From assembly GCA_963817895.1 (NCBI GenBank), contig CAWFQB010000011.1:32001-96000 (forward strand): a stretch of 64,000 nt of DNA, in the 5' to 3' direction. This document shows positions 1 through 64,000 of the stretch, piece after piece (position 1 is the stretch's first letter; every line of letters starts with the position of its first letter). Source of the DNA: an uncultured Chthonomonadaceae bacterium. Lineage in GTDB: Bacteria > Armatimonadota > Chthonomonadetes > Chthonomonadales > Chthonomonadaceae. Both the position numbers and the translations under genes were made by a program. The notes beneath the pieces are model-generated. The model saw only the letters and a list, made by a program, of their open reading frames with translations, did not search any database and was not told the origin of the DNA.

Positions 1-52
1 AGCAGAAAGCCGCCGTCGTAGAGCAGCGCGTCACCGATCCGGCGTTTGCCAA

Positions 53-1237
53 ATGACGCAATTTATCGCGCAAAATGGGGTGTTACCCTCGCAGTGGATA
101 AGGCAAGCCGTCGCGCAGGGCTTTATCGAAGCCACGCAGCTTGTCAGTGAAGCGCAAATTCAGCCGAACAGTCTGGATTTGCGGCTGGATGGTGTCGGGT
201 ATCGCGTTCAGTGCAGTTTTTTGCCGGGAGAAGAGGGGATACAGCAGAAACTCGCCCGCTACAAGTGGTACGAATTTCCCCTGCCCGAAGAGGGCGTGGT
301 TCTGGAACGCAATCAGGCGTATATTTTCCCCCTGTGCGAAAGCCTGCGCCTGCCTGACGAAATATACGCCCGGGCCAACCCCAAAAGCACGACGGGACGA
401 TTGGACGTGTTTACCCGGCTGGTCACGGAATATGGCACGACATTCGATGAGGTTCCGCCCGGATATACGGGCCGTTTGTATCTGGAAGTGGTCCCGCGCT
501 CGTTCGCTATTCGGGTTCGGACGGGCGACAGTCTGGCGCAAATCCGGTTTCAGATCGGCAGCCCACACCTGACGCGGGACGAAACCATTGCCCTGCTGGA
601 CAGCGAACATCTGATCTTAGACCCGCGCCTGCAAACCCTGCGTTCGCGCGATCTGCCGGTTGCCAACGCGCTTGTCCTGTCCATCAGCCTGCCCAAAAAG
701 AACGAGCCAATCATCGGCTATCAGGCAAGGCGCAACACGCCGCCCATTGACCTGCGGGCGATTGGCGGCGCGCGTATCAGCCACTACTGGGACCGGATAC
801 ACGGCGGCAGCAAGCCCGTAATTTTGGAGCCGGACGAGTTTTACATCTTTGCCAGCCGCGAACTCGTCCGCCTGCCGCCCGAATATTGCGCCGAAATGGT
901 CGCCTTCGACGCCAGCAGCGGCGAAGTCCGCACCCACTACGCGGGATTTTTCGATAGCGGTTTCGGTTTCAGCGAAGGCCGCAACGCCGATGCCACCGCC
1001 GCCGCCGTCGTACTGGAAGTGCGTAGCCGCGATGTGCCGTTTCTCATTGAGGACGGACAACCCCTGTTTCGCGTCCATATTCTGCGCAGCGTGGAGCCGC
1101 CGGATATTCTGTATGGAACGGGATTGGGTTCCAACTATCAGGGGCAGCGCCTGCGCCTGAGCAAGCAGTTTACCGGTACGCCCGAAGAGGACGATCCCGA
1201 CCCCTCACAGCCCCGTCTCGACTTTTCTTCAGTGTGA
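53..1237 (+). CDS. dcd: 2'-deoxycytidine 5'-triphosphate deaminase (long DCD family)
   Basis: Motifs QPNSLDLRL, ANPKSTTGRLDVFTR and RTHYAGFFDSGFG typical of the long dCTP deaminase family. Confidence 0.85.
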   Translation: MTQFIAQNGVLPSQWIRQAVAQGFIEATQLVSEAQIQPNSLDLRLDGVGYRVQCSFLPGEEGIQQKLARYKWYEFPLPEEGVVLERNQAYIFPLCESLRLPDEIYARANPKSTTGRLDVFTRLVTEYGTTFDEVPPGYTGRLYLEVVPRSFAIRVRTGDSLAQIRFQIGSPHLTRDETIALLDSEHLILDPRLQTLRSRDLPVANALVLSISLPKKNEPIIGYQARRNTPPIDLRAIGGARISHYWDRIHGGSKPVILEPDEFYIFASRELVRLPPEYCAEMVAFDASSGEVRTHYAGFFDSGFGFSEGRNADATAAAVVLEVRSRDVPFLIEDGQPLFRVHILRSVEPPDILYGTGLGSNYQGQRLRLSKQFTGTPEEDDPDPSQPRLDFSSV

Positions 1238-1262
1238 TAGAAGGAATCCATAAAACAAGATC

Positions 1263-1469
1263 ATGCAGACAACTATTTTTTCCGCTCCCGATATTATGTG
1301 CGATGGCTGCGCCAACGCTATCAAGAAATCGCTCGATAGGCTTCCGGGCGTATTCGGGGTTGCCGTTGACATTGCCGCAAAAAGCGTGACGGTGACGCAT
1401 GAACCGGACGTGGCCCGCGAAACGCTCATCACTGCGCTTGACCGGGCCGGGTTTCCCGTTGCGTCTTGA
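1263..1469 (+). CDS. Heavy-metal-associated (HMA) copper chaperone, CopZ-like
   Basis: 68 aa with MxCxxC motif (IMCDGCA) and C-terminal AGF. Confidence 0.85.
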   Translation: MQTTIFSAPDIMCDGCANAIKKSLDRLPGVFGVAVDIAAKSVTVTHEPDVARETLITALDRAGFPVAS

Positions 1470-1658
1470 AACGCCCTGTTCCACCCCGCCCATGCCCGCG
1501 CTGTACGCCGTAACGGAGCGCATCGGCTTCAAAAAACTGCGTTGCATTTGTGGATTCAGGCAGGAACTTCGCGGCTTCGGCAAAATAGTGTTTTGTCTTG
1601 CTGATTATTGCGGTTTCGACCGCCTTGCTGTAGTTGTTGTCGTGGAAGGAGAAGTGCT

Positions 1659-2738
1659 ATGTTCCAGCGTGTGATAACTGTGATGATGGCGGCGATGCTC
1701 GGACTTGCCCTGCGCATGCCCGCGTCGGCTCTGGGCATCGGGGATGCGCCTCCCAAAATCGAAGTGAAAGAATTCGTCAAGGGCCAGCCCGTGAAAGAGT
1801 TTGAAACGGGCAAAATATACGTGGTGGAGTTCTGGGCAACGTGGTGTCCGCCATGCCGCGTCAGCATTCCCCACCTGACCGAACTGGCGAAGAAGCATAA
1901 GGATGTGGCCTTTGTGGGCGTCAGCGCCTTTGAAGACGACCAATCCAAAGTGAAGCCGTTTGTCGCGCAGATGGGCGACAAAATGGACTACTGCGTGGCA
2001 TTGGACGATGTGGCGGAGGGCGCAGCGCGCGACACGGGCAAAATGGCCGTCAACTGGATGAAGGCTGCGGAGCAGAAAGGCATTCCCACCGCGTTCATCA
2101 TTGACAAAACAACCCACATCGCGTGGATCGGTCGCCCCATGGATATGGATAAGCCGCTGGAACAGATCGAAGCGGGCAAGTGGGACATCAAAGCGGCGAG
2201 AGCCGACATGGACAAGCAGCAGGCCATTGAAAAGAAAATGGCGGAAGTCAGCCAGAAGTTTCGCTCTGCGGGCAATGACCCTGCCAAACGCTTGGCGGTT
2301 CTGGATGACGCGATTAAAAGCGACCCGGACATGGAACCCACGCTGGCGAATATAAAATTCGCCCTGATGCTGAATGCGCAACCCGATGCCCCGGAAACCA
2401 TCGCGTACGCCGCGCGCCTGACGGAAACCGTTTTCAAGGACGATTCAGCGCAACTGAACAGCGTCGCCTGGAACCTTGTAGACCCCGCGCAGCCCAAACG
2501 CGGCAAAAAACTGCGCGCGGTTGCTCTCAAAGCCGCCCTGCGCGCGGACGCGCTGGAGCAGAACAAAGACGCGGCGATTGCCGATACCCTTGCCAAAGCC
2601 TACTTCGATAACGGCAATACCGCCAAAGCCATCGAAACGCAGACCCGCGCTTTGAAACTCGCCAAAGGCACGGAAATGGAAAAAGACGCTTCGCTGGCGC
2701 AGCACCTCGCGGAGTACAAAAAGGCCGCCAGGCCGTAA
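1659..2738 (+). CDS. Secreted TlpA-family thiol-disulfide oxidoreductase with C-terminal TPR-like helices
   Basis: SD AAGGAG before ATG 1659, signal peptide, EFWATWCPPC active site, GIP cis-Pro loop, DTLAKAYF TPR-like segment. Confidence 0.85.
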   Translation: MFQRVITVMMAAMLGLALRMPASALGIGDAPPKIEVKEFVKGQPVKEFETGKIYVVEFWATWCPPCRVSIPHLTELAKKHKDVAFVGVSAFEDDQSKVKPFVAQMGDKMDYCVALDDVAEGAARDTGKMAVNWMKAAEQKGIPTAFIIDKTTHIAWIGRPMDMDKPLEQIEAGKWDIKAARADMDKQQAIEKKMAEVSQKFRSAGNDPAKRLAVLDDAIKSDPDMEPTLANIKFALMLNAQPDAPETIAYAARLTETVFKDDSAQLNSVAWNLVDPAQPKRGKKLRAVALKAALRADALEQNKDAAIADTLAKAYFDNGNTAKAIETQTRALKLAKGTEMEKDASLAQHLAEYKKAARP

Positions 2739-2765
2739 CCGAAAGCGACTCTGTTTTCACCTGAG

Positions 2766-2796
2766 AGGGTGGCGTAAATCAAATTTACGCCACCCT
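2766..2796 (+). terminator. Rho-independent terminator
   Basis: Perfect 14-bp stem agggtggcgtaaat/atttacgccaccct just after the TlpA gene. Confidence 0.7.
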
Positions 2797-2858
2797 TTCG
2801 CGTGTCAGCCTGAACTCAGTTCCTGAAGCGCTCGCCGTAATTTGTGGCGCGACATGAG

Positions 2859-2909
2859 AGTTTGTGAAACTTTGCGCAAACTCCAAAGTTTGTGAAACTT
2901 TGCACAAAC
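2859..2909. promoter_or_regulatory. Tandem palindromic operator-like boxes
   Basis: agtttgtgaaactttgc(g/a)caaac twice with 28-bp period; each has gtttgtg...cacaaac dyad symmetry; upstream of the DUF393 gene. Confidence 0.55.
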
Positions 2910-2950
2910 CGGCGCGTACAAAGGAATAACGGAGTGAAAGGAGAACGCGG

Positions 2951-3763
2951 ATGCTGGCAAACAAGGTTATTCTTTACGACGACAGTTGCCCGATGTGCAA
3001 AGTGTACACGCAGGGGTTCGTAAGTATGGGCATCCTGACGCCCGAACATCGCGTCGGTATGGCCCGCGCGGATGCGGAAACGATGCGCCATCTTGACCTG
3101 AACCGGGCGCGGCACGAAATTCCTCTTCTCGACACCCAAACGGGCGAAGTGACGTATGGCATGGACGCGCTGTTTTTGCTGATCGGACACCGCGTTCCCA
3201 TTTTTACACCCCTGTTTCGCAGCCGAACTTTTCGCGCAATGGTGTACGCGCTGTATCAGCTTGTCACCTACAACCGCCGCGTGATTGCCGGCTGCGCCGC
3301 GCCCCGTGAAGGCTTCGATTGCGCCCCGGATTTCAATCGCGCGGTACGGGTAAAGTATCTGCGCCTCGCGATTGCGGTTTGGGGTTTGCTGATTGGCGGC
3401 GCGGCGATTACGACAGGTTCTGCCCATCTATGGTTGCTGTTGGCATTGGTGTTGAGCGGCGCGGGCGTACAAACGATTCGGTTTGCGCAGGCGCTGCGCG
3501 GCCACTGCTTCTGGGACAGGGCGGGCAGTTACGCCACCAACAATCTGCTGTTCGGTTTGCTGCTCATGCCCCTGCTGCTGCCGCTGCCCGCTCCCCTGCG
3601 CTGGCTCGGCTTCGGCGTTGCGGCAGGCGTCACTCTGCTGGACGCCGCCCGCCGTCAGCGCAACTGCCGCCGCTGCCTTTCCCATACAAAACTTTGCCGC
3701 GAAGAGCATCAGAAACCGGCGCGTAAGCGCGAAAACAACTCCGGCGTCCTCCCGTTCAAGTAG
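2951..3763 (+). CDS. DCC1-like thiol-disulfide oxidoreductase (DUF393) with C-terminal transmembrane helices
   Basis: N-terminal ILYDDSCPMC (DxxCxxC) motif, YNRR motif, hydrophobic C-terminus. Confidence 0.75.
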   Translation: MLANKVILYDDSCPMCKVYTQGFVSMGILTPEHRVGMARADAETMRHLDLNRARHEIPLLDTQTGEVTYGMDALFLLIGHRVPIFTPLFRSRTFRAMVYALYQLVTYNRRVIAGCAAPREGFDCAPDFNRAVRVKYLRLAIAVWGLLIGGAAITTGSAHLWLLLALVLSGAGVQTIRFAQALRGHCFWDRAGSYATNNLLFGLLLMPLLLPLPAPLRWLGFGVAAGVTLLDAARRQRNCRRCLSHTKLCREEHQKPARKRENNSGVLPFK

Positions 3764-4011
3764 AAGTTCGCAGGGGTACAACTCACTTGACCTATGGACA
3801 ATGCAATTCGCGCATGATAAACTGTGGAATATATCCATTCCGTTTTAACCTGCAAGCCGCCTGCAATCTTTTCGATCCGCGTCAGCGGTTGGAGAATGGC
3901 GAACTGGACGCCTTCTACGTTGCGCGTCCACATGCGCCTGTACAGCGCTTGAAAAGCTACCTGTTTACAAGGCGTAACTGCGAGACAGGCTCTGTTATAA
4001 AGGCGAAATGA

Positions 4012-4611
4012 TTGGAACCCGAAGACTTACCCGGTACAGACGCAAACACGTTGCCCTACTTCGATAATGAAGCGCAGACAGGCTGCGTAATTCCTGTGCG
4101 TTTTGAGCCGCTCACGCTACAGGACGCGCCGGAACTGCAAAATGAAGATTGGGCCACTGCTGTGTTTGCATCTGCATGGAAGCAGTATGTTCATGCGGAA
4201 CATGTTTGCAAACTGATATGCGTAGACTCACAGGATCAACGAATTCAAGGAGTGGTTCGCATAGGCAGAACTGAAGCAGACATTCGTCATCTGAAGAAAA
4301 GTTTGTTGGAAGCGGCGACATTCAATCAATATGGCAGCGGCGCACAAATTTATCGTGGAGTTGGGCGCGTGTTAATTGCGCGTCTTGTCGTCGAAAGTGT
4401 TTTGCTGGGTAGGCATGGACGAGTTCTGGTTCTTCCACGCCCCGGCACACAACGTTTCTACCTGTCTTTAGGATTTGAACCGCTAGAACCCTTAAAGCGC
4501 AAATACATATTGAATGTACCGGCAGCATCCGTGTTGCTGAACTCAGTTTGTAATCCAGAACGTCAAAGTTTTGAAGGAGTGAATTTTGATGAAAACAACA
4601 GACAAAGATGA
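4012..4611 (+). CDS. GNAT-fold acetyltransferase, possibly toxin-type
   Basis: Acetyl-CoA-binding motif YRGVGRVL and FYLSLGF; lower GC than flanks. Confidence 0.6.
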   Translation: MEPEDLPGTDANTLPYFDNEAQTGCVIPVRFEPLTLQDAPELQNEDWATAVFASAWKQYVHAEHVCKLICVDSQDQRIQGVVRIGRTEADIRHLKKSLLEAATFNQYGSGAQIYRGVGRVLIARLVVESVLLGRHGRVLVLPRPGTQRFYLSLGFEPLEPLKRKYILNVPAASVLLNSVCNPERQSFEGVNFDENNRQR

Positions 4612-4843
4612 GTGCGCCGAACGCGCCTACCGAATAGCGCGGGAGATAATAGATCAAGAATGGCTGGCGGCGGGCGCAACGCGAGAGGAGTTGGAACAAG
4701 ACGAACAGTTGACGCAGTTGCTGGATCGTCTTGTCGTCTCCGGGCATGACTTTCACAACCTTATGGCAGATTGGCAACACAAAACGCCGGAGGCAATTCT
4801 GCGCGAGTACGCCTCGCTTGTTCCCGCGTTGCACAACGCCTGA
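4589..4843 (+). CDS. Small hypothetical protein, possible partner of the GNAT
   Basis: SD GAAGGAG, overlaps the GNAT 3' end, acidic helical protein of about 84 aa. Confidence 0.55.
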   Translation: MKTTDKDECAERAYRIAREIIDQEWLAAGATREELEQDEQLTQLLDRLVVSGHDFHNLMADWQHKTPEAILREYASLVPALHNA

Positions 4844-4946
4844 CGCCGCGCTCATAGACATTTTAACATCTGTTATAAAATTTGCTGTAAAGCTGCGTTG
4901 AGCGGTATTGCAGCATTCTCGATCTTGAAAGATACTGGAGGTAGCT

Positions 4947-5312
4947 GTGTATGGCGTTTCCGAAGATTTGCCTTTCGCCTCGTTTGTCGGTGAAGAGTGC
5001 AATATGGTTGGATTGGGGCAGTTTCAAATCCAATTTCACTTTTCAGGCGACAGAAAAAGCATTGGGGCTGAAAGCAGATGGGAATTGCGAGACGCGGAGG
5101 GCGAAATAGTTGACAGGGCTATGCCGCGCAATGAGCGCGTCGAATATCGAATTCACCCTGTTATAGACCAACTCGTCCGCGGATTTGAGGTAAATGCGCC
5201 TTTGTCATTTACGTTGCAACTCGAGAATGGATACGCGCTGACCATTTACGATGACGAAGAGCAGTACGAGTGCTTCTCCATACATACAGATGGACATTCC
5301 TACTACATCTGA
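4947..5312 (+). CDS. Hypothetical protein (DUF6188-like)
   Basis: SD GGAGG before GTG, 121-aa beta-rich ORF followed by a terminator; family assignment from recalled resemblance only. Confidence 0.5.
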   Translation: MYGVSEDLPFASFVGEECNMVGLGQFQIQFHFSGDRKSIGAESRWELRDAEGEIVDRAMPRNERVEYRIHPVIDQLVRGFEVNAPLSFTLQLENGYALTIYDDEEQYECFSIHTDGHSYYI

Positions 5313-5327
5313 AACAAAGCAACCACT

Positions 5328-5364
5328 TCCCGCCTGAATTTTGAAGTCAGGCGGGACTCTTTTT
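5328..5364 (+). terminator. Rho-independent terminator
   Basis: tcccgcctga...tcaggcggga stem followed by a T-run. Confidence 0.65.
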
Positions 5365-5442
5365 GCCTTCTGAACGGCTCTGTTTGTGGTACACTATACA
5401 ATCAATGTCTACTATTGTTTCGGGGCGGAGGAGGGCGCGAAC

Positions 5443-7543
5443 ATGGGCGAATTTCAACTGATTTCGGACTATTCTCCGGGCGGCGATCAGCCGCGAGGCG
5501 ATTGACAAAGCTGGCGCAGGGCATCCGCGACGGCAAGAAGTTTCAAACTCTTTTGGGAGCGACGGCCACCGGCAAGACCTACACGTATAGCAAACGTGAT
5601 TCAAAAGGTGCAGCGGCCTACGCTTGTGATGGCGCATAACAAGACGCTGGCCGCGCAGTTGTGCAGCGAGTTTCGGGAGTTCTTTCCCAACAACGCCGTC
5701 GAGTTCTTCGTGTCCTACTACGACTACTATCAGCCCGAAGCCTATATTCCGCAAACCGACACCTATATCGAAAAAGACAGTCAGGTCAACGACGAGATCA
5801 ACCGGCTGCGCCACAGCGCCACGCAAAGCCTGCTGGAACGGCGGGACGTGATTGTGGTTTCGTCCGTGTCGTGCATCTACGGGTTGGGTTCGCCGGACGA
5901 GTACAAAGAAATCGTGCTTGCCTTCAAGCGCGGCGAACCGTATGACCGCGAGGACGCCCTGCGCCGCCTGATAGATATGCAGTTCACGCGCAACAACATG
6001 GAACTGACGCGAGGCACGTTCCGGGTGCGGGGCGATACGCTGGAAATCCAGCCCGCCGACGAGGAAATCGTGATTCGCGTGGAGTTCTTCGGCGACGATG
6101 TGGAGAAAATCACGCTTGCCGATCCGCTCACGGGCGAAATCGTCGGGGCGCGCGACACCATTACCGTCTTTTCCGCCAGCCACTTCGTCACGTCCAAAGC
6201 CCGTCTGGAAAAAGCCATCGTCGAAATCGAAGCCGAAATGGAGGAGCAGGTGGCGTACTTCCGGCGCAATCAGCAACTGCTGGAAGCGCAGCGCATCGAG
6301 CAGCGAACCCGCTTCGACATCGAAATGATGAAGGAGTTGGGCTACTGTTCCGGCATCGAAAACTACAGCCGCTTCATGGACGGACGCGCGCCCGGGCACG
6401 CGCTCCGTATACCCTGCTGGACTACTTCCCGAAAGACTTTCTGCTCGTTGTGGACGAGAGCCACCAGACCCTGCCGCAGATTCGCGGCATGTACAACGGC
6501 GACAAGGCGCGCAAAGACACGCTGATCAACTACGGTTTCCGCCTGCCGTCCGCCGCCGACAACCGCCCGCTGAAATGGCACGAGTTCGAGGAGCGCCTGA
6601 ACCAGACGGTGTTCGTGTCCGCCACGCCCGGCCCTTATGAGAAGGAACACGCCGAGCAGGTGGTGGAGCAGATCATTCGCCCGACCGGACTGGTAGACCC
6701 GGAAATCGTCGTGCGCCCGACAAAGGGGCAGATTGACGACCTGATCGAAGAGATACGCAAGCGGGTGGAAAAGGAAGAGCGCGTTCTGGTCACGACACTG
6801 ACCAAGAAAATGGCGGAGGACCTGACCGAGTATCTGGAAGACCTGAAAATCAAGGTCAACTACCTGCACAGCGACATCAAGACGATGGAGCGCACGGAAA
6901 TCCTGCGCAACCTGCGGCTCGGCGTCCATGACGTGATTGTCGGCATCAACCTGCTGCGCGAAGGGCTGGACCTGCCGGAAGTCACGCTCGTCGCCATTCT
7001 GGACGCGGACAAAGAGGGCTTTCTGCGCTCGGATACCAGTCTGATACAGACGATCGGCCGCGCCGCCCGTAACGTGGGCGGGCAGGTGATTATGTACGCC
7101 GACAACCTGACGGGCAGTATGTCAGCGCGCCATTGAGGAAACCAACCGGCGGCGCGAAAAGCAGGTCGCCTATAATGTGGAACACAACATCACGCCGCAA
7201 ACGGTCAAGAAAGCCGTGCGCGACCTGATTATGGCCGAGCGCGTGGCCGAAGAGAAGAACGATTACAGTTCCCAGAACGCCACCGCCCGCCTGAAAGCCG
7301 ATCCCGCCACGATGAGCCTGAACCAGATCGAGGAGGTGATCGGGCAGTTGGAAAAGGAGATGAAGGACGCGGCCCGCGCCCTCAACTTCGAGTACGCGGC
7401 GGAACTGCGCGACGAGGTGAACGCCCTGCGCAAAATGGCTCCGAAAAGCAGCGTGGGACAGGACACCGGCACAAGCGGATTGGGCAAAGACAAAGCGCTT
7501 TACGGGCAGCAAGTCCGCCAAAGCCAGCAAAACCAAAAAATAG
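5443..7543 (+). CDS. uvrB: Excinuclease ABC subunit B, split by several frameshifts (probably sequencing errors)
   Basis: [10 protein letters not shown], beta-hairpin [37 protein letters not shown] and C-terminal UVR domain FEYAAELRD spread over successive frames; end approximate. Confidence 0.93.
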
Positions 7544-7646
7544 CAATATGTTTTGATGTAGAAAAGCGTGAGGCGATTGTTGCCTCACGCTTTTCTATTT
7601 CGCGCTGATGTTGTATAATAAGCGGGACGAAGGAGGCAGGAACACC

Positions 7647-8456
7647 ATGAGCGACAGCATCAAAATCACACAAACCGAAGCGGCCAATCGCTGCTTTTTA
7701 GAGAGAGTGCAGCAAATTCCAAACGTCACCGTCTACATCACCGGCGGCGAAACGCTTGTCGAACAATCCTTCGTAGTGGAAGTCCCCTCATTACGCGATG
7801 AAGCAACAGATCGTGTCTACGATCTACTATATGAAATAGATCGCGCCTACTCAAAAGCGCAAACGCGCGTGAGCGTTCGCGGCGTAAAAGAATTGTTGAG
7901 TGTTTGTACTCTGATGTTCATGTTGATGGGCATTGCGCGCGCTGACAAAACGGCCACACACGTTAAAAGCAAAACAACGGTTGCGGATGCGAAAACTGTG
8001 CAGGCGCGGAAGACGGTGCAGGATGTGTATGACCGGCAGGCGGCGGCGATGCGGCGCAAGGACATCAACGGCTTTCTGGCCCCGTTTACGCCCGACTATC
8101 AGGACGTGAAATACGGCAACCACATTTACACGGCGGAACACCTGCGGCAGCAATTGCCCGGGCTTATCGCCAAATACCCGCCCGGTTTCAAATTCAATAT
8201 CACCATTCAAAAGTTCAAATTGGAGGGCGACCGCGCGAAGGCGACGGCCAACTACCATTTGCAGCTTACGCGAACAGATGCGGAGCGCCACAGGCGGGAG
8301 TTGTGGACGAGCGACACGGTTTCCGAAGATGCGTGGATTAAGAAGGGCCAGAATTGGCGGCTGCAAAGCAGCCGGGAAACGCAGTTCAAAAACAAAAAGA
8401 CGCCCCTGTCTTCCAGCCCTGCGCAGCGACGCGCCAGTGGAAAAAGCAGGGGTTAA
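7647..8456 (+). CDS. Apparent fusion of a small antitoxin-like domain (aa 1-80) and a secreted NTF2/DUF4440-like protein
   Basis: N-terminus is similar to the 35795-36103 protein; internal signal-peptide-like VKELLSVCTLMFMLMGIARA; C-terminus has an NTF2-like pattern (DAWIKKGQNWRL). Confidence 0.55.
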   Translation: MSDSIKITQTEAANRCFLERVQQIPNVTVYITGGETLVEQSFVVEVPSLRDEATDRVYDLLYEIDRAYSKAQTRVSVRGVKELLSVCTLMFMLMGIARADKTATHVKSKTTVADAKTVQARKTVQDVYDRQAAAMRRKDINGFLAPFTPDYQDVKYGNHIYTAEHLRQQLPGLIAKYPPGFKFNITIQKFKLEGDRAKATANYHLQLTRTDAERHRRELWTSDTVSEDAWIKKGQNWRLQSSRETQFKNKKTPLSSSPAQRRASGKSRG

Positions 8457-8464
8457 GGGAAGCG

Positions 8465-9157
8465 CTAATGCAGGAAGAAAAGCAACGCCCCAAGCGCGAT
8501 GAGCGCGAAGCCGATAATCAAGCCCTCGTTGTGTTCCAGCCAGCGCAGGCGTATTCGCTGTAATCCCAACGTGGTCAGCCATACAAGCAGCAGCATCAAT
8601 CCCAGCGTGGTGACGGCGAGACACGCGCTGACCAGAAACACGACATGCCAGGGCATGGCGGACGCGGCCACAAACACGGACAGCAAATCCAGGCACGGCG
8701 ACAGGGTCATGCCAAGCACAAGCGCGCCCATAACCGTCGGTTCCTGTCCCAACCGTCCCAGACTGTCGCTGCGCGTGGCCTCCTCCGTGACCTCTTCCAA
8801 TCGCTCATCGTGGGCATGGTGATGATGGTGATGGTGTCCCCCGCGCAGGCACGAAACCACGAAATACGCGCCCAACGCGATCAGCAGGCCGCCCGTCGCC
8901 GCGTGTTCTACCTGTGGTGGAATGGCCCGCAGCAGAGTTTTTCCGGCAAACATCACCACGATGCCGAGCGCGATGGTCAGCAGAATATGCCCCCCGCCCG
9001 CCAGCAGCGTCACCAGCAGCGTCCGGCGCAGCGTCCATTGCCGCGCCCGCGCCACAACAGCAAACGCCAGCCAGTGCGAGGGAATCAGCGCGTGTAACGC
9101 CGCAATGGAAACCGTTCCCATCAGCAGCGCGGTCAGAGAATGAGCCGCCGGGTTCAT
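8465..9157 (-). CDS. His-rich nickel/cobalt transporter-like membrane protein (NicO/RcnA-like)
   Basis: LHALIPSHW motif, poly-His loop, SPC motif, about six TM helices. Confidence 0.7.
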   Translation of the reverse strand: MNPAAHSLTALLMGTVSIAALHALIPSHWLAFAVVARARQWTLRRTLLVTLLAGGGHILLTIALGIVVMFAGKTLLRAIPPQVEHAATGGLLIALGAYFVVSCLRGGHHHHHHHAHDERLEEVTEEATRSDSLGRLGQEPTVMGALVLGMTLSPCLDLLSVFVAASAMPWHVVFLVSACLAVTTLGLMLLLVWLTTLGLQRIRLRWLEHNEGLIIGFALIALGALLFFLH

Positions 9158-9272
9158 ACCGACACCTGTTGTATTTTCATCATTGTCTTACTCTCAAACT
9201 CATGAACGCGAATACGCTTCCAACGCAAAAGCAAGAACAAAGGCGAAGAGTTTTCATCCTTCATCCTTGCTC

Positions 9273-10202
9273 TTAATTGGCATGCAGGCTGAAACGGTCC
9301 AGTTGCGAACCGTCCGCGCGTAGCACGGTAAAGGCTGCCAGCCCGCCGGTCACCTCGCAAACCACGCAATGGTTGACGCTCTCGAACTTGTCGCCGGAAA
9401 TCGCGCCCTTGCCGGGGTCGGCGGAATACAGCGGCGCGCCGCCGCCCCCGCTTACGATGTAGGTGACGCCTTCGCGCAGCGTCCGGTAGTACAGATGGTC
9501 ATGACCGTTGAACACGGCGCGAACCCCGTACTTTACAAACACGGGATGCAGGGTCTTGCGCACATCTAAATCGCTGCCGTGCGAACCGATGGAAAACGGC
9601 GCGACGTGGAAGAACACAAAAATGTGCGTTGGCTTTGTGGTCAGTGTTGAATCCAAATCTTTAATCAGCCATTTGTACTGCGCGCTGTTTTCGTCGTAGG
9701 GCGTTTTTTCGTCAATGGCAAGCCCGATAAAGTGGCAATTGCCTTTGTCGAACGAGTAGTAGAATTTGTTGCCGGACGTAAACGGCGCGGTGACGCGATC
9801 CTCGAATCCCTTGCCGCCGAAGTCATGGTTGCCCCGCACCACGTAAAACGGCGCTTTCTGACGCGCTTCCCCGGTGATCGCGTCGTAGATTTTCCACTGG
9901 CTTTCCACGCCCCCATTATGCACCAGATCACCCGTTTGCAGAATAAATTCCGGGTTCTGCTTCATCATCACGGCAACCACTTTGCGATGAGCGTCATGCC
10001 CGTCTCGCGTGTCGCCATACAGACAGAAACGTACCGACTTTGCGGCAAGTTCAGGTTTTTCAAGGCCGATGGCAAGCGCCGCTTTTTTGGGCGCGGCCTG
10101 CGCCCACTTTGCCGCTCGGCCCGCGATTGCCACTGCGGCAACCAGCAATACGATTATCAGCGTCAAGGCCCCGCTTCGCAGAAGCCGCTCACGAAACAAC
10201 AT
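9273..10202 (-). CDS. Secreted calcineurin-like metallophosphoesterase
   Basis: GD, TGDLV, GNHD and GHDH motifs; signal peptide. Confidence 0.88.
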   Translation of the reverse strand: MLFRERLLRSGALTLIIVLLVAAVAIAGRAAKWAQAAPKKAALAIGLEKPELAAKSVRFCLYGDTRDGHDAHRKVVAVMMKQNPEFILQTGDLVHNGGVESQWKIYDAITGEARQKAPFYVVRGNHDFGGKGFEDRVTAPFTSGNKFYYSFDKGNCHFIGLAIDEKTPYDENSAQYKWLIKDLDSTLTTKPTHIFVFFHVAPFSIGSHGSDLDVRKTLHPVFVKYGVRAVFNGHDHLYYRTLREGVTYIVSGGGGAPLYSADPGKGAISGDKFESVNHCVVCEVTGGLAAFTVLRADGSQLDRFSLHAN

Positions 10203-10334
10203 AAATCCATCCTCTATTCTGAAATGGTTTGTAACTTCCGGTTTCTATTTGTACGTATTTTGGGACACGGAGGGTTGCACACGCGGATGCCGACAACACG
10301 AAACACTCTGTACCCTGTATCAGGTTTTCAAGGG

Positions 10335-11225
10335 TTAAGGGTTTGCAGACCGCATGGCGCGTACCTGAACCTGAGCGCCATCCGATTGACACAGGACAGC
10401 CCCGATTTTATCCGTCCGCAACGCCTGAATTCCGCTTGCATACAAACGCGCGACCACTGCCGCATGAGGATGTCCGTAGAGATTGTGGGCGCCCAGGGAG
10501 AGGATGGCCCAATGCGGATGGGCTTGAGCTAGAAAACCGGGGGTGCTGGAGGTGTCGCTGCCGTGATGTCCGGCTTTCAGTACATCACAATCCAGTGTCA
10601 GGCCATCGCGTACCATATCGGCCTCCTCGTTCGCTTCCGCGTCGCCGGTCAGCAGAAAGGCCGTCCGTCCATAGCGCAGGCGAACCACGACGCTGGCATT
10701 GTTGGCTGTGCCGCGTGTTTCGAGGGGAGTGGGGGCCAGAATGTCAAGGACTGCGCCGTCGCCGCAGTCCAGATTTTGCCCGCGCTGCGCCGCCCGATAA
10801 GGAATATGATTTCGCTGCGCCGTTGCCAGGTACTGCGCGACAAGGGGCGAGGGGTCAGGCTGGCCGTTGTCCATCAGCAGGCGCGTATCGAACTGCGTTA
10901 GCAGCGTGTTCGCGCCGCCGATGTGGTCGGCATGGGGATGCGTCAAAATCAGCGCGTCAATACGCCCGATGCCCTCATGCCGCAAAAATGGCGCGACGAC
11001 ATGCCGCCCCATATCGTTACCCGGCGCGTTGCCAATCCCGCCCGTATCAATCACAATCACCCTGCCGGAAGGCGTTTGTATCACCGCCGAGTCGCCCTGC
11101 CCGACATCCAGAAAACTAACGTGTAAAAGCCCGTCCCCGCGCCGATGCGCCAGGTTCCAGCCCAGCAGCGCAACGTTCGCGGCGACAAACAACAGCAGCA
11201 GTTTCCAGATGGAAGAGAGTTTCAT
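10335..11225 (-). CDS. ComEC/Rec2-type metallo-beta-lactamase-fold nuclease domain protein
   Basis: DVGQGDS, THPHADHIGG, TGD, GHHGS and YGHP motifs. Confidence 0.88.
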   Translation of the reverse strand: MKLSSIWKLLLLFVAANVALLGWNLAHRRGDGLLHVSFLDVGQGDSAVIQTPSGRVIVIDTGGIGNAPGNDMGRHVVAPFLRHEGIGRIDALILTHPHADHIGGANTLLTQFDTRLLMDNGQPDPSPLVAQYLATAQRNHIPYRAAQRGQNLDCGDGAVLDILAPTPLETRGTANNASVVVRLRYGRTAFLLTGDAEANEEADMVRDGLTLDCDVLKAGHHGSDTSSTPGFLAQAHPHWAILSLGAHNLYGHPHAAVVARLYASGIQALRTDKIGAVLCQSDGAQVQVRAMRSANP

Positions 11226-11328
11226 TGTAAAATGTGGCAAATACTCCTGATAGGAGCGAAGAACTTAAATATTTTCCAGGTTGCTGCCTTAAACCGTGTT
11301 TGAGATGGCGGCATACAGAAAGCAGCAG

Positions 11329-14122
11329 TTACTCGCTGCTCGCTTCTTCCAGCGCATACGAGATGGCCTGTTCCAGTGTCAGGGCGCGGCCCTCGGTCCA
11401 GGCTGCCGCAAAAGCGGCTTCGCCCAACGTCTGCCGAACTGCCGCCGTCTCACGTTCCTGCCTCGCGCGCTCGAAAGGAAGCATAAAGAAACCGAAACTG
11501 TCGCGGACGGAGGCGGCAGCTCCCCACATGCGGACGCCACGCGCCTCCTGCGCCTCTTTGACACTCAGCAAAGCAAACTCGTTTAGAGATTTAGCGATGT
11601 CCTCCTTGTTCCCCAACTCTCGAAACATAGTCAGGCTCTGCTGATGCAGAACATGCGCCTGAACATAGTCCCCTTGCTCAAAGGCTACTTTCCCCAGGTT
11701 ATAATGCCCCCAGGCGACGCCGCTCTTGTTCCCCAACTCTCGATATATTAGCAGGCTCTGCTGATGCAGAACACGCGCCTGAACATAGTCCCCCTGCTCA
11801 AAGGCTATAAATCCCAAGAATAAGAGAGCTTTAGCTATCCCCTCCCTGTCCCCTGTCTCTCGCCTTATAGCCAGAACTCTCTTCATACCGATCACGCGCC
11901 TCGCTATAGTTGCCCTGCGCCATCGCTACCAGTCCTATTTCTATAAGAACATAAGCTATGCCGTGCTTGTCCCCTGTCTCTCGCATGATAGCCACACTCT
12001 CTTCATCCAGCGTATAGGCAATGCTGTATTCACCCCGGATCTCGGCTATCATCCCTAAATTGGCAAGAGACCAGGCGATGAGACCTCTCGCTCCTATCTC
12101 ACGCGCCATTGCCAAGCTTTCCTCAAGCAGAACACGCGCGCTGTCAAGGTCGCCATGGATAATGGGTAGGCCTCCTGCGGCAAAGAGCGCGCTGCACCGC
12201 GCTCTTGTTGTCTCCTGCCCACCGGGATGCGCCAGCGCCGCGCGCAGATGTTCCCGTCCTTCGCTGGCATGGCCCCGTCTTAGCCAGAACCGCAGCAAAG
12301 CCGCTCCCAGGCGCAGGCCCTTCTCGCCTGCCTCTGTGTCTTCCTCCGTCCCTTCGGCATATAGAGTCAGCGCCTGCCGCAGGTTGTCGTGTTCCTCCTC
12401 CAAAACCTCCAGCCACTGCGCCTGCCCCTCTCCTACAAGTTTCGGCCTGACCTCTTCGGCCAAGGTCAGGAAGCAGTCGCCGTGCCGCTTCCTGACCGCA
12501 AGTTCCTCGCCGCTCTCCAGCAGGCGGTCGCGGGCATACTGGCGCACGGTTTCAAGCAGGCTGTAGCGCGTGGTTTCTCCCGCGGTCTGTACAAGGACAA
12601 GGCTCTTGTCGGCAAGGCTGGTCAGCAAATCCAAGACTTCCCACTCCTCAATGCCCGCGTCCGCGTCGTCCTCGCCCGCGCCGACTTGTTCCGCCGTTTC
12701 CAGTGTCCACCCGCCCGCGAACACGGACAGGCGGCGTAGCAGGGTCTTCTCCTGCGGCGTGAGCAGGTCATAGCTCCAGTCAATGAGGGCGCGGAGGGTC
12801 TGCTGGCGCGGCAGGGCGGTGCGGCTTCCCCCGGTCAGCAAGCGAAAGCGGTTGTCAAGCCTGCTGTTGATCTCTTCTAAGGACAAGGAGCGCACACGGG
12901 CAGCGGCGAGTTCGAGGGCAAGAGGAATGCCGTCCAGACGCGAACAGATGGAGGCGAGGGCAGGCGCATTGGCATTGGTCACGGTGAAGGCGGGCAGGTA
13001 GAACAGGGCGCGTTCCACAAACAACTGCACCGCTTCGTACTGCCCGACACTCTCCACCGTGGCCGCCTGCCGCGCGTTCGGCAAACTCAGGGAGGGAATG
13101 CGATACGTCAACTCTCCTCCAATGCCCAGCCCTTCGCGGGAGGAAGCAAGCGCGCAGACACCCGGACAGGCGCGAAGCAGCGTGTCCAGCAGGCGAGCGC
13201 AGGTGTCAAGCAGATGCTCGCAGTTGTCCAGCACAATCAGCATCTTCTTGTCTTTGAGCGCCGTCACAAGCGTCTGCGCGAGGGGTTTGCCCGCCTCCTC
13301 TCGCACATTCAAGACCTGCGCCAGCGTCTGCGGCACAAGGGCAGGGTCGGCAAGCGGAGCCAGTTCCACAAACCACACGCCATCGGGGTAGTTGTCCAGG
13401 ACGTCGGCAGCCACTTGCAGGCTCAGGCGCGTCTTGCCACACCCGCCGCTGCCCGTGAGCGTGAGCAGACGTGTTTTGCCGAGCAATGTCTTGACCGCTG
13501 CGATCTCCTTTTCTCTGCCGATGAAACTGGTCATCTGCTGCGACAGATTGTTGGGCAGAGTGGCATTATCCAGGGAGCGCAAGGGAGGGAATGTATCGGG
13601 CAGGGCGGGATGATTGAGTTGGAAGACGGGTTCAGGACGGCCCAGGTCGCGCAGGCGGTGTTCTCCCAGGGGCAGCAGGGATGTGGAAGCCGGGAGGGTG
13701 TCACGGGTAAGGGCGTGGGCCACGTCCGAGAGCAGTGTCTGTCCGCCATGTCCCGCATTGAGCAAACGCGCGACACGATTGAGCGGCTGTCCGAAGTAGT
13801 CGTTATCGCGCTGTTCCGCCGTGCCGGTGTGCAGGGCCATACGGACGCGCACAGAAAGCGTCGGCGGCCATGCTTCGGCGGCAAGAGCCATTTGAGCAGC
13901 CAGGGCCGCGCTCAGGGCGTCCGGAGCGGTGGCAAAGGCGGCGCAGAACGCATCCCCAATGGTCTTGAAGACGCAGCCGTTGTTCTCTTCAATAGCCTGC
14001 CGGAGCAACGCATCGTGGCGGGCATGGGCAACCCGCATGGTGTCGGACTGGTCTTCCCACACACGGGTACTGCCTTCAATATCGGTAAACAAAAACGTGA
14101 CGGTTCCAGCGGGCAGGAACAT
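11329..14122 (-). CDS. Class III nucleotidyl-cyclase-like domain + STAND ATPase + TPR protein (one frameshift near 11880)
   Basis: FLFTDIEGST and GDAF cyclase motifs, GSGGCGKT Walker A, LDNCEH, LDGIPLALELAAA; TPR repeats continue in ORF 11329-11895. Confidence 0.85.
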
Positions 14123-14286
14123 AGCGGGCCTCCAGGTAGCCTGGGTTGGTCATAACAGGACCGTCTTAGAGTTCGCTGAGGCAGCAGGTTTCTCCTGCAA
14201 GTGGGCTTATATACATTCCCCGGCGAAACGACAAATAGCAGCAATTTCCAGACGGAAGACAGTTTCATGGAGAGCGCGGGAGGCAA

Positions 14287-14361
14287 TCAACCGTGAGAGG
14301 AACGAAGCATTGGAAATATCTTATTAAAGCGTGTTTGTTGAATGGTGAGAAAGCGAGTCAT
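14287..14361 (-). pseudogene. Truncated Doc/Fic-toxin-like 5' remnant
   Basis: ATGA overlap with the antitoxin stop; starts MTRFLTIQQ, then diverges and stops after 24 codons. Confidence 0.4.
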
Positions 14362-14552
14362 GCAAGCCGCCTCAGCAACTCGTAATCTTCTTTCAGGATG
14401 TTGCTCAATTTCGTTTGGAACTCCAACCGAGAACGATCAAGAATTTTAGCCGCGTTATCGGCAAGAAGCTGTTCCAGCGTGGTATTCTGCCGTAACGCTT
14501 CGCCATTCAACTGTTCCGCTACCCTGTCTTCTAATTTCACTGTCACGACCAC
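14358..14552 (-). CDS. Small antitoxin-like DNA-binding protein
   Basis: About 64 aa, RHH-like N-terminal beta strand, C-terminal YELLRRLA reminiscent of Doc-associated antitoxins. Confidence 0.55.
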   Translation of the reverse strand: MVVTVKLEDRVAEQLNGEALRQNTTLEQLLADNAAKILDRSRLEFQTKLSNILKEDYELLRRLA

Positions 14553-14609
14553 CATTGTATAATCCTCCATTGCCAGCGAACATTATTCTGACCTTAGTAT
14601 ACGGCATTG

Positions 14610-16874
14610 TTAGTGATTGAACAAGAACTCCTTGCTGTTCACCAGCACCCACAGCATATCCTCTAAGGCATGGCGACGCGAAGTTGCGTCTTTCGGAGTG
14701 GCGTTGATAGCGCGTTCAATCACTTGCAGGTTGGCCGCGCGTTCTCTGGCGGAGGGGGCGCGTCCGAAGGTGGTCCAGTAGAGTTCGTCCAGAATGTCGG
14801 CGTTGCTTTTACTGGCTTTGATAAGCCGGTCTACCATGCCGCCGTCTGCCGTTACTTTGCGGTTGAGCAGGTCGCCGTTGATAAAGAGCAACGCCTGCGC
14901 CATGTTCGGTTCCTGAGTGCGTTCGCACTCGCAGGTAATCACGCGGGCGGGACGGCCCAGTATATCCATGAATTCGGACTTGACATGCGTATCTGGTAAT
15001 TGAACGGCGCGCAATCCGGGCGGCATGTTGGGAAAGTCTTCCGGTTTGCCGGATACCTGACTGAGCGCGTCGAGCAGCTCTTCGGCTGTCATGCGGCGCG
15101 CGAGGAAATGGCTGAAATAGCGGTCGTCTTTGCTGTTCTGCGGCGTAGCGGCGGATGAGAGTTGATACGCCTGCGACAGGACAATCTGTTTTATCAGATG
15201 CCGCAGATCGAACTTGTGTTTCACGAAATCAGCCGCAAGCGCGTCGAACAGTTCCGGGTTTGTGGCGGGGTTGGTTTCGCGCAGGTCGTCTACGGGTTCC
15301 ACCAGTCCCCGGCCCATGAAGTGCGCCCACAGGCGATTCACAAGCGAATGGGAAAAATACCAGTTGTCGGGCTGCGTCAACCATTTGGCAAAATAGGCGC
15401 GGCGCTCATCGGGCGAATCCAGCGCCAGCATCGGCCCGCCGAGCGGCTTGGGCGCAACGGGCTTGCCCAATCGCGGCTGAATGATGTCGCCCGTCGGGGT
15501 ATTGTAAACCGTCATTTCGTCGTTGACATAAATGCCTAAATCGGCTTTGTATTTGACGCGGGCGAAGATATTCGCCATGCCGTAGTATTCGTTTTGCGTC
15601 CACTTTTCCAGCGGGTGATTGTGGCACTTGGCGCACTGCACCCGGATACCCATAAATCCCTGCGTGACGTTTTCGGCCAGCTCTTCGGGCTTCAGGGCGG
15701 TGCGGAAATAGTTGGCGGGGCCGTCCAGAAACGTGTTGCCCCGGGCCGTCAAAATTTCGCGCGTCATCACATCCCAACCCTTGTTGTCACGCACGGCGTC
15801 ATGGATGTAGCTGTAATACGCCCACATGCCCTTGTCTTTGAGCGTGCCGCGATTGACGCGCAGCAGGTCGCTCCACTTGTACGCCCAAAAATCTATATAC
15901 GCGGGGCGCGACATCAGCGCGTCTACCAGTTTGGCGCGTTTCTGCGGGTCGGCATTGGCGGCAAAAGCGCGGGCTTCATCGGGTGTAGGCAGTCCGCCCG
16001 TCAAATCGAGCGTGACGCGGCGAACGTATTCCAAATCGCCAGCCTGTCGGCTTGGCGGCAGATGCAGAGATGCGAGGCGGGCGTACACCAGACCGTCAAT
16101 GTAATTGGCGCGGGGCGCGTTCGCAAACGTTTTGGGGTTTACCACATTGGGAAACGGAACCATCACGCGGGCAACGGCCACTTTATCCTGATACCCGACC
16201 ATGATAGCGGTTTGCCCGACGCCATTTGTAGAAACCATTCCGTCCGGCACAACCGAAGCGATGTTTTCATCATTGGTGGCGAACCGCGCCCAGTGGGTCA
16301 CGTCGCGCTTGCTGCCGTCCGAGAAAACCGCTTCGACATGAAGCTGTAAATGCGCGTTGGGCGTCAGGGATTGGGCGGGCGGCGTCACCTTCAGGCCGGC
16401 CACATGCGGGTCGCGCATATCGGGAGGGGCTGCGCCCTGCGTCAGCCACTGCGCCAGAATTTTGTAGTCGGGAGAATTCTTCGCTAATGCCTTGCCGCCC
16501 AAATGCGAGACTTCCATCAGGGGCTTGCGCAGCAGCAGGCTTTGCGCGGGAAGGGCGAGGTCAATCCGCCGCCCGCGCGACTGCCGACAAATGGCGTTGT
16601 AATCCAGTTCGGGCGCGAAGCCGCGCAGACTGAGTTTGAAGCCGTTTTTGCCCGCCGCCGCGCCGTGACACGTCCCGGAGTTGCAGCCGTTGCGCGTCAG
16701 CACGGGAATTACGTCGTTGACGAAACTCACGGGCGCGACGGCAACATGAGCCGCCGTTTTTTTCGACTGCGCGGAACCGGACAGGGTAAGAATTGTCAAC
16801 AACGCCGTCGCCATGCCGAACATGCGCAGTCCTGATGAGAAGAAAGATTGAGTCATAAGGTCAAAGGGTTTCAT
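14610..16874 (-). CDS. DUF1549/DUF1553 domain protein with Ig-like domain
   Basis: CNSGTCH, RRVTLDLTG, QCAKCHNHP, NRLWAHFMGRGLVEP, CECER and C-terminal EFLFNH. Confidence 0.88.
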   Translation of the reverse strand: MKPFDLMTQSFFSSGLRMFGMATALLTILTLSGSAQSKKTAAHVAVAPVSFVNDVIPVLTRNGCNSGTCHGAAAGKNGFKLSLRGFAPELDYNAICRQSRGRRIDLALPAQSLLLRKPLMEVSHLGGKALAKNSPDYKILAQWLTQGAAPPDMRDPHVAGLKVTPPAQSLTPNAHLQLHVEAVFSDGSKRDVTHWARFATNDENIASVVPDGMVSTNGVGQTAIMVGYQDKVAVARVMVPFPNVVNPKTFANAPRANYIDGLVYARLASLHLPPSRQAGDLEYVRRVTLDLTGGLPTPDEARAFAANADPQKRAKLVDALMSRPAYIDFWAYKWSDLLRVNRGTLKDKGMWAYYSYIHDAVRDNKGWDVMTREILTARGNTFLDGPANYFRTALKPEELAENVTQGFMGIRVQCAKCHNHPLEKWTQNEYYGMANIFARVKYKADLGIYVNDEMTVYNTPTGDIIQPRLGKPVAPKPLGGPMLALDSPDERRAYFAKWLTQPDNWYFSHSLVNRLWAHFMGRGLVEPVDDLRETNPATNPELFDALAADFVKHKFDLRHLIKQIVLSQAYQLSSAATPQNSKDDRYFSHFLARRMTAEELLDALSQVSGKPEDFPNMPPGLRAVQLPDTHVKSEFMDILGRPARVITCECERTQEPNMAQALLFINGDLLNRKVTADGGMVDRLIKASKSNADILDELYWTTFGRAPSARERAANLQVIERAINATPKDATSRRHALEDMLWVLVNSKEFLFNH

Positions 16875-17146
16875 TTAGCCGCGAATGAACGCGAATAAAC
16901 GCGAATAAAAGAGGGCAAACAAGGGTGTTTGCAGATTTAGACACAAGAACGCCGCGCTTGTGTCAGAAGGTTTTACCCTGTTGTTAGAATTTTTGGCGAT
17001 ACTCCACTGGTACGCAGGATTTTCGCATGGCGTTGGCGCAACAAAGGCATTGTGCGCAAAGAACTATTCAGGCCCTCACCGGGCGTCCACTTGTGGACAT
17101 GCCCCTCTCCCAAAAAAGCCTGGGAGAGGGGAGAACGGTTTTACAA

Positions 17147-17581
17147 ATGAAGATTGCGGATTTAAGCGAGATTGAGGGGCGCGCGTACCCGGCGCGGCGG
17201 CGGACGCAAAATCTGGTGGGCGGCGCGTCCCCCATTCAGGCCGCGTCGTTTAGCATGGGCTACGTCACGCTGGAACCCAACGGCGGGCAGGTTCCCTGGC
17301 ACAAGCAGGAGCAGGAAGAGGTGTATTTTGTCCTCGAAGGCACGGGCGAAATGTGCCTGGGAACCGAGCGGCAAACCGTAACGAGCGGACAGGCCATATA
17401 TATTCCTTCCGGCGTCTTCCACCAGATGACCAACCTGGGCGACACGCCGCTGAAAATGCTCTATTGCTACGGCCCCGCCGGCGATGTCGCCCACTGGCGG
17501 CAGGAACTGGATGGCACACTCCCTAAAGCGGGAATTGATGCGCCGAACTTGCCGGAAGGCGCACAGACACAATACGAGTAG
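17147..17581 (+). CDS. Cupin domain protein
   Basis: PWHKQEQEEVYFVLEG and IPSGVFH cupin motifs. Confidence 0.85.
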   Translation: MKIADLSEIEGRAYPARRRTQNLVGGASPIQAASFSMGYVTLEPNGGQVPWHKQEQEEVYFVLEGTGEMCLGTERQTVTSGQAIYIPSGVFHQMTNLGDTPLKMLYCYGPAGDVAHWRQELDGTLPKAGIDAPNLPEGAQTQYE

Positions 17582-17683
17582 GTTGTTAGTTGTTAGGTCT
17601 TTAGGTTAAAGGAACGCTGCATACATCAGTCTTCCCTCCTCACCTAACACCTAACAACCTGACAACCTGACAACCTAACACCT

Positions 17684-18838
17684 ATGACCACACACAACCT
17701 GGGCGTAATCATGAACGGCGTCACCGGCCGCATGGGAACCAATCAGCATCTGATGCGCTCTCTCGTCGCCATTCGGCAGGGGGGCGGAGTGGCGTTGCCG
17801 GATGGTGGGGCGATACTGCCCGATCCCGTTCTGGTGGGGCGCAATGCGGCAAAACTGGAGAAACTGGCGCAGCAGGCGGGCGGGGTTCGCTGGACAACCG
17901 ATTTAGATTCTGCGCTTGACGACCCGAACAATCAGATTTACTTTGACGCGCAACTGACGCAGTTGCGCGCGCCTGCCGTTCAAAAGGCGATTGCGGCGGG
18001 AAAGCATATCTATTGCGAAAAGCCAACGGGCGTCAGCGTGGAAGAGGCGTATGGCCTGTATCTGGCGGCAAAGCAGGCGGGCGTCAAGCATGGCGTGGTG
18101 CAGGACAAACTGTTTCTGCCCGGCCTGCTGAAACTGAAATGGCTCATAGGTTCGGGCTTTTTCGGGCGTATTCTGTCCGTTCGGGGCGAGTTCGGGTACT
18201 GGGTGTTTACGGGCGAGGATCAGATACCCGCGCAACGGCCCTCATGGAACTACCGGCAGGAGGATGGCGGCGGCATTATTGTGGATATGCTGTGCCACTG
18301 GCGGTATGTGCTGGACAATCTGTTCGGCAGAGTGCAAAGCGTATCCTGTTTGGGCGCGACGCACGTTGCAACCCGCATAGATGAGCAGGGTAACCCGTAT
18401 CACTGTACAGCGGATGACAGCGCGTATGCCACTTTTCAACTGGAAGGCGGCATAATCGCGCACTTCAATTCCTCATGGTGCGTCCGCGTTCGGCGCGATG
18501 ATTTGCTCACGTTACAGGTGGACGGCACACACGGCAGCGCGGTTGCGGGCCTGCGCAACTGCGTCATGCAGCCCTACAACGGAACGCCGCGCCCCGTCTG
18601 GAACCCCGATATTGACAGTCCGATCAACTTTGCCGATAACTGGATGTCCGTACCGACAAACCAACTTTTCGACAACGGCTTCAAAGCGCAATGGGAACTG
18701 TTCCTCAAGCATGTCGTTCTGGACACGCCCTTTCCTTACAATTTACGTGAGGGCGCGAAAGGCGTTCAATTAGCCGAAAAGGGAATTGAATCCTGGCACA
18801 AACGCTGTTGGGTGGATTTAGAGGAATTGGACGAGTAG
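17684..18838 (+). CDS. Gfo/Idh/MocA family oxidoreductase
   Basis: NGVTGRMG, KHIYCEKP and GGGIIVDMLCH motifs. Confidence 0.9.
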   Translation: MTTHNLGVIMNGVTGRMGTNQHLMRSLVAIRQGGGVALPDGGAILPDPVLVGRNAAKLEKLAQQAGGVRWTTDLDSALDDPNNQIYFDAQLTQLRAPAVQKAIAAGKHIYCEKPTGVSVEEAYGLYLAAKQAGVKHGVVQDKLFLPGLLKLKWLIGSGFFGRILSVRGEFGYWVFTGEDQIPAQRPSWNYRQEDGGGIIVDMLCHWRYVLDNLFGRVQSVSCLGATHVATRIDEQGNPYHCTADDSAYATFQLEGGIIAHFNSSWCVRVRRDDLLTLQVDGTHGSAVAGLRNCVMQPYNGTPRPVWNPDIDSPINFADNWMSVPTNQLFDNGFKAQWELFLKHVVLDTPFPYNLREGAKGVQLAEKGIESWHKRCWVDLEELDE

Positions 18839-18851
18839 GGGATAAGCGAGT

Positions 18852-19796
18852 ATGAACCTGAGTGAAGTACATGCGCAACGCAAATGTAGCCGGAAAATAA
18901 CAGGTATGGCAGCCATCCTGTTGCCGTTTGAAGCGAGCGGTGACATTGCCGAAGACGCTTATGTGAACTGCCTGCTGGATACGGTAAACGCGGGATTAAC
19001 GCCCGCCGTCAATATGGATACCGGGTATGTCAATCTGCTCACGGACAGCGAAAAAGAGCGCGTTTTGAAACTGGCGCAATCCGCGTTGGGAAACGCGCCG
19101 TTTGTAGCGGGCGCGTATATCGAGGGGCAGGATGGCGATGTTGCGAACCTGTACCGGCGCGAAATCGCCCGCATTGCCGAACACGGCGGCACGCCCATAT
19201 TGTTTCAAACGTCGCGCCTGCACGACAAACCGACAAGTGAAGTGGTAAATACTTATGCCCGCGCCGTTCAGGATGTGCCGACCGCCTACGGGTTTGAACT
19301 GGGGCGCATGTTCGCGCCCAATGGCGAAATCTGGACGGCGGAAGTAGCGGAGGGGATTATGTCTATCCCGCAGATAAAGGGCATGAAACACTCCAGTCTG
19401 GACCGGGTAATTGAACTGGAACGGCTGGCCCTGCGCGACCGGGTTCGGCCCGACTTTCAGATTTTTACGGGCAACGACCTGGGCATTGACATGATCGAAT
19501 ACGGCAGCGATTATCTGCTCGGACTGGCAGCGTTTTCCCCCACAAAGTTTGCCGAACGCGACCGCTTATGGCAAACACAGGATACGGGTTACTTCGCGAT
19601 TGCCGACGCTTTACAATCATTAGGCAACATCGCGTTCCGCCTGCCTGTTCCCGCCTACAAACACTCCGCCGCGATTTTCCTGCGGCTGACGGGCAAAATT
19701 CCCACTGCCCGAACGCATCCGCGCAGCCCGGAACGGCCCGCGTGGGAAGCAGAGATTTTGACGGATTGCGCCCGAAGATTGGGATTATTGTCTTGA
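18852..19796 (+). CDS. Dihydrodipicolinate-synthase-like aldolase
   Basis: PAVNMDTG, GMKHSS (Schiff-base Lys) and TGND; operonic with the Gfo/Idh/MocA gene. Confidence 0.7.
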   Translation: MNLSEVHAQRKCSRKITGMAAILLPFEASGDIAEDAYVNCLLDTVNAGLTPAVNMDTGYVNLLTDSEKERVLKLAQSALGNAPFVAGAYIEGQDGDVANLYRREIARIAEHGGTPILFQTSRLHDKPTSEVVNTYARAVQDVPTAYGFELGRMFAPNGEIWTAEVAEGIMSIPQIKGMKHSSLDRVIELERLALRDRVRPDFQIFTGNDLGIDMIEYGSDYLLGLAAFSPTKFAERDRLWQTQDTGYFAIADALQSLGNIAFRLPVPAYKHSAAIFLRLTGKIPTARTHPRSPERPAWEAEILTDCARRLGLLS

Positions 19797-19809
19797 ACTC
19801 GGAGGACAC

Positions 19810-22197
19810 ATGCATAGACGAGATTTTTTAAAAGCGGGAATCGGAGCGGCAACCATGCTTGGAGCGGGAAGCAGTTTGGAAGCCGCCACTGCGGAAACAC
19901 ATTCGTTCGAAGCGCAGGCGAAACGCGAAGATACAGCCGCCGCGCCTTTGCTGTTGTGGTATGACCGACCGGCGGCGCAATGGCTGGAAGCGCTGCCGAT
20001 TGGCAACGGGCGGTTGGGCGCAATGGTATACGGAGGAATCGACAAAGAGGCCCTGCAATTAAACGAAAGCACGCTATGGGCAGGTGGTCCGCACGATTAT
20101 GACAGCCCGGAAGCCCTTGCCGCCCTCCCCGAAATACGCCGATTGGTTCTGGCCGGGGAGTGGAAGGCCGCGCAGGACAAAGTGAACGCGCATTTTATGG
20201 GGCGTCCCACCGGACAGGCGCAATATCAGACAATCGGCAATCTTGTCCTTGAGTTTGGCGTAAATTCCGGCGTCACGCAGTACCGGCGGCAGCTTGATAT
20301 GGATACGGCGATTGTCGCCACTTCCTATGTTGCCAATGGCGTTCGCTACACGCGGGAAGCATTTGTCAGCGTACCCGATCAGGTAATCGTATTGCGGCTA
20401 ACGGCGGATAAGCCCGGACAAATCGCGTTCACACTCGCGTTCGCCAGTCCACAGCAAAGCCATATCAGCGCGGGAACCGATAACACGCTGATACTGGATG
20501 GAATGGGGAGTGAAGCGCACTCCCAACCGGAGCGGGTGAAATTTCAAGCGGGGGCGCGAATCGCGGCGGAGGGCGGGCAGGTTACGGAGGAGAACAGTAG
20601 TCTGCGCGTATCAGGCGCGGATGCGGTCACGATTTTGATTTCCATCGGCAGCAGCTACCGCAATTATAACGACATCAGTGGAGATCCGGCGAAGGAAGCG
20701 GAAAAACATCTCACGGCTGCGGCTCACAAATCCTATGCTGCGCTGAAACGCGCGCATTTGGCGGACTATCAACCCCGTTTTCGCCGGTTTGCAATCCATC
20801 TGAGCGCGTCCGATATTTCCAATCGCCCGACCGACGCGCGGGTTCGTTCCTTCGCGCAGGACAACGACCCCGCTTTGCCCGCTTTGTATTGCCAGTATGG
20901 ACGGTATCTGCTGCTGTCCTGTTCGCGTCCCGGCGGGCAGCCCGCCACTTTGCAGGGATTGTGGAACGACAGTCTGAACCCGCCCTGGGGATCGAAATAC
21001 ACAATTAACATCAACACGGAAATGAACTATTGGCCTGCCGGTCCCGCCAATCTGCTGGAATGTTACGCGCCTCTTTTCGATATGCTGCGCGATTTATCCC
21101 AAACCGGCGCGAAAACAGCGCAAGCGCACTATGGCGCAGGCGGCTGGGTGTGTCACCATAACACCAATGCCTGGCGCGGCTCGGCTCCGGTGGACGGCGC
21201 GTTCTGGGGAATGTGGCCGACGGGCGGAGCCTGGCTGTGCAAAAGCATCTGGGATCATTACGAGTTTACGGGCGACAAAACCGCGCTGCAAAAGCACTAC
21301 CCGCTGATGAAGGGCGCGGCGCAGTTCTTTCTGGACGCGCTGATTGAAGAGCCGACGCGCAAGTGGCTTGTGACGTGCCCCTCCATCTCGCCAGAAAACG
21401 CGCACCATCCCGACGCCAGTATTTGCGCCGGTCCGACAATGGATAACCAGATTCTTCGGGATTTGTTCGACGCCTGTATCAAGGCGTCGGAAATTCTGAA
21501 CCGCGATGCAGACTTTCGGGAGCAGGTGAAAGCAACGCGGGCGCGATTGGCTCCCATGCAGGTCGGCAGTCAGGGGCAATTGCAGGAGTGGCTGGAGGAT
21601 TGGGACAAACGCGCCCCGGAAACGCACCACCGGCACGTTTCGCATCTGTACGGCCTGTATCCGAGCGATCAAATCACGCGCCGAAATACGCCCGAACTGT
21701 TTGCCGCCGCCCGCAAATCGCTCGAAACGCGGGGCGATGAGAGTACGGGTTGGGCAATGGCATGGCGCATCAATCTGTGGGCGCGACTGGAAGACGGCAA
21801 CCATGCGTACAAACTCATTGCTGGCCTGCTCACGCCCGCCCGAACCGCGCCCAACATGTTCGACCTGCATCCGCCGTTCCAGATTGACGGCAACTTCGGC
21901 GGCGCGTCCGGCATCCTTGAAATGCTGATCCAATCGCACAGCGGGGAATTGCATCTCCTCCCCGCCCTGCCGACCGCATGGCCGAAGGGACACCTGCGCG
22001 GCCTGCTGGCGCGAAACGGCTTTGAAGTGGAAATGGAGTGGGCGGAAGGCAAACTGCGCGAAGCCGTTATTCTCTCCCGACTTGGCAAGCCGTGTACAGT
22101 ACGTTGCGGCGAACACGCGCAAACCTTCCCGACAAAGGCAGGCCGCGCGTACCATCTGGATGCCGCCCTCACCATGCGCGAACAGGCGCATACTTAA
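19810..22197 (+). CDS. Tat-exported GH95 alpha-L-fucosidase
   Basis: RRDFLK Tat motif, EALPIGNGRLGAM, YTININTEMNYW, HRHVSHL and PFQIDGNFG. Confidence 0.92.
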   Translation: MHRRDFLKAGIGAATMLGAGSSLEAATAETHSFEAQAKREDTAAAPLLLWYDRPAAQWLEALPIGNGRLGAMVYGGIDKEALQLNESTLWAGGPHDYDSPEALAALPEIRRLVLAGEWKAAQDKVNAHFMGRPTGQAQYQTIGNLVLEFGVNSGVTQYRRQLDMDTAIVATSYVANGVRYTREAFVSVPDQVIVLRLTADKPGQIAFTLAFASPQQSHISAGTDNTLILDGMGSEAHSQPERVKFQAGARIAAEGGQVTEENSSLRVSGADAVTILISIGSSYRNYNDISGDPAKEAEKHLTAAAHKSYAALKRAHLADYQPRFRRFAIHLSASDISNRPTDARVRSFAQDNDPALPALYCQYGRYLLLSCSRPGGQPATLQGLWNDSLNPPWGSKYTININTEMNYWPAGPANLLECYAPLFDMLRDLSQTGAKTAQAHYGAGGWVCHHNTNAWRGSAPVDGAFWGMWPTGGAWLCKSIWDHYEFTGDKTALQKHYPLMKGAAQFFLDALIEEPTRKWLVTCPSISPENAHHPDASICAGPTMDNQILRDLFDACIKASEILNRDADFREQVKATRARLAPMQVGSQGQLQEWLEDWDKRAPETHHRHVSHLYGLYPSDQITRRNTPELFAAARKSLETRGDESTGWAMAWRINLWARLEDGNHAYKLIAGLLTPARTAPNMFDLHPPFQIDGNFGGASGILEMLIQSHSGELHLLPALPTAWPKGHLRGLLARNGFEVEMEWAEGKLREAVILSRLGKPCTVRCGEHAQTFPTKAGRAYHLDAALTMREQAHT

Positions 22198-22369
22198 ATT
22201 GCTATCGGCCGCGTTAAGGAGAAAAGAGAAGAGTTAGCCGCGCATGAACGCGAATACACGCAAATAGGATTGGAGGCAGGGTTTGCAGTCCTGTCCATCC
22301 TGAACAATCCTGTCTATTCTGGATTGTATTCGCGTTCATTCGCGTTCATTCGCGGCTACCTTGTATGGC

Positions 22370-24447
22370 CTACTTGGCGAGCAGGTCTTTGGCGGTCTGC
22401 ACCACCTGCTCGACGGTGAAGCCGAACTTCTTTTGCAGCTCTTTGAGCGGGGCGGACGCGCCAAAGGTTTTCATGCCGATGGCTTTGCCGCTGCGTCCCA
22501 CATAGCGTTCCCAACCGAACGTGCCTGCCTGCTCGATGGAGATACGCGCGCCACTCCGGGCGGCAGGACGGCTTCGCGGTAGGTGTCTTCCTGATCCTCG
22601 AACAGTTCCCACGAGGGCATACTGACGACTCGCGCCTTGATGCCTTCGGCCTTCAACTGCTCGAACGCGGCCACCGCCAAACCCACTTCGCTGCCGCTTG
22701 CCATGAGCAGCACGTCCGGCAGTTCGCCCGGAGTGGTGTCGGCAAGGATGTACGCGCCCTTCGCCACGCCCGCCGCGCCCGCATACACGGTTCGGTCCAG
22801 GGTGGGGCAGTTTTGACGGCTCAGAATCAGGGCGGTGGGCTGATGCCGCAACTGCATGATGATTTTCCACGACTCGACAACCTCATTGGCGTCGCCGGGG
22901 CGCAGGGTAATCAGGCCGGGAACGGATCGCAAACTCGCAAGCTGCTCAATCGGCTGATGGGTCGGCCCGTCCTCGCCCACGCCAATACTGTCGTGCGTGA
23001 AAACGTGGATGGTCGGCAGTTCCATCAGGGAACTCAGGCGAATGGCGGGGCGGGCATAGTCGCTGAAAATCAGGAAGCCGGAACCGTAGGGCCGGACTTT
23101 GCACAGCGACAGGCCGTTCAAAATCGCGCCCATCGCGTGTTCGCGGATACCGAAGTGCATGTTGCGCCCGCCGCGTTCCGTTGCGGAAAAGTCGCCCGCG
23201 CCCTCGAAGGTCAGGCGGGTTTTGGTGGACGGGGCTAAATCCGCTGAGCCGCCAATCAGCCAGGGAACATTCTTCGCCAGCGCGTTCAAAACCTTGCCGG
23301 AACTGTCGCGTCCCGCCACGCCCTTTTCATCGGCAGGAAACGTCGGCAAATCCTTGTCCCAATCGTTGGGCAATTCCCGGTGCTGCATTTTGTAGAGTTC
23401 ATCGGCCAGCTCGGGATAGGCCGCGCTGTACTGCTCGAATTTCGCCATCCAGCCGTCGCGCAATGATTTGCCTCTGGCCCCAATTCCCGCCCTGAATTCC
23501 GCCCTCACCTCGTCGGGAACCAGAAACTTCGCGTCTTCCGGCCAGCCGTAGTTGCGCTTGGTCAGGCGAATCTCCTCCTCGCCCAACGGTTCGCCGTGCG
23601 CCGCGCTTGTGTCCTGCTTGTTGGGCGCGCCATACGCGATATGGCTGTCCACAACAATAAATGTGGGCCGGTCGTTGGTGTTCTTGAACGTGTTCAGCGC
23701 GTCTTCCAGCATTTGCAGGTTGTTGGCGTCATGCACGCGAATCACGTTCCAGCCGTAGCCCGCGAACCGCGCGCCGACATCCTCGCTGAACGACAGGGAC
23801 GTGTTGCCCTCGATGCTGATGTGGTTGTTGTCATAAATCCAGCACAAGTTGGGCAGTTTGAGATGCGCGGCCAGCGAAGCGGCCTCCCCGGATATGCCCT
23901 CCTGCATGTCGCCGTCGCCGCACAGCGCGTACACGTTGTAATCGAACATCGTATAGTCGGGCTTGTTGAACTGATCCGCCATCCACTGTCCGGCAATCGC
24001 CATGCCCACGCTTGTCGCCACGCCCTGACCGAGCGGGCCGGTCGTGGATTCCACGCCCGAAGTCCAGCGGTATTCCGGGTGTCCGGGGCATTTGCTGTCC
24101 AGTTGCCGGAACCTCTTAATGTCGTCCAGCGTGACGGAGGGTTCGCCGATCTGCTCGTACTTGGCGTTGACCGATTTCACTTCCGTCAGGTGCAGAATCG
24201 AGTACAGCAGCATGGAAGCGTGGCCGATGGACAGGATAAAGCGGTCGCGGTTGGGCCAGATGGGGTCTTCCGGGTCGAAGCGCAGATGCTTCTGCCACAA
24301 TTCGTACATCACCGGGGCCATTGCCATCGCGGTTCCGGGATGCCCGGAATTGGCCTGCTGCACCGCGTCCATAGACAGAGTGCGAATAGTATTGATGCAA
24401 AGCTGTTCGTTCGCCGGGGTTACGGCGGGTATTTCCAAAGTCGTCAT
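22370..24447 (-). CDS. tkt: Transketolase, bacterial TktA-type (frameshift near 22555)
   Basis: [18 protein letters not shown] ThDP motif and [17 protein letters not shown]-terminus (FGASAP) in the adjacent frame. Confidence 0.93.
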
Positions 24448-24948
24448 CGTGTGTCCTCCTGAAGGCAGGTTGTTAGTTGTTAGGTCGTTAGGTTGTTAGG
24501 TGAATAGGATGTCATTCTCCTTTTCTCCTCTTCTCCTTTTCTCCCCTTCTGCCTGTAATTGTAGCGGTTTTTGAAAACAGGGTCAATGCACATAACCGGC
24601 GAAACGGGTAAAAAGTGCGCGGGTGTTACAAAATTCTCATTAAATTCTCATAATTTGTAACTTCGGGCGTGTTGTTACGTGTTCGGCGGCGGTTCGCGCT
24701 TAACAGCATCGAAAAAACTTCTGAATTTGTGAAAAATCACCCGCAACTTGCTATTATGCCCGCTTCAAATCGGTTATAATGCGCGTAAGCCGGTAATCGA
24801 ACCGGCATATTCTATTTCTGCACACTTGGGGTAATTTCCTATGTCACTCTAATGTTTTGAAACAAGCAAAGTTGGCATAGCCCTGCGTCCACCACAATGT
24901 TTCGCTTGTTGCCAACGCGAATTCTTCTCATTGAAAGGAGAACCGTTA

Positions 24949-27149
<2,201 letters not shown>

Positions 27150-27635
27150 CTTTTAAGACAGTTGCTTCTCCCTGATGCCCTCTCTGCGTTCGGAGGGAGA
27201 AGGGAGCGAAGGCGGAAGATGAGCGCGTTAATTACAAACTTTATGAACCTGTTCATCTTTCATTTCACAGGCAAAACTACCACACTCACTCCCTTCTCCC
27301 TGTCCGCGCAGCGGACGAATCAGGGAGAAGGGCCATCCATTGAGGGTACAAACTCCCGGTTCCACTGCGGCTGTAATGTAAAGCAGGCAAAGTTTACGCC
27401 GTTTCGGTTCTTACCTGCGCCAAGACTATGTTTTGTGTTGCCGTCCAGAACGCGCCACAACCGCATCACGAATATTCAGCAAGCCGATAGCGAAGCATAT
27501 TCGTTATCGGCTTGCTTTTGTCCGCGCATTTCTAATGCGCGGCCTTCTTACGGCCTCGTTGGAGTTGAGGTATAATTAAGATGTATGGAAGAACCCGATC
27601 AGGAATGAAGCAATATCATAACAGGAGAGGAAATC

Positions 27636-27848
27636 ATGGCAGACACGACAACAGAGCAAATCCTTGAAACATCGCGCCCCGAAACGCCCCCACGCGACTC
27701 GTTCATCACGCCGGAAATGATTGCCAGAAACCCGGTTCTCGCTGCCGCCGGAATGTTCGCCGGTGATCCGCTGTGGCAGGAGGTGCGCGAAGATATCAAG
27801 CGCAACCGTGAGCGTGTCCGTCTGGAGGAAGAGCAGGCGGAAAAGTGA
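27636..27848 (+). CDS. Small antitoxin-like protein
   Basis: SD GGAGAGG; AGMFAGDPLW motif resembles PIN-associated antitoxins; stop overlaps the GTG of a VapC-like stub. Confidence 0.55.
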   Translation: MADTTTEQILETSRPETPPRDSFITPEMIARNPVLAAAGMFAGDPLWQEVREDIKRNRERVRLEEEQAEK

Positions 27849-27880
27849 CGATCTACTTGCTCGATACCGATACATTCTAA
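27845..27880 (+). pseudogene. Truncated VapC/PIN toxin remnant
   Basis: GTG-T-I-Y-L-L-D-T-D-T-F-TAA matches the classic PIN N-terminal YLLDT motif; only 11 codons. Confidence 0.6.
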
Positions 27881-29840
27881 CTGCTCATTCCGTCGCGTCC
27901 GTGTCTTCATTCTCCGCCAGTTTCCGCGAAATCGCGTCTATTTCTTGCTGCGCCTCATTCGCGTCCTCCTGCCTGCCCATCAGCCGGTACAAATCCGCAA
28001 GGGCTTTGAGGTCGGATACGTATTCAGAATAAATTTTCCCGCCTACCCTGATGTCTTCCGCAAGCGTCTTCTTGTAGTATTCTTCCGCCAGAGTGAGTTG
28101 GTTCGCGTCTTTGTAGAAGTCCGCGATATTGTAAAGCGTGATGGCGGTTCGGGGATGCCCCTGCGGATAGGCGGCCATCTGAATCTCCAGAGCCGTTTTG
28201 TAACACTCCTCCGCTTCCGGGCGTTGCATTTTTCGATATGTCTGCGCCAGGTCGTGCCAGGTGTCGGCAGGGTGGGGATGGTTTCCAATGCTATACTCCG
28301 CCCAATACGCCAGCGTCGCGTTGTACCATTGCGCCGCTTCGGGAAGATGCCCCTGCCAGTAGAAGGACATGCCGAGGTTGTGGCGGATGACGGCCTTCTG
28401 ATACGGGTTTGTGACGCTTGCGCCGTCCGCGCGGATGGCTTCCGCTCTTTCCAGCAGTTCAAGATAGATGCTTTCCGCCTGTGGATACCGTTGTCGGCTG
28501 TTATAAACCGCTGCAAGATCGTTGTAAACGCGCAGGGTTTCCGTGTCGTTTTCGGCGGAATGTTGTTGTCGGATTGTCAGCGCCCGTTCCAGCAATTCCT
28601 GCGCCTCCTCCAGCTTGTGTTGATGATGGCAGACGTTGCCCAGATGGTGCAGGCTGACGGCGAAATCAAGGAGATATTGGAAATCAAGGGGATGTTCGGC
28701 GGCAAGTGTTTCTCGTACCGTCAGCGCGTAACGCGCATACAACGCGGCCTGCGCATAGCGGCCCTGAGTCATTAAGAATTCGCCCAGATAGCAGAGCAGC
28801 CGTCCGGCTTGCCGCGTCGCCAATTCCTTCTGCCGAACCATGTCCGCGACGGCAATGGCGTGAGGCAGAAGACGTTCGCACTTTTGCCAGTTTTCCGCTT
28901 CCGGGATGGGGAATGCGCTGTCAATCACCCGTACTGTTTTCTCCAGCCATTCCCGCTTCTGGTTGCCCAACCGGTCGGCGACAGCCATCTGCACCATGCG
29001 GTGAATGTTGAACCGGGGCGGCGGTTCCAGGTTTTTCGTGACAAGCGAGTATTGAACCAGCGGCAGCAGCAGACTGTGGTAGATTTCCTCATCCTCCACG
29101 CCACAAAAGTCCGTTTTTTCCTCGCCGTTTTGTGGCTGCGCAAGCAAGGCGTAGAGTGGCAGGCAATACTCCTTTGCGCCCGCTAAAACTAAGTCGCAGG
29201 GAATATCGTCCGCGCCGATAAATGCGCAGAAGTTAAGCAGGTCTTGCGCATACGCGCCTGGTCGTCCCGTTCCCCGTTCCGTTTCCAGCGCCAGAAAGTT
29301 CATCTCCCATGTGGCGCGTATGGAAATCAGGTAGTTTGCGCCGGGAACACCACCCGATTCATCCAACAGGGCAAGTCTCCGCGCCCGGTAAAGTTCCAGG
29401 TAGTGCGCGAAGCCGGTTTGCCGGTGAGCGATATACGCGGCGGCATGCGCCATCGCCAGAGGCAGATAATCGAGTTCTCTGGCGAGGTCAGCCGCCGATG
29501 AGCGCGCTTTTTCGTTCGCATTGAGGAAATTGCATCTCTGAAGGAAAAATTGCAGGGACGCTTCTTCGGATAGTTTTTCCAACAACAATGGCGCATGAAT
29601 GTTGAGGTGGCCTAAGTCATGCGCCCGCGTCGTCAGCAGCACATGTCCCGGCGGGTTGCGCGGAAGATACTTGCCCAAAAATTCCGGCGTGTCGGCATTG
29701 TCCATAACGAGCAGCCAATTGTTGTGATTGGCAAGCCAGTTCAGAAACGCCGCGATTGCTTTTGCCTGTTCCTCCTGTTTGCGCGCGGCGGCCTCCTCTT
29801 CTGTTTGCGAGTTTGCCTGTGTCCGCGTCTGATTTTTAAT

Positions 29841-30904
29841 AGATACTCCGACAAATAGTATATAGGCTGTTTTGAGGCAGGCTAGCGCTCAGGTGGAGCA
29901 GACACACTCCACCCGTCGAAAACCCTTTTTCCGCGTTTACTTTTCCCGGCTTACGCGCCTTGCGGCTCGCGTGTCAGCGCGATCAATTGCACCAGACCCA
30001 CCACACAGAAGCAAGTGCGACGGAACAATCCCGTCGCCAGACGATATTCATCACGCACCATCCGAAACGCTTTGACGCGCCGGATACTATGTTCGACACG
30101 CACACGCCCTGAGGAAAAGGCGCGGTTCTCTTCTTTCTGCACAGCGCTCAACGCGCCTCCGCGTGGCTTCTTGTGCGGCACTTCGCTGTGGGGTAAGCCT
30201 TGATAGGCCAGATCGCCTTTGACCGTCGCATGGGGAAACTGCTTGGCAACCGTACTCTGCTCATGCACTTTCTTGTCCGACTTCGGGCCGCGATAGCCCG
30301 CATCCACATCAAGAATGTCGCCATTGCGGTTGGTGATGACCTCGGTCTTGAGCGTGTGGTCTTTCTTCTTGCCCGAGTAGAAGGCGCGTTGCTTGGGTTC
30401 AATCGAGGGACGCGGAACCGGCGTCTCGAAACTATCCACAATCACCTGATCCACCTCCTCGGGCTTCCAGGAGGGTTCTTTCTTGGTCCAGCGTTTCTCC
30501 GCTTCCCAGCGGTTGGCCGGACACACGTCTTTGAGGACGCCGACAATCTCATGGAAGGTGTTCTCCGCCACATCGGCGCTGACGCCAAACAGCATGCCCA
30601 CCACAGAGAAGGCGACGTTGTGGCGCAGGTACAGCAGCGTCAGCAACACTTCCTGGTAGGGCTTGAGCAGGCGTTTGCGGCCGCCTCCCACCTTGCGGCG
30701 GCGCGTGGGCTTGTTGGCCTGTTCTTGTTGGCGACGGCGCTCGATTTCGGGAAGCGCTGCCAGGAAGAGTTCAGCTAAGGCGGCGTGGGGTAGTCCGAAG
30801 AGCGAACGGACTTTGTTTTCGGGATAGCGGCCAAGTTCGTGAAGGTTCATACGTCTATTCTACCCGCGCCAAGAATAAATCCAAACTTATTTGTCGGAGT
30901 ATCT
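29841..30904 (-). mobile_element. IS5-family-like insertion sequence (DDE_Tnp_4/ISL2-like)
   Basis: 17-bp TIRs agatactccgacaaata / tatttgtcggagtatct; 3-bp AAT target duplication (29838-40 and 30905-07). Confidence 0.88.
29951..30850 (-). CDS. DDE transposase
   Basis: VDSFE, YSGKKKDH, GDLAY and RVRVEHSIRRVK motifs; N-terminal HTH. Confidence 0.9.
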   Translation of the reverse strand: MNLHELGRYPENKVRSLFGLPHAALAELFLAALPEIERRRQQEQANKPTRRRKVGGGRKRLLKPYQEVLLTLLYLRHNVAFSVVGMLFGVSADVAENTFHEIVGVLKDVCPANRWEAEKRWTKKEPSWKPEEVDQVIVDSFETPVPRPSIEPKQRAFYSGKKKDHTLKTEVITNRNGDILDVDAGYRGPKSDKKVHEQSTVAKQFPHATVKGDLAYQGLPHSEVPHKKPRGGALSAVQKEENRAFSSGRVRVEHSIRRVKAFRMVRDEYRLATGLFRRTCFCVVGLVQLIALTREPQGA

Positions 30905-31662
30905 AATCAGGTTAAGCGCGGCGGCAAATTCCGCATACCGATTTTGGACGCTCTCCTCCGTACCCGCCTGTATCCAGAAAACAGTCTCGTACTCGTTCCC
31001 GTATTGCAGGGCATACTTCAGGGCCAACTAAGTCTTGCCCATGCCGCCCAACGCTGAAACCGCCAGCTTGTGTTCTCCTGCCTGAAAGCGGTCATGAAGC
31101 CTCTGCAAGTCCTCTTCGCGCCCCTGAAAACATTGGAGTTCGTAGGGAAGCGGAAATTTTGGCGCCCTTGTTGAGGCCGGCTCTTGCAGAACATATTCAT
31201 AGTGCGCGTGTTCTTCGGGAGTGATTTCCCTCGGCGCTCTTCCCTCGCCAAATATATTGAAGATGCCTTCCAAATCCGTCAGGTTTGTTCGATAGGCGTC
31301 TTGTTCCCTTCGCAGTTTGCGCAGCGTGTTTTCCGTAATGCCCATACTCGCCGCAATCCATAAGTAAGTGGCCCCGGCGTCGCGCAGTCGCGTAATTTTC
31401 GCGTCCAGCATTTGCCACCCCGTCAGCGTCAGTTGTACCGTTCCCTGCCGCATTTCCGCTGTTTCGTTCTGCGTTCCGTCTGTGGTTTCTAACAGCATTA
31501 AAAATTCCTTAAAGTCTGCGAAAGTTACCCGCAACTTGCTATTATGCGTATTGGAAGTCGCTTATAATGTCTGCAATCTGGTTATTCAACGGGCATGTTG
31601 TAGTTCTGCATACTCGGTGAAATTTCCTACGCCACTTCTATCGTTTCAAAAGGAGAAAACCT

Positions 31663-32634
31663 ATGTTGCGCCGTGTTTGTCAAGCTGTGTGCGCTTCCTT
31701 TCTTTTGCTCGGCTTTACCCCGACAGCAAAAGCTCAACTCGCGCTAACCCCGGCTGGAATTGCTGCCGGATTTGGGTTGACAACCTTTGGTACAAACTTT
31801 AACAGCCCACTGGGTATTACATTCACGCCCGATGGCGGTGTTCTCCTCGTGGAAGGTCAGAAACTTTTACATTTTGCTACGGACACAGACGGGCAGACCC
31901 CGGCGACTGCCATCAACACAACCAGCTACTCGGGCGCAGCCCCGAAGGATCTGGCAACGGTTGGTGGAAAATACTACATGACTGAGTTTAGCTCTGGTTT
32001 GATTGTGCAGGTTAATGAGGATACCTCGCTTAACCGCACTATTCTTAGCGGTCGTAACGCCCCGCTTGGTTTGTCCGTCAACCCCGTGACCGGGCATTTG
32101 TTTGCCAGCATTCAGGGAACCGGCAACATTATTGATATTGACCTGGCAACAGGAACTCCGACCCTCGTAATACCCGGACTTAGTGGTGTTGATGGCATAA
32201 CTGTCTCCGCCGATGGCACCGTTGTCTACGCGGCGGTGGCTGGGACCGGTCACCTGCAAGGTTATAATATCGCTACTCACGCTCTGGTTTTCGATGCCAG
32301 CGTGCCGACCATAGACGGCACTGCCCTCGGCACAGGAGTGTTGGCGGGCAATATATTCGCAAATACCAATAATGGTAAACTGATTGAGATTAATTTGACA
32401 ACCGGTGTCCAGACTACCATTGCGGATCATGGCTCACGCGGGGATTTTGTCGCTGTGGATCCAAACGGAACTCTGCTGGTAACGCAGACAGGTATTGTAC
32501 AGCGCCTGACCGCCCCACAGGGCGGCGGTTTTGGCAATACGCCTGAACCCGGCGCAATCGCTCTGCTGTTGGCAGGCGGACTGGTCGGAGCGGGGGTGTT
32601 CTTGCGCCGCCGAGGGGTAAACCGAGTGGCTTAG
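31663..32634 (+). CDS. PEP-CTERM surface protein, paralog of 24949-25935
   Basis: Signal peptide, shared GSRGDFV motif, TPEPG + TM + RRR tail nearly identical to the first copy. Confidence 0.85.
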   Translation: MLRRVCQAVCASFLLLGFTPTAKAQLALTPAGIAAGFGLTTFGTNFNSPLGITFTPDGGVLLVEGQKLLHFATDTDGQTPATAINTTSYSGAAPKDLATVGGKYYMTEFSSGLIVQVNEDTSLNRTILSGRNAPLGLSVNPVTGHLFASIQGTGNIIDIDLATGTPTLVIPGLSGVDGITVSADGTVVYAAVAGTGHLQGYNIATHALVFDASVPTIDGTALGTGVLAGNIFANTNNGKLIEINLTTGVQTTIADHGSRGDFVAVDPNGTLLVTQTGIVQRLTAPQGGGFGNTPEPGAIALLLAGGLVGAGVFLRRRGVNRVA

Positions 32635-33102
32635 AGGATACGACTCCTTTCGAGAGCGTTGCGCCACGCCGGGAGTTTGTACCCTCAACCTCGGCCCTTC
32701 TCCCTGTCTCAAATATTTTCGCGAAAATTTTGCAGAAATGGATTTTGGATACTTCTAAATTCGCCGTCCAACGTTAATATAACGTTGCTTGCCAAAACCA
32801 AATAACGTCCCCCAATAACAAGGGAGGGAGGTGCAAAAAGATGCCGGTTCACATCCGACAGCCTTAACCATCACAGAGGCCATGAACGTCTCTTCATAAA
32901 AACTTGACACAACGAGACCGAGTGCTGGAAGCGCTGCATTGCCACTATTTCGACAACGTCTCTACATATTCCCCTCCCCCTTCAGTCTTGACGCGCAGGC
33001 AGAGTACGCATACTTTCCGCTTCCGCCTGCGTAATACCTTTCAGAGAACACATTCGCAACGTGGAGGCAACATTCGTTTGCCGCCAAAGGAGTTTCGCTG
33101 AA

Positions 33103-34964
33103 ATGGCACATACGCCCCAGGAATGGAAAGACCTTGCCGCGCAATTGCGGTCCGACAGCATCCGCGCCACCACCACCGCCGGTTCCGGGCATCCCACATC
33201 AAGCATGTCCGCCGCCGATCTGATGGCCGTGCTGATGTCCGAGTACCTGCACTACGATTTTACCGACCCGCACAACCCGCGCAACGACCGCCTGATTTTC
33301 TCCAAAGGCCACGCCGCGCCCCTGCTGTATTCCATGTACAAGGCGGCGGGCGCGATTACCGATGAACAACTGCTCACCCTGCGCAAATTCGGCAGCCCGA
33401 TTGAGGGGCATCCGGTTCCCGAACCCAACGGTCTGCCATACGTGGATGTGGCGACGGGTTCATTGGGACAGGGATTGCCCGCCGGTATCGGCATGGCGTG
33501 GGCGGCGAAAAACCTGCTCAGTGTGCCGATGAAAGTTTGGGTGGTATTGGGCGACAGCGAAATGGCCGAGGGCAGCAATTATGAGGCGCTGGAACTGGGC
33601 GGTTATTACGGCCTGAACAACGTCGTCGCCATTCTGGACGACAACCGTTTGGGACAGCGCGGGCCAACTATGCTGCAATGGCATACGGAAATGTACAAGC
33701 AGCGGGCGGAAGCGTTCGGCTGGCATGCCATCGTGGTTGACGGGCATGACGTGGAAGCCATTGCCCAGGCGTTTGAGGAGGCCGAAGAGTCGTTCAAGCC
33801 CGTGTTCATCGTCGCCAAAACCAAAAAGGGCGCAGGGCGTGTCGTTCACGCAGGATGTGGAGGGCTATCACGGCAAGGCGATCCCGCAGGCGGATGAGGC
33901 GAAAGCCCTTGCCGAATTGGGCAACCCCAAAGGCGATATTCGCATACAGGTGAAGAAATACCGCGACGGCAACCCGACGAAACTGCCCGAACCCGCGCCG
34001 TTTCAGCCGCCGCAATACGAAAAGGGCGCGAAAGTGGCGACGCGGGAAGCGTATGGCGATGCGCTTGTCGCGCTGGGCGCGGCCAGGCCAGAACGTGACG
34101 GTCATGGACGGCGAAGTGAGCAATTCCACGTTTGCCGACAAGTTCAAAAAGGTGTACCCGGATCGGTTCTTGGAAGTATACATCGCCGAGCAGCAGCTTG
34201 TGAGCGCGGCAGTCGGGATGCAGGTGTTGGGCAAAATCCCGTTCGCGTCCACGTTCGCCGCGTTCTTTGCCCGCGCCTACGATCAGGTACGCATGGCGGC
34301 GATTTCCCGCGCCAACATCAATCTCGTCGGCTCCCATGCGGGCGTATCCATCGGCGAGGACGGGCCTTCGCAAATGGCGCTGGAAGACCTTGCGATTATG
34401 CGGGCCGTGCATGACAGCATCGTGGTTTATCCCTCCTGCGCCACGACAACGGTACATCTGGTCGCGCAAATGGCGACCCGCAAGGGCATCAACTACATGC
34501 GGACAACCCGCGAAAAATTGCCCGTGCTGTACGGCCCGGAAGAGAGTTTCCCGATCGGCGGCAGCAAAACCCTGAAATCGTCCGACAACGATGTGGCGGC
34601 GGTGATCGCGGCGGGCATCACGCTGCACGAAGCCTTAAAAGCCTACGACACGCTGCAAGCCGAGGGCATCGAACATCCGCGTGATTGACCTGTATTCCGT
34701 GAAACCGATTGACAAAGCGACGATTCAGAAAGCCGCGCAGGAGTGTGGCGGGCAATTGTTCGTGGTGGAAGACCACTGGCCGCGAGGGCGGATTGGGCGA
34801 CGCGGTTCTGGAAGTGTTCGACGGGCAATCCGCGTCAGCACCCGAACGTAACCCGCATCGCCGTGCGCGACATGCCCGGCAGCGGCAAGCCGGAAGAGTT
34901 AATTGAAGCGGCGGGCATCAGCGCCAAACACATCGTCGCCGCTGTCCAGGCCGTGAAGAAGTAG
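33103..34964 (+). CDS. tkt: Transketolase, shorter animal/actinobacterial-like type (several frameshifts)
   Basis: GSGHPTSS, SKGHA, ATGSLGQG, GDSE, IAEQ and HAGVSIGEDGPSQM across successive frames. Confidence 0.88.
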
Positions 34965-35007
34965 CCGCAAATCAACGCGAATTCACGCGAATAATAGAGG
35001 ACAGAGC

Positions 35008-35050
35008 AAAGCCGTCGTGGAAGCAACTTCCTTGCTTCCACGACGACTTT
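35008..35050 (+). terminator. Rho-independent terminator
   Basis: gtcgtggaagcaa/ttgcttccacgac 13-bp stem plus ttt. Confidence 0.65.
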
Positions 35051-35126
35051 CATGTCTGGCTGCGATATTCGAGTTGCTTTATCACGTACAAGCAGATAGA
35101 CTAATGACGCGCGCTTCCCGCAGACG

Positions 35127-35360
35127 TGAAACCAAACGGCTTCGCGTCCGTAGTGCATACGGAAGTTAAATCATTCTTTAGAAAGCAAGTGGAGGGCATT
35201 TCATGGCCTATACAGCGGAAGTAAGCCGCGAAACCCCAGCGCGTTTGTGTTTTTGATTGACCAGTCGAAGTCTATGGAGGAGCCGTTCGGGGGCGGGCAG
35301 GGCAAGCGCAAGGCCGACGGCGTATCGGACGCCATCAACCGCCTGCTGCAAAACCTTGTC
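35127..35360 (+). repeat. Direct-repeat copy of the vWA gene upstream region and 5' end (other copy 36277-36511)
   Basis: About 234 bp near-identical; this copy has a frameshift and stops at ...QNLV. Confidence 0.95.
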
Positions 35361-35368
35361 GTTTGTTG

Positions 35369-35785
35369 TTACTCGTGAGATGTTGTAATAGTCTGAGTGT
35401 CCCACCACAAACCCTGTTCGCGCATGTAAATCAGGATTTGCCTGAAAGCCTCCTCGTGAATTCTGCGTGTCTGAGCAGAATCAAGTCCCCGCATATCATA
35501 ACGCGCCCATTCGCTTACCGTTTTTATCCGCTCATAGAGCCTCGCGATTGGCTTCATCTGGTTAGCGACATATATTTCACGCTCCTGATGGTTCCTGGGC
35601 AGGTTCATGGGAGTCTTCGCGCAAGCATAAGCCTGCATTAGATGAACTGCTGAGTAGAACAGCGCCACTACTGCCCAACTTACATCTTCTGAGCCATTCA
35701 GAAAGCGTTCGTAGCGGCGGTAATTCGTGTAGGCTTCTGCGATGTGCTTTAGCGCTTCTTTATCCGTAGTTTTAGGGGCGGGCAT
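35369..35785 (-). CDS. HEPN-like protein, putative toxin
   Basis: W..FYSAVH...H..R...ARY pattern typical of small HEPN proteins. Confidence 0.6.
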   Translation of the reverse strand: MPAPKTTDKEALKHIAEAYTNYRRYERFLNGSEDVSWAVVALFYSAVHLMQAYACAKTPMNLPRNHQEREIYVANQMKPIARLYERIKTVSEWARYDMRGLDSAQTRRIHEEAFRQILIYMREQGLWWDTQTITTSHE

Positions 35786-35794
35786 GTTCCGCTC

Positions 35795-36103
35795 CTATTG
35801 ACATTCAGAGTAGGGTTTTATCACAACATCCAACTTCCCCTGTGGATACTGTTGATGTGTGCAAATTTTCAGATCAAATACCTGATCCGCGATAACGCCA
35901 AACACGTCCGGTATGGCAACAACAATGATTTTTTCGTTCCATGTGTCGCCACCAGAAAGGCTGACTTGCGCCCCTTCTATCTCCCTGACTTGAAGGTAGA
36001 AACTGCGGTTTGCCAGTTCGGTCTGCGTGGCAAACTCGGACGCGGGGAGAACCGTAAACTCGGCTTCGTCTGGAATTCTCTGGCTGACATCTGCAACGGA
36101 CAT
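35795..36103 (-). CDS. Small hypothetical protein, putative partner/antitoxin of the HEPN-like protein
   Basis: SD AGGAGAGG; directly upstream of the HEPN gene; homolog at 7647. Confidence 0.55.
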   Translation of the reverse strand: MSVADVSQRIPDEAEFTVLPASEFATQTELANRSFYLQVREIEGAQVSLSGGDTWNEKIIVVAIPDVFGVIADQVFDLKICTHQQYPQGKLDVVIKPYSECQ

Positions 36104-36352
36104 ATTTTTTACCTCTCCTGCACAGACACACATAGACATGTCATTATGCCATAACTTCAAAATTTTGTCACTAATTTATCGTAAGTTTCTGCTGTATAAG
36201 GCGTGAAAAGCGGCTGATAAAAGGCAGGCATCATAGTGGTATCTCGGAATAAGCGAATGCTTCAGCTTATGCCCCATGAAACCAAACGGCTTCGCGTCCG
36301 TAGTGCATACGGAAGTTAAATCATCCTTTAGAAAGCAAGTGGAGGGCATTTC

Positions 36353-37186
36353 ATGGCCTATACAGCGGAAGTAAGCCGCGCGAATCCCAGCGCGTTTGTG
36401 TTTTTGATTGACCAGTCGAAGTCTATGGAGGAGCCGTTCGGGGGCGGGCAGGGCAAGCGCAAGGCCGACGGCGTATCGGACGCCATCAACCGCCTGCTGC
36501 AAAACCTTGTCATCAAGTGCGCCAAGGGCGAGGGCATCAACGACTATTATGTGATTGGCGTGATTGGGTATGGCGGCAAAGTGCAGCCCGCGTTCGGCGG
36601 GCCGCTGGCGGGCAAGTTCCTTGTGCCAATCAGCGAGGTCGCCAACAACCCGGCGCGGGTGGAAGAGCGCACGAAAAAAGTAGACGACGGCGCAGGCGGA
36701 TTGGTGGATCAGACCATCAAGTTCCCCGTGTGGCTGGAACCCGTGATGGACAACGGCACGCCGATGGGCGAAGCCTTCAAAATGGCGCACCAACTGCTGC
36801 AAACGTGGATCGCCAACCATCCCGATTCGTACCCGCCCATTGTCATCAACATCACGGACGGCGAGTACAACAACGACCCGACCAAAGAAGCGCAGGAACT
36901 AACCGCGCTAAGCACGTCCGATGGCGCGACGCTGCTGTTCAACTGCCATATTTCCGGTCATGCCAGCGCGCCGATAGTATTCCCCAACACGGACGCCGGA
37001 TTGCCGGACGATTGGGCGCGTAAACTGTTCGAGTTGTCGTCGCCCCTGCCGCAAAGCATGAGCGATTCGGCCATTGGCGAAGGGTTTCCGATTGGCGCGG
37101 ATGCGAAAGGATTCGCTTTCAACGCCGACCTGGTGGACCTGATCCGCTTTCTTGACATCGGTACAAGACCGAGCAATCTTCGCTGA
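36353..37186 (+). CDS. vWA domain protein (TerY-like)
   Basis: MIDAS DQSKS, GTPM and ITDG; first gene of a vWA-PP2C-kinase triad. Confidence 0.85.
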   Translation: MAYTAEVSRANPSAFVFLIDQSKSMEEPFGGGQGKRKADGVSDAINRLLQNLVIKCAKGEGINDYYVIGVIGYGGKVQPAFGGPLAGKFLVPISEVANNPARVEERTKKVDDGAGGLVDQTIKFPVWLEPVMDNGTPMGEAFKMAHQLLQTWIANHPDSYPPIVINITDGEYNNDPTKEAQELTALSTSDGATLLFNCHISGHASAPIVFPNTDAGLPDDWARKLFELSSPLPQSMSDSAIGEGFPIGADAKGFAFNADLVDLIRFLDIGTRPSNLR

Positions 37187-37286
37187 CCGGGAACCCTGGT
37201 ACTTGTTCAATCGGTACTCCGATGCGCGTATCTCGGAAATCGCGCGGCAGAATACCCAATCGCGTACGCAAATTATAAAGGCTGGA

Positions 37287-38440
37287 ATGCAGACGAACGT
37301 AATCAGCGCGGATAACAACTCACAACAGCAAACCGTGACGCTCGAACCGGCTTCGATAGCGGCATTGGAACCGGAACCATTTTCTACGCCCCAACCGGAA
37401 CCTACGCCTGCGCCGGAACCAACAGCTATGCCGGAACCGGAGCCGACTGTCACGCCACAATCGCCGCGCATCGCGGGACTGGAGCCGCGCGCCTTCTGGA
37501 CGCCCAAGTCCGGCAATTCCGAAACGGATTATGAGGATGGATGGGCGACGGGCGCGGACTGTCTCGCCATCGCGGACGGCGCGACGGAAAGCTCGTTTGC
37601 CCGCGTGTGGGCGCAGGCGCTCACGGCAGGCTTTGTCGCGCAACCCGATGCCACATTTCCCCTGCATACGGAAAACCCGGAGCAGTGCCGCGCCCGTATT
37701 CAGGAGTGGACGCAGCCCCTGCAACAGGAGTGGCACAGCCGTATTCCCTGGAACACCCTGCCCTGGTTTGCCGAAGACAAAGCCCGCGCGGGCGCATTTG
37801 CCACATTGTTAGCGTTCAGCGCAAAGGATGAAGGCGGAAGGATGAAGGATGAAGGGAAGATACGAGATACGAGATACGAGATACGAGAAGGAGAGAATTC
37901 ATCCCTCATCCTTCATCCTTCATCCTTTCAAGTCTTCGCTATCGGCGACAGTTGCCTGTTTCAGATACGCGAGGGTCGGGTGAAGTTGGCGTTTCCGCTT
38001 ACAACACTCGTCGCAGTTCGACAGTACGCCGCCCCTGCTGTCGTCCAATCCCGGCCAACAACAAGCGTGTTTGGGACAACATCGTGATCGGGGAGGGGAC
38101 GTTTCAGGCGGGCGATATTCTGCTGTTCGCGACGGATGCGCTGGCGCGCTGGTTTCTGGTGGAAGTGGAAGCGGGAAATTTGCCCTGGCATGAGTTGTGC
38201 GGCATAAGCGATCAGGCGGAGTTTCAGACATTCGTAACTCGTTTGCGGCAAGCCCATGCCATGCGCAATGACGATGTAACGCTTGTCATTGTGGATGCTT
38301 CCCATTTGCCGCAAATGGCGGCGAGGCGCGTCCGCGTTTGCGAATGGACCGTTCCGGTGAAACGTCCGGTGAACGAGTGCGCAGGAAAACTCCGGCGGCA
38401 AGCAAGTGGGAAAACGCGCGCAGCGGATGGCGCAATCAGG
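37287..38440 (+). CDS. PP2C-like phosphatase (frameshifted, with in-frame repeat insertion); end approximate
   Basis: YED, IADGATES, IGDSC, ATDAL and RNDDVT motifs. Confidence 0.8.
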
Positions 38441-38459
38441 CAAGTGAGGAGGCAGTATT

Positions 38460-39920
38460 ATGAATTGGCCGCTTGCCTCCGATTATCAGGACGCGGTTCA
38501 GAACCCGTTGCAGTGCTTTCAAGACCCGCAGTTGAAGGCCGGACATGTGGTTTTGAACCGTATAGGACTGCCCCGCGTCGCGTCAGGCATGTTTGCCAGC
38601 GTGTACGAAATTCGCAATGGCGAACAGCGATGGGCCGTGCGCTGCTTTTTGCGTCCGAGCGCGGATCAGCGGGAACGCTACGCGCTGTTGAGCGGCTATC
38701 TGAGTCAGGTGCGTATGCCGGGGCTTGTCGAGTTCGCGTATGAAGCGCAGGGCATCCGGGTACGCGGGCAGTGGTATCCCATCGTTAAAATGGATTGGAT
38801 CGAGGGCGTCACCCTCCATACCTACATCAGCAAGCATGTGCAGGAACCGGATACGCTGCGCAAACTGGCGCGGCAATGGCGTATTCTGCTGGAACGCCTG
38901 CGGCAAAACCATATTGCCCATGCCGATTTGCAGCACGGCAACGTGCTTGTGACGCCATCCGGCGAACTGCGGCTTGTGGATTATGATGGCATGTTCGTTC
39001 CGGCCCTGCGCGGGCAGGCCAGCCATGAACTCGGCCATCCCAACTATCAGCATCCGCAGCGAACGGCGCAGAGTTACGACGAGAATCTGGACAATTTCGC
39101 CGCGCTTGGTGATTTATACCAGTCTGGTCGCGCTGATTTACAATCCTGACCTGTGGGCGGAATTTCATACGGGCGAAAACCTGATCTTCTCTGCGGCCGA
39201 CTTCAAAGCGCCTCAAAAATCCAAAGTGTTCGAGCAGTTGTACCGCAGCAGCGAACCGCTGGTACGCGCCCTGTCGCAGCAGTTGGCAAAAGCGTGTGAG
39301 GGCGTCATTCAGAACGTGCCCGATTTCGCGCAAGCCATTGCGAACCTGCCCGACCTGCCTGCGCCCAAACCCTGGTATGTCGCGGACGAGTCCGCCCGTT
39401 CACCCAAAATCCACGTCCTGCCGCGCCGAAAGCAACCCCGCCCGCATCGGGGACAACGCCGCATCCGCCTGCTCATCCGAACAATTCCCAACGCCGTCAA
39501 GCCGCCGGTATCAAACGCCGACGGTTCCGCCCGCGCCCGCGCATCCCCATTCGCAGCCCCGCGAAGACGAGGATGACTGGTGGAAGCGCAATCAGGAGAC
39601 GCTGGAAAAAACGCCGGCGGGCAAGGCGGTCGTGGGATTTTTGCAGCCGCTGAAGAAGATACTGGGATGAGGCCGCCGCGCCCGTTCCCGCGCCGCCAAC
39701 CAACGCGCCTGCGCGAACCGCTGCCTCGGTTCCTCTGGAGCGCGGCGTCCCTCGTTCCGTGTCCAAAAAACGCGCCGCCTCGCCCTGGGCGACGTGTACC
39801 AGTATTATGTGTCTGATGCTGTGCCTGAGCGTTTTGGGAATCAGCCTGTTGGCGCGGGCGGTTGTCCATACCATAGGGGAACTGTTTGGCGATGAGAAAC
39901 CATCGGCTTCCCGCCTGTAG
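38460..39920 (+). CDS. Ser/Thr protein-kinase-like protein with C-terminal TM (frameshifted)
   Basis: SGMFASVY, HADLQHGNVL, LVDYDG and GHPNYQHP; continues in other frames to a hydrophobic C-terminus. Confidence 0.8.
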
Positions 39921-40006
39921 CTAATACGGCAAAATCTAAAATCGTCGCAGGAACCTCTACGCCTGTCCACACTCCCCGTAGTTCCACGCGCTGATTTGTG
40001 CTACAA

Positions 40007-40043
40007 TGACGTAATCCAAAATTTTATGGTTTGGATTACGTCA
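40007..40043. promoter_or_regulatory. Operator-like inverted repeat upstream of the GH51 gene
   Basis: tgacgtaatccaaa-N9-tttggattacgtca, perfect 14-bp arms, adjoining an extended -10 (tgctacaat). Confidence 0.6.
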
Positions 40044-40088
40044 ACTTCAAGTATGAACCCCCGGACCAAGACCATTAACCAGAAACTT

Positions 40089-42773
40089 ATGAAAAACAGA
40101 GTTGTTTTCCCGATTATTGCTGCCGCCGCGCTGATGCTGTCCCTGCGTGGCGGGCGAACACAGGAAGCCCTTCCGCATCCGGTTGCGGAGTGGAAGTTTG
40201 AAGAGGGAACCGGAACGTCGGCGAATGACGCTTCCGGGCAGTCCGCCAATGCGTTGATGTTGCGCGGCGGGGCGGATTGGACGACGGGCGGGGTGGGAAG
40301 CCATGCCCTGCGCTTTGGCGGGCGCGCGGGCAGTTTCGCGGAACTCGCGCGTCCCGTTGTGGATACCACGCGCAGTTTTACGGTTACGGCCTGCGTGAAA
40401 GTAAACCGTATCGGCGGCTACCAGACGTTCGTGAGCGAGGACGGGCAGCAAATCAGCGGATTTTTCCTGCAACTGCGCGACGATACAGGCGAATTCGCTC
40501 TTACAATGCCGCCCAATGATGGCACAAACGGGGATGCCGCTATTGCCGCTTCCGACATTGCGCCCATGCCGAATATGTGGTATCACCTCGCGGGCGTGTA
40601 CGACGCGAACGCGCATACCGCCGCGCTGTACGTGAACGGCGCGTTGCAGCAGAAGGTTCCCATTCAGAGGTCGTGGAAAGCGACCGGAAGCACGGTTATC
40701 GGCAGGGGAAAGTTCGGCGGCAATCCGGTAGATTGGGTGAACGGGGCGATTGACGAGGTGCGCCTGTACGACGCGCCCCTGTCGGCAAATGATGTGCGCT
40801 CGCTTGCCCGCATGGATTTGCCCAACGCCATGCAGCAGCCCGAAGCCAATACGGGTCCCGCCACGCTGAAAATCAACGCGGCGCAACCCGGTCCGCGCGT
40901 CAGTCCCATGCTGTACGGCCTGATGACCGAGGAGATCAACTATTCCTACGATGGCGGCTTGTACGGCGAACTGATTCGCAACCGCGTGTTCAAGGACAAC
41001 CCCGCCAGGCCCGTTCACTGGTCTGTGGTAACGAGTGGCAGCGCGGGGAATCGTCTGCAAGAGGGCAACCTTGCGGTCAGTGTCGCATCAGAAATCACGC
41101 TGGATACCACACAGCCGCTCACTCCCGCGCTTCCCACAAGTCTGAAACTGACGATTGTAAAACCATCGGCGAACGGCGCGACAAACGGGGGGCGCGTGGG
41201 CGTTGCCAATGATGGCTACTGGGGAATCCCTGTAAAGCCGAATACCCGCTATCGCGCCTCGTTTTATGCCCGCGCCGATCAGGATTTTACCGGGCCGATA
41301 ACGGCAAGCATCGAAAACGCGAACGGCACGGAGATGTACGCCCGCGCGCAAACCGGTAAAATCACGCCGGAGTGGAAGCAGTACACGCTCACGCTGACAA
41401 CGGGCAATGTCGCGCCCACCAAAGATACGCGGTTTGTGCTTGCCGCAACAAAATCCGGCACAGTCTGGTTCAATCTCGTATCGCTGTTTCCGCCCACGTA
41501 CAAAAATCGTCCCAACGGCAACCGTCCCGACCTGATGCAGCGACTGGCCGACATGAAGCCCTCGTTCCTGCGCCTGCCCGGTGGCAACTATCTGGAAGGC
41601 GACACGATTGCCACCCGCTTCGACTGGAAAAAGACGCTCGGACCCCTGACGCAGCGACCCGGCCACATGGGAACGTGGAGTTACCGCTCTTCGGACGGCA
41701 TGGGCTTGCAGGAGTTCCTACAGTGGTGCGAAGACCTGAAAATCGAGCCGTTGCTGGGCGTGTATGCGGGCTACTCCCTGCGCGGCGAACACGTCAACCC
41801 CGGCACTGACTTGCAGCCCTACGTTCAGGACGCGCTGGACGAGATCGATTACGTCACCGGGGATGCCGCAGCCACGAAATGGGGCGCGGAACGGGCCAAA
41901 AACGGACATCCCGCGCCGTTCCCACTGCACTATATCGAGATCGGCAACGAGGACAATTTCGACCGTTCCGGCAGTTACGACGGGCGGTTCGCGCAGTTCT
42001 ATGACGCCATCAAAGCCGCCTACCCGAAACTGCAATTGATCGCCACTACGCCCGTTCGCAGCCGCAAGCCCGACATTCTGGACGAACACTTTTATCGAAC
42101 GGCGCGATCAATGGAGCGAGACGCGCATCACTATGACCGTTATGACCGCAGCGGCCCGAAAATATTTGTCGGGGAGTGGGCGTCGCAGGACATAGACCAG
42201 CCCTGGGCGCGACCGGAAACCAAAGGCCCCACCCCGACGCTTAATTCCGCATTGGGTGACGCGGCGTGGATGACGGGCATGGAGCGCAACTCCGATCTGG
42301 TGATTCTGTCCGCGTATGCCCCACTTCTGGTCAATGTCAATCCGGGCGGCAGGCAGTGGGCTGTGAATCTCATCGGCTACGACGCCCTGACCAACTACGG
42401 TTCGCCCTCCTATTACGCGCAGGCCATGTTCGCCGCCAATCACGGCGACACGATTTTGCCTGCCACATTGACGGGAAACGCGCGACTAACCTACAGCGTG
42501 ACCCGCGACAGCAAAGCGGGCATGGTATATGTGAAAATGGTCAACACGTCCGCGCAATCGCAGGCTGTCCATGTCACGCTGGATGGCGTAGCCTCGGCAG
42601 CCGCGACGGGAACCGCGATTGTGCTGAAAGGCAGTGGCCCGCAGGACACGAATACGATTACGGAACCCACGAAAATCGTGCCTGTCACCACGTCGGCAAG
42701 CGGATTGGGAACCGATTTCACCTATACCTTCGCGCCCTACTCCGTAACCATTCTGAAGATGCAGGCGCGGTGA
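40089..42773 (+). CDS. Secreted GH51 alpha-L-arabinofuranosidase with LamG and CBM-like domains
   Basis: EEINYSYDGGLYGEL, RLPGGNYLEG, EIGNE, FVGEW and YAPLL; N-terminal WYHLAGVYD LamG domain. Confidence 0.9.
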   Translation: MKNRVVFPIIAAAALMLSLRGGRTQEALPHPVAEWKFEEGTGTSANDASGQSANALMLRGGADWTTGGVGSHALRFGGRAGSFAELARPVVDTTRSFTVTACVKVNRIGGYQTFVSEDGQQISGFFLQLRDDTGEFALTMPPNDGTNGDAAIAASDIAPMPNMWYHLAGVYDANAHTAALYVNGALQQKVPIQRSWKATGSTVIGRGKFGGNPVDWVNGAIDEVRLYDAPLSANDVRSLARMDLPNAMQQPEANTGPATLKINAAQPGPRVSPMLYGLMTEEINYSYDGGLYGELIRNRVFKDNPARPVHWSVVTSGSAGNRLQEGNLAVSVASEITLDTTQPLTPALPTSLKLTIVKPSANGATNGGRVGVANDGYWGIPVKPNTRYRASFYARADQDFTGPITASIENANGTEMYARAQTGKITPEWKQYTLTLTTGNVAPTKDTRFVLAATKSGTVWFNLVSLFPPTYKNRPNGNRPDLMQRLADMKPSFLRLPGGNYLEGDTIATRFDWKKTLGPLTQRPGHMGTWSYRSSDGMGLQEFLQWCEDLKIEPLLGVYAGYSLRGEHVNPGTDLQPYVQDALDEIDYVTGDAAATKWGAERAKNGHPAPFPLHYIEIGNEDNFDRSGSYDGRFAQFYDAIKAAYPKLQLIATTPVRSRKPDILDEHFYRTARSMERDAHHYDRYDRSGPKIFVGEWASQDIDQPWARPETKGPTPTLNSALGDAAWMTGMERNSDLVILSAYAPLLVNVNPGGRQWAVNLIGYDALTNYGSPSYYAQAMFAANHGDTILPATLTGNARLTYSVTRDSKAGMVYVKMVNTSAQSQAVHVTLDGVASAAATGTAIVLKGSGPQDTNTITEPTKIVPVTTSASGLGTDFTYTFAPYSVTILKMQAR

Positions 42774-42935
42774 TTCTACCTCACCCCCGGCCCCTCTCCT
42801 TGCCGCGCAACGCGCTAGGAGAGGGGAGACATTTCCATACAGCATGGTGAACGTAGCGCATGTAAGATCAAGTTCAATATAGCCGCGAATAAACGCGAAT
42901 GAAGGCGAATGAATTTAACAAAGAGGAGCCATGTC

Positions 42936-43412
42936 ATGCGCTTACTTTACTGGAAGACTACAGGGTCGCTTGCCGCGTTATTCCTGTTTGCGAGTGTTTT
43001 TTTGCTGACGCTGACGGGATGTGGCGGCACCGGTTCCGATGTTGTCACGGATAACGGGCCGTTCGTCAGCAGTCCGGGCATTACCCGCGTGGGGACGCCT
43101 ACGGTTGGCGGGGGGCAAACATATCTGTTTCACACCGAAATTCTTTTCAATGACCCCGCCGACAGCGCGAACCCGCCCGCTGTGGATATTCTCAACCCCT
43201 CCGGGCAATCGCTCATCGGCGGCAAGCAGAAATTGCAGCAGGTTCTCACCGCGAACGGTCAGCCCAACTCCGACCCCAACGGCTGGACGTACCAGTTCAC
43301 GCTGGCGCAGACCATGATTGTGCCAGCCGTCAATGTTGCCATCACCGCGCAGGACACATCCGCCAGAAAGGGCAATACCCCGTTCACGGCTGCCAATTTG
43401 AAATTGCCATAG
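42936..43412 (+). CDS. Hypothetical lipoprotein
   Basis: Lipobox LTGC, SD GAGGAG. Confidence 0.7.
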   Translation: MRLLYWKTTGSLAALFLFASVFLLTLTGCGGTGSDVVTDNGPFVSSPGITRVGTPTVGGGQTYLFHTEILFNDPADSANPPAVDILNPSGQSLIGGKQKLQQVLTANGQPNSDPNGWTYQFTLAQTMIVPAVNVAITAQDTSARKGNTPFTAANLKLP

Positions 43413-43549
43413 GAAAGGTGTTCAGGTGTTCAGGTGTTCAGGGCAATGCAAGAGTAATAAGTTTGCCTGGGCGCGTTAAGGCTACTAACCAAATACCCGA
43501 ACACCTGAATACCTGAATACCCTCCTCAAAGTTGAGGTACAATTATCAC

Positions 43550-44682
43550 ATGAACACAATGACGTTGCCCACGCAAATTGACGACCAAACCAATGCGGCT
43601 ATTCTGGCCGTATCGGAAGATCAGATACAGGGATTTTTGGCTGACCCGATAGGGGAAATCGCCGTTAGGGCGGAAGTGCCGGCAGTAACCGTTATCGAGC
43701 GCATACAGGCGATGCTGCGGGCGGGAACGATCCGGCGCGTCCGGCAAACACTGATGGCGACCAATCTGGCGCAGGGTTCGCTTGTCGCGTGGCAAATTCC
43801 TGCCGATAAACTGGACACCGCTTTCGATTTTATGTTTCAGCAGGACCCGTTTTCCGGGCATGTCGTCCTGCGCTCAACGGATGCCGCCACGCCGGGCAGC
43901 AATTACCGGCTCTGGACAACCCTGAAGGTTCCACAGCACTACTCGCTCACGAAACACGCCGATTTTCTGGCGGCGAAAGTGGGCGCGGAACACTACCGCC
44001 TGATGCCCGCCAAACGCCTGTTCGCGCTTGGCGTAGGGCATATCCGGCGGCAAGGGAACCCCGGTCGGCAGCATGTCGGACGAGCCGGCAGAAGTGCTGG
44101 ACACCAACATCGTCGAACTGAGCGAACTCGATTGGCAGGTATTGGTTGCGCTGAAACGGGAATTTGAGCCGGACGAAATTCGCCGCAACCTGTGGGACGC
44201 GCGGGCGGACGAAGCGGGCGTAAACATGCCTACGTTTCTGGCCGTCGCCCGTTCCCTTTCCGAGCGGCGCGTGATCGGGCGCTTTTCCACGTTTCTGGAA
44301 CACGTCAAGCCGTCTACTGAAGGCAAGCGGGTCACGCGCTACAACGCCCTGTTCCACTGGGCTGTGCCACCGGGACGCGAAATAGAAACCGGGCGGCAGA
44401 TCGGGCGATTTCGAGATTATGACGCATGCGTACTGGCGCGAAGGCGGGGCCGAGTTCCGCAACGTCAATATTATGGGCGTGGCGCACGGCTTGGATAAAT
44501 CCCTGCTGCTGGAACACAAAGCCTCGATGGACGCGCACCTGCAAAACGTGGGGATTCCCGTTTCCTATACTAATGTGTTCTGGGGCGGCAGAAGCGAAAT
44601 CAAGCCCTCTGAAATCGCGCCTCAGGCGTACCGCCAATTCTGCGAACAAATGGGCTTTGATCCCAACACCATGCGCGAATAG
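43550..44682 (+). CDS. Lrp/AsnC-like siroheme decarboxylase family protein (AhbA/B, NirDL-like fusion), frameshifted
   Basis: Two tandem wHTH + AsnC-like halves (GTIRR, GHVVLR; VIGRF, THAYWR). Confidence 0.65.
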
Positions 44683-44767
44683 CCCTCACCCCCTGCCCCT
44701 CTCCAAAAAGCCTGGGAGAGGGGAGATATGAAAAACGGCTTTGTTGTTACTATGCGAGAGTAAACTC

Positions 44768-45337
44768 ATGGCGAACAACTGGAAGAAAACCGAGCATAAA
44801 CTGGCGGCCAATCATGGCTGGAAGGCCGCGCCGGGGAACAAAATCTGCGTTCTGGACCGGGGCGACCTGCAATTCGAGTACCCGCAACACTGGCATGTGG
44901 AACCGGACAAAGACAACAGCGCGATTAAAGTGACCGACAAGCCGCCGCCCAACGACGACTGCGTGTTGCGCGTGTCCATTTTGCGCTTTCCGCCTCTCAA
45001 AGCGGGGCATCCCTCCGTGCCGCTGCTGCTGCAAAACGCGATGGTTCATGCCGGACACTATCTGGACGCCGAGGACATACAGCGCGTTCCCCGCGAAGAC
45101 ATCGAAATCTACTGGGGCGAATACCGCGACATTGATAAAAAGCACAATCGGGAGGCCGTATGGCGCATGGCGTTTGCTAACAGCAAAGGACTGAAACGCA
45201 CCCTCTACGGGTTCATGACCTTCGGCTTCTGGCCCGAAGACGCGGAAAAAGCCAACCGCTTCTGGGATCACCTGCTCATAACCCTGATTATGGATCGCCC
45301 CGTTGCGGACCCGATACGGGGACCGATACTGCACTAA
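44768..45337 (+). CDS. Conserved hypothetical protein
   Basis: Good codon usage, 189 aa, no recognised motif. Confidence 0.65.
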   Translation: MANNWKKTEHKLAANHGWKAAPGNKICVLDRGDLQFEYPQHWHVEPDKDNSAIKVTDKPPPNDDCVLRVSILRFPPLKAGHPSVPLLLQNAMVHAGHYLDAEDIQRVPREDIEIYWGEYRDIDKKHNREAVWRMAFANSKGLKRTLYGFMTFGFWPEDAEKANRFWDHLLITLIMDRPVADPIRGPILH

Positions 45338-45427
45338 AGTTGATAGTTGATAGATGATAGGCTTCTGACTTGCAGAAGTCTACGTATTCCGCGCTGGCTA
45401 TCAACTATCAACTATCAACTATCAACT

Positions 45428-46732
45428 ATGCTAGACTTCACCCAGGTATTTACCCAGATACAAACGTTCGCCAACGAGCGGGCGGACGCATTGCCACGTC
45501 TGGAAGCCGCCTTGCGGGAAGCGCGGCGGCGTTTGGACGCTTCCGGGCCGACGTGGGAGGACACGCGAAGTAAAATCAGCGCGTCCAAAACCTCGTGGCT
45601 GGTCGCGTCCTGGCACGAGCCGCCCGATGCCGCTTACGCGCCGCTGCCCGCCCCTTCGCCCTGCACCGTGTTTGCCGCCGACGGTTCGCAGATCGTTTCC
45701 GACCGCCACGACATTGCGCTCTGCTACCTCCTCAACATCGGACTGATTGCCCTGCGCTACGGCACGGGCGAACGCGCCACGCTCACAAGCCGCCCCTATC
45801 TCGCCCTGCCCAAAGACGACCTGCTGGATGAATTTCAGGGCGAACAGGCCGCCATTGTTCCCAAACGCCTTGCCATCCGCCGCCTGCTGGCCGAAGTGGA
45901 GGGGCTTGTGGAGTTGATGGAAGAAAAGGAGAAGAGGAGAAAAGGAGAAGAGGAGATACGAGATACGAGATACGAGATACGAGAAGGAGAGGCAGCCCTA
46001 TCAACTATCAACTATCAACTAACAACTGCCTCATCCCTCATCCCTCATCCCTCATCCCTTGCGCTTTTTGACGGCAGCCTCATTTTATGGCCGCTGGAAA
46101 CGGAGCAGGAGGCGTTTCGTATGGAATCCGTTCTGGCGTTTGAGAAGTTGCTGGAGCAGGCGCGCAAGTCGCGGGTTCCCATTGCCGGGTACATCAGCGC
46201 GCCGCAGAGCCGGGACGTAGTGAACGCCCTGCGCGTGTTCCAATGTCCGCACGAATTATCGAACTGTGACCGCTATTGCCCGCAGCACAGCAAGCCCCGC
46301 CCGGAATACGTCGCGCCCCCCTGCGCGGGAACCGAAACCGTCCGCGATGCCGATCTATTCGAGCGTCTGCTTGAACCCGGCGAGCGTTCCGCTATTTTTG
46401 GGTCGCGTTCGCAAATCCTCAACACCTACGCGCCTCACCATCGTATTCGATTTTTTTATTTGCATACCGGGCGGGAAGTGGCCCGCGTCGAAATACCCGC
46501 ATGGGTGGCGGACGATCCCGAACTGCTGAACTTGACTCACTCCCTGTGCTGGGATCAGGCGCGGAAGGGTGATGGCTATCCCGTCGCTCTTGCTGAAGCG
46601 CACGAACAGGCCATCGTGCGGGGCGCGGAAAAAGCCGCGTTTTTCCAGATGATGCAGCGCGCCTTTGTCGCCACCGGCCAACCGGTCAGCACCACGCAAA
46701 AAGCCCTTTCCAAACGCGCCCGTCGCATTTAG
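45428..46732 (+). CDS. NurA-domain nuclease (with in-frame repeat insertion)
   Basis: AADGSQ, FDGSL, RVEIP and GYPVALAEAHEQA motifs. Confidence 0.85.
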   Translation: MLDFTQVFTQIQTFANERADALPRLEAALREARRRLDASGPTWEDTRSKISASKTSWLVASWHEPPDAAYAPLPAPSPCTVFAADGSQIVSDRHDIALCYLLNIGLIALRYGTGERATLTSRPYLALPKDDLLDEFQGEQAAIVPKRLAIRRLLAEVEGLVELMEEKEKRRKGEEEIRDTRYEIREGEAALSTINYQLTTASSLIPHPSSLALFDGSLILWPLETEQEAFRMESVLAFEKLLEQARKSRVPIAGYISAPQSRDVVNALRVFQCPHELSNCDRYCPQHSKPRPEYVAPPCAGTETVRDADLFERLLEPGERSAIFGSRSQILNTYAPHHRIRFFYLHTGREVARVEIPAWVADDPELLNLTHSLCWDQARKGDGYPVALAEAHEQAIVRGAEKAAFFQMMQRAFVATGQPVSTTQKALSKRARRI

Positions 46733-46835
46733 TCGGAGAAGAGCAAACTACTTCCTCATATTACACCGAACTGTTTGCCGCTTTGCCTCCTACCTGATGA
46801 GTGAGGAACCAGCTAACTCCTGGAGGTACCCTTCG

Positions 46836-48308
46836 ATGAAAGAAGCAGGAAAGCCAAAAAGCTGGCACGCGCTGATCCCGATTCAGGCCAGCCTCGACCA
46901 CCGGGGCGGGTTTGGTCCAGATGTTGCGGCGCTGTTTCCACCGGCGGGAACATTTGAGGCGTTCGGTGGGCGGGAGGCTGTTGCCAAACTCGTTGATAAG
47001 CTCTACGACCGTATCGAAACCGACATCGTTCTACGCCCCGCGTTCAGCCGCGACCTGACGAAGGAGCGCGAGAGGGTGAAACTCTTCTTCGAAGCGTGGT
47101 TGGGTGGGGCGCAAACATACTTCGATTCGGGGTGGCCTCTGGGCCTGATGGCGGCGCACGGTTCCATTTCAATCAGTCGCGGTATGGCGGGCCGATGGGT
47201 ACGGCACTTCCTTGCCTCTTGCGCCGAGGCAGGCACCAATTCAACCGTCGTCACTCGCATCAAACCACTCATTTCTCGCCTTGCGATGGGGCTTGTAAAC
47301 CGGGTGGATGAGCCTGTATCCGGGGAGCGCCTCCGCTGTGGGGCCTACAGCGCCGATCCTCGATTCCTGCATTGCGTTCAACGGGACAATGCAGAGGGCA
47401 TTGTAGAACTGGCTGCCGCTCATCCACAGGTGATTCCGGGGCAGGGGCCGAGGCTCTTACTGGCGGCGGCCGTTCGCGGCAAGATCGGGGCTGCGGAGGC
47501 GCTTCTGAGTCAGGGAGTTGATGTGAACGGGGTCGCGATGCTGCAAGGAAGCGAGGCAAGCGCCTGCGGCCTCCCCATGTTACGGATTGCCCCGCTCTGT
47601 GGAGCGCTCGCCAGACGCCGAGAAGGGGTCGTGAAACTTCTTGTTGCGCATGGCGCTCAATACGACATTTTTACTGCCGCGTTCGTTGGCGATCTGAAGG
47701 GCGTGAAAGAACTGCTGGACCTGGCTCCCGAACTCTCGGACGCCGACGATCCCGCGTGTGATGTCGCCCACATCACCCCATTGACACATGCAGTATTTGC
47801 CGAACAGATGGAGGTCGCGCAACTGCTGTTGCAGCGGGGAGCGACCGTTGGCGTGAACAGCGTTCGACTGGTTCGGGCTGCGGCAAACCGGGGCAACGAA
47901 GCGTTGACCGATCTTCTGCTTGAACATGGAGCCGATCCCGCATCCATCGGCGCGGGAACCTGGGTTTTGTATCCGGCCCTCGCGACAAAACTGCTCGCCC
48001 GTGGCGCGAATGTTAATCAGGAGCCGGGCAGATGGGTCGGCCTGTGCTGCACCGGCAATAGCGGCCACAAAGAGAACGCCGCGCTTGCGCGGGCGCTGCT
48101 CCGTTGCGGGGCTGACGTATCCGTTCGGTATCGGGGCGATACAGCCCTGCATTGCGCCGCGAAAGCCGGATTCGCCCATGTCATAGAGGCATTGATTGAG
48201 TACGGCGCGGACATCCATGCGCTCAACGCTCAGGGGCAGACGCCGTTTGACGCGCTCCAGGCTGCGGGCAGGAGCAGCGATATACGGTTTCAATCCTTAG
48301 CCGGTTAA
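46836..48308 (+). CDS. Truncated (2/2) globin-like domain + ankyrin-repeat protein
   Basis: FEAFGG..LYDRI..FFEAWLGG..H N-terminal globin pattern; TPLTHA and TALHCAA ankyrin repeats. Confidence 0.75.
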   Translation: MKEAGKPKSWHALIPIQASLDHRGGFGPDVAALFPPAGTFEAFGGREAVAKLVDKLYDRIETDIVLRPAFSRDLTKERERVKLFFEAWLGGAQTYFDSGWPLGLMAAHGSISISRGMAGRWVRHFLASCAEAGTNSTVVTRIKPLISRLAMGLVNRVDEPVSGERLRCGAYSADPRFLHCVQRDNAEGIVELAAAHPQVIPGQGPRLLLAAAVRGKIGAAEALLSQGVDVNGVAMLQGSEASACGLPMLRIAPLCGALARRREGVVKLLVAHGAQYDIFTAAFVGDLKGVKELLDLAPELSDADDPACDVAHITPLTHAVFAEQMEVAQLLLQRGATVGVNSVRLVRAAANRGNEALTDLLLEHGADPASIGAGTWVLYPALATKLLARGANVNQEPGRWVGLCCTGNSGHKENAALARALLRCGADVSVRYRGDTALHCAAKAGFAHVIEALIEYGADIHALNAQGQTPFDALQAAGRSSDIRFQSLAG

Positions 48309-48439
48309 AATGATTTGCGCCATTGTTGGCAGGGAGCAGGACGTTTTCTTGTTGGTGGCGAATAAAGCGGCATCCGCTGCAATTTTCATCTATGCTTCTG
48401 CCGAATGGACGGCGGAAGCAATCCCAGGAGAACGATGTC

Positions 48440-49366
48440 ATGACGTTTGAACACGATTTGCTGCTGTCTCGTCGCGCGCTGCTGCGCAATGGACTGCTGA
48501 CAACTCTGAGTCTGCCGCTTCTGGCGCAGGCATTTTCCGCCGAAGCCCAGGATGCGGCGCAAACCAATGCCACTCCCCGTCGCGGCGGTCCCTATGCGCC
48601 CTTCCGCGTGGGCATCCAATCCTACTCGCTGCGCCACTTCAAGACCGAGGAGATGCTTGCCAAGACGCAGGAATTGGGACTGCGCAATCTGGAAGCGTAC
48701 CCCTCGCATTTCCCCCTGACCGACGATCCCAAAGTTCTGGCCGGTTATCAAGACCAACTCAAAGCGCACAACGTTCGGCTCGTCGCGTATGGCGTGGTAG
48801 ACTTTAACGGCAATGAGGCGGACGCGCGCAAGAAGTTCGAGTTTGCCAAAGCGATGGGCGTACAGGTTCTCTCCGCGCACCCCAGCCCCGACGCCTTTCC
48901 CGTTCTGGACAAGCTGACCGAAGAGTACAAAATAAACATCGGCATCCACAATCACGGGCCGGGAGATGATCTGTACGATACGGAAGAGAAACTGCAAAAG
49001 GCGGTCATGGGACACAGCGAACGCATCGGCTCCTGCAACGACACAGGCCACTACCTGCGCAGCGGCGTCAACCCGATTCAGGTCGCCAGAGATATGGGAC
49101 CGCGCCTGCACGATATTCATCTCAAGAACGTGAAAATCGGCGCGAACAACGCCAAAGAGTTCACGGAAATCGGCGCAACCGGTGGCCTGATGGACACGCT
49201 GGCCCTGATGCGCGTTCTGGTAGACATCAAATATAGAGGCCCTGTCATGCTGGAATATGAGGAACACGAAGACAACCCCATGCCGCAAATCAAAGAGTGC
49301 CTGGACGCCACGCAACGCTACGCCAAAACCATCCGCGACGTGGGCATCCCGTCTAACGCGAAGTGA
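48440..49366 (+). CDS. Tat-exported sugar phosphate isomerase/epimerase (xylose-isomerase-like TIM barrel)
   Basis: SRRALL Tat motif, IHNHG, DTGH, IHLK and LEYE. Confidence 0.85.
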   Translation: MTFEHDLLLSRRALLRNGLLTTLSLPLLAQAFSAEAQDAAQTNATPRRGGPYAPFRVGIQSYSLRHFKTEEMLAKTQELGLRNLEAYPSHFPLTDDPKVLAGYQDQLKAHNVRLVAYGVVDFNGNEADARKKFEFAKAMGVQVLSAHPSPDAFPVLDKLTEEYKINIGIHNHGPGDDLYDTEEKLQKAVMGHSERIGSCNDTGHYLRSGVNPIQVARDMGPRLHDIHLKNVKIGANNAKEFTEIGATGGLMDTLALMRVLVDIKYRGPVMLEYEEHEDNPMPQIKECLDATQRYAKTIRDVGIPSNAK

Positions 49367-49604
49367 TTCATCCTCACCACAGAGACAGAGACACAGAGGT
49401 TTCACAGAGGGAAAGAAAAAGAGGGGAAATAGACAGGATTAACAGGATTTTCAGGATTAAACAGGATTACACAAGGCGAGAACACGCTTGCGGTCACTCC
49501 CTCTTATATCTTGTTTCTGGTATCTTCTCTTCTCATTCTCGTATTTCTCTGTGAAGCCTCTGTGTCTCTGTGTCTCTGTGGTGAACTCTTCTGGAGATTG
49601 ACCT

Positions 49605-50870
49605 ATGACTTCCGGGGTGCGAATTGTGGATGTGGAGCGCATTGTCGTGGACGTGCCGTTTACGCCGCGCTGTCAGGAGTGGAACGCGCGGGAAGTGTGG
49701 CAATGGCGCATCAGCGAAGTGGTCCGGGTGACGACGGACGCGCCGGATATAGTGGGCTATGGTGAAACCATTCTGCACTATACGTGGGGGCGCGTGTCGG
49801 ATGAGGCGATAGCGAAAGTGAAGGGGCGCAATCCCGCCGAGTTTTTAGGGGATGACAGTCTGGGCGCGGGGCTGCAAATGGCGCTGTACGATGTGGTCGG
49901 CAAGGCGATGGGCGTACCCGCGTATCGGTTGTTGGGGTTGCCGCGCGTCCGCGAATGGTGTCCCATCAGTTGGTGGAACATTGACATGCCGCCCGAAGCG
50001 TTCGCGGCTGAAGCGCAGGACGCGCTTGCCGTCGGTTACACGTCGTACAAAATCAAGGCGCGGCCCTGGTGGGATGTTTACGAACAGGCAGACGCCATCA
50101 GCAGGGTGACGCCGCCCCATTTCCGGCTCGATCTGGATTGGAACAACATGCTGCTCAACGCGGGCAACGCCGCGCCCGTGCTGACCGAATTGGACAAGGA
50201 AGAGCGGATCGCCATCTACGAGTCGCCGATTATGCAGCGCGACGTGGAGGGGCATCGGCAACTGCGGCAAAAGACCACGCGCCCGATTGCCCTGCATTTT
50301 GGCGAACCGCCGTTTCCGGTCGCCATTCGGGATGAGGTTTGCGACGGGTTTGTTGTGGGCGGAGGCGTGGCGAGTATTCTGCGGCAGGGAACGCTTTCCG
50401 CCGCGTTTGAAAAACCGTTCTGGCTGCAAATGGTGGGTACGGGCCTGACAACTGCTATGTCAATCCATTTGGGCGCAGTCCTGCCGTTCGCGCAGTGGCC
50501 GAGCGTGAACTGCCTGAACAACTACGCCGACGACCTGCTGACCACGCCCTTAGAAATCAAAGGCGGTTATGCCCGCGTGCCGGAATTACCCGGATTGGGC
50601 ATTGAAGTGGATGAAGAAGCCTTAACACGCTATCGCATGGAGCCGCCGTTCGAGTTTCCCAAACCGCGCCTGTTGCTGTCGGTGGTGTGGCCGGGCGGGC
50701 GCGTCGTCCATTTTGCCAGCCTGCGCCAGTGCTGGGACGATTGTTGGGTGGGCAACAACCCCGTTCAGGAGCGCGGCGTCACGATGGAAGTCCACGCCGA
50801 CGACGGCACGAAAGAGTGGACAGACCTGTACAATCGCGTTCTGATAAACCCGGTGCGCGACCAACGCTGA
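49605..50870 (+). CDS. Mandelate racemase/muconate lactonizing enzyme family protein
   Basis: ALYDVVGKA, YKIK, DWN, YESP and PGLGIEVD. Confidence 0.85.
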   Translation: MTSGVRIVDVERIVVDVPFTPRCQEWNAREVWQWRISEVVRVTTDAPDIVGYGETILHYTWGRVSDEAIAKVKGRNPAEFLGDDSLGAGLQMALYDVVGKAMGVPAYRLLGLPRVREWCPISWWNIDMPPEAFAAEAQDALAVGYTSYKIKARPWWDVYEQADAISRVTPPHFRLDLDWNNMLLNAGNAAPVLTELDKEERIAIYESPIMQRDVEGHRQLRQKTTRPIALHFGEPPFPVAIRDEVCDGFVVGGGVASILRQGTLSAAFEKPFWLQMVGTGLTTAMSIHLGAVLPFAQWPSVNCLNNYADDLLTTPLEIKGGYARVPELPGLGIEVDEEALTRYRMEPPFEFPKPRLLLSVVWPGGRVVHFASLRQCWDDCWVGNNPVQERGVTMEVHADDGTKEWTDLYNRVLINPVRDQR

Positions 50871-50908
50871 CCTGAAACATGTACCGCCGAAAAAGCGTAA
50901 TTTCAATC

Positions 50909-51100
50909 ATGGACAAGATAGTTACAATTTCGCGTTCCTTCAAAGAAGCTGAAGATAACGACAAGGCATATTACCAAAGCCTAACTCCTGTGCAACGCCT
51001 TGCTATCTTGCTTGAACTGAACCGCCGATGGACGCTTGACAACCATGCTGACCCTTCCCGCAGACTTGAAAGAGTTTATCGAATTGTTAAACTCAAATAG
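50909..51100 (+). CDS. Small hypothetical protein paired with a nucleotidyltransferase
   Basis: YYQSLTPVQRL motif; overlaps the downstream NTase gene. Confidence 0.6.
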   Translation: MDKIVTISRSFKEAEDNDKAYYQSLTPVQRLAILLELNRRWTLDNHADPSRRLERVYRIVKLK

Positions 51101-51488
51101 CGTTCGCTACCTTATCGTTGGTGGCTACGCCGTTGCTTTCCACGGTCATCCGCGTTTTACGGGTGACATAGACTTCTTCGTAGACCTGTCGGCGGAAAAT
51201 GCCACTCAAATTGAAAAGACACTGACGGCTTTTGGATTTGGCGCTCTTGGCCTTACAGCAAAAGATTTTCTCCAGCCCGATACCATTGTTCAACTTGGCT
51301 ACCCTCCCAACCGCATTGATCTGATTACCAGCGTGAGTGGCGTTACCTTTGCCGAAGCATGGAAAGAACGCGTATCTATAGAAGTTGATGACGTGACTGT
51401 TTCCGTAATTGGTAAAGCGGCCTTGATTATCAACAAACGCGCTTCAGGCAGACCAAAAGATATTGCCGATGTAGACGCGCTTGCTTAA
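51045..51488 (+). CDS. Pol-beta-superfamily nucleotidyltransferase (DUF6036-like)
   Basis: VGGYAV, RFTGDID and KRASGRPKD motifs. Confidence 0.8.
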   Translation: MLTLPADLKEFIELLNSNSVRYLIVGGYAVAFHGHPRFTGDIDFFVDLSAENATQIEKTLTAFGFGALGLTAKDFLQPDTIVQLGYPPNRIDLITSVSGVTFAEAWKERVSIEVDDVTVSVIGKAALIINKRASGRPKDIADVDALA

Positions 51489-51554
51489 CAAAAAGCAAAT
51501 CAACCGTCCGCTTGTATATACAGAAAAACGTTCTGTTAGCGCACAGGCAACTTT

Positions 51555-52010
51555 ATGCAAATAGATGAAAAACTTATCTCTGCTTTGAACCCGATAGTCA
51601 CACCGATTCAAGTGCGGTATAACGATACGGACGCGATGGGGCATATCAACAACGCGGTGTACCATACCTATCTGGAGTGTTGCCGGATCAGTTTTATGGC
51701 CGCGCTGAATCTGCCCCAACGCGAGGACGACAAACGCCCGCCGATTATCATGGCGCGGACAGAGATTGATTTTCTCAAACCCGGCTTTGTGGACGACGCT
51801 ATTGTAGTATCCGGCTGGCTGGCGTCGGTGGGCAACAAGAGTTTTACCATGCGTTTCAACATAGATGCCGGCAACCGGGTTCTGGCGCGGGCGGTGGGGG
51901 TGCAGGTCTGGTACGATTATGTGGCGGATAGCAGCGTACCCATTCCTGATGATGTCCGTACTCTCTTTGACCGGCTACTGCAAGCCGGTCAGGACAAAAA
52001 GGCCGAGTAA
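51555..52010 (+). CDS. Acyl-CoA thioesterase (YbgC/4HBT family)
   Basis: DTDAMGHINNAVY motif. Confidence 0.88.
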   Translation: MQIDEKLISALNPIVTPIQVRYNDTDAMGHINNAVYHTYLECCRISFMAALNLPQREDDKRPPIIMARTEIDFLKPGFVDDAIVVSGWLASVGNKSFTMRFNIDAGNRVLARAVGVQVWYDYVADSSVPIPDDVRTLFDRLLQAGQDKKAE

Positions 52011-52091
52011 CCGTACTATTTTGATAGTCTTTATTTGCGTTTATTCGCGTTCATTCGCGGCTAACCTTTCTTTTTCTTGAGGAACCAAACC

Positions 52092-53030
52092 ATGCCTGAC
52101 GATGTTGCGGATGAAGAGATTACGCTTGTGGCAGGCGATTTGCGCCTGAAGGTTTCGCCGTATGGCGCGTCGCTGCGCGGGCTGTGGCGCGAGTCGGAGG
52201 ATGGGCAAAAGCACGACATTATTACGGGCTATACGGACGCGAAGGGCAAAGTGGGCGGGCAGGGCGACGTTCTGGTTCCGTTTCCGGGGCGCGTTCGCGA
52301 CGGGCGTTATACCTTCGACGGCAACACCTACGAAATGGCCCGCAACGACAAGGACGGCCCCAACGCCATTCACGGCTTTCTGCGACTCGTGGCGTGGGAA
52401 ACCCCGTCGCGAACTGAAAACTGGGTTCGTTTCGCCGTCTCGCTTGATCCCGCCGCGCATCCCGGCTATCCCTTCGGATTGCGGGCAACCGTTTTGTACA
52501 TGCTGGACCAGAACCGCTTTTCCTGCCGGTACACGATAGAGAATACGGGGCAACAGGCCGCGCCCGTTGCAATCGGATTTCATCCGTACTTTACGGTCGG
52601 CTCGGAATCCATCAACGCGGATACGCTGCATTTGCCGTTCGCGTCTACGCTGGAAATGGCGAACCTGTTGCCGACAGGACAGATTTTGCCCGTAGAGGGG
52701 ACGCTGTTCGACTTTCGGCAGGCCCATTCGATTGGCGACACAGTTTTCAACACCTGTTTTCTCAACCCCGTTCGGGATGCGGACGGTCTATTGCGCATCC
52801 GCCTTGCCGATGCAAATGAGGAACGCGCGCTGACCGTGTGGATGGATGATACCTTCAACTATGTCGTGCTGTATTCCGGCGATCCCCTTCCCGAACCGCA
52901 CCGTCGCCGCTCGCTCGCCATTGAACCCATGACCTGCGCGTCCGACGCTTTCAATCATCCTGAATGGGGATTGACGCGCCTGAAACCCGGACAGACGTTC
53001 GCGGGTTCGTGGGGCGTCAATGTAAGCTAA
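52092..53030 (+). CDS. Aldose 1-epimerase family protein
   Basis: PFPGRV, AIHG, GFHPYF and AIEP motifs. Confidence 0.88.
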   Translation: MPDDVADEEITLVAGDLRLKVSPYGASLRGLWRESEDGQKHDIITGYTDAKGKVGGQGDVLVPFPGRVRDGRYTFDGNTYEMARNDKDGPNAIHGFLRLVAWETPSRTENWVRFAVSLDPAAHPGYPFGLRATVLYMLDQNRFSCRYTIENTGQQAAPVAIGFHPYFTVGSESINADTLHLPFASTLEMANLLPTGQILPVEGTLFDFRQAHSIGDTVFNTCFLNPVRDADGLLRIRLADANEERALTVWMDDTFNYVVLYSGDPLPEPHRRRSLAIEPMTCASDAFNHPEWGLTRLKPGQTFAGSWGVNVS

Positions 53031-53092
53031 GGCTTAAAAGATTTTGTCTTCGGGAAACGAAGCGTCCCACACGCCTGTGAGGAACTTTCGAC

Positions 53093-53668
53093 ATGCGATT
53101 GCACACGCCACGATTGCTGCTGCGCGAATTCGAGGCTGAAGATTGGGAGGCCGTTCAGGAGTATGCAGGCGATCCCACAGCCGTGTCTTTTCGGCTTTTT
53201 GGCCCCTGTACCGATGAAGAAACGCGGACACTGATTCAGGCGCTCACGCGGCAAGTTCACCCGTTTCCGCGAACGCTCTATGACCTGGCAATCGTTCGGA
53301 CAGCCGATAATCGGCTGATAGGCGGTTGCGATATTGGCTTGCTGGCGGACAATTCTTCTGAGGCGGCTATGGGCTATGGGCTGAACCGCGCCTATTGGGG
53401 ACAGGGCTACATGACGGAGGCGGCAGCCGCATTACTGGCGTTCGGATTCGCGGAATGGAACATCGAACGATTCCGCGCGGATGTGGAACCCGACAATATA
53501 GCCTCGGCGCGGGTGCTTGAAAAAGTTGGAATGTGCCGTGTGGGACAGGGGCAGCAATGGATAAAAGGAGAGCAGCGCGTGGTGTGGCATTACGCCATAA
53601 CGGCAGAAGAGTGTGAAAGGGAACAGGAGATGTCATGCCGCGCGATTTCGACAAACGCTTCTTTGTAA
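53093..53668 (+). CDS. RimJ/RimL-family GNAT acetyltransferase
   Basis: TPRLLLRE, WGQGYMTEA and NIASARVLEKVG. Confidence 0.88.
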   Translation: MRLHTPRLLLREFEAEDWEAVQEYAGDPTAVSFRLFGPCTDEETRTLIQALTRQVHPFPRTLYDLAIVRTADNRLIGGCDIGLLADNSSEAAMGYGLNRAYWGQGYMTEAAAALLAFGFAEWNIERFRADVEPDNIASARVLEKVGMCRVGQGQQWIKGEQRVVWHYAITAEECEREQEMSCRAISTNASL

Positions 53669-53685
53669 ACAGCAGCTTCCTGATA

Positions 53686-54129
53686 ATGAAACTGCGCCGT
53701 GTCCATATCGTTACAGCAATAGCGCTGATGCTGTTCGCGCTTGCGCCGATGAATGTCTGGGCAGGCCTGGATGATTATCATGTGGTCACAAAACTGACGG
53801 GCAAAGTGGAAACGCGTTCGTTTACGCGCCGCAGAGGACGGGTTTCCTACGGCGCGTGGCAGAGAGTCCGCATGGGAGAAACAATCGCGCCGGACTGCGA
53901 AGTGCGCGTTGGGAACAACGCAAGCGTCTGGCTGCAAAAGGGCGATCAGCGAGACGAACCTGCAAAAACGCCTGTAGACGTGAAAATCCTGTACTATGTC
54001 TTGACAACGAATTCCGTTGTTCGCTTAAATCAACAGGGAGTAAACGGGCGTCCGCTAGTGCAGGCGTTGCGCGGGCGCGTTACGACGACAACGGTACGCG
54101 GGCGGATGCCTGCGCCTCTACATCAGTAA
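53686..54129 (+). CDS. Hypothetical secreted protein
   Basis: Signal peptide, beta-rich. Confidence 0.5.
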   Translation: MKLRRVHIVTAIALMLFALAPMNVWAGLDDYHVVTKLTGKVETRSFTRRRGRVSYGAWQRVRMGETIAPDCEVRVGNNASVWLQKGDQRDEPAKTPVDVKILYYVLTTNSVVRLNQQGVNGRPLVQALRGRVTTTTVRGRMPAPLHQ

Positions 54130-54136
54130 TATAAAC

Positions 54137-55087
54137 ATGCTGCAAATCCCATTTTTCCGCGAAATAGAAACCGCGCAAACCATTCTCTTAGCCGGATGTG
54201 GCGGCGGGTACGACATTTATTGCGGCCTGCCCCTGTACTTCGGGCTGCGCGATATGGGCAAAACGGTACACCTCGCCAATCTGTCATTCTCTTCTATTCA
54301 CGCTTCCAACGGGCGCAAACTGCCGGGCGGCATGGTGGAAGTGGACAGCAGTACAAAGGGCGAGATGCGCTACTTTCCCGAAATGTATCTGGCGCAGTGG
54401 CTTGCGAGTGAGGGCATAAATGTGCCTGTCTACTGCCTGGGGCGCGAGGGCGTGAAACCGGTCACGGCTTCGTATCAGTGGCTTGTGGAGAACCTTGAGA
54501 TAGACACGATTTTGCTTATAGACGGCGGCACGGACAGCCTGATGCGCGGCGACGAGATCGGGTTGGGGACGCCGGAAGAGGATGCGGTCAGTATCGCGGC
54601 GGTTCATCAGATGGACGTAGATAACAAGTGGTTGGTATGCCTCGGTTTCGGCGTGGATACGTTTCATGGCGTGTGCCACGCGCAGTTTCTCGAAGCGGTT
54701 GCCGACCTGACCCACGCGGGCGGCTTTCTCGGCGCGTGGACATTGACGCCGGACATGCCGGAAACGCAACAGTACGCCGCAGCCTGCGCGTATACCCACA
54801 AGCGCATGTTCAACAATCCGAGCATCGTATCATCTTCCATTTTGTCCGCCGTCGAGGGACGCTTCGGCGATTATCACGCCACAACCCGCACCGGGGGCAG
54901 CGAGCTGTTCATCAATCCGCTGATGACGCTGTACTGGGCGTTTCAACTCGATGCGGTTGCCGAACGGAACCTGTACCTGAACGAACTGCGCGACACGGAA
55001 ACCTACTACTATGTTGTAGAGGCGATTCACACGTTCCGCGCCCGCAATTTAGAGAAAATCAAGGATTGGCAGAATTTGCCGATGTAA
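54137..55087 (+). CDS. DUF1152 domain protein
   Basis: GCGGGYD, DGGTDSL and LGTPEED motifs. Confidence 0.8.
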   Translation: MLQIPFFREIETAQTILLAGCGGGYDIYCGLPLYFGLRDMGKTVHLANLSFSSIHASNGRKLPGGMVEVDSSTKGEMRYFPEMYLAQWLASEGINVPVYCLGREGVKPVTASYQWLVENLEIDTILLIDGGTDSLMRGDEIGLGTPEEDAVSIAAVHQMDVDNKWLVCLGFGVDTFHGVCHAQFLEAVADLTHAGGFLGAWTLTPDMPETQQYAAACAYTHKRMFNNPSIVSSSILSAVEGRFGDYHATTRTGGSELFINPLMTLYWAFQLDAVAERNLYLNELRDTETYYYVVEAIHTFRARNLEKIKDWQNLPM

Positions 55088-55096
55088 AGGAGTCTT

Positions 55097-55876
55097 ATGC
55101 TGTACGCAGAGCGCATCTGGACGCAGATACCGGAACAAACGCAGAAGGTTGTCGTGCTGACGCTCGGTTCGCTGGAGCAGCATGGACACCATTTGCCCAT
55201 GCTGACGGATACCATGATCGGGGCGGAAATCGCGCGGCGGGCGGAAGCGGAATTGGGCGAGGACGCGCTGTTTCTGCCGCCGTTGTGGGTGGGCGCGTCG
55301 GATCACCACAGGAAGTTTCCGGGTACGGTCAGCATCAGCAACGAGGTTTACATTCGTGTTCTGGCGGACATGCTGGATAGCCTCATCGGGGCCGGATTTC
55401 GGCGTATCTTCCTGCTGAACGCGCACGGCGGCAACATCACGCCGGGGCGCATGGCGATTTACGACGCGCAGTTGCGGAACCGGGACAAGCCGGAATTGTG
55501 GATTGCCTTCAGCAGTTGGTGGACAATTGCGGCTCGTCAGATTGCGGACATTCCCACACTGGAACAGAAAATCGTCACTCACGCCTGCGAGTTGGAATCC
55601 AGCATGATACTGCGCCTGCGCCCGGAACTGGTAAAAATGGAAGTGGCGCGGGGCGCGGCGATTCCGTTTGAATCGGCGTTTTATGTGCCGGATTTTCATG
55701 CCGAAAGCCGCGTGGATGTGCCGCGCGGCTTTGATCAACTGAGCGAAACAGGGGCGTTCGGGCATCCCGAAATATCCACGCCGGACAAGGGCGAAAGCCT
55801 GTTTGCGGCTGCCACGCAAGAGGTCGTTTCCTTTGTGCGCGAGTTTGCAGGCTGGCAGGCTTTCGCCCCGTATTAA
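55097..55876 (+). CDS. Creatininase/creatinine amidohydrolase family protein
   Basis: GSLEQHGHHLP..TD, NAHGGN and HACELE. Confidence 0.9.
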   Translation: MLYAERIWTQIPEQTQKVVVLTLGSLEQHGHHLPMLTDTMIGAEIARRAEAELGEDALFLPPLWVGASDHHRKFPGTVSISNEVYIRVLADMLDSLIGAGFRRIFLLNAHGGNITPGRMAIYDAQLRNRDKPELWIAFSSWWTIAARQIADIPTLEQKIVTHACELESSMILRLRPELVKMEVARGAAIPFESAFYVPDFHAESRVDVPRGFDQLSETGAFGHPEISTPDKGESLFAAATQEVVSFVREFAGWQAFAPY

Positions 55877-55883
55877 CAGCACT

Positions 55884-56552
55884 CTACTTGCGGGCGCGGC
55901 GCTTCAGGAACAGGCTTCCTGAGACGGCGATGCCGCCCATCAGGGCGAACGCGCCGGGTTCGGGAACATTCGTCACCAGTCCCTGAAATCTTTCGCCATT
56001 GGCATTGGAGGGACTGAGCCAGCGGACATTGGAAACCGGGTCTGTGCCGACATTGAGCAGGTAGGCGTTGTAAGCGGCAAGTTCGCCCGCCGTCGTGTTG
56101 CCGCCGGCAACCAGCGCGGTGTTCGGGCCGTAAATCGTGTGCCAGATAGCCCCCTGTAAACCGCCCTGCTGATCGTCGGTCAGGGCTGTGGCCGCGTAAT
56201 GGTCAATCAGATAGGCAACCTGTCCCGCATTGTTGACGGGCGCGCCGTAAATTGTGCCATCGGTCGTAACTCCCGTCGGCGTATAGGGGTTGGGTACGGT
56301 TACATTATGATCCAAATCAACGCAGTAGACGAAGGGGAGCGCCACATTGTCCAGCGTGGAAGGGGTGATGTTGCCGCCGCCCTCATCCTGCGTGGTAACG
56401 CCGCCATCGCGGGTTAAATTGATGTGTACAAAATGTCCGCCCAGAGTTAGCGTTTGTGCCTGCGTCACGGTAGGCAGGGCAAGGCCGCACAGCATCAGGC
56501 CGAAAGCGGAGCAGACAGGGGACAGGAGCGATTTGTAAGATAATTTTTTCAA
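55884..56552 (-). CDS. PEP-CTERM protein
   Basis: Signal peptide, YCVDL and QGAIW, C-terminal VPEPG + TM + KRRARK. Confidence 0.85.
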   Translation of the reverse strand: MKKLSYKSLLSPVCSAFGLMLCGLALPTVTQAQTLTLGGHFVHINLTRDGGVTTQDEGGGNITPSTLDNVALPFVYCVDLDHNVTVPNPYTPTGVTTDGTIYGAPVNNAGQVAYLIDHYAATALTDDQQGGLQGAIWHTIYGPNTALVAGGNTTAGELAAYNAYLLNVGTDPVSNVRWLSPSNANGERFQGLVTNVPEPGAFALMGGIAVSGSLFLKRRARK

Positions 56553-56771
56553 GGCTGGGTTCCTTCTGGTTTGTCAACCCACTAATCTATTCGTTGATTA
56601 TTGGATTGGTGAAAAGTGAATGCTTTCGGAAAACGCTCGAAGCGTCACAAACACGAAAGCAAAATTCGCGTACACTGTCTACTGTTGCAATCTTCGTGCC
56701 AACCGCGCCGTAAGATTTACGTGATTGCAAGGAAAACCGTATGTTTGCGACCTGTGAGGAATATGCGATCT

Positions 56772-57098
56772 ATGTCAGTAGAAGATGTGATTTACGACTG
56801 TGAGGATGCTGAAACGAAAGAGGAATTCCCGCCCGCGCTTGGACACTATCGCAATGCGCGCGTTACTATTCACTACAACAGTGGGGTCAGCGATACCGGC
56901 GTTCTGACGTATTTGGATCGCAGTTGGGCGGAATTGCTGAAAGACAACGGGGAGCGCCTGCTGATACCTTTGCAGGCGATACGTATACTGAAACTGGTGA
57001 AAGCGGCGGAAACATCGGGTGACGCGAACATGCTGCTGCGCGCCGCGGAAGCGCGTCCGTTACCGGATACAACAACAAAACAGATTGGACCCAAGTGA
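56772..57098 (+). CDS. Hypothetical protein (possible Sm-like small beta-barrel)
   Basis: Short beta-rich ORF overlapping the next gene (GTGA). Confidence 0.5.
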   Translation: MSVEDVIYDCEDAETKEEFPPALGHYRNARVTIHYNSGVSDTGVLTYLDRSWAELLKDNGERLLIPLQAIRILKLVKAAETSGDANMLLRAAEARPLPDTTTKQIGPK

Positions 57099-57745
57099 AC
57101 CGACCAGGAAACCAGAATACAAGCGGCAGCCGCGCCGGTAAAAAGCGCAACATCGGCCACAAGCGCGACGAAAAAGGCCGTACCGTTTACAAACGGCCCC
57201 GCCCTTCGGCCCGGGCGGCGACACGCCAGAAAAACGCCGATAAGGGCGGCTTCAACATTATTGAGCGCCCACTGCCGGGAACATCCGCCAATACGGGCGT
57301 GTTTCGCGTTTTGATTGCCGTGCATCGGCCCCGGTTTCGCGGGCGTTCCGAACGGGCGGCGGCATTGGAGGGTTGGGAAGTGACCGCGCTGCTCAACAAG
57401 CAGGACCCAGTTGGAATATGTTCCAAAGCGCCGCGCCCGCCCGACCTGCTGATTCTCTCCGAGGATTTTGGACGGCAGAAAGACCTTGCGATTTTCCGGG
57501 CCGTGCAAAAGTATCGCGAACAGGGATTGGTGATTGTGGGATTGGTGGACGATTGCGAAACCGCGCCGGAAGGCTTTCCCGAATCCGTCCCGACAGAACT
57601 GTGTGACGTTTGTCTTACGCCTCCCTACAAAACCGCCGATATTCGCGCTCTTTTGGAGGAGTTGTACGAGGAGTTGCGCGGCGAACCCGCTCCCCCGCCG
57701 CTTGCAAAAGGCGCAGTGGAAGCGGAAGAGGATGAGGACATTTAG
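57095..57745 (+). CDS. Hypothetical protein, degenerate receiver-like domain with basic N-terminus
   Basis: RVLIA...PDLLIL...P pattern; no clear phosphoacceptor Asp. Confidence 0.5.
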   Translation: MNRPGNQNTSGSRAGKKRNIGHKRDEKGRTVYKRPRPSARAATRQKNADKGGFNIIERPLPGTSANTGVFRVLIAVHRPRFRGRSERAAALEGWEVTALLNKQDPVGICSKAPRPPDLLILSEDFGRQKDLAIFRAVQKYREQGLVIVGLVDDCETAPEGFPESVPTELCDVCLTPPYKTADIRALLEELYEELRGEPAPPPLAKGAVEAEEDEDI

Positions 57746-57886
57746 TTTTTCGCTACTCTGAAACTAGCCCTCAACCGGGCGTCCACCCGCAGGGAAGAAC
57801 ACGGCTCCTTCTCCCAAAAATCCTGGGAGAAGGGAAGGCGCTTATTCTTATGCCCGATGGCGAATGAAGTTTGTAGGGCTATCCTC

Positions 57887-57915
57887 TTGTTAAGGGCGCA
57901 AGACTGTGTTATACT
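57887..57915 (+). promoter_or_regulatory. Sigma70-type promoter of the amber-tRNA locus
   Basis: TTGTTA-N17-TATACT with extended -10 TG. Confidence 0.65.
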
Positions 57916-57982
57916 GTGATTATAGAACAGTGGCTCTCGCGTAGCGCCGCGTGTTCATCAATCTGAAGAGAGTAAACTTAAC

Positions 57983-58063
57983 ATGTATTAGGGCATCATT
58001 CGCATAATCAGGATCAGGCAAGCGGCGGCTTTTTGTCATTGGGCAAAAAGGCGGCGCTTTTTT
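57983..58063 (+). promoter_or_regulatory. Leader minigene ATG-TAT-TAG followed by an attenuator-like hairpin and T-run
   Basis: Minigene 57983-57991; imperfect 17-bp hairpin 58021-58058 followed by a T-run. Confidence 0.55.
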
Positions 58064-58112
58064 GCGTTTTTTAGCCCCAACATTCTATATATCAACGGAA
58101 AAAGAGAAGACA

Positions 58113-58451
58113 ATGAGCAAACAGAAATCATCGGGTGAGCCGGTGGTCACCGGCAAAGCGGCCTATATCGCGCGGCTGCGGGCGGGCGAAACCGTCAGTT
58201 TCCGCGAGGGCGGCAACAGCATGACGCCCCGCATTAAATCGCGGCAGAAGTGTACATACAAGCCTGTGATGGCGGCTGAAGACGTGAAGGTAGGCGACGC
58301 CGTATTCTGCAAAGTGGGCGGCAACTACTTCACGCACCTGATTACCGCCCTGCGCGGCGACCAGTACCAGATCAGCAACAATCACGGCCACGTCAACGGC
58401 TGGATTACGCTCAACAGCATCTACGGCAAAGTAGTTGCGATTGAGGATTAG
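58113..58451 (+). CDS. S24/S26 peptidase-like protein
   Basis: GNSMTP Ser motif, VGD, and His in the general-base position (YFTHLI); ends in TAG. Confidence 0.65.
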   Translation: MSKQKSSGEPVVTGKAAYIARLRAGETVSFREGGNSMTPRIKSRQKCTYKPVMAAEDVKVGDAVFCKVGGNYFTHLITALRGDQYQISNNHGHVNGWITLNSIYGKVVAIED

Positions 58452-58527
58452 GAGGGTGTTCGGTGTTCGGTATTGGGAAGGGGTGGAACAAAGTAAAATC
58501 GTGTGCTATCAGTAAGTTTGAGATTAC

Positions 58528-58599
58528 GCCCGTGTCGCCATCTGGTGAAGGCAGCCGCCTCTAAAGCGGCCAAGATGGGTTCGATCCCCATCACGGGCA
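58528..58599 (+). tRNA. tRNA with CUA anticodon (amber suppressor-type); amino-acid identity uncertain
   Basis: Acceptor GCCCGTG/CACGGGC, D-stem GCC/GGC with GG in the loop, anticodon stem GCCGC/GCGGC, loop CT-CTA-AA, 4-nt variable loop, T-arm ATGGG-TTCGATC-CCCAT, discriminator A, no encoded CCA. Confidence 0.88.
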
Positions 58600-58642
58600 T
58601 AGTGACGTATCCGAACACCGAACACCGAACACCAAACATCGA

Positions 58643-58665
58643 AAGGAGTTGTCGCCATGTTGTAG
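58643..58665 (+). promoter_or_regulatory. Second minigene with SD: AAGGAG-N8-ATG-TTG-TAG
   Basis: Strong SD at optimal spacing before a 2-codon ORF ending in amber (58657-58665). Confidence 0.55.
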
Positions 58666-58762
58666 CCGCGCTCGCCGCCGTTTGCCTGAAAAGACAGAGA
58701 ACGATGCAAGAAATCTTTGCAGAAAACCTTCTACTTTTTACTTTTCAGGAGAACGAACACAA

Positions 58763-59155
58763 ATGAAGACATTGAACAGAACCATGACCGCGCGGTTTTT
58801 CCGCAGCGCGGAAGATTATGACCGTTTGATTGCGCTCTGGAGCGGCGGGATGCGGGACAGGGCAACGCGCCGCCAACTGACTGCCGCGCACCATCTGCTG
58901 TACCTGATTCTGCGTGGCCGCAACTGGCACTCGGCCTTTACACCGGTCACAAACGCCTGTAAACTGGAAAATGGGGGAGTATACAATTGGGGCGCGCGTC
59001 GCGCCGTCCATGCGCTCCATTATGGCAATGCAGAGGATTTGCTGGCTCCGTTTCGGGATATGCTTGCTCCTTCTGCGTTGGTTCTGGCGCGCGAACTGGT
59101 TCCGGCAGACAGTTGGAACGAGGCATTGCAAGGAGGCGAACCCTACCATGCCTGA
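58763..59155 (+). CDS. Hypothetical protein with HHLLYLILRG motif
   Basis: SD CAGGAG; overlaps the start of the Pth2-like gene. Confidence 0.65.
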   Translation: MKTLNRTMTARFFRSAEDYDRLIALWSGGMRDRATRRQLTAAHHLLYLILRGRNWHSAFTPVTNACKLENGGVYNWGARRAVHALHYGNAEDLLAPFRDMLAPSALVLARELVPADSWNEALQGGEPYHA

Positions 59156-59507
59156 ACTGCCGAACGCGCAGCCGAGCGGGCATGTGTATGTGTTCGTCCG
59201 CAGGGATTTGCCGATTGCCGACCAGATGGTACAGGCGGCGCATGTTTGTCTGGAAGCGGGCCAAAGGTTCTGCGTCCCCTGCCATTGCCCGCTTGTGTTG
59301 CTTCAGGTGGCGGATGAACCGGCCTTGCATCGCGCCTTGCAGCATTGCCGCCGATACGACATTGCGACGCACACGTTTACAGAACCGGACGCGACGGAGG
59401 AGTTTCCGCAAACGCCGATGGGCTTGACCGCCGCCTGTACGCCGCCCTTAAATACGGCGCAGCGCAGGCGTATGCGTCCTTTCACGTTATGGCAGCCTCC
59501 GTCGTAA
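59148..59507 (+). CDS. Peptidyl-tRNA hydrolase 2-like (PTH2 family) protein
   Basis: YVFVRRDL, QAAH, LVLLQV, EPD and TA motifs of the Pth2-like fold. Confidence 0.75.
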   Translation: MPELPNAQPSGHVYVFVRRDLPIADQMVQAAHVCLEAGQRFCVPCHCPLVLLQVADEPALHRALQHCRRYDIATHTFTEPDATEEFPQTPMGLTAACTPPLNTAQRRRMRPFTLWQPPS

Positions 59508-59556
59508 TTGCCATTCGCGTGTATTCGCGTGTATTCGCGGCTAAGTTCATTCCCCT

Positions 59557-59586
59557 AAACCCCTGTTGAAATTTCAACAGGGGTTT
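59557..59586. terminator. Perfect palindrome, probable terminator of the locus
   Basis: aaacccctgttgaaatttcaacaggggttt. Confidence 0.65.
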
Positions 59587-59689
59587 GGCTTGTCAATGGC
59601 GAAATAACCCCACAGGATGAAAACAGACTGCCTCTTTTCCTAAAAGCTGGAGAAGGGGTGGGGTTGAGGGCTATTCAAAGGAGAAAACA

Positions 59690-60715
59690 GTGGCAAAGAA
59701 ATATCGGGTGGGCGTGGCCTGCATGTCGCATGACCATGTGTGGGGCGAACTGGCGAACTGGCAGCGATTGGACAACGTGGAACTGGTGGCGGGCGGGGAC
59801 GACGAGCCGCATCTGCTGGAACAACTAAAGCAAAATCACGGCGTCACGCGGCTGTACAACAGTTTTCAGGAGATGCTCGACAACGAAGAACTCGACATCG
59901 TGCAGGCGGCGGGCGGCAACAACGAGGGCGCGGCCATTGTGGAAGCGTGCGCGGCAAAGGGGCTGCACGTCATCAGCGAAAAGCCGATGGCGGCGACTTT
60001 GGAACAGGCAGACCGAATGTTGAACGCGGCCCAAAAAGCCGGAACTCTGCTGCTCATCAACTGGCCCAACGCCTGGCATGCCGGATGGCAGGAACTCGCA
60101 CGCCGCGCTCTTGCGGGTGACATCGGCGCGATACGCTACACGCGCTACCGCAGCGCGCACAACGGCCCGGTCGCCATCGGCTGCGCCCCAAGTTTTGTGC
60201 GCGATCTGACCACGCCCGAAATCAACGGCGCGGGCGCGTTAATGGATTATTGCTGCTACGGGGCGGATTTAGCCGCCCTTCTGCTCGGCTCGCCGCAATC
60301 CGTAACGGGGATGCGGGGCGTATTCGGCGATGAACCCGCGTATGCCGCTTCCGATGACAATGCGCTGATTATGGCGAAGTACGCCCATGCGTTCGGGGTG
60401 TGTGAGGCAAGCTGGACGCAGACCGTCGGTTACGCGGGAACCAACCCGGTCGTGTACGGCAGTGAGGGTTCGCTCGGCCTCCATCACGGCAAAGCGCTGA
60501 TACAACGCCCCGGCAGGAATGAGGAGATCGTAACGCCGCCCGAAACGCAGTACCCGCACCGCAGCGCGCCCGAATACCTGCTGTACTGTCTGGAAAACAA
60601 TCTGCCCGTCGAGGGCTTCTGTTCGCCGATTGTCAGCCGCATGGCGCAGGAGATACTGGAAGCGGGCTTGCGGGCGGCAAACACCGGACAAACGCAGACC
60701 TTGCCGCTCACATAA
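59690..60715 (+). CDS. Gfo/Idh/MocA family oxidoreductase
   Basis: SD AAGGAG, HVISEKP and GAGALMDY. Confidence 0.88.
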   Translation: MAKKYRVGVACMSHDHVWGELANWQRLDNVELVAGGDDEPHLLEQLKQNHGVTRLYNSFQEMLDNEELDIVQAAGGNNEGAAIVEACAAKGLHVISEKPMAATLEQADRMLNAAQKAGTLLLINWPNAWHAGWQELARRALAGDIGAIRYTRYRSAHNGPVAIGCAPSFVRDLTTPEINGAGALMDYCCYGADLAALLLGSPQSVTGMRGVFGDEPAYAASDDNALIMAKYAHAFGVCEASWTQTVGYAGTNPVVYGSEGSLGLHHGKALIQRPGRNEEIVTPPETQYPHRSAPEYLLYCLENNLPVEGFCSPIVSRMAQEILEAGLRAANTGQTQTLPLT

Positions 60716-60856
60716 TCAGAGGAAATTTAGCCGCGAATGAACGCGAATACACGCGAATGAGAATACGAAGCGTTCAAAGAGATCGAATTTGTGGCGTATC
60801 ATCATTCGCGTTCATTCGCGTTCATTCGCGGCTATTTACAATATTTCGAGGCTGAT

Positions 60857-62582
60857 GTGAAGATACCGACAACGATGATGCGCTGGAATTTGTATGGCGC
60901 GGGGTTTGATGCGCTGGGGCGGGAGGGCAGGCCGGAAGAGGTTCCGGTTCCTGAGTTTGGCGCGAATGAACTGCTGGCGCGCCCGGACGCCTGCGGATTG
61001 TGCTTTTCAGATACCAAAGTGATCGCGCTGGGCGGCAATCATCCCCGGCTTGTCGGGCGCGATATGAGCGTAAATCCGGTCACGTTGGGGCATGAAGTGG
61101 TGGTTACAATCGTGGGCGTGGGCGCGAATTTGCAGGACAAGTACCGGACTGGCGAACGGTATGTGATTCAGCCCGATGTGTTTTACGGCGGGAAGGGCAT
61201 TACGTATGGCTACGCGATTGCGGGCGGGCTGTCGGAATACAGCGTGATCCCCGAAGCCATTTTGAACGGGGATGAGGGCTGTTATCTGTTGCCGGTTCGC
61301 GCCAATACCGGGTTAGTGGAGGCCGCGCTGACGGAACCCTGGGCGTGTGTGGTTGCCGCGTACAATCAGTCACACCGCCACAGCATCAAGGATGACGGCA
61401 TTCTGCTGGTTGTTCTGGAAACGGCGCAGGATGGCCGCGTGGTTCACGATTTCATTCACAATCGCGCGGCTCCTGCCCGTGTGGTTGTGGTCTGCGCCGA
61501 GCCGCTGCATGGCGAGGTCTGGCAGGCGAATATCACCACGCAGGCAGGCGCTCCCGCCGATTATGCCGCGTTGAAACAGCGGCACACGGGCGGCAGGGGG
61601 TTTGATGACATACTGGTTGTAGGAAACACCACGCCCGAAACCATTGAGCAAGCCGCTGCTGTTCTGGCGGATCACGGCATCCTGAACATCGCGCGCGAAA
61701 CGCCTGTTCCGCGCAACTTGGCTCTGGACATCGGGCGCATCCACTACAACTGGCATCACTATATCGGCATAAATTTGTGGCATCCCCGCAGTGTGGGGCG
61801 CATGGATAGACTAACCGATACGTACCACGAACCGCGAACGGCGAAACTGCTGCCGGACGGCGTCTGCTGGTTTGTGGGCGCGGGCGGGCCGATGGGACAG
61901 ATGCACGTTCAGCGGGCGTTGCAGCATCCCACTCCACCCAAACGGATTGTGGCAACGGATGTGGACGCTGCGCGATTGCAAAGCGTGGTGGATCGGTTCG
62001 GCGGATTGGCGGCGGAACGGGGACTGGAATTGTTCGCGCTCAATCCGAATACGATGGATGCGGAGGCTTTTGATTCCGAGTTGCGCCGATTGTCGGAAAT
62101 GGGCGAACGGCAGGGCTATGATGATATTGTATCTATGGTTCCGTTTGCCGCGCCCACTGCCCACGCCGCGCAATTCCTGGCGGACGGCGGCTGGCTGAAC
62201 ATTTTCGCGGGCGTGGCGCGGGGTACGCTTGCCGAGATTGATATAAACCGGATTATTCGTGACGGCTGCCGGATTGTGGGCAGCACGGGTTCCTCGCTGG
62301 CCGACATGCGCGAAACCCTGAACCGCATGGAACAGGGCGAACTGGCGACAAGTGATTCACTGGCGGCGATTGGCGGTATGGAAGCGGCAAAGGAGGGGTT
62401 GCAGGCCGTAAAGGAAGGCCGCTTTGCCGGGAAAACCCTGATTTTCCCGCAAATCCGCAACCTGCCCCTGACACCCCTTCCCGATCTCAAAAACACGCTT
62501 CCAACCGTTCACGCCAAACTGAGAGACGGGCAATTCTGGACAAACGAAGCCGAAATCGGAACTGATGCGCTTAAAATCCTGA
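60857..62582 (+). CDS. Zn-dependent medium-chain dehydrogenase-like protein (sorbose-1-phosphate reductase type)
   Basis: CGLCFSD, LGHE, LTEPWAC and GAGGPMG; likely true stop at 62580-62582 after correcting a +1 A. Confidence 0.75.
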
Positions 62583-62596
62583 ACACTCTTAAAAGC

Positions 62597-63469
62597 ATGA
62601 CAGACACCACCACAACCGATCTGGAAAACCTGCTGAACGCGCTGGACAGCAAGGACGAGCAAACGCGAGCCGATGCCATGCGGCAGGTGCGGGCGTTGCC
62701 GCCGGATGCGTTGCTTATCTTATCTCAGTTGGAAGTGAAGCACTTTAAGCATTATCATCGTTCACTGCGCGACAGGACTGTGATGATGCAATGTGGGTCT
62801 ACAGGTCTAATTGCGTGTGTTTGTTATTTGACGAGTGGAAAACAGTATCTGTTTATGTTGGTGATGAATCTGATTGCATGGGCCTTTATTTTTCCGCGCG
62901 TAATAATACATACGAGTGGAGGCTTTCAGCCGTCACGAGCAAGGCGCAGTTTGGCTGCCGTGTTGGAAGCGGCAGAGGATGTATCTTTCATACCTGTCGC
63001 CCTCACGCTGTTGCAGGACAGAACAGCGGACATTTTGCCTGCCATTACCGACTTGCTGAAACGGCTGTTGCCGCGAATACATGCAGGCGATGCGCAGGAA
63101 TGGACGCCGCAACAGTATCAGATGTTGCTAAAGTTACTGCCGACAAGGCCACAGAAGGATATTGAATTGGCATTGTGCGTGTTGAAAGCGCTGGAACAGA
63201 TTGGGGACGCGAGGGCTATTCCCGCTGTTACCGCGCTGGCAAATGCGCCCACTGATGTAGGGGTCATACGCCTACGGGCAGCCGCGCAGGAGTGTTTGCT
63301 CTACTTGCAGCAACGAGAAGCGGAACAGGCGCAGGCGCAAATGCTGCTGCGGCCCGCGCATCCCCATGCCTCCGGCGAAACCCTGCTGCGTCCCACTGTC
63401 CAGGTCACATCGGCAACGCCCGAAGAGCAACTGTTGCGCCCTCAACAAACGTCCGCGACAGATAGTTAA
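62597..63469 (+). CDS. HEAT-repeat-containing membrane protein
   Basis: ALEQIGDARAIP HEAT motif, two TM segments, repeated LLRP tail. Confidence 0.65.
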   Translation: MTDTTTTDLENLLNALDSKDEQTRADAMRQVRALPPDALLILSQLEVKHFKHYHRSLRDRTVMMQCGSTGLIACVCYLTSGKQYLFMLVMNLIAWAFIFPRVIIHTSGGFQPSRARRSLAAVLEAAEDVSFIPVALTLLQDRTADILPAITDLLKRLLPRIHAGDAQEWTPQQYQMLLKLLPTRPQKDIELALCVLKALEQIGDARAIPAVTALANAPTDVGVIRLRAAAQECLLYLQQREAEQAQAQMLLRPAHPHASGETLLRPTVQVTSATPEEQLLRPQQTSATDS

Positions 63470-63565
63470 TCCGGTTGATTTTAGCCTTCTGCGGGGAACT
63501 TTGCCAACGCCTGCCAGTAAAAAGGGTGTTTGACACAAACATTGTACGGAAAGGCAGGAATCAGC

Positions 63566-64000
63566 ATGGGACTTCTGGAAGGTAAAGTAGCCTTTATTAC
63601 GGGCGGGGCGAGCGGGATTGGCAAGGGGACTGCGTTGCGGTTCGCGCAAGAGGGCGCGGCCATCGGCATCGCGGACATGCTGCCCGAAGAGGGCGAAAAG
63701 GCGCAGGCGGAAATCGAGGCGAGCGGCGGGAAAGCCCTGTTTATTCAGTGCGACGTGTCCCAACCCGAAGCGGTGCAAGAACGCGATTGAAGCGACCGTA
63801 AAGCAGTTCGGGAAACTGGACATTGTGTTCGCGAACGCGGGCATCAACGGCGTGTGGACGCCCATTGACGAACTGGAACCTGAAGACTGGGACAAGACCA
63901 TTGACATCAATCTCAAAGGCACGTATCTCACCTTTGCACTTTGCCGTTCCACATCTGAAGCAGGCGGGCGGCGGCAGTATCCTGATTACCAGCAGCGTGA
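63566..64000 (+). CDS. SDR family oxidoreductase (partial, frameshifted)
   Basis: TGGASGIG, CDVS and ANAG motifs; runs off the window end. Confidence 0.88.

Follow-up and report, generated by a model that had tools for sequence, protein, structure and literature searches.

Results

A conserved, probably amber-gated unit

Within the window, the whole 64-kb stretch of DNA that was analysed, a single forward-strand unit combines a tRNA with a CUA anticodon, a gene for a Pth2-like protein (P3) and two short upstream open reading frames (uORFs) that end in TAG. Homologous loci bear out the original prediction that these parts form one conserved amber-gated unit, as far as sequence comparison can indicate, and readthrough of UAG is very probably the signal that turns the unit on. 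Every part that had been listed, from promoter to palindrome, was found where it had been placed. The unit opens with a sigma70-like promoter bearing an extended -10 element (57887–57915; TTGTTA-17-TATACT, 9/12 matches plus TG), with comparable promoters at the equivalent position in two of the homologous loci (G011 and L265), and closes with a perfect 15-bp palindrome that is likely a terminator (59557–59586). A Shine-Dalgarno (SD) sequence followed by ATG-NNN-TAG is expected only 0.016 times per 2 kb of strand in the window's genome. Given this rarity, and the recurrence of the motif with other middle codons in five further distinct loci, the arrangement exceeds chance. Copies of a genome-wide repeat surround the tRNA (58455–58633, no strand assigned; inverted arms 58455–58478 and 58610–58633); its core 14-mer occurs 65 times in the genome and is absent from G011, and these repeats do not belong to the module. 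Long-range complementarity between the two leaders was also seen, weaker in G011, and contigs from three sequencing runs match the greater part of the unit with roughly 90% identity.

The gene downstream of the tRNA, P2 (58763–59155; 130 aa, TGA-ended), was found in four of the 401 Armatimonadota genomes searched, namely that of the window (G000; 7.5 Mb, 81% complete), G053, G115 and G356, and additionally in G011 and in metagenome contig L265, with L266 and L267 being duplicates of G011. Six distinct loci result, from five Armatimonadota genomes and one metagenome contig; here and below, all homologue counts are of related sequences and not of independent events. The order tRNA(CUA), TAG-ended leader, P2 is present in all six, and the conservation check on homologues that had been proposed at the outset thus found both the CUA tRNA and the TAG-ended leader kept in 6/6 loci. 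The ARAGORN call for the G053 tRNA is ambiguous, the G356 leader has either a TTG start or a lost ATG and is not accompanied by P3, and P2 and P3 are both broken in G011. G115 and G356 had first been picked by a tRNA pattern alone, and the count from that pattern (3/401) is no frequency, the pattern having missed the window's own tRNA. One match of the same pattern, L045, proved to be a serine tRNA. The Pth2-like gene itself contains an in-frame TAG at codon 3 in G053, codon 17 in G115 and codon 5 in L265 which, on top of the two leaders, gives three amber gates in G053 and L265.

A non-pyrrolysine tRNA(CUA) in a standard-code genome

TAG ends 929 of the 3584 SD-led long open reading frames of the host genome. 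The host is therefore not recoded, as originally stated, and code-15 recoding (TAG read as Gln) was excluded. The same genome encodes Pth1, two class-I release factors and normal tRNAs for Gln, Tyr and Leu. No pyrrolysyl-tRNA synthetase (PylS) scored above the cut-off in this 81% complete assembly (best 27.9 bits against 178). In most gated viral loci, opening TAG adds no more coding density than opening TGA.

The window tRNA (58528–58599; ARAGORN, Rfam RF00005 53.8 bits) folds as a canonical cloverleaf with the anticodon loop CU-CUA-AA, a G1:C72 pair, A73 and a short variable loop. The 'Pyl' label given by ARAGORN derives from the anticodon alone. Pyrrolysine tRNA lacks the D-loop GG and T-psi-C and has a 6-bp anticodon stem and G73; the module tRNA has the D-loop GG, TTC, a 5-bp anticodon stem and A73, and with no PylS over the cut-off this identity was excluded. 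CTG or CTC had been named as alternative readings of the anticodon; CUA recurs in six loci, which excludes an assembly error at this position. Among tRNAs of gated loci, G1:C72 is present in 54/58 and A73 in 43/58, with short variable loops, as against G1:C72 in 0/8 tRNAs from loci judged recoded, the two groups (58 and 8) having been assigned by the analyst's judgement. A Gln-type suppressor, with a weak or U1 first pair, is accordingly not what the gated loci carry; their tRNA bodies vary widely. On tRNA identity rules, G1:C72, A73 and U35 would allow a guess of Lys for the inserted amino acid.

Gate 1 couples an amber leader to a terminator

The first gate consists of an ATG-TAT-TAG uORF behind a weak SD (57983–57991) and an intrinsic terminator (58020–58074; arms 58020–58035 and 58044–58059, then a T-run). 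An upstream ATG-NNN-TAG with terminator is present in four of the six loci (G000, G011, G053 and L265) and absent from those of G115 and G356. The middle codon is CGT in G011 and TAT in G053 and L265. The terminator stem begins 29, 30 and 31 nt past the TAG in G000, G011 and G053, respectively, with arms that have changed yet remain paired. When folding was modelled for three loci, pairing of the terminator was 0.85–0.94 with a ribosome at the TAG and dropped only after 10–12 codons of readthrough (3/3 loci tested). The readthrough frame in the window stays open for 48 codons and crosses the terminator; that of G011 ends after eight codons, where the computed pairing is still 0.84. Pro-Pro is absent past the TAG of leader 1.

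Gate 2 is marked by Pro-Pro past the stop

The second gate (58641–58665) has an SD at 58641–58648 and the uORF ATG-TTG-TAG at 58657–58665, out of frame with P2. A TAG-ended leader precedes P2 in 6/6 distinct bacterial-type loci, and a TAG-ended mini-ORF lies 65–123 nt 5' of P2 or P2-like genes in 16/16 tested, with an SD in 14, against a background of 0.17 for any ATG mini-ORF to end in TAG. Past the TAG, the window frame reads P-R-S-P-P-F-A-TGA (58666–58689), with the Pro-Pro codons at 58675–58680 as a predicted pause site. Of 22 leaders, 18 have Pro-Pro in frame after the TAG, as opposed to 0/22 for each alternative frame; the 22 were picked by eye, with L113 re-assigned to the TAG of an upstream ORF. 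The background is 3–6% (TAGs at gene ends, 22/399 viral and 95/1916 host; SD-led mini-ORFs of the host, 29/953). Eleven different Pro codon pairs are used by the 18 leaders. Because Pro-Pro is confined to the readthrough frame and encoded variously, selection appears to act on translation past the stop. Two of the four leaders without Pro-Pro read Ser-Pro-stop, and in three leaders two TAGs must be read through before Gly-Pro-Pro is reached. Ribosomes of Escherichia coli arrest at Pro-Pro preceding a stop, according to the portion of PMC3834316 covered here.

The window readthrough peptide overlaps the anti-SD arm (58679–58693) of a hairpin formed over the P2 SD (58679–58755; second arm 58741–58755). 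With a modelled ribosome at the leader TAG the SD core stays paired, and on moving the ribosome to Pro-Pro its computed accessibility rises from 0.26 to 0.55. Across the 18 Pro-Pro leaders, the same move opens the SD core by more than 0.2 in 13 and raises it at all in 17, with little computed opening in five. On this modelling the second leader would act as a translational attenuator, a role that the original prediction had overlooked.

In-frame gates in phage homologues

Queries with the P3 family matched 30 and 33 GenBank phage records, and nine phages were examined. In eight of these (ME3, RsoM2USA, BF, Arash, XbC2, XacN1, RAS14 and LR756511) the Pth2-like gene starts with SD, ATG and one or two codons before a TAG and then continues in frame. 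All eight encode a tRNA(CUA), most of the gated genes are missing or truncated in the GenBank annotation, and the suspected link to phages is confirmed in that the module is shared with them. The ninth phage, RaK2, is ungated; its gene starts from an ATG of its own that lies four codons past a TAG, and a CUA tRNA was found neither within 40 kb nor at the pattern matches checked. ORF364 of XacN1, which encodes an HD-Pth2-like fusion, has the in-frame start ATG-AAG-TAG behind its SD, and a second ATG without SD, five codons past the TAG, is a possible internal start.

A further 97 viral loci were chosen by a CUA-tRNA pattern (17, plus 80 of 118). Nineteen of the 20 Pth2-like genes scored near these tRNAs are gated, 11 by an in-frame TAG and eight through a TAG-led P2 or P2-like gene that precedes the Pth2-like gene or is fused to it, and one is ungated; L027, truncated at the end of its locus, and the duplicate L075 were left out of the 20. 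A frameshift accompanies the gate in L124. With a single P3 protein as query, nine loci were recovered (query included, seven distinct 5' ends), all gated and seven with tRNA(CUA). When viral loci were scanned blind for early in-frame stops, the candidates were TAG in 20 cases, TGA in nine and TAA in one, where TAG ends just 98/776 genes; the same scan of the host genome gave 72 TAG, 131 TGA and 77 TAA. The blind scan exposed further gated families, termed FHFNK, MSIELK and HD-like. In the FHFNK family, picked by protein, an in-frame TAG is present at 50 of 51 distinct 5' ends (49 by pattern and one by eye) and TAA or TGA at none, with tRNA(CUA) within the locus for 44/51. Gated cargo includes two kinds of Pth2-fold protein and HD-Pth2 fusions (XacN1 and RAS14). 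Pth2 genes with the canonical motif (GK-type) are also gated (L067 and L083), and P2 or a P2-like protein is fused to the Pth2-like protein in L131 and L063.

The original prediction held that expression is gated by what the ribosome does at UAG, either through RF1 shortage or by readthrough. Of the two, readthrough is the better supported switching event, as against RF1 shortage or a stall at UAG, given the in-frame Pro-Pro past the TAG, hairpins beyond the reach of a ribosome at the TAG and the in-frame TAG of homologues. The comparison of the uORFs with toxic bar-like minigenes is unsupported, since both the middle codon (TAT, CGT, TTG, CTT, CGG and CGA) and the length (leaders of 1–8 codons) vary and since the 'minigene' is often the start of a gene in homologues.

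Protein products

P2 belongs to an unnamed family of 528 clusters at 50% identity with the motif HHLLY..LRG..W..aF.P..N..KL.NG, and is modelled as all-helical (pLDDT 94). It has no Pfam, NCBIfam or PHROG assignment and only Atlas matches below 0.9. No PDB structure matched its fold (best Z 3.4, which does not imply a new fold), and one weak viral structural match was obtained. A narrow P2 query had zero matches in viral contigs or GenBank phages, and hhalign gave a probability of just 10% for P2 against the MSIELK/HIAYC family, so that the label 'P2-like' is a lead.

P3 (59148–59507; TAA-ended), whose start overlaps the P2 stop, looks like a protein of Pth2 fold, and its membership of the Pth2 enzymes is putative. 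The model (pLDDT 68) aligned over 105 residues with 1wn2 (PH1539, a Pth2; Z 8.8, rmsd 3.2) and with 2gax at Z 8.9, the next unrelated structure following at Z 4.3. The P3 profile matched Pth entries of the PDB with E-values of 0.0015 and 0.031, and Atlas similarity to viral PTH2 clusters was 0.95; the score against PF01981 was below gathering (13.5 against 23 bits). Of the Lys/Asp/Thr catalytic set of Pth2, Thr94 is invariant in 27 sequences and Asp81 common, with Asp25 at the lysine position.

The S24/S26-peptidase-like gene between gate 1 and the tRNA (58113–58451; 112 aa) scores below the cut-off for TIGR02227 (17.2 against 47 bits, E = 0.0036), has GxSMxP and H motifs and has no Pfam match. 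It is absent in G053, G115 and G356 and truncated in L265; the homologous genes of G019 and G023 have no leader and are ungated. Judged by this comparison it is a dispensable, accessory passenger, which the original prediction had also overlooked. The TAG at its end, noted at the time, is real in the window but not conserved, being TGA in G011 and L265. We know of no role in termination for P2, the FHFNK protein or the S26-like protein.

Discussion

The tRNA(CUA) that the module encodes would compete with RF1, at every gate, for a UAG a few codons past a start. Where RF1 prevails, the ribosome would depart and the gene stay off. Where the tRNA prevails at gate 1, the ribosome would enter the leader terminator and transcription extend to the tRNA, as positive feedback; at gate 2, it would pause at the Pro-Pro codons, covering the anti-SD arm and freeing the ribosome-binding site of P2 and P3; and at the in-frame gates of homologues, readthrough would itself finish the protein. 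Such a gate would have to measure charged tRNA(CUA) relative to free RF1, and the trigger may be a drop in free release factor, whether by inhibitors, host defence or phage take-over. In response, stuck UAGs would be read through, and the Pth2-fold and HD proteins might recycle peptidyl-tRNA or tRNA ends. For this whole explanation, with the release-factor-shortage trigger and the rescue purpose included, our confidence falls just short of an even balance; readthrough as the signal, which the first three alternatives below have in common with it, is far more probable. More tentatively still, the locus may belong to a widespread and so far undescribed natural amber-switch regulon, in which a non-Gln class of tRNA(CUA) and three gate designs measure release-factor competition, and the Pth2-fold protein or P2 together with the tRNA clears or controls UAG-stalled ribosomes independently of release factor. 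Such a regulon would account for the suppressor tRNAs of standard-code phages and bring to light genes that are at present misannotated or overlooked.

A somewhat unlikely alternative keeps the same gates and has the Pth2-fold protein, with P2, deacylate tRNA(CUA) or hydrolyse peptides on it, giving a release at UAG that needs no release factor and a loop that limits itself as in prfB. Genes with a bypassed early stop, such as prfB, usually encode the factor acting there; the missing canonical lysine of P3 hints at altered specificity, and the fusions in L131 and L063 and the distinct tRNA class (G1:C72 in 54/58) point the same way. However, canonical GK-type Pth2 genes (L067 and L083) are gated as well, the tRNA bodies are diverse, and unrelated cargo (FHFNK, HD and S26-like) stands behind the same gate. 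Less probable is that the gates form a timer, gated genes coming on late once phage tRNA(CUA) has built up in infection, the bacterial copies being domesticated phage cassettes and the arrangement perhaps a step to full TAG recoding. Gates are frequent in standard-code phages, P2 is patchy in Armatimonadota (4/401 genomes), and recoding has been put forward as timing control in the part of Borges et al. covered here (10.1101/2021.08.26.457843). Yet in four chromosomal-type loci the tRNA itself stands behind the amber stop of gate 1, which means that an outside trigger is needed, the gated tRNAs are unlike those of recoded phages (G1:C72 in 54/58 against 0/8), and lysis and virion genes are not what is gated.

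It is improbable that the module senses amber-recoding invaders, a co-infecting TAG-recoded phage bringing a suppressor tRNA or disabling RF1 and so setting off a counter-measure, although gate 1 would be an amplifier in want of an outside trigger and the same portion of Borges et al. (10.1101/2021.08.26.457843) brings up the sensing of recoded phages that co-infect. Against it, the module has its own suppressor. Its carriers also include phages that infect enterobacteria, Acinetobacter and xanthomonads, and we know of no TAG-recoded phages for these hosts. Least likely of all is that stalling at the UAG, or a bar-like drop-off of peptidyl-tRNA at the minigenes, acts as the signal in place of readthrough. 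Drop-off is indeed caused by very short uORFs, and a Pth2 would fit, but both control hairpins are predicted to be intact with a ribosome at the TAG, Pro-Pro is conserved in frame past the stop, and in-frame gates yield protein only via readthrough.

Gating by UAG readthrough has relatives among known systems. In prfB, which encodes RF2, an early stop senses release-factor competition and its bypass switches the gene on; the module differs in using a dedicated suppressor tRNA at UAG and not a +1 frameshift at UGA, in having several gate designs and cargo genes, and in a product that is not a GGQ release factor. In the erm and cat (translational) and pyrBI and tna (transcriptional) attenuators, the position of the ribosome on a uORF sets the folding of an anti-SD or terminator, whereas here the decoding of a stop codon and then a Pro-Pro pause would decide, and not a drug- or metabolite-induced stall. 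The lambda bar minigene has a fixed length of two codons, and a tRNA is sequestered through its last sense codon; in the module the middle codon and length vary and the downstream frame appears to be under codon-level selection. With the pyrrolysine system the module shares the CUA anticodon, but its tRNA is canonical in shape and no PylS exceeded the cut-off. Synthetic switches have placed UAG beside the start codon, in multiple copies or in a leader peptide controlling transcription (PMC6412442, in the part covered); the module is natural, no orthogonal synthetase was found, and a native amino acid is presumed.

Also close are the TAG-recoded (code 15) phages, in which, in the portion of 10.1101/2021.08.26.457843 covered, a phage tRNA(CUA) likewise permits genes with in-frame TAG, expression control is proposed, and TAG is read as Gln across structural and lysis genes. 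The module differs in its standard code, in carrying a single TAG, or at times two, for each gated gene, close to the start or in a leader, in its attenuator-hairpin leaders, in G1:C72 rather than Gln-type ends and in having bacterial carriers too. PTH2 of jumbo phages has been proposed for ribosome rescue, and suppressors are unmentioned in the part of Iyer et al. covered (PMC7824862); within the same limits, the XacN1 authors report two CUA tRNAs without identifying target genes (PMC5852040), and neither paper connects PTH2 with CUA tRNAs (PMC7824862, PMC5852040). The covered part of PMC6514570 mentions none of Pth2, suppressor or phage, and a full-text literature search, mostly of open-access main texts, found no description of the module. 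In its working the module would resemble a hybrid of prfB autoregulation and a leader attenuator, sharing the timing logic of recoded phages, its function being read from comparison and folding.

Named cultured phages carry the gate, and genuine genes that annotation truncates or leaves out are revealed by it. Why phages with the standard code bear amber suppressor tRNAs is a question open in the covered part of the XacN1 paper (PMC5852040), and the finding offers an answer that can be tested. If true, the module would be a gene switch of natural origin worked by stop-codon decoding, by a design that synthetic biologists already use, and would double as an inbuilt reporter of how active release factor is. 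The finding also hints at a conflict over translation termination that has gone unrecognised and in which three or more unnamed protein families would act, and the arrangement may be an intermediate en route to TAG reassignment.

Sequence features around the tRNA(CUA) gene

Two segments lying 3' of the two TAG-ended leaders of the module, at window positions 58014-58029 and 58674-58689, are complementary at 15 of 16 positions, and the same pairing of leader-downstream regions is less strong in the relative carrying a homologous module (G011). Immediately 5' of tRNA(CUA), a weak extended -10-like sequence (58490-58512) is a possible internal promoter supplying basal tRNA(CUA). Upstream of the module, the PEP-CTERM protein gene (55884-56552, minus strand), which has a weak thioester-domain match, is an ordinary neighbour.

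Elsewhere in the genome that contains the window, some 17 tRNA genes, among them one for a tRNA-Leu(CAG) with a short arm, form an array adjoined by one integrase-like and one transposase-like ORF (C4:223181-230044). Atypical tRNAs, one with anticodon ACA, lie in small clusters at C1:603042-603212 and C3:373423-373740.

Further probably TAG-gated families and leaders

HD-like domain genes gated by an in-frame TAG, either stand-alone or fused to a Pth2-like domain, were found at L119:4733-5332 (minus strand), L268:376-1215 and L269:1018-1803. MSIELK family genes directly follow tRNA(CUA) at L028:3182-3628 (plus strand), L080, L082, L094 and L099; they are preceded by a TAG/Pro-Pro leader and have no adjoining Pth2-like gene. 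Additional SD-ATG..TAG..Pro-Pro leaders occur close to CUA tRNAs in L066 (3238, plus strand) and L084 (1063, minus strand).

The FHFNK family comprises unnamed, TAG-gated phage proteins at L037:2421-2978 and L134:692-1255 (both plus strand), with further loci at L192-L255. The family, irrespective of gating, is also present in phages Atu_ph07, Phosso and RHph_I1_18. At the L037, L134 and L192-L255 loci, an in-frame TAG at codon 2-5 is almost invariant, and tRNA(CUA) adjoins.

Follow-up and report, generated by a model that had tools for sequence, protein, structure and literature searches.

The 64,000-nucleotide stretch of DNA analyzed here (the window) comes from the 7.5-Mb, 81% complete genome of an uncultured Chthonomonadaceae bacterium (the host, G000), and holds an amber tRNA gene among the following features.

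57887 to 57915, forward strand: sigma-70-like promoter, TTGTTA-17-TATACT with extended -10 (9/12 in a consensus scan, about one such match per region being expected by chance; position inferred)
57983 to 57991, forward strand: leader 1, ATG-TAT-TAG, with a frame open through the terminator if the TAG is read
58020 to 58063, forward strand: terminator-like hairpin with a U tail, which begins near codon 13 of the leader (folding and an overlapping terminator call)
58113 to 58451, forward strand: 112-aa S24/S26-peptidase-like open reading frame (Atlas score 0.97 to Peptidase_S24 clusters; TIGR02227 at E 0.0036, below its cut-off)
58456 to 58475, no strand assigned: left (GTGTTCG)n repeat arm, a generic genome repeat
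58528 to 58599, forward strand: tRNA(CUA), anticodon CTA at 58561-58563, G1-C72, A73, CCA not encoded (ARAGORN, Rfam)
58612 to 58640, no strand assigned: right (CGAACAC)n repeat arm, likewise a generic genome repeat
58642 to 58689, forward strand: leader 2, a Shine-Dalgarno (SD) sequence and then M-L-UAG-P-R-S-P-P-F-A-UGA (TAG at 58663-65, RSPP at 58669-80)
58681 to 58751, forward strand: attenuator stem, in which the bases directly 3' of PP pair with the OrfA SD region (58741-58751)
58763 to 59155, forward strand: OrfA, 130 aa, all-alpha, without a Pfam, NCBIfam or PADLOC family
59148 to 59507, forward strand: Pth2-fold protein, 119 aa, a copy without an in-frame TAG, which most homologues have

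The sequence-only reading of this DNA had proposed a canonical cloverleaf with an amber anticodon that is not a tRNA-Pyl, and both parts were borne out. ARAGORN finds a single tRNA gene in the window, with the anticodon CTA, and the full-length match to RF00005 (53.8 bits and E 8.7e-09, the gathering score being 29) places it in the tRNA family. The ARAGORN parse (acceptor 7 bp, D-stem 3 bp, anticodon stem 5 bp, T-stem 5 bp) agrees with the D- and anticodon-stem lengths claimed earlier. Pyrrolysine tRNA has an atypical fold, with a 6-bp anticodon stem, a 1-nt linker between the acceptor and D-stems and a 3-nt variable loop. We rejected this fold for the window tRNA, which has a 5-bp anticodon stem, a 2-nt linker, a short variable loop of 4 nt and A73, G73 being usual in tRNA-Pyl according to PMC9976931. 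The best match to PylRS in G000 (81% complete) reached 28 bits against a cut-off of 178, none of the five other cassette genomes (two of them >90% complete) exceeded that cut-off, and PylB, searched in G000 only, reached 26 bits against 348. ARAGORN labels the window tRNA as tRNA-Pyl; such calls in these genomes are mislabels.

A consensus error in the anticodon, named at the outset as the possible undoing of the claim, is excluded because CTA recurs at the same place in the cassettes of G011 (another genus of the same family) and G095 (another family), on very different tRNA bodies, and in 39 of 46 loci recovered with a protein query. The suggested origin by a recent one-base change of host tRNA-Gln or tRNA-Glu is not supported; both lie outside the ten best host matches. 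Host tRNA-Gln(CTG/TTG) carries U1-A72 and G73, and host tRNA-Glu(CTC) has a different body. The closest host tRNA scores 40/72 in this 81% complete genome, far from the near-identity expected of a supE-type point mutant of tRNA-Gln or tRNA-Glu, which we rejected; a viral CUA tRNA scores 51, and the closest match among the tRNAs collected is viral. Bacterial CUA tRNAs share G1-C72 (55 of 56) and A73 (53 of 56) and keep little else across lineages, the loop having been selected for in those found by pattern. In the Chloroflexota-type CUA tRNAs (e.g., L045 and L039), position 8 is A in 40 of 46 and 31:39 is an A-C or other mismatch in 29 of 46, nonstandard cores which suggest deliberately weak suppressors. 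A host synthetase probably charges the tRNA. According to PMC9976931, amber tRNAs that combine U35 with A73 lean to lysine, and LysRS was favored in E. coli suppressor work; lysine is our first, tentative candidate for the charged residue, probably followed by leucine, tyrosine or glutamine. The UAG residue sits in unconserved tails, and its identity may therefore matter little.

What the sequence-only reading missed were the UAG leaders and UAG-gated genes around the tRNA. In all four loci compared (G000, G011, G306 and G095), the tRNA is followed by a strong SD and ATG-NNN-TAG, and the four read-through products would be M-L-x-P-R-S-P-P, M-L-x-A-R-S-P-P, M-L-x-L-D-F-L-x-Q-C-R-G-P-P and M-R-x-P-H-T-I-R-P-P, the G306 leader ending in RPP without the four-residue motif. 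G000 has 40 SD-ATG-NNN-TAG sites genome-wide, with an RxPP motif at leader 2 only; a second SD-ATG-TTG-TAG at G000 C11:360200 has neither motif nor cassette. Contigs from related strains span the cassette, and among the variants listed the Arg codon of leader 2 shows a synonymous change in such strains in at least three sequencing runs. Across 60 distinct leaders, a set that mixes in pattern-selected loci, the motifs are RAPP (28), RDPP (11), RSPP (11), RGPP (6), RPPP (3) and KGPP (1), the motif Arg is encoded by AGA (36), CGN (22) or AGG (1), and frames +1 and +2 contain the motif only twice each. RAPP, RGPP, RDPP and RSPP are described in PMC12992588 as arrest-prone motifs depleted from proteomes. 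The RxPP lies 5 to 10 residues from the leader start, shorter than in studied arrest peptides.

The bases that follow the motif form an anti-SD, whose duplex with the OrfA SD averages -13.5 kcal/mol against -6.6 kcal/mol for shuffled sequences (51 of 60 leaders at p<=0.05), and which varies together with the SD across leaders. Computed mean accessibility of the OrfA SD is 0.11 in the free leader, 0.11 with a ribosome at the UAG and, even with a ribosome at PP, only 0.41; in the window, the unpaired probability rises from 0.26 to 0.57 once a ribosome footprint is placed at PP. The window leader regions overall fold no better than shuffles (z of -0.83 and, for the whole leader 1 region, only -0.87). 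Leader 2 has both an in-frame RxPP and, by computation, an SD-hiding stem, and we predict it to be a RAPP-like arrest-peptide attenuator. Because the read-through motif adjoins an anti-SD that pairs with the OrfA SD, read-through of the UAG should stall the ribosome and open OrfA to translation.

OrfA belongs to a family of 774 representatives at 50% identity, and has no Pfam match and no meaningful match in NCBIfam, PHROG or PADLOC; among the PADLOC 2023 profiles, none of the three cassette proteins of the window found a family. Its all-helical model (pLDDT 86) matched no PDB chain at Z>=5, which is not proof of a new fold, and gave a single structural match, to an uncharacterized protein of phage fHe-Yen9-04 (TM 0.54/0.63, E 0.12). 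Annotation as a methyltransferase (best Atlas score 0.87, below the trust level) was not adopted.

The downstream gene, which overlaps the OrfA end, encodes a member of a family with a Pth2 fold (profile E 1e-07; Foldseek probability 1.0, TM 0.61-0.70; model pLDDT 90), though the window protein itself scores 13.5 bits against the PF01981 cut-off of 23 and 11 of 26 family members match the Pth2 profile at E<=0.01. Catalysis by Pth2 depends on conserved Lys, Asp and Thr residues. When aligned with Pth2, the family has D or Q at the Lys position, EPD in place of DAG, and a gap at the G-x-T loop that holds the Thr; we regard it as a Pth2 fold with apparently altered active-site residues, and any peptidyl-tRNA hydrolase activity as putative. 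Mycobacteriophage homologues are annotated as Pth2 peptidyl-tRNA hydrolase, and the host already has Pth1. A further RxPP tail ends 43 of 80 Pth2-like homologues, and Gln stands at the gated position in two ungated ones (G011 and L123). In locus L040 (about 3141-3836), the stop codon of OrfA doubles as the TAG gate of the Pth2-like gene, with the two genes in one frame, and read-through could therefore yield an OrfA-Pth2 fusion.

Upstream of the tRNA, leader 1 forms a second ATG-NNN-TAG arrangement; in G011 and G306 its spacing to the hairpin, and the point where the hairpin starts, are the same. This arrangement occurs in these three loci only, an SD-ATG-NNN-TAG being present within 250 nt upstream in 1 of 67 other loci. 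The S24/S26-peptidase-like frame lies within the cassette in G000 and G011 only, with stand-alone copies at L003 and L005. The inverted (GTGTTCG)n arms noted earlier are present (3 matches against 0.06 expected), but the repeat is generic, with 66 copies in G000 and seven inverted pairs, six of them around short non-tRNA inserts, and the G011 cassette has no such arms. The repeat arms are incidental and lie outside the system.

As judged from sequence, the cassette is made up of tRNA(CUA), a leader M-x-UAG-...RxPP, OrfA and the Pth2-fold protein, and is patchy, mobile and phage-related. A nucleotide search through 41 relatives recovered the locus in G011, where the CUA tRNA has a quite different body and the OrfA and Pth2-like genes are frameshifted, and an OrfA search of 301 genomes of the phylum added two further true loci, G095 with a CUA tRNA and G306 with a tRNA variant that has a 6-nt anticodon loop. 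Two weak OrfA matches (G293 and G252, E about 2e-4) were dropped, as they lie inside unrelated genes. The cassette was found in 3 of 68 genomes of the order and in 0 of 300 other genomes in the phylum of G313, and was not found in two same-genus genomes that retain both flanking genes.

Two wider sets were assembled by different routes. A GTDB scan with a pattern that joined a CUA anticodon arm to a downstream ATG-NNN-TAG and left RxPP out returned 40 loci, of which the ten that proved to be tRNA-Ser or no tRNA served as controls; RxPP was present in 26 of the 30 loci with a CUA tRNA and in 0 of the 10 without. By record title these loci are mostly Chloroflexota or its classes, with one Vulcanimicrobiota. 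The second set, 71 metagenome loci recovered with no query other than the profile of the Pth2-like protein, is mostly Chloroflexota-type; its loci are related and some are near-duplicates, and its counts therefore overstate independence. Of the 46 loci whose upstream DNA extends for 750 nt or more, 39 have a CUA tRNA and all 46 have OrfA; a leader with the motif was present in 41 of 50. The tRNA was not nearby in seven of 46, one being found at a relaxed threshold and several looking truncated or interrupted, and L080 keeps the TAG leader without a CUA tRNA. The Pth2-like gene could be scored in 69 cases; in 57 of them an in-frame stop separates the start from the domain and no later start is available, and these stops are TAG in 56 cases, TGA in one and TAA in none, with 51 at codon 5; the remaining 12 are, like the window copy, ungated. 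In Chloroflexota loci a promoter-like sequence was seen by eye directly 5' of the tRNA.

Pth2-like genes also occur in phages, where two queries matched 227 and 40 records. Of 12 records chosen to span groups, eight (fHe-Yen9-04, GAP32, ME3, Arash, RsoM2USA, pT24, XacN1 and RAS14) show an in-frame TAG as codon 3 or 4; in Bxz1 and Myrna a usable GTG comes immediately after the TAG, and RaK2 and Lak-A2 are ungated. A CUA tRNA was found in six of the eight early-TAG phages and also in Bxz1 and Myrna; a pattern search of RaK2 found none. In XacN1 and RAS14 an HD-motif domain precedes the Pth2-like domain in a fused protein (L198 964-1803; L205 1018-1803), and in both the annotated start lies 3' of a TAG at codon 3; XacN1 ORF364, for instance, has SD-ATG-AAG-TAG in frame 5' of its annotated start. 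The gated gene is unannotated in fHe-Yen9-04 and RsoM2USA and its annotated start is late in GAP32, Arash and XacN1: annotation misses candidate targets because the TAG falls at codon 3-5. The CUA tRNA of XacN1 has been published (PMC5852040), and PMC5852040 and PMC12386605 state that the amber suppressor tRNAs of XacN1 and of Zeta crAss-like phages have no targets that could be found. In IMG/VR, 40 of 45 pattern matches have a CUA tRNA, and what follows it is either a TAG-gated ORF (Pth2-like or other) or a mini-leader that ends in RGP(P), RAPP or TGPP. A family of unknown phage proteins 3' of the CUA tRNA (L153, L165, L169, L171, L173, L178, L183, L184 and L192) starts M-x-TAG-I-E-(Y/F)-A-C and has a VFHFNKKH motif, and two more TAG-gated families occur in L177/L187/L193 and L152/L194; the L152 CUA tRNA has a 24-nt extra arm with a second loop showing CTG. 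The A2 scan of viral contigs gave one locus only.

The host itself is not recoded. In G000, TAG is the stop of 300 of 1,113 ORFs with 500 or more codons and of 306 of 1,090 long SD-led ORFs, so that TAG is an ordinary stop there and a TAG-reassigned code 15 host was rejected. A genome-wide search of G000 for other amber-gated genes gave no TAG excess (14 TAG candidates against 16 TAA and 41 TGA). GlnRS was not found in G000, G095, G313 and G316 and is present in the other two of the six genomes, G011 and G306. RF1 is present in 5/5 cassette genomes tested. In G000, RF1 and RF2 show one-base frame breaks at C4:318300 (L027) and C3:683660 (L029), which are probably assembly errors because 4 of 28 conserved genes tested are similarly broken and four other cassette genomes have an intact RF1.

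Besides the amber tRNA, G000 has a full ordinary tRNA set, and some unusual tRNAs were seen elsewhere in the genome: about 17 extra tRNAs in an array at C4:223181-230044 (L035), including a short-arm tRNA-Leu(CAG) and tRNA-Ile(TAT); atypical Met/Cys/Glu tRNAs with a common D-loop lacking GG at C3:373423-373740 (L031); atypical Val(GAC) with Cys(ACA) at C1:603042-603212 (L032); and atypical Ala(CGC)/Tyr tRNAs at C14:153206-153479 (L034), followed by an ORF into which a transposase-like gene is inserted. The last part of the contig that contains the window (C11:355000-361341, L030) has no bacterial-looking ORFs and looks like foreign, possibly eukaryotic DNA, and possibly a chimeric join.

We propose, with a probability of about 0.8 given the architecture seen in these sequences, that the amber tRNA gates its own cassette through UAG read-through. 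Where RF1 wins at the leader UAG, the ribosome would leave and the OrfA SD would stay hidden; where the charged tRNA(CUA) wins, the ribosome would reach the RxPP, stall and cover the anti-SD, so that OrfA and the coupled Pth2-like gene could be translated, the overlapping Pth2-like gene usually needing a second read-through of a UAG at codon 3-5. In G000, G011 and G306, read-through of leader 1 would bring a ribosome over the 5' arm of the terminator and raise transcription of the tRNA in a positive feedback. The purpose of such gating is harder to read, and we only tentatively suggest that the cassette senses weak UAG termination through the contest between RF1 and suppressor, and induces peptidyl-tRNA recycling: when UAG termination fails with RF1 lost, inhibited or trapped, the tRNA would carry ribosomes past the UAG, and the induced Pth2-like protein and OrfA would recycle peptidyl-tRNA. 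More speculatively still, phages and bacteria may share an undescribed and widespread type of translational switch, in which RF1 faces competition from a dedicated amber tRNA that is weak by design, so that RF1 loss or inhibition by a defense system, toxin or antimicrobial turns on a UAG-gated regulon, with the altered Pth2 and OrfA as a back-up route for ribosomes stuck at UAG. If true, such an RF1-gauging class would account for the "suppressor without recoding" tRNAs that large phages carry, would imply an RF1-directed arm of phage-host conflict, and would offer a stepping stone to full TAG reassignment.

The same gating could instead serve a self-limiting suppressor, in which OrfA, the Pth2-like protein or both would act as brakes scaled to the activity of the amber tRNA, by deacylating, binding or aging it, as part of a phage-derived toxin-antitoxin or addiction-like module. 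We consider this unlikely, though several observations fit it: neither protein would be made without a working tRNA, the cassette is mobile and patchily distributed, its Pth2 active-site residues appear altered, and TAG is so common a stop in G000 that unrestrained suppression would be costly. Against it, the leader 1 feedback would be positive, not negative, in three loci, many unrelated phage ORFs sit behind the same early TAG, and the fusion of the Pth2-like domain to an HD-motif domain in XacN1 and RAS14 suits a general recycling of tRNA ends. Less probable again is an antiphage sensor, where an incoming phage suppressor would start the leader read-through, the cassette's own tRNA would amplify the signal, and OrfA or the Pth2-like protein would act as defense effectors. 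Large phages do commonly carry CUA tRNAs, the distribution is patchy, and in three loci a UAG-controlled terminator precedes the tRNA, so that the first read-through would have to come from outside; but the promoter-like sequence in Chloroflexota loci stands directly before the tRNA, phages themselves carry gated Pth2-like and OrfA-like genes, PADLOC gave no match, and no defense genes were noticed among the neighbors listed. That the locus is a decaying phage relic, with the tRNA as a passenger and the TAGs as nonsense mutations or real minigene stops, is very improbable: the phage-related genes, the several truncated or interrupted loci and the G011 frameshifts fit decay, but a bias of 56 TAG to one TGA and no TAA with 51 at one codon position does not, nor do the conservation of the protein sequence downstream of the TAG (where Arg is written now as AGA, now as CGN) and the covariation of anti-SD with SD. 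Genetic-code expansion or reassignment in the host, to pyrrolysine or to glutamine under code 15, can practically be dismissed, since the ARAGORN label, the Gln residues in G011 and L123 and the GlnRS genes of G011 and G306 are outweighed by the PylRS and PylB scores, the ordinary use of TAG as a stop in G000 with no convincing other amber-gated gene, and the failure to find GlnRS in four of the genomes.

Returning to UAG gating by the amber tRNA, its components each have a precedent, and we found none for the assembled wiring in the open literature, nor any description of the cassette in open-license PMC papers and bioRxiv. If true, this would be a natural stop-codon read-through wired to an arrest peptide and attenuator, for which we found no description. 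Leader 2 resembles the RAPP/RGPP-type arrest-peptide attenuators ApdA, ApdP and CruR (PMC12992588), which likewise place an RxPP upstream of the regulated gene and hide the downstream SD in an mRNA stem; the main text of that paper contains the words "amber," "UAG," "suppressor" and "readthrough" 0 times. In contrast to these, the cassette motif follows an in-frame UAG, its leader is 8-22 codons long and lacks a secretion signal, and the input would be stop-codon read-through and not pulling force or a metal. The cassette protein shares its fold with Pth2 (PF01981), but falls below the Pfam cut-off and, as aligned, has EPD for DAG and does not keep the Lys. The pyrrolysine system (pylT, pylS and pylBCD) similarly has a dedicated CUA tRNA and reads UAG in few genes, whereas the cassette has a canonical tRNA shape, no PylRS above cut-off in the six genomes tested and no PylB above cut-off in G000, and its UAG in unconserved N-terminal tails and not in an active site. 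In Streptomyces, the bldA tRNA-Leu(UAA) gates TTA-containing genes, with the codon near the start and with feedback. Both systems would thus use one special tRNA to gate genes that have its codon near their start, but the cassette gate is a stop codon contested by RF1, with an added arrest peptide, in a compact mobile cassette. In the frameshift autoregulation of prfB (RF2), an early in-frame stop gauges release-factor activity; the cassette would use read-through by a dedicated tRNA and not frameshifting, and its outputs are not a release factor. Finally, phage CUA suppressor tRNAs (those of XacN1 and the Zeta crAss-like phages, and the "anticodon CTA" tRNA of ME3) are likewise canonical amber tRNAs in genomes where TAG is kept as a stop. 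Compared to these, the window tRNA lies in a bacterial chromosome with its candidate targets adjoining, and the cassette thereby supplies candidate targets for the puzzling amber tRNAs of phages that keep TAG as a stop.
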